This document shows, in pieces, positions 1 to 6,193 of a stretch of DNA of 6,193 nt; positions within the stretch are counted from its first letter, which is position 1, and each line of letters opens with the position of its first letter. Location: the IMG/VR virus record IMGVR_UViG_2778261502_000008, one strand, 5' to 3'. The stretch is from a virus. Taxonomy: Duplodnaviria > Heunggongvirae > Uroviricota > Caudoviricetes. A program made the translations under genes and the position numbers. The notes beneath the pieces were generated by a model, which had not been told where the DNA came from, ran no database searches, and saw only the letters and a program-made list of their open reading frames with translations.

Positions 1-1572
1 GCTGACGTCATATTCCAGACAGCCACGGCGGATAACGTCTTTTGCCTTGAGCACCATTGCGGTTTTCATTTCCGGCGTGTAGCGGATATCGCGAGCGGCG
101 GGATAGAACGAGCGCACGAGCTGGAACACACCGACACCGAGGCCGGTGGCATCAATCCCGATGTATTCGACGTTGTATTTTTCGGTGAGTTTGCGGATGG
201 ATTCTGCCTGGGTGGCAAAGTCCATGCCTTTCCACTGGTGACGCTCAAGGATCCTGAATTTGCCACCGGCCACCACCGGCGGTGCCAGCACCACGCATCC
301 GGCGCTGTCGCCACGGTGTGACGGGTCGTAACCAATCCATACCGGGCGGGAGCCGAACGGATTTGCGGCAAACGGCGCATAGTCTTCCCATTCTTCCAGC
401 GTGTCGACCATACAGCGTTGCAGCTCCTCGAACGGGAACACCGACGCCTTGTCGTCAACAAATTCACACATGAACAGGTTTTTAAAATCATCGGCGCTGT
501 TTTCGCGTTTGAGCTGCTCAATGTCGAACAGCGTGCAGCCGCCTTTCAGGGCGTCCTCAATGGTGACAATCTGCCGCCACTGGCCGTCCGCACAGAGAAG
601 CCCCCCGGCAAGGGCGTTATGACTGACGTCGATTTCCACGCGTTCGGCGGCGCTGGCGCGTCCCCGGTTGAACAGTTCACCCGACCAGAACGGGTAGGCG
701 TCGTGCGCCAGCGTGGACGGGGTGGAGAAATAGGTCGAGCGCAGGTGGCTCTGTGAGGCCATACCTGATGCCACCTTACGCAGCACCTGAAAATTCGGGA
801 TCCAGAAAATCTCATCGACGTACAGGTCGCCGTTATGGCTCTGTGCGGTGTTGGAGTTGGTGCCGAGAAAAATCAGTTTTGCACCGTTATTGCCCAGGAC
901 AATCGGGTCACCGGTCAGGTCAACGTCAACCAGCCGGGCAAAGGCGATGATGTATTCACGGAACACATACGCCTGCGTTTTACTGGCCGACAGAAAAATC
1001 TGGTTATGACCGGTTTTCAGGGCGCGCAGCAGCGCCTCGCGGGAAAAATAAAACGTCGCGCCAATCTGGCGGGATTTCAGAATATCGCGGATGCGGTGCT
1101 CAAGCCCGGCGCGATACCAGTGCAACTGATATTCGAAAGACTGCTCAAAGAAAATCTGCTCCAGCTTTTCGATGGCCTCGTCACTGAAAAAATTCTTTTT
1201 CGGTTTGCGACGCCCGCCTTTGTTGCGGTTAGCGACGTTCGGATTAAGGTCTGCCTCGTTGCCGGTCTGACTGTAACGGTTTACCCGTGCCAGTCGTTCA
1301 ATCTGGCGTCCCAGCAGGTCAATTTCCTTGAAGTCACCGCCGGTTTTCTGCGGTTTGATGATGAGCTGAGTCAGCCGCGCTTCCAGACTCATTTCGACAC
1401 GGCTGATGGGGGCAACGCTGTCCCAGCCGTCGCGCTGTTTCCAGCTCTGCACCGTCGGGCGTTTCATCTGCAACATGGCGGCAATCTGCGGTACGGAAAA
1501 CCCCTGCCAGTACAGCAGCGCCGCCTGACGACGCGGGTCGTGTAAAAGAGTGGTGTCTGTGGTGATGGTCAT
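1..1572 (-). CDS. P: Phage terminase large (ATPase) subunit, P2 gpP-like; N-terminus at 1572, 3' end runs off the window start (partial, 524 codons visible)
   Basis: Hand translation of the minus strand from ATG (reverse complement of 1570-1572) gives an uninterrupted frame to position 1: MTITTDTTLLHDPRRQAALLYWQGFSVPQIAAMLQMKRPTVQSWKQRDGWDSVAPISRVEMSLEARLTQLIIKPQKTGGDFKEIDLLGRQIERLARVNRYSQTGNEADLNPNVANRNKGGRRKPKKNFFSDEAIEKLEQIFFEQSFEYQLHWYRAGLEHRIRDILKSRQIGATFYFSREALLRALKTGHNQIFLSASKTQAYVF... with a Walker-B-like hydrophobic-DE motif (LYVDEIFWI). Shine-Dalgarno GGCGAGG lies 5 nt upstream of the ATG on the minus strand. It is absent from the ORF track, presumably because no stop codon falls inside the window. 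The plus-strand ORFs 418..756 and 835..1545 are shadow frames of this gene. Assignment to gpP is from memory of the P2 family. Confidence 0.88.
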   Translation of the reverse strand, partial: MTITTDTTLLHDPRRQAALLYWQGFSVPQIAAMLQMKRPTVQSWKQRDGWDSVAPISRVEMSLEARLTQLIIKPQKTGGDFKEIDLLGRQIERLARVNRYSQTGNEADLNPNVANRNKGGRRKPKKNFFSDEAIEKLEQIFFEQSFEYQLHWYRAGLEHRIRDILKSRQIGATFYFSREALLRALKTGHNQIFLSASKTQAYVFREYIIAFARLVDVDLTGDPIVLGNNGAKLIFLGTNSNTAQSHNGDLYVDEIFWIPNFQVLRKVASGMASQSHLRSTYFSTPSTLAHDAYPFWSGELFNRGRASAAERVEIDVSHNALAGGLLCADGQWRQIVTIEDALKGGCTLFDIEQLKRENSADDFKNLFMCEFVDDKASVFPFEELQRCMVDTLEEWEDYAPFAANPFGSRPVWIGYDPSHRGDSAGCVVLAPPVVAGGKFRILERHQWKGMDFATQAESIRKLTEKYNVEYIGIDATGLGVGVFQLVRSFYPAARDIRYTPEMKTAMVLKAKDVIRRGCLEYDVS

Positions 1573-1581
1573 GAATACCTC

Positions 1582-1600
1582 GCCGTGATGAATACACGGC
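1582..1600. repeat. Short inverted repeat GCCGTG-N7-CACGGC inside the 34-bp gap between the divergent P and FI starts
   Basis: Read directly: 1582-1587 gccgtg, 7-nt spacer atgaata, 1595-1600 cacggc, which is the exact reverse complement. It sits at or beside the inferred deletion junction. Function unknown. Confidence 0.35.
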
Positions 1601-1606
1601 AAACCG

Positions 1607-2656
1607 GTGCTGATTACCAATGTGCAGAGTGCAATTGCAAAGGCCGGTAAAAAAGGCACGCTGGCGGCATCGTTGCAGGCCATCGCCGACCAGTCAAAAC
1701 CGGTCACCGTTGTCGTGCGCGTGGAAGACGGCACTGGTGATGACGAGGAAACGAAACTCGCGCAGACCGTTTCCAATATCATCGGCACCACCGACGAAAA
1801 CGGTCAGTACACCGGACTAAAAGCCCTGCTGGCGGCGGAGTCGGTAACCGGTGTTAAACCGCGTATTCTCGGTGTGCCGGGACTGGACACCAAAGAGGTG
1901 GCTGTTGCACTGGCATCAGTCTGTCAGAAGCTGCGCGCTTTCGGGTATATCAGCGCATGGGGCTGTAAAACCATTTCCGAGGTGAAAGCCTACCGCCAGA
2001 ATTTCAGCCAGCGTGAGCTGATGGTCATCTGGCCGGATTTCCTCGCATGGGATACGGTCACCAGTACCACCTCCACCGCGTATGCCACCGCCCGTGCGCT
2101 GGGTCTGCGCGCTAAAATCGACCAGGAGCAGGGCTGGCATAAAACGCTGTCCAACGTCGGGGTGAACGGTGTTACCGGCATCAGCGCATCTGTATTCTGG
2201 GATTTGCAGGAGTCCGGCACCGATGCTGACCTGCTGAACGAGGCAGGCGTCACAACGCTGATTCGCCGCGACGGTTTCCGCTTCTGGGGTAACCGTACCT
2301 GCTCTGATGACCCGCTGTTCCTCTTTGAAAACTACACCCGCACCGCGCAGGTGCTGGCCGACACGATGGCTGAGGCGCACATGTGGGCGGTGGACAAGCC
2401 CATCACCGCAACGCTGATTCGCGACATCGTTGACGGCATCAATGCCAAATTCCGTGAGCTGAAAACAAATGGCTATATCGTGGATGCGACCTGCTGGTTC
2501 AGCGAAGAATCCAACGATGCGGAAACCCTCAAGGCCGGAAAACTGTATATCGACTACGACTATACCCCGGTGCCTCCTCTTGAAAACCTGACCCTGCGCC
2601 AGCGTATTACCGATAAATACCTGGCAAATCTGGTCACCTCGGTTAACAGCAATTAA
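1607..2656 (+). CDS. FI: Contractile tail sheath protein, P2 gpFI-like, apparently N-terminally truncated (GTG start, no convincing RBS)
   Basis: 349-aa ORF beginning at GTG 1607, sequence (V/M)[41 protein letters not shown]...[11 protein letters not shown], which I recognise as tail sheath. An in-frame TGA at 1589-1591 sits 18 nt upstream, so the frame cannot extend further. P2 FI is about 396 aa as I recall, and this ORF begins at an internal position of that protein (around residue 45-50). There is no Shine-Dalgarno before 1607. It may be annotated as a CDS or as a pseudogene. Confidence 0.8.
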
Positions 2657-2668
2657 GGAGCCTGACCG

Positions 2669-3187
2669 ATGGCAATGCCGCGCAAACTCAAGTTAATGAA
2701 CGTCTTTCTGAACGGCTACAGCTATCAGGGCGTTGCAAAGTCCGTCACGCTGCCAAAACTGACCCGTAAGCTCGAAAACTATCGCGGTGCGGGGATGAAC
2801 GGCAGCGCACCGGTAGACCTCGGCCTTGATGACGATGCGCTGTCAATGGAGTGGTCGCTCGGTGGCTTCCCGGATTCGGTTATCTGGGAGCTTTACGCCG
2901 CAACCGGTGTGGATGCCGTGCCGATTCGTTTTGCAGGCTCTTACCAGCGCGACGATACCGGCGAAACGGTGGCCGTCGAAGTGGTCATGCGTGGACGTCA
3001 GAAAGAAATCGACACCGGCGAGGGTAAACAGGGAGAAGACACCGAGTCGAAAATCTCCGTGGTCTGCACCTATTTCCGGCTGACGATGGACGGCAAGGAG
3101 CTGGTCGAAATCGACACCATCAACATGATTGAGAAGGTGAACGGCGTCGACCGGCTGGAGCAACACCGCCGAAATATCGGCCTGTGA
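2669..3187 (+). CDS. FII: Tail tube protein, P2 gpFII-like (172 aa), apparently intact
   Basis: ATG at 2669 preceded by AGGAG-type RBS (ggag at 2657-2660) immediately after the FI stop (taa 2654-2656). Protein MAMPRKLKLMNVFLNGYSYQGVAKSVTLPKLTRKLENYRGAGMNGSAPVDLGLDDDALSMEWSLGG... matches my recollection of P2-family major tail tube. The sheath-then-tube order is canonical. Confidence 0.9.
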   Translation: MAMPRKLKLMNVFLNGYSYQGVAKSVTLPKLTRKLENYRGAGMNGSAPVDLGLDDDALSMEWSLGGFPDSVIWELYAATGVDAVPIRFAGSYQRDDTGETVAVEVVMRGRQKEIDTGEGKQGEDTESKISVVCTYFRLTMDGKELVEIDTINMIEKVNGVDRLEQHRRNIGL

Positions 3188-3194
3188 TTTTCAT

Positions 3195-3215
3195 CCGGTC
3201 AGCCTGGCTGACCGG
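3195..3215 (+). other. GC-rich stem-loop (8-bp stem, 5-nt loop) just downstream of the FII stop; no U-tract
   Basis: Read directly: ccggtcag (3195-3202), cctgg (3203-3207), ctgaccgg (3208-3215). It begins 8 nt after the FII stop codon (tga 3185-3187). The following sequence is ttaaccctg, not a T-run, so this is not a canonical intrinsic terminator. It could be an mRNA stability or attenuation element between the abundant tube gene and the downstream genes. Confidence 0.45.
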
Positions 3216-3243
3216 TTAACCCTGATTCAGAAGTGAGAAAACC

Positions 3244-3300
3244 ATGAACAAAGAAAATGTGATTACCCTGGACAAACACAAAAATCACTGCGCGAGCTGA
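3244..3300 (+). pseudogene. E: Remnant of tail assembly chaperone gene E (gpE-like): about 10 native codons, then out-of-frame sequence and a stop after 18 codons
   Basis: ATG at 3244 with upstream purine-rich RBS (aagtgagaaaacc). Translation is MNKENVITLDKHKNHCAS*. MNKENVITLD matches the gpE N-terminus as I recall it; the rest does not look like a chaperone, and the programmed-frameshift E/E' region is absent. Consistent with a deletion breakpoint near 3270-3280. Confidence 0.5.
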
Positions 3301-3353
3301 ACGGTCACGCATCCCGTATTGAGGGATTTCGCAAGACCAGCGCACAGCTCGCC

Positions 3354-4730
3354 GTGACTGGTCATGCACTTGAAAAGGCACGGCAGGAGGCCGAAGCCCT
3401 TGCCACACAGTTTAAAAACACTGAACGTCCGACCCGTGCTCAGGCGAAAGTGCTGGAATCCGCAAAGCGTGCGGCGGAGGACTTACAGGCGAAATATAAC
3501 CGCCTGACAGATTCCGTTAAACGCCAGCAGCGGGAACTGGCCGCTGTGGGAATTAATACCCGCAATCTTGCACATGATGAGCAGGGACTGAAAAACCGTA
3601 TCAGTGAAACCACCGCACAGCTTAACCGTCAGCGTGATGCGCTGGCGCGTGTCAGTGCGCAACAGGCAAAACTTAACGCAGTAAAACAGCGTTATCAGGC
3701 CGGAAAGGAACTGGCCGGAAATATGGCCTCGGTGGGCGCTGCCGGTGTGGGGATTGCGGCGGCGGGAACGATGGCCGGAGTTAAGCTGCTGATGCCCGGT
3801 TATGAGTTTGCGCAGAAAAACTCAGAATTGCAGGCCGTGCTCGGAGTGGCAAAAGACTCCGCCGAAATGACCGCACTACGCAAACAGGCGCGCCAGCTCG
3901 GCGACAATACCGCCGCCTCGGCGGATGATGCGGCCGGTGCACAGATAATCATCGCGAAAGCGGGTGGGGATGTTGATGCCATTCAGGCGGCAACGCCGGT
4001 CACGCTGAATATGGCGCTGGCGAACCGCCGCACGATGGAAGAAAACGCCGCCCTGCTGATGGGGATGAAATCCGCCTTTCAGCTTTCAAACGATAAGGTC
4101 GCTCATATCGGGGATGTTCTCTCCATGACGATGAACAAAACCGCCGCCGATTTTGACGGCATGAGCGATGCGCTGACCTATGCCGCACCTGTGGCAAAAA
4201 ATGCCGGTGTCAGCATTGAAGAAACCGCCGCAATGGTCGGGGCGCTGCATGATGCAAAAATCACAGGCTCAATGGCGGGGACGGGAAGCCGTGCCGTGTT
4301 AAGCCGCCTGCAGGCACCGACGGGAAAAGCATGGGATGCACTCAAAGAGCTTGGCGTGAAAACCTCAGACAGCAAGGGAAACACCCGGCCAATATTTACC
4401 ATTCTGAAAGAAATGCAGGCCAGTTTTGAGAAAAACCGGCTCGGTACTGCCCAGCAGGCTGAATACATGAAAACTATTTTCGGGGAGGAGGCCAGCTCAG
4501 CCGCCGCCGTGCTGATGACTGCCGCCTCAACCGGAAAGCTGGACAAACTGACCGCTGCGTTTAAAGCCTCAGACGGGAAGACCGCCGAGCTGGTAAATAT
4601 CATGCAGGACACCCGCGTTGATGAATCACTGGCCGCGCTTTATGGCGATATCGGTAAACAGGCGGAGTCGCTCATCGGTAAGGCTGGCAGTATGGCGACC
4701 AGATTCACGGGTATGACGGGGGCGGGATAA
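3354..4730 (+). CDS. T: Tail tape measure protein (gpT-like), truncated: lacks a credible start, is about half the expected length, and its C-terminal ~39 aa appear to derive from tail protein gpU (in-frame T'-'U fusion)
   Basis: The track ORF begins at GTG 3354, but the same frame is open back to a TGA at 3234-3236 with no ATG, which suggests a missing N-terminus. The body carries a typical tape-measure core: a Gly/Ala-rich hydrophobic segment (GNMASVGAAGVGIAAAGTMAGVKLL) and a helical Ala/Gln/Lys-rich region. It is 458 aa against roughly 815 aa for P2 gpT (from memory). The ORF ends ...ELVNIMQD | TRVDESLAALYGDIGKQAESLIGKAGSMATRFTGMTGAG*, and its stop overlaps the D start (ataATG) in the way the U/D junction normally does. 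Confidence 0.72.
   Translation: MTGHALEKARQEAEALATQFKNTERPTRAQAKVLESAKRAAEDLQAKYNRLTDSVKRQQRELAAVGINTRNLAHDEQGLKNRISETTAQLNRQRDALARVSAQQAKLNAVKQRYQAGKELAGNMASVGAAGVGIAAAGTMAGVKLLMPGYEFAQKNSELQAVLGVAKDSAEMTALRKQARQLGDNTAASADDAAGAQIIIAKAGGDVDAIQAATPVTLNMALANRRTMEENAALLMGMKSAFQLSNDKVAHIGDVLSMTMNKTAADFDGMSDALTYAAPVAKNAGVSIEETAAMVGALHDAKITGSMAGTGSRAVLSRLQAPTGKAWDALKELGVKTSDSKGNTRPIFTILKEMQASFEKNRLGTAQQAEYMKTIFGEEASSAAAVLMTAASTGKLDKLTAAFKASDGKTAELVNIMQDTRVDESLAALYGDIGKQAESLIGKAGSMATRFTGMTGAG
4611..4730 (+). pseudogene. U: Probable 3'-terminal remnant of tail gene U (gpU-like), fused in frame to the truncated tape measure ORF
   Basis: The last 39 codons of the 3354..4730 ORF (TRVDESLAALYGDIGKQAESLIGKAGSMATRFTGMTGAG) resemble the C-terminus of P2-family gpU as I recall it. 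No separate ~160-aa U ORF exists between T and D. The 4-nt stop/start overlap with D (taATG at 4728-4732) is the expected U-D coupling. Confidence 0.45.
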
Positions 4731-5893
4731 TGCTGGATACGCTGACATTTGATGCAGGCAGTACGCTGACGCCGGATTACATGCTGATGCTCGACAGCAG
4801 GGATATTACCGGCAATATCAGCGACCGTCTGATGAGTATGACCCTGACGGATAACCGGGGCTTTGAGGCTGACCAGCTTGATATTGAACTGAACGATGCC
4901 GACGGGCAGGTCGGGCTGCCGGTTCGTGGCGCTGTCCTGACGGTGTATATCGGCTGGAAAGGTTTTGCCCTGGTATGCAAAGGGAAATTTACCGTTGATG
5001 AGGTTGAACACCGGGGCGCACCGGATGTGGCCACCATCCGCGCCCGGAGTGCAGATTTTCGCGGGACGCTCAATTCCCGCCGGGAAGGCTCCTGGCATGA
5101 CACCACGCTCGGTGCGATTGTTGAGGCGATAGCCACCCGTAACAGGCTGGAAGCCAGTGTCGCTCCGTCACTGGCCGGAATTAAAATCCCGCACATCGAC
5201 CAGTCGCAGGAGTCTGATGCAAAATTCCTGACCCGCCTTGCTGAACGCAACGGCGGTGAGGTGTCGGTAAAAATGGGAAAACTGTTGTTTCTCAAAGCGG
5301 GGCAGGGGGTGACGTCCAGCGGTAAAAAAATCCCGCAGATTACCATCACCCGCAGCGACGGCGACCGTCATCATTTTGCGATTGCTGACCGTGGAGCCTA
5401 TACCGGCGTAACGGCGAAGTGGCTTCACACCAAAGACCCGAAGCCGCAAAAGCAGAAGGTAAAACTGAAACGCAAAAAGAAAGAAAAACACCTGCGCGCA
5501 CTGGAGCACCCGAAAGCGAAACCGGTCACGCAGAAGAAAGCGCCAAAAGTACCGGAAGCGCGCGAAGGTGAATACATGGCCGGTGAGGCTGACAACGTTT
5601 TTGCCCTGACCACGGTATATGCCACGAAAGCACAGGCCATGCGTGCCGCTCAGGCGAAGTGGGATAAACTGCAACGGGGCGTTGCGGAGTTCTCCATCAG
5701 CCTGGCTACCGGTCGTGCAGATATTTACACGGAAACGCCGGTCAAAGTGTCAGGCTTTAAGCGTGTCATAGACGAGCAGGACTGGACAATCACTAAGGTG
5801 ACACATTTTCTGAATAATAGCGGCTTCACGACGTCCTTGGAGCTTGAGGTCAGGCTTTCTGATGTGGAGTACGAAACAGAAGGTAATGAGTGA
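4730..5893 (+). CDS. D: Phage late control gene D protein (gpD-like baseplate hub, gp27/VgrG-like family), 387 aa, apparently intact
   Basis: ATG at 4730 overlapping the upstream stop. 387 aa, the length I recall for P2 gpD. Family-typical motifs are present: MLDTLTFDAG..., GFEADQLDIELNDADGQ, FTVDEVEHRGAPD, SWHDTTLGAIVEAIA, ESDAKFLTRLAE. Position immediately upstream of ogr is canonical. Confidence 0.9.
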   Translation: MLDTLTFDAGSTLTPDYMLMLDSRDITGNISDRLMSMTLTDNRGFEADQLDIELNDADGQVGLPVRGAVLTVYIGWKGFALVCKGKFTVDEVEHRGAPDVATIRARSADFRGTLNSRREGSWHDTTLGAIVEAIATRNRLEASVAPSLAGIKIPHIDQSQESDAKFLTRLAERNGGEVSVKMGKLLFLKAGQGVTSSGKKIPQITITRSDGDRHHFAIADRGAYTGVTAKWLHTKDPKPQKQKVKLKRKKKEKHLRALEHPKAKPVTQKKAPKVPEAREGEYMAGEADNVFALTTVYATKAQAMRAAQAKWDKLQRGVAEFSISLATGRADIYTETPVKVSGFKRVIDEQDWTITKVTHFLNNSGFTTSLELEVRLSDVEYETEGNE

Positions 5894-5911
5894 TGCGTTT
5901 TATTTATCTGT

Positions 5912-5940
5912 TTGTTTTATAAGGACAAATTAACTAAAAT
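5912..5940 (+). promoter_or_regulatory. Candidate sigma70 promoter for ogr: TTGTTT (-35), 17-bp spacer, TAAAAT (-10)
   Basis: Read directly: ttgttt at 5912-5917, 17-nt spacer 5918-5934, taaaat at 5935-5940, in the AT-rich D-ogr intergenic region. Predicted start near 5947-5949. A purine-rich SD (ggaagagg, 5959-5966) precedes ATG 5975. Confidence 0.5.
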
Positions 5941-5974
5941 GACACCATTAACAAAACCGGAAGAGGTGCTCGCG

Positions 5975-6193
5975 ATGTTTCATTGTCCTTTATGCCAGCA
6001 TGCCGCACATGCGCGTACAAGCCGCTATATCACTGACACGACAAAAGAGCGTTATCACCAGTGTCAGAACGTGAATTGCAGCGCCACGTTCATCACCTAT
6101 GAGTCGGTACAGAGATACATCGTGAAGCCGGGAGAAGTCCACGCCGTAAGGCCGCACCCGTTGCCGTCAGGGCAGCAAATTATGTGGATGTGA
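5975..6193 (+). CDS. ogr: Ogr-family zinc-finger late transcription activator (P2 Ogr / E. coli OgrK-like), 72 aa
   Basis: ATG at 5975 to TGA 6191-6193. Protein MFHCPLCQHAAHARTSRYITDTTKERYHQCQNVNCSATFITYESVQRYIVKPGEVHAVRPHPLPSGQQIMWM has the C-x2-C...C-x4-C zinc-finger arrangement and matches Ogr as I recall it. The track ORF from 5912 is a TTG-initiated upstream extension that overlaps the predicted promoter and is unlikely to be real. Confidence 0.9.
   Translation: MFHCPLCQHAAHARTSRYITDTTKERYHQCQNVNCSATFITYESVQRYIVKPGEVHAVRPHPLPSGQQIMWM

Follow-up and report, generated by a model that had tools for sequence, protein, structure and literature searches.

Does the survival of apparently intact late genes next to broken ones in a prophage remnant reflect selection for the survivors, or merely deletions too recent for the survivors to have changed? 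The question is raised by a stretch of 6,193 nucleotides (the window) with both kinds of gene. An initial annotation had read it as a cryptic prophage in decay, with P, FII, D and ogr intact and FI, E, T and U broken by three separate deletions. It had left recent deletion and retention under selection as alternatives.

Identity and location of the element

We found that the window corresponds to bases 3 to 6193+2 of contig NLUV01000023.1, from a short-read draft assembly of E. coli (GCA_002233275.1). The left end of the contig is inside gene P, 2 nt left of the window. On the right side, where the initial annotation had proposed a check of the flank, ogr is followed by 236 nt and then by the chromosomal genes fieF-pfkA-sbp-cdh-tpiA. 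In E. coli ATCC 8739 (CP043852.1) the same fieF-adjacent site holds a complete P2-like prophage, and across ATCC 8739, E423, E3 and GPEC484-624 the P2-like prophages at this site are complete or differently deleted. The element in the window is thus integrated at the site used by this group, with ogr beside the host junction as in the complete prophages.

The window has homology to the late genes P, FI, FII, E, T, U, D and ogr of P2 (Peduovirus, Peduoviridae), in four collinear blocks with 97-100% nucleotide identity, and the Pfam domains expected of P2-like late genes were found. The genes of the window, P / FI FII E T U D ogr, follow the same order as in the ATCC 8739 prophage and P2. From FI' (the truncated FI) to ogr, the nucleotide sequence matches that of the ATCC 8739 prophage at 100% identity and that of P2 at 97-98%. 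Unlike these two, the window has no head, lysis, baseplate or fibre genes and no late promoters, and it lacks parts of FI, E, T and U. Every gene from O to G is missing. No RNA family was identified when the window was scanned with Rfam, and scans for sigma-70 promoters and terminators gave only background levels. The features are as follows.

1 to 1572, minus strand: P (terminase large subunit), codons 1-524 of 590; translation open, last 67 codons past the end of the window and contig
1573 to 1602, minus strand: P leader, the sole remaining 30 nt of the P-O intergenic region; alignments to fiAA91-ss and to L006 stop at 1602
1603 to 2656, plus strand: FI' (tail sheath), codons 46-396; without the N-terminal 45 residues, start codon, ribosome-binding site and promoter
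2669 to 3187, plus strand: FII (tail tube), full length, 172 aa (ORF and Pfam)
3244 to 3300, plus strand: E' stub, 10 native codons of E and 8 out-of-frame codons, with a stop at 3298-3300
3276 to 4610, plus strand: T' (tape measure), codons 38-482 of 815 (Pfam PhageMin_Tail)
4611 to 4730, plus strand: 'U, codons 121-159 and stop, fused in frame to T' (alignment)
4730 to 5893, plus strand: D (baseplate hub, Phage_GPD), full length, 387 aa (ORF and Pfam)
5975 to 6193, plus strand: ogr (late-gene activator), full length, 72 aa; Ogr_Delta zinc finger, C-X2-C-X22-C-X4-C

Based on the site, the homology and the missing and truncated genes, we conclude that the window is very probably the right arm of a recently deleted, defective P2-like (Peduovirus) prophage at the fieF site of an E. 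coli isolate. The reading as a cryptic prophage in decay agrees with the fieF-pfkA-sbp flank and with the missing or broken virion-essential genes, and every gene was found in the state that had been assigned to it, with a reservation for P (below). The element is a case of ordinary prophage decay; it is neither a conserved nor a new system.

Three deletions with 2-nt microhomologies

We mapped the breakpoints by ungapped BLAST against P2 and against the complete prophage. There are three separate deletions, with breakpoints at 1601/1602, 3274/3275 and 4610/4611, and together they account for 15,262 bp missing in three blocks relative to the ATCC 8739 prophage (CP043852.1).

1601 to 1602 (no strand): Junction 1 (J1), microhomology AA; 13,387 bp deleted in comparison with the ATCC 8739 prophage
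3274 to 3275 (no strand): Junction 2 (J2), microhomology AA; 499 bp deleted (E codon 11 to T codon 37), leaving the join out of frame
4610 to 4611 (no strand): Junction 3 (J3), microhomology CA; 1,376 bp deleted (T codon 483 to U codon 120), leaving the join in frame

J1 joins a point 30 nt upstream of the P ATG to FI codon 46. It removes P_P/P_O, O, N, M, L, X, the holin and endolysin genes, lysABC, R and S, and also V, W, J, I, H, G, the invertase gene, P_F and FI codons 1-45. Each of the three junctions has a 2-nt overlap; by our calculation, the chance of at least 2 nt at all three of a set of random joins is about 0.4%.

State of the genes

Truncations of FI, E, T and U were placed by alignment at J1, J2 and J3. 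The mechanical ORF within FI' (1607-2656) begins with GTG, and the match of FI' to Pfam Gp18_domIII_N begins only at profile position 19. The region of the E/E' frameshift is lost from E, the gene for the tail assembly chaperone. The T' frame is open from 3237, and its earliest possible start is a GTG at 3354 that has no Shine-Dalgarno sequence. The ORFs of FI' and T'-'U should be annotated as pseudogenes.

The other genes have uninterrupted frames, full length for FII (172 aa), D (387 aa) and ogr (72 aa). FII has no amino-acid differences from P2, D does not differ from its counterpart in the ATCC 8739 prophage, and Ogr has no non-synonymous differences from P2. The region upstream of ogr, an 81-nt spacer between D and ogr, is present. 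RefSeq records of relatives name this gene ogrK. P had also been called intact; its frame is open for 524 codons, and the claim holds only that far, as the contig ends inside the gene. Pfam identified Terminase_5, Terminase_6N and Terminase_6C in P; the match to the last of these breaks off at profile position 112 of 155, where the contig ends. The P stretch is 99.25% identical to P of fiAA91-ss, with 12 synonymous and 0 non-synonymous differences, and in all P comparisons there were 0-1 non-synonymous changes among 12-30 differences.

Loss of the late promoters

In P2-like phages, P_P serves PQ, and P_F serves FI FII E E' T U D (PMC3931495). In the intact prophage we found an element, TGTGTCA-N7-GCCA-N-CCGGGA, upstream of O and upstream of FI, and derived its sequence from these two sites. 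Both copies are inside deletion 1; in L006, the late-promoter element at 6655 lies past the J1 breakpoint. No copy was found in the window with 3 mismatches allowed. The P leader that remains (1573-1602) is too short for the P_P promoter and its activator site. A strict consensus, TGT-N12-ACA, was dropped: it matches no site in the window, and in the intact prophage it also misses the known promoter regions.

Because both elements are inside deletion 1, the intact tail genes lack any promoter of their own, and "intact" as applied to P, FII, D and ogr describes the reading frame only. FII and D, having lost the operon promoter P_F, and P, having lost P_P, would be transcriptionally silent. Among the genes of the window, ogr alone plausibly retains expression signals of its own.

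These losses bear on whether the locus could belong to a working tail-derived machine, such as an R-type tailocin or a phage that remains viable after rearrangement. The domains of a sheath, a tube, a tape measure and a hub are indeed encoded. However, the sheath is without its 45 N-terminal residues and its start codon, the tape measure is without codons 1-37 and 483-815, E/E' and U are destroyed, and the late promoters are missing. Between P and FI there are no baseplate, spike, fibre or lysis genes; those for baseplate, fibre and lysis have been deleted, where an R-type tailocin would need them together with a complete sheath and tape measure. We consider a functional machine extremely improbable.

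The junctions in other genomes and assemblies

J1 and J3 were found in 0 of 5,426 complete E. coli genomes. J1 was also absent from GTDB representatives and JGI metagenome contigs, J2 had no match in IMG/VR, and J3 had none in GTDB representatives. When J2 was compared with complete genomes, only the intact arrangement, as two joined pieces, appeared among the matches listed, and J2 might still occur in some genome. The FI' and T'-'U products were found in one NCBI contig only. Deletion intermediates, which would have pointed to a stepwise and not a simultaneous origin, were not found in any of the genomes and collections searched. Two candidates were rejected. Logan contig L009 was considered as a J1 intermediate with intact E and T; its first 47 nt are not the sequence upstream of P, and it is a different phage, 98.7% identical. 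The 11-kb record of vB_EcoM-473R3 was considered as a small derivative and is a partial genome.

We recovered J2 and J3 at 100% identity in one 3,979-nt Logan de novo contig from SRR3957146; Logan contig L011 carries J3. The reproduction of J2 and J3 in this independent assembly argues against the possibility that at least one junction is an assembly artefact and the window a chimeric contig. That possibility draws on the short-read draft source, on a contig that stops inside P, on the NCBI assembly as the sole source of J1, and on a P block whose allele differs from that of the closest relative of the tail block. However, the 2-nt overlaps at J1-J3 are far below any assembler k-mer, the reading frame runs cleanly through the T'-'U join, and comparable real deletions occur in finished genomes. 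An artefact therefore seems very unlikely.

The difference between the P and tail blocks might instead indicate that J1 is an illegitimate join of two P2-like prophages, one contributing P and the other FI to ogr. The match to the ATCC 8739 prophage is perfect over the tail block (100% identity) and falls to 98.9% over the P block, a different allele (1.1% difference) with 18 mismatches spread evenly along it. No complete genome matches this P allele above 99.3%. The breaks in P and in the Logan contigs also suggest that P2-like sequence may be repeated at another place in this genome. However, P2-like phages are routinely mosaic, and a single phage with another P allele is simpler. A join between distant prophages would need a large chromosomal deletion or inversion, whereas P divergent from the late tail operon is the arrangement of one prophage that has lost its middle, as in AF44, E423, E3 and isolateD. 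We consider two parental prophages unlikely.

Recent deletion or selection

We found no substitutions in the tail block. All 4,593 nt from FI' to ogr agree with the intact ATCC 8739 prophage; the lone mismatch reported by BLAST is an over-extension of the alignment across J3. The adjacent host flank differs at 86 of 8,537 positions (1%). As the initial annotation had suggested, we calculated dN/dS, here against P2. The broken genes gave 0.05 (FI') and 0.07 (T'), and the full-length genes gave 0 (FII), 0.20 (D) and 0 (ogr); the broken fragments are as low as the intact genes. With zero substitutions, dN/dS since the deletions is not computable.

The evidence favors recent deletion over retention by selection, because there are no substitutions, dN/dS is equally low in broken and intact genes, the junctions were seen in no other genome searched, and the late promoters are lost. 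With zero substitutions, selection on the surviving genes may also be at work, but it is not needed as an explanation.

Could P, FII, D and ogr nevertheless have been kept as a domesticated module that benefits the host? All four frames are open, and other remnants keep part of the same set: D and ogr are retained in other E. coli remnants, for example in DSM 103246 at yegR/yegQ, ogrK is the last intact gene of the K-12 remnant PR-X, and the arm from FII/E to ogr has been kept after independent central deletions in at least 4 other lineages. However, with 0 substitutions since the split from the intact phage, nothing in the window has yet been tested by selection, and the broken fragments are as "conserved" as the intact genes. 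The P_F and P_P regions are deleted, and there is no known role for a tube and a hub without a sheath, baseplate and tape measure. The junctions were seen in this isolate alone, with no other strain found to share them. The recurrence of central deletions is itself partly a product of the search, in which P and FI were joined only when close together. We therefore regard domestication as quite unlikely and keep recent deletion as the explanation.

Comparison with other P2-like remnants

The initial annotation had pointed, correctly, to a small P2 remnant in E. coli K-12: MG1655 carries the 629-bp "cryptic prophage PR-X", which consists of ogrK and the yegZ pseudogene. Like the element in the window, PR-X is a remnant of the right end of a P2-type prophage, in which ogr is intact and the 3' part of D survives. 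Window positions 5681-6191 are 95.5% identical to PR-X over 511 nt, and the homology is confined to ogr and D 3' sequences. PR-X lies between trhP (yegQ)/cyaR and yegR, whereas the remnant in the window is at fieF and is much larger (at least 6.2 kb compared with 629 bp), with P, FII and D kept; it is not of the PR-X type. PR-X is common to a lineage and hence old, whereas the deletions in the window were found in this isolate only. In some strains the yegQ/yegR locus is larger and has an intact D.

A comparison of synteny showed that finished E. coli genomes carry independent central deletions of P2-like prophages:

AF44: deletion from O' to 'FI
E423: deletion from P' to 'FI
E3, DSM 103263 and GPEC484-624: deletion from N' to 'FI
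isolateD and relatives: deletion from M' to 'FII

Like the window, these four groups have lost the lysis, baseplate and fibre genes through a central deletion, which leaves Q-P on one side and the arm from the tail tube to ogr on the other. Each has a single large deletion that leaves E, T and U intact, and the breakpoints are all different; two extra small deletions set the window apart.

Prophage decay and domestication were reportedly described by Bobay, Touchon and Rocha in 2014, with vertically inherited remnants under measurable purifying selection. Like such defective prophages, the element in the window has been inactivated by deletion and its remaining frames are open. Unlike them, it is too young for any substitution.

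Discussion

What the analysis shows directly is where the genes and junctions lie, how closely the sequence matches its relatives, that the promoter elements are lost and that the searches found the junctions nowhere else. We propose that a complete phage, with a tail module identical to that of the ATCC 8739 prophage (CP043852.1), integrated recently and then probably lost 13.4 kb, 0.5 kb and 1.4 kb in three illegitimate deletion events mediated by microhomology. The order of these events and the mechanism, either replication slippage or end-joining at the 2-nt microhomologies, are inferred. The deletions have cost the element head assembly, the DNA-packaging nuclease M, lysis, the baseplate and the tail fibres, as well as the N-terminus of the sheath, the chaperone E/E', half of the tape measure and most of U. 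Such an element would be unable to form virions or tail-like particles or to lyse its cell. P, FII, D and ogr would look intact because there has been too little time for point mutations, and not because of selection.

Two further ideas, taken together, strike us as unlikely. The three deletions might all date from one short episode, for example an abortive induction that the cell survived, or damage by a self-targeting nuclease followed by microhomology end-joining. A single episode would fit because the deletions are clustered, each has a 2-nt microhomology, and there are no point substitutions. In a related reading, the FII/E-to-ogr arm, kept in at least 5 independent E. coli deletion derivatives, might owe its persistence to selection for Ogr or D during the elimination of the lysis cassette.

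Slettan et al. are said to have reported, in 1992, functional cryptic ogr genes in K-12 and B. If the ogr described here has residual activity, it might trans-activate late promoters when P2-like phages or P4-like satellites enter the cell.

Beyond annotation, the finding is of little importance. What the window offers is a clean, datable snapshot of the earliest stage of prophage inactivation, in which deletions at 2-nt microhomologies come before point mutations. Its lesson is that open reading frames in a prophage remnant are not proof of selection.

Gene content and source of the remnant

We found that the window consists of four blocks collinear with P2-like phages (ORF listing and BLAST), separated by junctions J1 (1601/1602), J2 (3274/3275) and J3 (4610/4611). 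The initial annotation had described three deletions, with P, FII, D and ogr intact and FI, E, T and U broken. BLAST mapping of the four blocks confirmed the deletions, and ORFs, BLAST and Pfam showed the gene list to be correct. The 524-codon terminase frame that it reported is indeed open.

Blocks of the window
1-1602, minus strand: block 1, the 5' 524 codons of P (terminase; open frame) and 30 nt of upstream region
1601-3275: block 2, FI codon 46 through FII to E codon 11
3274-4611: block 3, T codons 37-483, both end codons partial
4610-6193: block 4, U codons 121-159, then D and ogr

Block 1 is 99.25% identical to phage fiAA91-ss. Pfam domains in the window were terminase, sheath, tube, tape-measure, GPD hub and Ogr/Delta. 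At 172, 387 and 72 aa, respectively, FII, D and Ogr match their P2 counterparts in length, and the FII and Ogr proteins are identical to those of P2.

Located through exact matches to its two junction-specific products, the window corresponds to positions 3-6195 of contig NLUV01000023.1 (assembly GCA_002233275.1; 100% identity). To the right, ogr is followed by 236 nt, fieF, and then pfkA, sbp, cdh and tpiA. This flank is E. coli DNA, with a best match among complete genomes of 99.7-99.8% identity. The fieF-adjacent site is also occupied by P2-like prophages in ATCC 8739, E423, E3 and GPEC484-624.

Logan's de novo assembly of run SRR3957146 includes a 3,979-nt contig (L011) that matches window 1789-5767 at 100% identity and spans J2 and J3. 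k-mer-based mis-joining cannot yield 2-nt overlaps. Support for J1 comes from the NCBI assembly alone. L011 ends (window 5767) inside the stretch homologous to PR-X, a cryptic remnant in K-12 MG1655, and the left end of the NCBI contig falls within P. As a guess, both breaks would be compatible with extra P2-like sequence in the same genome, such as another prophage or another copy of ogr/D'.

Three deletions with short microhomologies

Deletions were measured against the complete P2-like prophage at fieF in ATCC 8739 (L006; CP043852.1). Deletions 1, 2 and 3 removed 13,387, 499 and 1,376 bp, respectively, and every junction has a 2-nt microhomology (AA at J1 and J2, CA at J3). Deletion 1 spared only 30 nt of the P-O promoter region. 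It took O, N, M, L, X, holin, endolysin, lysA/B/C, R, S, V, W, J and I, the fibre genes and their invertase, as well as the promoter region and first 45 codons of FI. The invertible tail-fibre segment and recombinase just upstream of FI (L006 17593-19806) are both inside this deletion. After deletion 2, only a 10-codon stub of E remains, followed by out-of-frame sequence up to a stop codon at 3298-3300. Deletion 3 is in frame, and the resulting T(38-482)::U(121-159) ORF terminates at the usual stop codon of U, which overlaps the start of D. Gene callers label this chimeric T'-'U ORF (window 3237-4730; 458 aa) a tape-measure protein; it has neither the native start codon nor an obvious ribosome-binding site, and translation could start no earlier than the GTG at 3354.

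No intermediate carrying a subset of the three deletions, which would indicate their order, was found in the genomes and collections searched. The clustering of the deletions, the uniform 2-nt microhomologies and the absence of substitutions would be compatible with one episode of damage and repair.

The allele in the P block is distinct: it shares 98.9% identity with the ATCC 8739 prophage, and its best match in the phage and complete-genome sets reaches 99.3%. J1 could be a join between two resident prophages. The simplest reading is instead mosaicism, a single mosaic parent phage accounting for the P allele.

Loss of promoters

In the intact prophage, the upstream regions of O and FI share the element TGTGTCA-N7-GCCA-N-CCGGGA. 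Both copies fall within deletion 1, and the window contains none, even at three mismatches. The operon PQ is transcribed from P_P, and the operon FI FII E E' T U D from P_F (PMC3931495). Because the elements of the P_P and P_F regions are deleted and the genes are arranged in these operons, P, FII and D are without promoters of their own. Only ogr retains its upstream spacer, and it is plausibly the sole active gene of the remnant. Judged from sequence, the remnant can function neither as a phage nor as a tailocin.

The deletions appear to be recent

The initial annotation interpreted the locus as a cryptic prophage and left recent deletion and retention under selection as explanations for the open frames. 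From FI' to ogr, the window and L006 have 0 differences in 4,593 nt, in contrast to 86 differing sites of 8,537 in the adjoining chromosome, so the phage is a recent horizontal acquisition. The deletions came after integration, because a phage carrying them would be unable to propagate. (The lone BLAST mismatch to L006 is not a substitution; the alignment was over-extended across J3.)

The dN/dS comparison suggested in the initial annotation was run against P2, and values for broken genes (FI' 0.05, T' 0.07) and intact genes (FII 0, D 0.20, ogr 0) were in the same range. P had 0-1 non-synonymous changes among 12-30 differences. This signal stems entirely from the past as a functional phage, with none from after the deletions.

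J1 and J3 were absent from all complete E. coli genomes (5,426/5,426), and there were no junction matches in GTDB representatives (J1, J3), IMG/VR (J2) or JGI metagenomes (J1). The fusion products (FI', T'-'U) were found in a single NCBI contig only. Four lines of evidence, identity, dN/dS, promoter loss and junctions unseen elsewhere, point to recent deletion, and lack of time is a sufficient explanation for the open frames. The cryptic-prophage interpretation is thus supported and can be sharpened: the locus is a P2-like prophage that became a deletion derivative very recently.

Other deleted P2-like prophages in E. coli

In eight complete genomes, differing central deletions brought P and the tail arm near each other; the search design was biased towards exactly this class, and the recurrence is no proof of a hotspot or of selection.

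Joins in complete genomes
O' to 'FI: AF44
P' to 'FI: E423
N' to 'FI: E3, DSM 103263 and GPEC484-624
M' to 'FII: isolateD and two relatives

These genomes show that P2 prophages are commonly inactivated by losing the lysis, baseplate and fibre block.

Related loci have other features. The deleted P2-like prophage of AF44 (L004; NZ_OZ547155.1) carries two reverse-transcriptase genes and a retron Ec48-family effector (749-4738) between A (replication) and Q (portal), a position that is a known defence hotspot in P2-like phages. In the complete relative L006, the A-Q hotspot (304-3356) holds a ParB-N-domain gene as well as a DNA cytosine methyltransferase. In E423 (L005), ISApl1 copies at 1227-2201 and 13959-14933 bracket the deleted prophage, one interrupting A and the other lying between ogr and fieF. 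In GPEC484-624, the tape-measure gene (L014 9008-11386) lacks 69 nt, in frame, relative to that of E3 (L012 9008-11455); the two remnants are otherwise near-identical. A Logan contig (L009; SRR29027550) has an FI' product of 349 aa identical to that of the window. At its start (1-53), the first 47 nt correspond to neither standard FI nor the sequence upstream of P and include an in-frame TAA, and a 36-mer from this contig had no match in IMG/VR. A variant or frameshift of FI, or a contig-end error, could account for this start.

The K-12 remnant of ogr and a D fragment mentioned in the initial annotation exists as the 629-bp PR-X (ogrK and yegZ). Window 5681-6191 matches it at 95.5%, but PR-X occupies a different locus. 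At the same yegR-yegQ locus, DSM 103246 (L007 3233-5592) has I', T', a still intact 387-aa D and ogrK, whereas K-12 has only ogrK and the D fragment. The DSM 103246 locus resembles what the K-12 remnant may have been at an earlier stage.

This kind of element is already well known, and this deletion derivative has been seen so far in one isolate only. The remnant is a young P2-like deletion derivative of an ordinary class.

Follow-up and report, generated by a model that had tools for sequence, protein, structure and literature searches.

A probable deletion seam between the terminase leader and the tail sheath gene of a defective P2-like prophage

Gene content and chromosomal setting

The window analyzed here, that is, the whole stretch of 6,193 nucleotides, corresponds to bases 3-6195 of contig NLUV01000023.1 (66,756 bp; assembly GCA_002233275.1), which starts within the terminase gene P and is the one NCBI contig on which the exact 349-aa and 458-aa products of the genes termed FI' and T'-'U below were found. 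BLAST alignment of the window to phage P2 (NC_001895) gave four colinear, gap-free blocks of 96.6-98.1% identity that have P with its leader and the gene order FI-FII-E-T-U-D-ogr in common with the phage. These blocks comprise P and its leader (window 1-1602, P2 1422-3023; 97.6%), FI from codon 46 onward together with FII and the start of E (window 1601-3275, P2 17787-19461; 98.1%), codons about 37-482 of T (window 3274-4611, P2 19959-21296; 98.0%), and the last about 40 codons of U followed by D and ogr (window 4610-6191, P2 22671-24252; 96.6%).

On the minus strand, positions 1-1572 hold the first 524 codons of the ATPase (large) subunit of the terminase (P'), an open frame that runs off the end of both window and contig. 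The native P leader, as located by the P2 mapping, occupies 1573-1600 on the same strand and contains the ribosome binding site (RBS) GAGG, which reads CCTC on the plus strand (1578-1581). The remaining genes lie on the plus strand and begin with FI' (1601-2656), i.e., codons 46-396 and the stop codon of the tail sheath gene, callable as an open reading frame only from an internal GTG at 1607. They continue with the intact tail tube gene FII (2669-3187; 172 aa), identical to that of E. coli ATCC 8739, and with E' (3244-3275), the start codon and first 10-11 codons of the tail assembly chaperone gene, which reads out of frame into T and ends after 18 aa. Codons about 37-482 of the tape measure gene are retained as T' (3276-4609), which has no start codon, the ORF finder beginning at an internal GTG at 3354. 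Devoid of its first 36 codons and its last third, T' continues in frame into the final 40 or so codons and the stop codon of the tail gene U ('U, 4612-4730), which supply the C-terminus of a 458-aa reading frame; that the fusion is in frame is a matter of chance. The tail gene D (4730-5893; 387 aa) and the late-gene activator gene ogr (5975-6193; 72 aa) are intact, and the ogr promoter region has been kept as well (P2 23973-24002, window about 5912-5941). Every retained frame is uninterrupted, and FII, D, and ogr are of full length. Base-by-base mapping to P2 traced each base of the window to a parent and placed the three junctions at 1601-1602 (AA), 3274-3275 (AA), and 4610-4611 (CA), with exactly 2 bp common to both parents in each case.

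The Pfam families of the encoded proteins are those expected for a P2-like phage (Terminase_6N/6C for P), and the window contains no Rfam family. On the 3' side of ogr, the contig continues with fieF, pfkA, sbp, cdh, and tpiA, in that order, and the same ogr-attR-fieF join is found in 691 of 5,426 complete E. coli genomes. Both the integration at this recurrent P2-type attachment site, with ogr beside attR, and the colinear nucleotide homology to the P2 late genes P and FI-FII-E-T-U-D-ogr place the element among the P2-like (Peduovirus) prophages. It lacks the full set of morphogenesis, lysis, and late-promoter elements of a viable phage, as O through G, the promoters pP, pO, pV, and pF, 45 codons of FI, E, and parts of T and U are missing. 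It represents a defective P2-like prophage, a well-known kind of element, located next to fieF in a chromosome of the E. coli type. An R-type tailocin or domesticated tail module was also considered and was rejected, since no baseplate, fibre, or lysis genes remain, 45 codons have been lost from the N-terminal end of the sheath, and only a truncated tape measure is present.

The junction between the P leader and FI

The first-pass annotation had pointed out that the P start codon (ATG at 1572, minus strand) is only 34 bp (1573-1606) away from a GTG at 1607 in the FI frame, with an in-frame stop at 1589-1591, and had ascribed this arrangement to one deletion that removed the divergent late promoter region, the head, lysis, and baseplate genes, and the 5' end of FI. 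All of these elements are present in the sequence, and the alignments to P2 and to the intact prophage of ATCC 8739 bear out a single seamless join with 2 bp of microhomology, which took the regions named. The presumed size of about 20 kb has to be corrected, as the deletion measures 14,763 bp in P2 (3024-17786) and 13,385 bp in the ATCC 8739 prophage (locus L007, 11424-24808). No bases have been inserted at the AA that both parents have in common. On the left, P2 sequence ends at 3023, 7 bp upstream of the point at which transcription from pP begins (P2 3016, window 1595); on the right, it resumes at 17787 with the initial base of FI codon 46. The ATG of P (1572-1570, minus strand) coincides with the annotated start of the P2 gene (P2 2993) and is followed by 524 codons that are open to the window edge. 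P keeps its leader and RBS, and the -10 and -35 elements are gone together with the Ogr activator site shared by pO and pP (P2 3057-3087).

In P2 terms, the genes O, N, M, L, X, Y, K, lysA, lysB, lysC, R, S, orf30, V, W, J, I, H, G, and fun(Z) have been lost, with the lysis cassette (Y, K, lysA, lysB, and lysC) lying within the deletion. As pV (P2 10239-10266) and pF (P2 17555-17628), located according to the P2 annotation, are both inside it, all four Ogr-dependent late promoters (pP, pO, pV, and pF) were removed. In comparison to ATCC 8739, the deletion takes 22 whole genes, among which an invertible fibre segment and a serine invertase stand in place of P2 fun(Z). The earlier statement that neither P nor FI has a recognizable promoter left was corroborated: no sigma-70-like promoter is present on either strand of window 1300-2000, and no Ogr-type site (TGT-N12-ACA) occurs in the whole window. 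Judged by its gene content, the prophage would no longer be able to make heads, baseplates, or fibres or to lyse the cell. P, FI', FII, T'-'U, and D appear to be left without promoters, and ogr, which keeps its own, would find no target promoter in the element.

A 6-bp inverted repeat (1582-1600) had likewise been noted at the junction. It does exist beside it (GCCGTG/CACGGC at 1582-1587/1595-1600; DNA hairpin of -6.7 kcal/mol, z = -2.1), but lies wholly within the native P leader (P2 3003-3021) and was not created by the join. The repeat is, moreover, unremarkable because six 6-nt inverted pairs occur within the 201 bases around it, and a role as cause or product of the deletion was accordingly rejected.

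As regards FI', the GTG at 1607 is the internal Val48 of FI and is preceded by in-frame stops at 1586-1588 and 1589-1591. FI-derived sequence extends from 1601 (codon 46), and exactly 45 codons are thus missing, in line with the roughly 45 codons that had been proposed. FI' comprises 349 aa as compared to 396 aa for full-length FI, both in P2 and among the full-length members listed of a protein cluster of 5,331 members, and FI homologues do not start at the equivalent of 1607. The region 1590-1606 lacks a Shine-Dalgarno-like purine run, in agreement with the earlier view that no RBS precedes FI'. In an alignment, the missing FI residues 4-45 pair with residues 3 to about 43 of PA0622, the sheath of R2 pyocin, and this stretch presumably includes, in view of published sheath structures, the N-terminal arm that interlocks neighbouring subunits. 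With this arm lost, FI' would therefore not polymerize even if it were made. Without start codon, RBS, promoter, and N-terminal sheath arm, FI' is in all likelihood a dead fragment.

Further deletions and the age of the decay

Two further deletions downstream in the same operon had escaped the first-pass annotation. The one at 3274-3275 corresponds to P2 19462-19958 (497 bp) and took most of E, the site of the E+E' frameshift, and the first 36 codons of T, and the one at 4610-4611 corresponds to P2 21297-22670 (1,374 bp) and took the C-terminal third of T and codons 1 to about 119 of U. Both junctions are also present, without a mismatch, in Logan contig L006 (SRR3957146), which was assembled separately, matches window 1789-5767 at 100%, and stops short of the junction between P and FI.

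Among the genomes with the ogr-fieF join, E. coli ATCC 8739 is the best match and carries an intact P2-like prophage at that site, which has the ogr-attR-fieF join in common with the window and is 98.9-100% identical to it. Compared with P2 and ATCC 8739, 13.4-14.8 kb are missing from the window where the P leader meets FI codon 46, 497 bp from E-T, and 1,374 bp from T-U; with the ATCC 8739 prophage, which occupies this very chromosomal site, as the reference, the shortfall is 13,385 + 497 + 1,374 bp and marks the element as a defective or cryptic prophage. The three blocks to the right of the first junction (window 1601-3275, 3274-4611, and 4610-6193) are each 100.000% identical to the ATCC 8739 prophage, with 0 mismatches in 1,675 + 1,338 + 1,584 aligned bases. 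The P block differs from ATCC 8739 at 18 of 1,602 bases (1.1%), all of them third codon positions (17 synonymous codons, 1 nonsynonymous codon, and no stops). The final 233 bp to the left of the junction are identical, and ATCC-specific alleles are present at 1351, 1453, and 1492. The best match to the P allele among the complete genomes is 99.3%, none being 100% identical, and the host flank differs from ATCC 8739 by about 0.5%. We read the divergence of P as the probable trace of a recombination patch inside the P gene of a mosaic parent phage. Because the right-hand 4.6 kb of the element show zero substitutions relative to an intact prophage in a different strain, its decay would be recent, with deletion preceding point-mutational erosion.

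No entry among 50,697 phage records and 5,426 complete E. coli genomes (0 in both collections) brings FI up against P as the junction of the window does, and the junction has no match in 185,579 species-representative genomes or in JGI metagenome contigs; it is represented by one short-read draft assembly. No publication that mentions the accession of this assembly or of the sequencing run was found in the literature. The junction at 4610-4611 is likewise absent from the 5,426 complete E. coli genomes. A second Logan contig (L004, SRR29027550) was tried as an independent sighting of the truncated FI and was rejected, as it encodes the same protein but its DNA is 98.7% identical and lies in another context. 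Its first 30 nt match nothing beside FI in E. coli genomes and presumably represent k-1 of that assembler (k = 31); the FI end of this contig is probably a graph tip and was set aside as evidence.

Relation to other defective prophages

A cryptic P2 remnant, D'-ogrK, was reportedly described in E. coli K-12 by Barreiro and Haggard-Ljungquist in 1992 and by Slettan et al. in 1992. We take this remnant to lie at the his-proximal P2 attachment site and to be much smaller and older than the element described here. Both are defective P2-type elements in which the right end has been kept (D sequence, promoter-bearing ogr, and attR) and morphogenetic genes have been lost, and RefSeq names ogr as ogrK in relatives. 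Unlike the K-12 remnant, however, the present element has kept P as an open frame, FII and D in full, and the greater part of FI and T; it shows no point-mutational decay and occupies a different attachment site.

A closer parallel is found in E. coli AF44 (NZ_OZ547155.1), in which an independent O'-'FI deletion has removed the head through fibre genes together with the 5' end of FI. This deletion spans P2 3721-18031 (14,311 bp in P2 coordinates) and is seamless as well, with AA common to both parents. Its breakpoints differ in that O codon about 185 is joined to FI codon about 127, with pP and pO being kept; the prophage lies at another chromosomal site (beside pflB), and its E, T, and U genes are intact. 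The flanking genes of the AF44 deletion are both annotated as partial by PGAP.

That defective prophages lose genes mainly by deletion is also said to have been found by Bobay et al. (PNAS, 2014). The same has been described for defective ('grounded') prophages (PMC6379469). The present element matches the pattern of grounded prophages, which are rapidly inactivated through large deletions of lysis and structural genes and whose remaining genes are intact, and with zero substitutions in 4.6 kb it has been caught unusually early.

Origin of the deletions

Positions 1601-1602 very probably mark a genuine deletion within a P2-like prophage, with a loss of about 13.4 kb, and the seam apparently reflects ordinary, strain-private prophage decay. 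A single break-and-join event linked FI codon 46 to the P leader at a point 7 bp upstream of the pP start, and two smaller deletions of the same type, either later or simultaneous, took out the E-T and T-U sequences. The underlying process may have been RecA-independent illegitimate recombination, conceivably through microhomology-assisted joining of the ends of a double-strand break after resection or through slipped/template-switch replication. Illegitimate recombination appears likeliest because all three junctions are seamless, have exactly 2 bp in common, and contain no filler or IS DNA; a seamless junction with few common bases and no filler or mobile DNA is what characterizes the microhomology-associated type. 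The junction anatomy, on which this assignment draws, points only softly to a pathway that depends on microhomology. By calculation as well as by simulation of 200,000 deletions in the parent, a random junction has a probability of 0.16 of showing 2 bp of microhomology or more; for three junctions out of three, the probability is 0.004, a post hoc figure from a small sample. Per junction, 2 bp of common sequence are only weakly above chance. An IS-mediated deletion was rejected, as no IS copy or end and no non-P2 base is present at any junction, and so was an engineered deletion, given that no foreign bases or recombinase scars (FRT/lox-type) occur at any of them.

Several alternatives invoke two prophages in place of one. 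The contig could be a chimera, in which the assembly has linked P from one P2-like prophage to FI from another, and the draft state of the assembly, the contig start inside P, the contrast between 1.1% divergence from ATCC 8739 on the P side and 0% on the FI side, and the Logan contig of SRR3957146, which ends at window 1789 and leaves the first junction uncovered, would all be compatible with this. Such an artefact is nevertheless extremely improbable. The parents have only 2 bp in common at this junction, and a collapse cannot create it because overlap and k-mer assemblers need shared sequence of at least k-1 bases. Both sides are, moreover, of the same phage type, the last 233 bp on the left being already identical to ATCC 8739; the other two junctions, of identical anatomy, were reproduced by an independent assembler, and contig NLUV01000023.1 has been reported in 2 samples. 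Alternatively, the deletion may have been real but have run between two P2-like prophages (such as those of a double lysogen arranged in tandem at fieF), in which case the loss would be far above 13 kb. This scenario, which we deem very unlikely, would account for a P that is 1.1% diverged from ATCC 8739 and finds its best complete-genome match at 99.3%, next to tail genes identical to ATCC 8739; yet the last 233 bp up to the seam are free of differences, and positions 1351, 1453, and 1492 carry ATCC-specific alleles, a pattern that fits one mosaic phage with a homologous-recombination patch in its P gene. P2-like phages are normally mosaic. The disparity between a diverged P side and an identical tail side speaks against a simple deletion to the extent that it calls for either a mosaic parent or two P2-like prophages.

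The breakpoints themselves may also have been specified by sequence. In the intact prophage of ATCC 8739, FI is closely preceded by the gene of a serine invertase of the Cin/Hin type, and rejoining of quasi-recombination sites by such a prophage enzyme, with its 2-bp staggered cut, would yield exactly 2 bp of identity per seam, as is seen at four of four mapped junctions (the three described here and that of AF44), three of which have AA. The true ATCC 8739 inversion sites have an AA/TT core as well (TTCTCGCATACC-TT-GGTTTGGGAGAA and TTCTCCCAAACC-AA-CGTTTATGAAAA), and a top-15 quasi-site is located 4 bp from the right end of the junction at 4610-4611. When a half-site matrix derived from the four true half-sites was applied to the eight parental breakpoints, with the core set on the common dinucleotide, the true sites scored 29-31 bits as opposed to -5 to -25 bits for the breakpoints, which fall within the bulk of the background (fractions scoring at least as high: 0.04, 0.14, 0.42, 0.95, 0.73, 0.66, 0.60, and 0.25, the core having been mis-set for the last value). 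The AAACC motif at the first junction is, in addition, on the wrong side of the crossover, and wild-type invertases of the Cin/Hin family require an enhancer together with Fis and are strongly biased against deletions. With parental breakpoints that are not enriched and do not conform to the 12-2-12 site structure, we rejected invertase quasi-sites as the main explanation and regard this origin as highly unlikely. It is somewhat less far-fetched, albeit still improbable, that the deletions were non-random in another way, either as a single complex event or by sequence-directed breakage at a hot spot (AACCGGTG). The right ends of the first junction and of the AF44 deletion both lie exactly at AACCGGTG, a motif of which the 22.7-kb prophage has only three copies on the strand concerned, and the left parents of both read AA|GG; allowing for the comparisons made, this coincidence is roughly a 1-in-100 event. 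A purely random-break model does not predict such shared ends. A single complex event would amount to serial template switching or to the repair of several simultaneous breaks; the exactly 2 bp at all junctions together with the absence of point mutations speak for it, as does the fact that the junctions at 1601-1602 and 4610-4611 did not turn up alone in any of the complete E. coli genomes searched.

Implications

The importance of this element beyond annotation is limited. FI', the T'-'U reading frame, and probably P merit the label of pseudogene or remnant, and the entire element that of a defective P2-like prophage. Beyond that, it provides a clean and very young example of deletion-first decay, in which three seamless deletions coexist with remaining frames that are all open. 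If sequence-directed breakage at AACCGGTG were to hold true, a previously unrecognized hot spot of breakage or misalignment, reflecting the preference of a nuclease, topoisomerase, or recombinase, would shape how P2-like prophages are disarmed. Together with AF44, the element hints that the same block of genes is lost repeatedly, which fits selection against lysis and structural genes.

Deletion end points and further deletions in the tail operon

Three copies of the motif AACCGGTG are present in the parent prophage of 22.7 kb, the intact P2-like element at the fieF site of E. coli ATCC 8739 (L007 24810, 25054, and 26110), and two of them coincide exactly with the right-hand ends of two independent deletions, namely that of the window, where the motif occupies 1603-1610 beside the seam between the P leader and codon 46 of the tail sheath gene FI (1601-1602), and that of E. 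coli AF44, whose P2-like prophage carries its own O'-'FI deletion with the motif at L002 ~9999. In both deletions, the left parent has the sequence AA|GG. AACCGGTG may mark a hot spot for breakage or misalignment; alternatively, the shared end point may be a coincidence, with a roughly corrected chance of about 1 in 100.

Two further deletions affect the same operon as the seam, both seamless and with two shared bases: 497 bp are gone between E and T (window 3274-3275) and 1,374 bp between T and U (4610-4611). The latter joins T codon ~482 in frame to U codon ~120 and thereby produces a chimeric ORF of 458 aa (3354-4730), which gene callers label as tape-measure protein.

A Logan contig from SRR29027550 (L004) codes for a 349-aa protein identical to that of the truncated sheath gene, FI', in the window, while the FI' DNA is 98.7% identical and, as a further difference, E and T are intact. 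The first 30 nt of this contig create an in-frame TAA and had no match beside FI in E. coli genomes; they probably reflect a k-1 graph tip and not another truncated FI.

P allele and mosaic structure

The P allele of the window (1-1602) differs from that of the ATCC 8739 prophage at 18 third-codon positions, and its best match among 5,426 complete E. coli genomes reaches 99.3%. In contrast, the tail genes are 100% identical to the ATCC 8739 prophage over 4.6 kb, and a sharp mosaic boundary is located between window position 1369 and the seam. Antisense to P lies an ORF of 236 aa (835-1545, plus strand) that lacks independent support, presumably a spurious frame within the coding region.

Cargo slot and late-gene activator

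In the AF44 prophage, the interval between the replication gene and Q (L002 2450-6439) encodes two reverse transcriptases as well as a "retron Ec48 family effector membrane protein"; it corresponds to the position of old/tin in P2 and looks like a slot for defence cargo. The same slot of the ATCC 8739 prophage (L007 5112-8164) holds genes for a DNA cytosine methyltransferase, a hypothetical protein, and a ParB-N-terminal-domain protein; in the window's strain, this region, if kept, would lie beyond the contig end.

The late-gene activator gene ogr (window 5975-6193) is intact and has kept its own promoter region (5912-5941), while all four ogr-activated promoters have been deleted from the window's element. 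By analogy with ogrK of K-12, this ogr could still act in trans on incoming P2 or P4.

Follow-up and report, generated by a model that had tools for sequence, protein, structure and literature searches.

The tail genes of phage P2 lie in the FETUD operon (NC_001895), in the order FI, FII, E/E+E', T, U, and D. The P2 E gene encodes a protein of 91 amino acids, and a slip at the heptamer TTTTTTG gives the extended E+E' protein of 142 amino acids (PMC3091744). Intact P2 relatives match lambda G/GT and other −1-frameshift chaperone pairs both in where the genes lie, between those for the tube and the tape measure, and in logic (PMC3091744). Each of the E, E+E', T, and U products is annotated in the P2 record as an essential tail protein. 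P2 remnants are well known from Escherichia coli, and the locus described in this work is the same kind of object.

This work concerns a 6,193-nt stretch of viral DNA (referred to here, at its full length, as the window) that shares the gene order of the P2 FETUD operon and whose retained blocks are about 96.6 to 98% identical to P2 at the nucleotide level. FII, D, and ogr are full length. Relative to P2, however, the window is without 499 bp between E codon 10 and T codon 38 and without 1,376 bp between T residue 482 and U residue 121; FI is short of 45 codons and of promoter pF, and there is neither an E' extension nor a frameshift site. Whereas lambda and the intact P2 relatives carry a frameshifted chaperone pair, in the window the pair is deleted and only its first 10 codons survive.

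Two further sets of sequences serve as comparisons. The first is the prophage in record CP043852.1, which occupies the same integration site and is complete from int through ogr, with an E protein of 91 amino acids, a T protein of 815, and a U protein of 159. This prophage is 100% identical to the window over positions 1601 to 6193 in three blocks (1601 to 3275, 3274 to 4611, and 4610 to 6193). The second set consists of P2 remnants of E. coli located between yegR and yegQ (for example, CP019944, CP010228, and metagenome contig OERK01000685), which also have decayed late regions that keep D and ogr and carry a T-U deletion. These remnants differ from the window in chromosomal site, in sequence (about 96% identity), and in the T-side endpoint of the deletion, which falls at T nucleotide 828 rather than at 1447. 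In their most complete form (metagenome contig L013), E and the start of T are intact, and none of these remnants has the E-T junction.

RESULTS AND DISCUSSION

The window is the right end of a defective P2-like prophage

The window is identical to positions 3 to 6195 of NLUV01000023.1, an E. coli draft contig in NCBI assembly GCA_002233275.1. Past the window, the next genes on this contig are fieF, pfkA, sbp, cdh, and tpiA. Downstream of ogr, the sequence (L007) holds a terminator, then attR, and then fieF, and the same layout is found in L002, part of the CP043852.1 record. Given this continuation into chromosomal genes, the window represents the rightmost part of a P2-like prophage that is integrated at the attachment site between cpxP and fieF. 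In E. coli ATCC 8739 (CP043852.1; L002/L006), the cpxP-fieF site is occupied by the intact P2-like prophage introduced above.

The window is therefore a remnant of a defective P2-like (Peduovirus) prophage of E. coli, situated between cpxP and fieF. It displays the P2 gene order and sequence (96.6 to 98% identity to P2) and integration at an att site beside ogr, as expected of a Peduovirus. The full set of head, lysis, baseplate, fiber, and tail genes needed for viability, together with the late promoters, is absent from the part of the prophage seen here; the region from int to Q lies beyond the end of the contig. After three deletions, the late region reads P-'FI-FII-E'-'T'-'U-D-ogr (Table 1).

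Gene P, which encodes the terminase large subunit, contains the Pfam domains Terminase_5, Terminase_6N, and Terminase_6C. This gene is 97.6% identical to P2 positions 1422 to 3023 and 98.9% identical to the terminase gene in L006; the window and the ATCC 8739 prophage are thus close relatives rather than parent and offspring. The truncation of FI was mapped by alignment to L002, in which FI starts at position 5866 and position 6001 corresponds to window position 1601. According to the P2 −35/−10 annotation and the alignment, the promoter region of ogr is kept, at about 5912 to 5941. The stem-loop between FII and E, for its part, is native P2 sequence and lies outside the scar.

Table 1. Genes, junctions, and other features of the 6,193-nt window
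Feature	Coordinates	Strand	Remarks
Terminase large subunit gene P	1..1572	−	ATG at 1572-1570; 524 of 590 codons, cut by the contig/window end
P leader, 30 nt	1573..1602	.	Ends at junction J1; AA at 1601-1602
Tail sheath gene FI, without its first 45 codons and promoter	1603..2656	+	Pfam Phage_sheath_1 and Phage_sheath_1C, in the ORF 1607-2656
Tail tube gene FII, intact, 172 aa	2669..3187	+	Pfam Phage_tube full length (E 2e-60); P2 FII has the same length
Stem-loop of 9 bp in the FII-E spacer	3195..3215	+	From RNA folding; one base differs in P2
E stub ORF	3244..3300	+	10 gpE codons (3244-3273), 8 T codons out of frame, TGA
Junction J2	3274..3275	.	AA microhomology; 499 bp lost
Segment of tape-measure gene T (residues 38-482)	3276..4611	+	No native start; Pfam PhageMin_Tail complete
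Junction J3	4610..4611	.	CA microhomology; 1,376 bp lost
Gene U 3' end, residues 121-159 and stop	4612..4730	+	Forms the end of the T'-'U fusion ORF
Gene D, intact, 387 aa	4730..5893	+	Pfam Phage_GPD; P2 D has the same length
ogr, intact, 72 aa	5975..6193	+	Pfam Ogr_Delta; gene call in L007

The E-T scar is a 499-bp deletion

The breakpoints, the content lost, the reading frames, the loss of promoters, and the presence of the junction in two assemblies are all shown by the sequence comparisons. BLAST comparison with L002 placed window positions 1601 to 3275 at L002 6001 to 7675 and window positions 3274 to 4611 at L002 8173 to 9510. The identity of both collinear blocks is 100% to L002 and about 98% to P2, against which the window was likewise compared. 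They overlap by 2 nt (AA, 3274 to 3275), and 499 bp of intact sequence is missing between them. From this two-block alignment, the breakpoint (J2) lies at 3274/3275, in agreement with an earlier note on this DNA, which had predicted from the sequence that a deletion fuses the beginning of E to a site within T, with a breakpoint around 3270 to 3280. The same note had counted this as the second deletion scar; the scar is real, although the window holds three deletions rather than two. Since clean two-block alignments are obtained to hundreds of intact relatives, the E-T scar is not a chance feature of the sequence.

The deletion removed E codons 11 to 91, the whole E' extension with its frameshift site, the T ribosome-binding site, and T codons 1 to 37. 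What is left of E starts at its native position between the tube and tape-measure genes, with its native start codon and ribosome-binding site: ATG 3244 lies 57 nt past FII, the ribosome-binding region at 3228 to 3243 is identical to that of P2, and the FII-E spacer differs from P2 by a single base. The ORF that begins there comprises 18 codons, MNKENVITLDKHKNHCAS, which read as MNKENVITLD followed by KHKNHCAS and a TGA stop at 3298 to 3300. Mapping at the protein level assigned the first 10 residues to gpE residues 1 to 10 and the last 8 to T sequence read in the wrong frame. This out-of-frame reading and the stop that follows it result from the size of the deletion, as 499 cannot be divided by three. 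The 18-codon stub had been described correctly in the earlier note from the sequence and the ORF list.

The chaperone domain of intact gpE, PF10109 (Phage_TAC_7), covers residues 7 to 85 according to Pfam and thus falls inside the deleted stretch, the window keeping only residues 1 to 10. No protein of about 91 amino acids with a Phage_TAC_7 domain is present at the E ORF of the window. The P2 frameshift site is annotated at position 19685 and the E' frame runs to 19857, both within the 499 bp that were lost; consistent with this placement, the slippery heptamer TTTTTTG occurs nowhere on the plus strand of the window. The E locus of the window therefore holds no working member of the gpE chaperone family. 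The absence of E/E' and of the programmed frameshift site, as proposed in the earlier note, is thereby borne out.

Two other readings of the stub were considered and rejected. A natural short-E variant would have to occur among relatives, yet all relatives have the extra 499 bp, and the last 8 codons of the stub are out-of-frame T; none of the relatives pairs an 18-codon E with a T gene starting near 3354. As for a sequencing error that hides a full gpE frame, no single-base correction restores E because it is 499 bp, not one base, that is absent.

The tape-measure frame has lost its start and runs into U

The T frame is closed upstream by TGA 3234 to 3236 and is open from 3237 to 4730. T sequence resumes at residue 38, and the junction codon CAA replaces the GAA codon for residue 37. 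No ATG, GTG, or TTG occurs in this frame from 3237 until GTG 3354, from which gene callers draw an ORF of 458 amino acids (3354 to 4730). In the 20 bases before this GTG (agaccagcgcacagctcgcc), no Shine-Dalgarno-like or purine-rich run is present. The earlier note had described T as left without a start codon, with GTG 3354 as its first possible start and no clear ribosome-binding site; the comparison with intact relatives accounts for this description, as T codons 1 to 37 and the ribosome-binding site are deleted and GTG 3354 is the codon for an internal valine, V64, of intact T.

The domain PF10145 (PhageMin_Tail) is retained in the T segment of the window (E 9e-46, profile positions 1 to 201 of 201). 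As a coding sequence, T is nevertheless incomplete: of its 815 residues, 1 to 37 and the C-terminal 333 (483 to 815) are gone, and the codons for U residues 121 to 159 are attached at its 3' end. This fusion was produced at J3, where the loss of 1,376 bp removed T residues 483 to 815 and U residues 1 to 120 and joined T residue 482 in frame to U. Because J3 fuses T to U in frame, the 458-residue ORF terminates with the stop codon of U, and this codon overlaps the start of D.

If this region were transcribed, ribosomes would be expected to initiate at E, whose initiation region is intact, and to terminate 54 nt upstream of GTG 3354 after producing a peptide of 18 residues; translation of the stub is not coupled to the T frame. 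A conceivable way around this stop would be a −1 slip within the stub that fuses E residues 1 to 10 to T residue 38 onward and so yields a working, shortened tape measure. Such a slip would make use of the intact E start codon and ribosome-binding region, and the T frame, which lies −1 to that of E, has no stop codon from 3237 through the end of the stub; the stub also contains CAC AAA AAT. Still, the stub offers no X XXY YYZ heptamer in the right register, and the product would lack T residues 483 to 815 and carry a U tail. Nor does the locus keep the chaperone, the baseplate, an intact sheath, or the promoters, and the junction occurs in one lineage only and hence gives no sign of conservation. 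We consider a working variant of this kind to have next to no chance of being correct. The E-T scar is almost certainly a deletion without function in a decaying prophage.

A third deletion removed the late promoters

At the left of the window, J1 (1601/1602, with an AA overlap) joins a point 30 nt upstream of the P ATG to FI codon 46. The deletion eliminated 13,387 bp, comprising genes O through fun(Z)/invertase (head, lysis, baseplate, and fiber functions), FI codons 1 to 45, and the pP, pO, and pF promoters. In the P2 annotation, transcription from pP starts at 3016 (23 nt upstream of the P ATG), the shared activator site occupies 3057 to 3087, pO starts at 3127, and pF lies upstream of FI. 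Window position 1602 corresponds to P2 3023, the last base of the P2 leader that is kept. With P2 sequence kept only up to 3023, the Ogr-dependent late promoters pP, pO, and pF are all gone. A search of the plus strand from 1500 to 3500 found no sigma-70-like site. On the basis of this promoter loss, the genes of the remnant other than ogr are probably silent, unless transcription enters from upstream of the contig start inside P.

The earlier note had judged the tail module nonfunctional from the loss of the chaperones. This judgment holds more strongly than it was first put: E, E+E', T, and U are all destroyed, FI is truncated, and the baseplate, fiber, head, and lysis genes are absent along with the late promoters. 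The locus is a case of ordinary prophage decay, involves no new element, and belongs to a kind of object already known. For annotation, it follows that this locus is best labeled a defective prophage containing pseudogenes (E', the 'T'-'U fusion, and 'FI) and not as encoding the 458-residue tape-measure protein listed by gene callers.

Occurrence of the E-T junction

The intact arrangement prevails. Of 5,426 complete E. coli genomes, 1,504 contain the two halves of a 101-bp probe at a distance of about 600 bp. Among phage records, 73 match at least 80% of window positions 2600 to 4800, with the matches spread across about 4.1 kb. An exact 24-mer across the E-T junction is absent from the GTDB species representatives and from IMG/VR, and a 52-nt probe that seeds only across the junction gave zero matches in 50,697 phage records. 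In the 5,426 complete E. coli genomes, this 52-nt probe gave one 28-nt match, which proved to be a single-base change (GAA to CAA) within a T gene that is intact. Only one NCBI contig and the Logan assembly of SRR3957146 are recorded as encoding the exact fusion protein. As the E-T junction was not found elsewhere, the scar is private to one lineage.

The Logan assembly contains window positions 1789 to 5767 at 100% identity, including both J2 and J3. The recovery of the same E-T and T-U junctions in a second assembly indicates that they are not assembly errors, and because assemblers do not join sequences via 2-nt overlaps, the junction is present in the reads. The two assemblies that support J2 may share one isolate or read set. 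These observations bear on an alternative in which E/E' and T are in fact complete in the genome, the 499 bp having dropped out through misassembly or a chimeric read. In keeping with such an artifact, the draft contig starts inside gene P, and the breaks of the Logan contig fall within FI and D, a hint that the sample may hold another P2-like copy, which could confuse assemblers. The identity of the junction in the NCBI submission and in Logan argues against it, however, as does the reliance of graph assemblers on long k-mer overlaps rather than 2 nt. Moreover, the window holds three separate junctions within 6 kb, all with the same type of 2-nt microhomology. An artifact is accordingly very unlikely, and we treat the junction as a genuine deletion, against which no observation speaks.

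History of the deletions

From window position 1601 to the end of the phage, there are 0 substitutions relative to L002, whereas the chromosomal flank beyond attR shows 53 differences, the first at L007 position 6333. The identity of the phage part, set against a flank that differs at 53 sites, suggests that the phage was acquired recently and that its deletions are recent too. On this sequence comparison, the same phage type sits in two different host backgrounds, and the loss of DNA by deletion without point changes in the window is what is expected of early prophage decay.

For J2, a single illegitimate-recombination event would suffice, joining E codon 10/11 to T codon 37 at the 2-nt AA. 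The route may have been replication slippage or microhomology end-joining, and the deletion probably took place after integration and recently. Three deletions with no point changes relative to an intact twin make this a clean and datable instance of deletional decay, useful for estimating the rate of erosion and for cataloguing types of junction. Beyond annotation, the locus is of little importance; it would bear on the mechanism of prophage domestication only if the features of its breakpoints truly recur.

Features of the breakpoints

All three junctions of the window have 2-nt microhomology (AA, AA, and CA). For random breaks, the probability of at least 2 nt at all three is about 0.004. 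For slippage, a homology of 2 nt is very short. The overlaps are consistent with microhomology-assisted illegitimate recombination, which we infer to be their origin. No longer gapped homology was detected around the junctions, local alignment scores being at background (p 0.18 to 0.73).

Two side observations were made on the junction sequences. The three left flanks in the window are alike (CGGC-AA, GGAC-AA, and GGA-CA), with a permutation p of about 3e-4 for a statistic picked after the data had been seen; plain random illegitimate recombination does not predict this likeness. In addition, an overlap of exactly 2 nt was present at 5 of the 7 junctions examined (binomial 2e-4). We regard the alike left flanks and the excess of 2-nt overlaps as leads only, not as findings.

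A different origin of the overlaps would lie with the DNA invertase of the phage itself, an enzyme of the Cin/Pin type, if it made site-specific deletions at quasi-crossover sites. Invertases of the Cin/Pin type cut with a 2-bp stagger, which would explain overlaps of exactly 2 nt (AA, AA, and CA) and their excess among the junctions examined. The intact relative encodes such an enzyme just upstream of FI, and its crossover sites, TTCTCNNAAACC-AA-GGTTTNNGAGAA, have an AA center. When the parental sequences of the junctions were scored with a weight matrix built from real half-sites, however, every one fell near or below zero, compared with 12 to 17 bits per half for true sites, and the sum scores for J2 gave p values of 0.43 and 0.96. 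Such enzymes also strongly prefer inverted sites. In terms of the 12-2-12 site architecture, the junctions share the central 2 nt, while their half-site scores are at background, and deletion at invertase quasi-sites was rejected; we hold it to be extremely unlikely.

The U-side endpoint of J3 (CA followed by CCCGCGTTGATG) is the same nucleotide as in the P2 remnants at yegR-yegQ, which are found in other strains and are about 4% divergent. A search of the literature returned nothing relevant on a hot spot in U or on the yegQ remnants. A pseudo-origin for the P2 A nickase at this recurrent endpoint was set aside after inspection by eye, the nick context of ori (GCGCCTCGGAG) being unlike GCTCACCCGCG. 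A broader proposal, prompted by the alike left flanks, the overlaps of exactly 2 nt, and the endpoint shared with an older remnant, is that P2 prophage deletions are not random and arise either by sequence-directed breakage and joining or by copying of the junction of a second remnant through microhomology-primed synthesis. This proposal is improbable; if it held, a defined mechanism would underlie prophage domestication, and the E-T scar would count among its products.

Three deletions share the U endpoint, but they reduce to two independent events, as the FI/U361 junction of strain S3 is derivable from the T828/U361 junction, which is found in L013, the fullest of the yegR-yegQ remnants, with the arrangement FI-FII-E-T(1-828)/U361-D-ogr. 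The S3 junction can be obtained by a second deletion between two copies of the 7-nt sequence CGGCACC, one of which was created by the older T828/U361 junction.

Deletion junctions within the window

The DNA missing from the window was defined by reference to the CP043852.1 prophage, its closest intact P2-like relative. At J1, the junction between the terminase gene P and the sheath gene FI, codon 46 of FI now abuts the P leader, of which 30 nt remain ahead of the P start codon. The late promoters pP, pO, and pF were lost with the deleted stretch, and every head, lysis, baseplate, and fiber gene is absent through the same deletion. At J3, residues 121 to 159 of the tail protein U are joined in frame after residue 482 of the tape measure protein T. 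Because this fusion is in frame, gene callers report a 458-aa "tape measure protein," which is in fact a 'T'-'U chimera.

Coordinates of junctions and other sequence features
Feature	Position	Details
J1 deletion junction	window 1573-1602, breakpoint 1601/1602	13,387 bp lost; AA microhomology
J3 deletion junction	window 4610/4611	1,376 bp lost
Deletion junctions in other E. coli (E423, AF44)	L003 5240-5245; L004 5298-5299	
Shared U endpoint	window 4610-4625; L005 4009-4020; L010 5004-5015; L013 (metagenome contig) 3473-3485 (reverse complement)	
Compared left flanks	window 1594-1602; 3267-3275; 4603-4611	
Stem-loop	window 3195-3215, FII-E spacer	9-bp perfect stem; CCGGTCAGC CTG GCTGACCGG

Comparison with deletions in other P2-like prophages

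On the U side, the T-U deletion ends (CA/CCCGCGTTGATG; slash, breakpoint) at the identical nucleotide in the window and in P2 remnants located between yegR and yegQ, which are ∼4% divergent. This set of remnants comprises eight complete genomes, strain S3, and one metagenome contig; the form found in strain S3, in which FI is joined to U, is explained as a secondary deletion via the 7-nt repeat CGGCACC.

Large, independent deletions that link P or O to an internal site in FI are also present in the complete genomes of E. coli E423 and AF44, and the chaperone gene E and T are intact in both strains. The right breakpoint in AF44 (AA/CCGGTG) reads nearly the same as that of J1 (AA/ACCGGTG), and the two lie 245 bp apart within FI.

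The left flanks are alike at all three window junctions (CACGGCAA, CTGGACAA, and GCAGGACA), a likeness with a P value of ∼3e-4 in a post hoc permutation test. Seven P2 deletion junctions, from the window and from other genomes, were examined; five have an overlap of exactly 2 nt.

Mosaicism, FII-E spacer, and contig ends

The tail region (window 1601-6193) is 100% identical to the CP043852.1 prophage, whereas the terminase gene (window 1-1602) shows only 98.9% identity, with 18 mismatches. Judged by this difference in sequence identity, the window phage is mosaic relative to that prophage.

Lying between the tube and chaperone genes, the stem-loop in the FII-E spacer, which lacks a T run on its 3' side, may be an element for RNA stability or processing. 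This structure is native to P2, whose version differs by one base, a change that would weaken the stem.

The NCBI contig (NLUV01000023.1) begins within gene P, at the window start; the Logan contig assembled from SRR3957146 ends inside FI (window 1789) and the tail gene D (window 5767). These contig breaks suggest that the genome harbors another P2-like copy, which breaks the assembly graph; such a copy, if present, could serve as a trans source of tail functions or as a partner for recombination.

Follow-up and report, generated by a model that had tools for sequence, protein, structure and literature searches.

The closest described counterparts of the locus analyzed here are the tail genes T and U of phage P2 and the defective P2 remnants of E. 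coli. Intact gpT, the tape measure protein, is 815 aa long and intact gpU 159 aa. The latter is an essential tail protein of the Pfam family Phage_P2_GpU and a homologue of the R-pyocin 'Ripcord' protein PA0626 (PDB 6u5b). P2 remnants are common, with approximately 600 of 2,175 matching records lacking the full segment from FI to ogr, and defective remnants such as yegZ/ogrK in K-12 are attR-proximal and have kept D and ogr after internal deletions. A model of illegitimate recombination by gyrase subunit exchange is said to have been put forward by Ikeda and co-workers. The strong gyrase site (SGS) of phage Mu has its scissile bonds at 5'-T/GATTT-3' and A/A and reads ...GCGGGT/GATT (PMC11626157), and the known determinants of gyrase cleavage are -4G/+8C and -1T/+5A (PMC10117906). 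RecBCD-dependent end joining with microhomologies of 1–3 nt has been documented in E. coli (bioRxiv 10.1101/605246).

The DNA examined, a single stretch of 6,193 nucleotides (hereafter the window), contains a P2-like prophage integrated beside fieF. Its segment from 1601 to 6193 was 100% identical to the intact prophage of E. coli ATCC 8739 (CP043852), with 0 mismatches in 4.6 kb, whereas the host flank differs by 1%. Relative to this reference the window has three deletions, of 13.4 kb, 499 bp and 1,376 bp (junctions A, B and C), and the overlap at each of the junctions is only 2 bp (Table 1). The complete identity of the remaining DNA to the intact prophage shows that the deletions are recent. 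As in the K-12 type of remnant, the retained DNA is attR-proximal and both D and ogr have survived the internal deletions. However, only approximately 510 bp are left of the K-12 remnant, whereas the window keeps FII, D, ogr and part of P, which match live phage at 99–100% (at 100% throughout FI–ogr), and so looks far younger.

Table 1. Features of the window, with positions counted from its first nucleotide.
Feature	Position	Strand	Description
Gene P, 5' part (terminase ATPase subunit)	1..1572	-	First 524 codons; the gene continues past the left edge of the window
Leftover upstream of P	1573..1602		Last 30 bp upstream of P; pP transcription start kept
Junction A	1601..1602		13.4-kb deletion, from upstream of P to FI codon 46; 2-bp overlap AA
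FI (tail sheath)	1603..2656	+	Lacks codons 1–45 and promoter; mechanical ORF 1607–2656, 349 aa
FII (tail tube)	2669..3187	+	Intact, 172 aa; Pfam Phage_tube, E = 2.3e-60; 100% identical to parent
E remnant	3244..3300	+	E nt 1–32 followed by T sequence out of frame; 18-aa ORF MNKENVITLDKHKNHCAS*
Junction B	3274..3275		499-bp out-of-frame deletion, E nt 33 to T nt 109; overlap AA
Gene T portion	3276..4611	+	Codons 37–482 only; first possible start in frame is GTG 3354 (Val64)
Fusion ORF	3354..4730	+	458 aa, GTG start; T64–482 and U121–159 in frame
Junction C	4610..4611		1,376-bp deletion, T nt 1448 to U nt 359; 2 bp (CA) shared
Gene U, 3' end	4612..4730	+	Codons 121–159, outside the GpU domain
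Conserved block	4612..4663		Approximately 50 nt immediately to the right of the hot spot; encodes TRVDESLAALYGDIGKQ
D (baseplate hub)	4730..5893	+	Intact, 387 aa; Pfam Phage_GPD; 100% identical to parent
ogr (late-gene activator)	5975..6193	+	Intact, 72 aa; own promoter region kept

Junction A, at 1600–1602, marks the loss of the genes from O to G, of the invertase region, of the pF promoter and of FI codons 1–45; it was not found in 5,426 complete E. coli genomes. By the P2 map, pV lies within the deleted segment from O to G. Homology to the parent stops 30 bp upstream of P, and the leftover contains neither the -10/-35 elements of pP nor the activator site common to pP and pO; in the P2 annotation, P starts at 2993, pP starts at 3016 and the activator site is located at 3057–3087. 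Junction B, which spans E codon 11 to T codon 37, has taken nearly all of E/E', the frameshift site, the ribosome-binding site (RBS) and start of T, and T codons 1–36. The first-pass annotation of this DNA missed this 499-bp deletion at 3274/3275. From FI nt 136, FI is 100% identical to the ATCC 8739 prophage and matches the Pfam families Phage_sheath_1 and Phage_sheath_1C, and the D protein shares 379 of 387 residues with P2 gpD. Gene P shares 98.9% identity with its counterpart in the ATCC 8739 prophage, its frame on the minus strand is open with no stops, and it has been called as a 525-aa terminase gene in contig NLUV01000023.1. No known RNA families were found in the window.

The fusion ORF is composed of two segments. 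Residues 2–419 are identical to gpT 65–482 and residues 420–458 to gpU 121–159 of the intact ATCC 8739 prophage; compared with phage P2, 415 of the 418 T residues and 39 of the 39 U residues match. These identities confirm the first-pass annotation, which had proposed a tape measure fused in frame to the C-terminal 39 aa of gpU by an in-frame deletion. T has lost its C-terminal 333 residues and U its first 120, and gpU is otherwise missing, as claimed, since the window contains no further U sequence. The breakpoint had been placed between IMQD and TRVDESL at about 4610/4611, which BLAST showed to be exact. The stop codon TAA (4728–4730) overlaps the ATG of D (4730–4732) in the sequence ATAATG, in the same manner as at the native U/D junction and as noted earlier. 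At the DNA level, junction C reads CAGGACA/CCCGCG in the window, ...CAGGACAACCTGG in the left parent and ...CGCTCACCCGCG in the right parent, and, compared with the ATCC 8739 prophage, the DNA between T codon 482 and U codon 121 is missing. The length of the deletion leaves a remainder of 2 when divided by 3, which offsets the +2 difference between the T and U frames and thus brings the two genes in frame. A fusion in frame is expected in one case of three and the neighboring E/T deletion is out of frame, so that the open frame is no more than chance would give. Junction C is known from one draft genome only; searches of 5,426 complete E. coli genomes, the GTDB representatives, IMG/VR and the JGI metagenomes did not find it, and the exact 458-aa protein is on record in a single NCBI contig and a single Logan contig.

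The right end of junction C coincides with a site of recurrent breakage, GCTC/ACCCGCG on the top strand. The same phosphodiester in U is the end point of no fewer than 14 further independent deletions in P2-like prophages, each joined to a different left partner. In a protein search, which detects only in-frame fusions that keep the U tail, Thr121 of U was the joining point in 13 fusions with differing N-terminal partners. Nine events with their right end at this site were confirmed in the DNA sequence (the window, L008, L011, L013, L015, L017, L018, L020 and L044) and are spread over two attachment sites, and in one further event (L021) the same site served as the left end. All of the hot-spot deletions leave D and ogr intact. 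The block directly to the right of the site is 90–96% identical across P2-like lineages, as compared to 60–90% for the flanking U and D sequences and 66–70% for the adjacent 50-nt bins. A search of IMG/VR for hot-spot junctions returned 21 matches, all 21 of which were synonymous Leu120 variants of intact U, and our literature searches found no described deletion hot spot in P2. Additional candidate hot spots are P nt 281/282 and about 1432, FI nt 378–382 and 810–826, and D nt about 672–700. The use of the same U phosphodiester by independent prophages that differ in cargo and chromosomal location suggests that prophage decay is here channelled by a sequence-specific break rather than by random events.

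The leading mechanism for the hot spot, which is unproven and which we favor only tentatively, is a break in U made by DNA gyrase followed by end joining. In this scheme, the fixed end would be a cleavage site of the enzyme, a type IIA topoisomerase. The strand left by gyrase with a 3'-OH (...GCGGGT-3') would stay intact, the protein-linked 5' overhang would be trimmed, and the RecBCD/ligase end joining of E. coli would link the fixed end to a second, variable end through 1–3 nt of terminal microhomology (A or ACC). The likeness to a proven site is close at the break itself, where the bottom strand of U reads ...GCGGGT/GAGC. The deletion junction falls on the same bond as the cut in the Mu SGS, and the 8-mer GCGGGT/GA is identical in the two sites, cut position included. 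Among 30 retained break ends, 13 end in ...GGT-3' or begin with 5'-ACC..., against a background of approximately 5% that is a rough estimate made by hand. Eight of the 30 are GGTNACC-like with at most one mismatch (background 3%), and these enriched ends resemble the center of the Topo-Seq gyrase motif, GGTAT/NNNN/ATACC. A hand count showed G at -4 in seven of the eight reference-mapped left ends partnered with U, and the right end of the U site has both +5A and +8C.

The structure of the junctions is consistent with the joining step. Most of them share 1–5 nt, a few lie in short imperfect repeats of up to approximately 17 bp, and the deletions range from approximately 0.4 to 21 kb. Both the kilobase size and the microhomology of 1–5 nt are as in alternative end joining of E. 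coli, and the junctions agree with its definition by 1–9 nt of microhomology with end resection. In contrast to what simple gyrase subunit exchange predicts, the junctions lack a 4-nt stagger.

Other comparisons count against the gyrase step. The cleavage determinants are fitted by the right half of the U site only. The reference prophage contains five copies of the 8-mer TCACCCGC, and the copies other than that in U are not hot. The copy at nt 617 of D was tested for equal use with a negative result, since at the protein level it is no hot spot comparable to that in U. The arms of the U site and the Mu SGS are little alike, with 39 of 115 nt identical. When the U site was crudely matched, in the Mu register, to the Topo-Seq consensus of 133 bp, it scored at about the 50th percentile; by this measure even the Mu SGS scored only +1.3 to +1.9 sd. 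It is possible, with considerable doubt, that U holds a conserved strong gyrase site with the core of the Mu SGS and that this site is the main source of "Swiss-cheese" P2 remnants. The conserved 50 nt beside the site could then be a gyrase-wrapped arm, and the putative site might even be of use to the phage, as the SGS is to Mu. If it is a gyrase site, the erosion of E. coli prophages would be tied to gyrase action, with a possible link to fluoroquinolone exposure, and U would offer in vivo studies of end joining, and of illegitimate recombination started by gyrase, a natural substrate defined by its sequence.

The break could also have been made by another agent, such as a nuclease of the GGTNACC (Eco91I/EcoO65I) type, RecBCD stalled at a Chi-like sequence or a phage enzyme, and then been end-joined, an explanation that we find questionable. 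Perfect GGTNACC was seen at three of the 30 break ends and one-mismatch versions at five, against backgrounds of 0.15% and 3%, respectively, and some GGTNACC sites in FI form the left end in one prophage and the right end in another. However, the hottest site, GCTCACC, is an imperfect version of the motif, and no junction joins two GGTNACC sites with the site regenerated. As regards RecBCD, GCGGGTGA matches Chi at six of eight positions, and no canonical Chi was found on either strand of the 32.7-kb reference prophage, so that RecBCD would degrade far into it. Yet sequences with at least six of the eight Chi positions were present at only three of the 30 break ends, which is no enrichment over the background of 8%.

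Several more specific candidates were rejected. The U site showed no similarity above shuffled controls to the P2 cos site, attP or the nick site of gpA (ori). Sites for EcoP1I (AGACC) and EcoP15I (CAGCAG) at 25–27 bp from the breakpoints gave one chance match only, and folding of the hot spot as DNA or RNA gave z-scores of +1.4 to 0 and only a weak 10-nt inverted repeat. Deletion mediated by RNA and reverse transcriptase was dismissed as the general explanation, since in several cases the joined pieces are intergenic or lie on opposite coding strands. Pseudo-sites of the serine invertase were dismissed because the crossover would come after AACC and not before ACC, and because several of the affected prophages have no invertase.

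Selection for a kept U tail or for expression of D, instead of a mutational hot spot, is an unlikely reason for the concentration of breaks at U codon 121. Such selection would agree with the unusual conservation between lineages of the approximately 50 nt to the right of the breakpoint, with the survival of D and ogr in every hot-spot deletion and with a protein search that could see only in-frame fusions that keep the tail. However, selection predicts a boundary rather than a peak at a single nucleotide, and the 13 fusions at Thr121 compare with only about 12 others, which are scattered further upstream in U. The same nucleotide was also used by an out-of-frame event (TUM12357) and by a left-end event (LR-28), and deletions running into D or ogr exist.

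As for the 458-aa ORF itself, we conclude that it is very probably a non-functional scar of prophage decay. Taken together, the three deletions remove all four late promoters, the E/E' chaperones and the start codon and RBS of T. With the latter two deleted, the ORF begins at an internal GTG (Val64); no Shine-Dalgarno sequence was found upstream of this GTG and no start codon precedes it in the T frame. A search for an internal promoter for D or the fusion on the plus strand from 3100 to 4900 gave nothing convincing, the sole promoter-like match being located at the very end of the fusion ORF. The fused frame is therefore left with no native route to transcription or translation. Transcription reading in from beyond the contig and a translation start at GTG 3354 may occur, and the intact D downstream and the kept stop/start overlap make some translation through the U tail conceivable.

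The protein parts that remain point in the same direction. The PhageMin_Tail domain (PF10145) was identified on ORF residues 176–377 (E = 7.4e-46) and is shared with P2 gpT. Unlike P2 gpT, however, the ORF lacks residues 1–63 and 483–815, and with them both full length and the only strongly hydrophobic stretch of gpT, at approximately 535–612 (Kyte-Doolittle 19-mer maximum 2.36); in the retained part, the 19-mer peak is 1.52. Unlike the P2 T locus, the window also lacks the E/E' chaperone genes and the operon promoter, as the native start and RBS, E/E' with its -1 frameshift site and pF have been lost through deletions A and B. On the U side, the 39-aa tail is identical to the end of P2 gpU and lies almost wholly outside the Pfam GpU domain (gpU residues 6–125, with boundaries taken from intact gpU), so that only five domain residues are left. 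Consistently, the fusion gave no Pfam match to Phage_P2_GpU (PF06995) and does not belong to this family as judged by the GpU domain. The first-pass annotation had left the choice between pure decay and a chimeric protein open: its in-frame deletion is upheld and its decay option is the one favored by the evidence, but the hydrophobic tape-measure core that it supposed to be kept sits in the deleted part.

That the chimeric protein is expressed and blocks tail assembly of superinfecting P2-like phages, or helps the host in some other way, is very unlikely. The 458 open codons, the native U/D stop-start overlap at their end, the intact D and ogr downstream and the kept PhageMin_Tail domain are what such a function would build on. 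However, the ORF lacks a promoter, an RBS and the native start, the E/E' chaperones needed by tape measures are deleted, and both the hydrophobic segment and the GpU domain are lost. In addition, junction C is limited to one genome, zero substitutions have accumulated since the deletion and hence give no signal of selection, and an in-frame joint is a one-in-three event with an out-of-frame sister deletion. The fusion ORF is thus ordinary, and should be annotated as a pseudogene remnant and not as a short tape measure or candidate defence protein. It is extremely improbable that the junctions are assembly artefacts in chimeric contigs from a genome with an intact P2-like prophage: the source is a draft assembly (GCA_002233275.1, reads SRR3957146), its contig begins within P and the Logan contig breaks inside FI and D, as would fit a second, related prophage tangling the assembly graph, but junctions B and C are identical in the NCBI and Logan assemblies (possibly from the same reads), De Bruijn misjoins require shared k-mers and not 2-bp overlaps, and like junctions at the same U nucleotide are present in closed complete genomes, e.g., TUM12357 and LR-28.

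The window corresponds to positions 3-6195 of contig NLUV01000023.1 (E. coli draft assembly GCA_002233275.1), which runs on beyond it into fieF, pfkA and sbp. It is colinear with phage P2 (96.6-98.1% identity), and window 1601-6193 is 100% identical to the intact P2-like prophage of E. coli ATCC 8739 (CP043852), which occupies the same chromosomal site. On the + strand the order is a 5'-truncated FI (sheath), an intact FII (tube), an E stub, a truncated T (tape measure) with the end of U, and intact D and ogr. The first-pass annotation had described a half tape measure fused to the gpU tail, with its stop overlapping the D start as in P2, and the ORF listing and the ATCC 8739 prophage bear this out. 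Residues 2-419 of the 458-aa ORF correspond to gpT 65-482 and residues 420-458 to gpU 121-159 of that prophage, where the intact proteins have 815 and 159 aa; identity to P2 itself is 415/418 and 39/39, respectively. The stop overlap (ATAATG) is that of P2, and the breakpoint lies where it had been predicted (CAGGACA/CCCGCG, the slash marking the joint). At this junction 1,376 bp are gone between T nt 1447 and U nt 360, and the parents have only CA in common. The difference in frame between T and U is offset because 1376 mod 3 = 2. The PhageMin_Tail domain survives in the fused frame, but no recognisable part of U does; a Pfam search gave no GpU match on the ORF, since the GpU domain spans gpU residues 6-125. 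The hydrophobic core, which had been thought to be retained, is in the deleted half of gpT, where 19-residue hydropathy reaches its maximum of 2.36 (residues ~535-612), as compared to 1.52 in the retained part.

Features of the window, left breakpoints of related hot-spot prophages, and truncation counts
Feature	Position	Strand	Detail
Terminase gene P, 5' part	first 1,572 bases	-	
P-upstream remnant	1573-1602		
Junction A	1600-1602		overlap AA; 30 bp upstream of P joined to FI codon 46; 13.4 kb lost
Gene E stub	3244-3300	+	18 codons
Junction B	3274/3275		overlap AA; E nt 32 joined to T nt 110; 499 bp lost; out of frame
T-U fusion ORF	3354-4730	+	458 aa
Junction C	4610/4611		T joined to U
Conserved stretch	4612-4663		L002 (reference locus) 16886-16937
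Promoter-like match	4704-4731	+	at ORF end
TCACCCGC copy in D	5346-5353		codons Ile-Thr-Arg
93-aa ORF, TTG start	5912-6193		ogr plus spurious upstream extension
ogr	5975-6193	+	72 aa, real gene
L008, left breakpoint	T nt 103		
L011, left breakpoint	R nt 246		
L013, left breakpoint	FII nt 214		
L015, left breakpoint	FI nt 243		
L017, left breakpoint	FI nt 826		
L018, left breakpoint	upstream of Q		intergenic DNA
L020, left breakpoint			AT-rich cargo
U hot spot	140-nt window		10/1,587 records truncated, complete genomes
D	nt 577-716 (140-nt window)		8/1,592 records truncated, complete genomes
D, control	nt 279-418 (140-nt window)		0/1,588 records truncated, complete genomes

To ask whether the tail is native to tape measures, we searched 5.8 billion proteins with a 99-aa peptide spanning the junction, and no tape measure among them ended in the 39-residue gpU tail. 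The search instead returned 12 other short proteins with differing N-terminal partners, namely FI (five positions), FII, gpR, gpT residue 34 and four non-P2 sequences, all joined exactly at U Thr121 (.../TRVDESLAALYGDIG). About a dozen more fusions end elsewhere in U, at scattered positions. The DNA of eight hot-spot fusions was mapped to the intact reference. These prophages occupy two attachment sites (fieF and yegQ) and carry different cargo and different left breakpoints, and all resume at one U nucleotide. Two closed genomes selected independently of the U-tail protein also use the site: TUM12357 has an out-of-frame deletion from T nt 828 to U nt 360, and in LR-28 the hot spot serves as the left end of a junction with D nt 690. 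All right-end events fit a retained fragment starting ACCCGCG, with terminal microhomology of 1 nt (A) or 3 nt (ACC). Truncation events are rare per genome, yet clustered. No account of a P2 deletion hot spot was found in the literature searched. Illegitimate recombination at preferred cleavage sites is a known kind of event, and we regard this breakpoint as a new example of it. One fusion from the protein search, P0037, joins exactly at FI codons 17-19 (Thr-Arg-Val), which repeat the TRV of U 121-123 (L017/L011), and may have been driven by this longer direct repeat instead of by the hot spot alone.

The sequences at the breaks were compiled for 12 prophages, whose 18 junctions (16 distinct events) supplied 30 ends. 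The strand entering the retained DNA begins 5'-ACC (3'-terminated strand ...GGT) at 13 of these, an enrichment over a background that a rough estimate by hand puts at ~5%. GGTNACC-like sequence was likewise enriched at the retained ends, with three perfect copies and five with one mismatch, against backgrounds of 0.15% and 3%. The centre of the gyrase cleavage consensus is GGTAT/NNNN/ATACC (supplement of PMC6379681), and the determinants common to type IIA topoisomerases are -4G/+8C, -2A/+6T and -1T/+5A (PMC10117906). By hand count, G is at -4 in 7/8 reference-mapped left ends partnered with U. Cryo-EM of gyrase on the strong gyrase site (SGS) of phage Mu placed the scissile bonds at 5'-T/GATTT-3' and A/A (PMC11626157). 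This region of the SGS reads ...TGTGCGGGT/GATT/TTATGCC and, at the U hot spot, the bottom strand reads ...CAACGCGGGT/GAGC; both contain the 8-mer GCGGGTGA, and the recurrent deletions are joined at the very phosphodiester that is scissile in the SGS.

Based on these sequence likenesses, we tentatively suggest that a gyrase step might make the U hot spot break. Gyrase would cleave the site, the 3'-OH strand on the U side would stay untouched, the protein-linked 4-nt 5' overhang would be taken off, and ligation would then link the U end to an upstream end that varies and has been resected. End joining that depends on RecBCD and uses 1-3 nt of microhomology is known in E. coli (10.1101/605246). 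Several points weaken the gyrase model. The 8-mer TCACCCGC/GCGGGTGA has five copies in the reference prophage as compared to about one expected, and its copy in gene D, unlike that in U, has no cluster of fusion proteins. Of the U site, only the right half fits the determinants, and a crude match of the site to the 133-bp gyrase consensus was unremarkable. The hot spot and its testable link to gyrase make the breakpoint of more interest than the fusion protein.

Another sequence-specific break, or an exonuclease pause, is a possible, somewhat less likely cause of the hot spot. The site displayed no hairpin, no likeness to cos, attP or the gpA nick site, and no type III restriction spacing. Canonical Chi (GCTGGTGG) is absent from both strands of the 32.7-kb reference prophage (CP043852 3843900-3876600; L002/L004), and Chi-like octamers are not enriched at the 30 break ends. 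Pure selection for the U tail or for D expression is improbable, because selection would produce a boundary and not a spike, because an out-of-frame event and a left-end event use the same site, and because deletions running into D exist.

Comparison with the identical parent revealed two further deletions, junctions A and B, that the first-pass annotation had not seen. The P and FI sides of junction A are on opposite strands, and the DNA lost there comprised O, N, M, L, the lysis genes, R, S, the baseplate and fibre genes and the pF promoter. Going by the P2 map, pV was presumably lost as well. The P2 annotation places the shared pP/pO activator site, like pF, in the deleted DNA, so that pP and pO are lost as late promoters together with pF. 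The deletion at junction B took out the frameshift site and almost the whole of E and E', and it left T without its ribosome-binding site, start codon and codons 1-36. The T frame contains no ATG, GTG or TTG ahead of GTG 3354 (Val64 of gpT), which no Shine-Dalgarno sequence precedes, and the promoter-like match at the ORF end is the sole one on the + strand of 3100-4900. The ogr gene still has its own promoter region after the 13.4-kb deletion.

Several separate internal deletions were observed in many P2-like prophages, in a "Swiss cheese" pattern (L013, L015, L020, L021, L045, L046, L047, L048, L049); L013, L015, L020, L021, L045, L046 and the window have about three to six each. Further breakpoints shared by unrelated prophages are at P nt 281/282 and ~1432 and at FI nt 378-382 and 810-826, with D nt 672-700 as a possible addition; some are the left end in one prophage and the right end in another. 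The stretch of ~50 nt to the right of the U hot spot is 90-96% identical across P2-like lineages, as compared to 60-90% for the flanking U/D sequence (66-70% in adjacent 50-nt bins). Its synonymous sites are kept too, and no RNA structure or promoter accounting for this was found.

A 200-nt probe found no genome spanning junction C among 5,426 complete E. coli genomes, from which junction A is also missing, and a 26-mer over junction C is missing from GTDB representative genomes, IMG/VR and JGI metagenome contigs. The exact fusion protein is on record from two contigs, the one at NCBI and a Logan contig of SRR3957146, and both may derive from the same isolate. Divergence from ATCC 8739 is ~1% in the host flank (L005 6196-14732) and 1.1% in the P segment (18 evenly spread positions), whereas FI-ogr has no substitutions; the deletions are therefore recent, too recent for selection to have left its mark. 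The contrast looks like that of a mosaic phage, or of a right half that spread recently. Of the two intragenic junctions one is in frame and the other is not, as expected by chance. The T-U fusion is thus very probably a pseudogene scar. Viewed as a gene, the ORF represents the tape-measure family in truncated form with a non-domain gpU tail, and it fails every feature needed for a working gpT or gpU. The ogrK/yegZ remnant of K-12 is the same kind of object as this young P2 remnant. Variable cargo slots in L003, L009, L015, L017, L018, L021 and L046 hold defence-type genes, for example the retron Ec48 family, other reverse transcriptases, DarT with a macro-domain protein, SIR2 with an ATPase, Mrr_cat and AAA_13.

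Follow-up and report, generated by a model that had tools for sequence, protein, structure and literature searches.

The 3' end of a stretch of phage DNA of 6,193 nucleotides (hereafter the window, meaning the whole stretch analysed) very probably holds a canonical P2 ogr unit belonging to a recently deleted P2-like prophage next to fieF and pfkA, a unit whose survival would be explained by its position and by lack of time. Ogr, a C4 zinc-finger activator of P2 late promoters, binds inverted repeats near position -55 of these promoters and activates them via the alpha subunit of RNA polymerase (PMC3152322, PMC3931495), and both Ogr and P4 delta promote P2 and P4 late genes (PMC8628076). A preliminary description of this DNA, made from its letters and open reading frames, rightly named Ogr as the activator of P2 late promoters, but it also had the satellite phage P4 use Ogr on the late genes of its helper, for which P4 employs its own delta (PMC8628076). 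The unit in the window (5894-6193) consists of a sigma-70 promoter of weak consensus (Pogr), a leader of about 28 nt with a Shine-Dalgarno sequence, and a gene of 72 codons. A functional ogr in a cryptic P2 remnant is known, textbook P2 biology, with precedents in ogrK of Escherichia coli K-12 and in the remnant of E. coli B.

The ogr coding sequence occupies positions 5975-6193 of the plus strand, from an ATG at 5975 to a TGA that ends at 6193, and encodes 72 amino acids. This open reading frame matches the Pfam family PF04606 (Ogr_Delta) over the full length of the profile (positions 1-47 of 47; E = 1.1e-21; 76.9 bits, the cut-off for a match being 26.3 bits). Its product is identical to P2 Ogr at 72 of 72 residues, the two genes differing in their codons by six synonymous and no nonsynonymous changes, and is likewise identical throughout (72/72) to the RefSeq protein WP_000468308.1, named 'OgrK'; the Pfam match and the identity to P2 Ogr together confirm the earlier claim that ogr is intact. 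The zinc-ligand cysteines C4, C7, C30 and C35 are all present in the translation, in the spacing CX2CX22CX4C by which the zinc site of Ogr/Delta is defined (PMC3931495), and none of the ligand mutations that the preliminary description had proposed as a check on the gene is found. The stop codon (6191-6193) is TGA in the window and in the prophage of E. coli ATCC 8739, and TAA in P2, K-12, B and AF44. An extended reading frame of 93 amino acids, beginning at a TTG at 5912 (5912-6193), was dismissed as a mechanical artefact because its start codon would fall within the -35 hexamer of the ogr promoter. A similar extended frame of 99 codons is annotated as a 'hypothetical protein' at the ogr of phage vB_EcoM-12474II (334-633 of the compared locus), and this too is an annotation artefact. 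A scan of the window against Rfam found no RNA family.

The window corresponds, at 100% identity, to bases 3-6195 of contig NLUV01000023.1 (66.8 kb; assembly GCA_002233275.1), which starts inside gene P, two bases before the window, so that the remainder of P, gene Q and the early and immunity region lie beyond its end. On the 3' side of ogr the contig continues with a strong rho-independent hairpin terminator (-21.6 kcal/mol, z = -3.0) and, beyond it, with Int-arm-type repeats homologous to those of P2 and then the genes fieF, pfkA, sbp, cdh and tpiA; the gene order D-ogr-terminator-att is the same as in P2. This chromosomal flank is collinear with its counterpart in E. coli ATCC 8739 at about 99% identity, which identifies the host as E. 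coli or a very near relative. Part of the element also occurs on a second contig: a fusion protein encoded in the window (T'-U', see below) is found on a 3,979-bp Logan contig from sequencing run SRR3957146, equivalent to positions 1789-5767 of the window.

Upstream of ogr, the window carries two intact P2 genes and several fragments. The minus strand (1-1572) holds the N-terminal 524 codons of gene P, the terminase large subunit (Pfam Terminase_5/6N/6C), truncated where the window and the contig begin. Next to it lies a 30-bp remnant of the P-O intergenic region (1573-1602), in which the transcription start of the P operon is kept and the -10 and -35 elements and the activator site are gone. 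The remaining genes lie on the plus strand: the tail-sheath gene FI (1603-2656), which according to its alignment to P2 and ATCC 8739 lacks its first 135 nt together with the promoter pF; the intact tail-tube gene FII (2669-3187; 172 aa; Pfam Phage_tube, 2.3e-60; 100% identical to ATCC 8739); and an 18-codon stub of gene E (3244-3300), comprising the first 32 nt of E and losing its frame at a deletion junction (3275/3276). Next comes an in-frame T'-U' fusion of 458 codons (3354-4730; Pfam PhageMin_Tail), in which a segment from within the tape-measure gene T is joined, at about 4610-4614, to the last 39 or so codons of U, so that the frame ends on the U stop codon. The last gene before ogr, which it adjoins directly on the upstream side, is the intact baseplate-hub gene D (4730-5893; 387 aa; Pfam Phage_GPD), 100% identical to that of the ATCC 8739 prophage.

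Three deletions account for this arrangement, each defined here by comparison with E. coli ATCC 8739, whose P2-like prophage is intact and sits at the same position in the chromosome. The first (after position 1602; 13,385 bp) begins 30 bp before the P start codon and takes away everything up to and including the first 135 nt of FI; the second (3275/3276; 497 bp) took out the greater part of E/E' along with the beginning of T; and the third (about 4610-4614; 1,371 bp) deprived T of its end and U of most of its length. In blast alignments, window 1601-3275 equals positions 20001-21675 of the ATCC 8739 prophage locus, where the FI coding sequence spans 19866-21056, and at the third junction the alignment splits into two pieces (window 3274-4614 and 4610-6193). 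The bases shared at junctions 1, 2 and 3 number two, two and about four to five, respectively, and such microhomology of 2-5 bp is the signature of illegitimate recombination. An exact-pattern scan of the species-representative genomes of GTDB returned no match to the first junction.

All four of the Ogr-dependent late promoters (pP, pO, pV and pF) are absent from the visible element. In the P2 reference, the P start codon lies at 2993, the transcription start of the P operon 23 nt upstream of it at 3016, and the activator site, a single one that serves both pP and pO, at 3057-3087. The window follows P2 only as far as 3023, so that the transcription start and 7 bp beyond it are left, and the -10 and -35 elements of pP are lost together with the activator site that it shares with pO. 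The promoter pV lies inside the first deletion, and pF is gone along with its annotated activator site. A search of both strands of the window for the Ogr-type dyad TGT-N12-ACA gave no site, against 1.3 expected by chance. In the preliminary description, the late promoters of O and FI were said to appear deleted, which holds: the pP/pO activator site and pF both fall in the 13,385 bp that are missing. The accompanying statement that the prophage had lost "most" of its late promoters was right as to the loss and understated its extent. The three deletions have also taken most of the structural genes: with O through G and the start of FI missing, as well as E/E' and parts of T and U, the element is no longer able to make virions and is a cryptic remnant.

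Decay of this kind must have been recent. Outside the deletions, window 1601-6193 differs from the ATCC 8739 prophage by one mismatch in about 4.6 kb, as against 86 mismatches in about 8.5 kb (approximately 1%) for the chromosome to the right of the element. Two ordinary, distinct E. coli lineages have thus recently acquired essentially the same phage, and the deletions are younger still. The fragment of P is 98.9% identical to the P gene of ATCC 8739, with 18 evenly spread mismatches, and is a different allele, as expected from normal mosaicism, the parental phage having been a mosaic of two P2-like lineages. A chimeric assembly was dismissed as the source of the diverged P allele, the mismatches being evenly spread with no single switch point. 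Under the favoured reading, ogr would have survived as a 219-bp gene beside attR, outside all three deletions, with hardly any point mutation since. Of the explanations offered in the preliminary description for the presence of ogr, that of a remnant not yet decayed is therefore preferred, because there is a single mismatch to the intact prophage over these 4.6 kb. Three separate deletions in an otherwise nearly unchanged sequence make the locus a record of prophage decay at a very early stage, and an unusually clean one.

The promoter of ogr lies in the 81-nt spacer between D and ogr (5894-5974). Its -35 hexamer TTGTTT (5912-5917) and, after 17 nt, its -10 hexamer TAAAAT (5935-5940), both on the plus strand, match the minus_35_signal and minus_10_signal of the P2 record AF063097: transferred by 1775 nt, the difference between the positions of the ogr start codon in the two sequences, the annotated signals (7687-7689 and 7710-7716 of the locus) map to window 5912-5914 and 5935-5941. 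On the same strand, a Shine-Dalgarno sequence, GAGGTG, can be read at 5963-5968, its GAGG (5963-5966) standing 8 nt before the ATG. Pogr agrees with the sigma-70 consensus at only 8 of 12 positions (3/6 in the -35 and 5/6 in the -10 hexamer), on account of which it is absent from the list produced by a sigma-70 scan of the window; and a site that is its equal occurs at least once in 41% of composition-matched shuffles of 5894-5974. What makes Pogr credible is instead its conservation among relatives and its coincidence with the annotated promoter of P2. In an alignment of eight sequences (the window, P2, K-12, E. coli B, Wphi, two more P2-like phages and the Salmonella phage FSL SP-004, the last 79% identical overall), the -10 hexamer, the 17-nt spacing and GAGGTG are invariant, and the -35 hexamer is the same in seven, being TTGTTA in FSL SP-004, while the spacer and the flanks vary, so that the hexamers and their spacing are more conserved than the non-coding sequence around them. 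The "good" promoter pair TTGTTT-N17-TAAAAT of the preliminary description is accordingly in the right place, as a conserved and annotated P2 promoter, although its 8/12 match is insignificant on sequence alone; the Shine-Dalgarno sequence that was also described there is present and invariant in the aligned relatives.

Two sites resembling LexA boxes, scored against CTGT-N8-ACAG, were noted at the ogr unit: CTGTTTGTTTTATAAG at 5908-5923, with two mismatches and overlapping the -35 hexamer of Pogr, and CTATGAGTCGGTACAG at 6097-6112, with one mismatch and lying within ogr. K-12 ogrK has been listed with a 'potential SOS box' (PMC6590174). The window as a whole contains 31 LexA-like matches, the mean of shuffled sequences being 22.3 (sd 4.1), and 5 of 200 shuffles reach 31. 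With one to two mismatches in the sites near ogr, and with that many shuffles equalling the total count, regulation of ogr by LexA is unsupported.

Comparison with known P2-like elements places the locus among familiar ones. P2 itself (ogr and Pogr at 23973-24254 of AF063097) shares with the window the complete Ogr sequence, the positions of the -35 TTG and the -10 TAAAAT(G), the 17-nt spacing and the Shine-Dalgarno sequence, as well as the neighbours of ogr (D upstream, terminator and att downstream). It differs by the six synonymous substitutions, the stop codon (TAA instead of TGA) and a few changes in the spacer and the upstream leader; and, unlike in P2, the late read-through route of ogr expression is lost from the window with the deletion of pF. 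The K-12 remnant (ogrK/yegZ) likewise has an intact ogr with identical promoter hexamers and none of the late promoters, but it is reduced to 213 nt of D plus ogr, lies at another site, next to yegQ/trhP, and carries the substitution A57V, whereas the much younger remnant in the window retains P', FI', FII, T'-U' and D. The prophage of E. coli B is, like that of the window, multiply deleted, with head genes lost, tail genes truncated and an identical Ogr (WP_000468308.1). In contrast to the window, it has no P, but its FI is intact, the baseplate and fibre genes V-W-J-I-H are still in place, and the sequences in front of V and FI are also kept, from which we judge that it probably retains pV and pF; its deletions are other ones and its integration site is different (on the yegQ/trhP side). 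The ATCC 8739 prophage shares the fieF/pfkA site, the attR junction and, apart from the deletions, all but one base of 1601-6193, but it is complete from Q to ogr, has all four late promoter regions and differs by 1.1% in its P allele.

Some further features of these relatives were observed in passing. E. coli AF44 carries an independent deletion that has fused O' to FI' (9746-11108 of its locus), with both the gpO and the tail-sheath gene truncated; this has cost the prophage N through G together with pV and pF, and pP/pO, the tail genes and ogr are kept. It seems that large head-to-sheath deletions have arisen repeatedly in such prophages. A variable cargo region of P2-like phages lies between the replication gene A and the portal gene Q: it holds a cytosine methyltransferase and a ParB-like gene in ATCC 8739 (304-3356 of its locus), two reverse transcriptases with a retron Ec48 effector in AF44 (2749-6738), and an ABC-three-component system in E. 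coli B (1-2888).

How the remnant may work can be proposed from P2 biology. As pF is deleted, ogr can be transcribed from Pogr only, which probably gives a low, constitutive supply of Ogr; and as all the late promoters are deleted, Ogr has no targets in cis, so that any activity must be in trans. Possible targets would be late promoters with a TGT-N12-ACA dyad in a P2-like phage or P4-like satellite, whether newly arriving or resident in the same cell, and from its 72/72 identity to P2 Ogr we infer that the protein would activate promoters of this type. A trans-acting resident Ogr in this strain is therewith plausible, by analogy with other remnants: Slettan et al. reportedly found in 1992 that, in K-12 and in B, transcription of the cryptic ogr is constitutive and P2 deleted for ogr can grow, and are also said to have described the A57V substitution of the K-12 protein, which was seen in the present comparison as well. 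Trans-acting Ogr being already established for the K-12 and B remnants, the suggestion of the preliminary description that a resident Ogr could affect the late genes of incoming phages or satellites was right and is not new. The output may be modest: Birkeland et al. are reported to have found in 1991 that Pogr is low in P2 lysogens and that transcription of the prophage ogr is stimulated by infecting P2, and the Ogr output of the remnant could therefore be small.

Alternatively, ogr might be intact and yet silent, Pogr requiring an early function of P2, or the gene depending on read-through from pF, both of which are absent, with no meaningful Ogr as the result. In favour of this speak the stimulation by infecting P2, the 8/12 match of Pogr, with its poor -35 hexamer, and the loss of pF, given that the terminator in AF063097 is annotated as 'terminator for ogr transcript and F operon', which points to late co-transcription of ogr. 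We nevertheless consider such silence unlikely, given the constitutive transcription and the complementation that Slettan et al. are said to have seen with the K-12 and B copies. Moreover, the K-12 ogrK-yegZ spacer, whose promoter hexamers are identical to those of the window, was bound in genomic SELEX by the RpoD holoenzyme alone, without any added factor (PMC3946193), and ogrK mRNA has been detected and measured in K-12 MG1655 (PMC5811628).

Another explanation for the presence of ogr is that it has been kept by selection, co-opted, for example, for supporting or triggering P4-like satellites, for mistiming the late genes of superinfecting P2-like phages, or for the regulation of host genes. 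The frequency of ogr lends this idea some appeal. When probes of 300-421 nt were compared with 5,426 complete E. coli genomes, ogr with its promoter was the most often retained piece of P2 (2,074 genomes matched), ahead of the 5' part of D (1,589), FII (1,561) and the pP/pO region (1,511); about 500 of the 5,426 genomes have ogr without the neighbouring P2 genes. In K-12, moreover, only D' and ogrK were kept, with the promoter hexamers intact and with three synonymous as against one nonsynonymous change from the ogr of the window, and an ogrK deletion mutant of the Keio collection shows a modest growth difference under glutathione (PMC5811628). The excess of some 500 genomes is, however, phylogenetically dependent: K-12 and B, with their derivatives, are heavily represented among complete genomes, so that it is not a count of independent events. 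A gene of 219 bp at attR is also expected to outlast internal deletions by position alone, and no Ogr-type dyad is left in the window. Most directly, the FI' and T'-U' fragments, which are useless, are as free of point mutations as ogr, and the intactness of ogr at this locus therefore says nothing about selection. Retention by selection is accordingly, in our view, distinctly unlikely, and we hold a stronger version of it to be more doubtful still, namely that the stripping of the Ogr-dependent promoters and of the lysis and head genes, with ogr spared, reflects selection for a constitutive supply of Ogr. Were that version true, the supply could either activate resident P4-like satellites in trans or act as a decoy, upsetting the late-gene timing of superinfecting P2-like phages, and the ogr-only remnants would be domesticated regulators and not debris. 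Nothing in the present data supports selected ogr-only remnants, which are a residual possibility.

That the deletions are an artefact of assembly, in a draft genome with more than one P2-like prophage in which the real locus is an intact prophage, is highly improbable: the source contig does end inside P, the Logan contig does break at window 1789 and 5767 (in FI and D), in conserved P2 genes, as it would with a second similar copy, and P is diverged from ATCC 8739 where the rest of the element is not, but junctions 2 and 3 are found base for base in two assemblies, the NCBI contig and the Logan contig, all three junctions join unrelated sequence via 2-5 shared bp, which misjoins by k-mer overlap cannot do, and the mismatches in P show no switch at one point. 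The contig ends in conserved P2 sequence (P in the one case, FI and D in the other) hint that the genome may hold a second P2-like prophage, which, if real, would provide late promoters for the resident Ogr to act on in trans.

We thus return to a canonical ogr unit, most probably spared by position and by lack of time, in a P2-like prophage that has only begun to decay. For the biology of P2-like elements, the locus offers a tidy picture of prophage decay at an early, datable stage and is otherwise a matter of correct annotation. A strain of this kind would probably complement an ogr-defective P2, as K-12 and B do, and, as with the copies of those two strains, its resident ogr could conceal ogr phenotypes when phages or satellites are studied in it.
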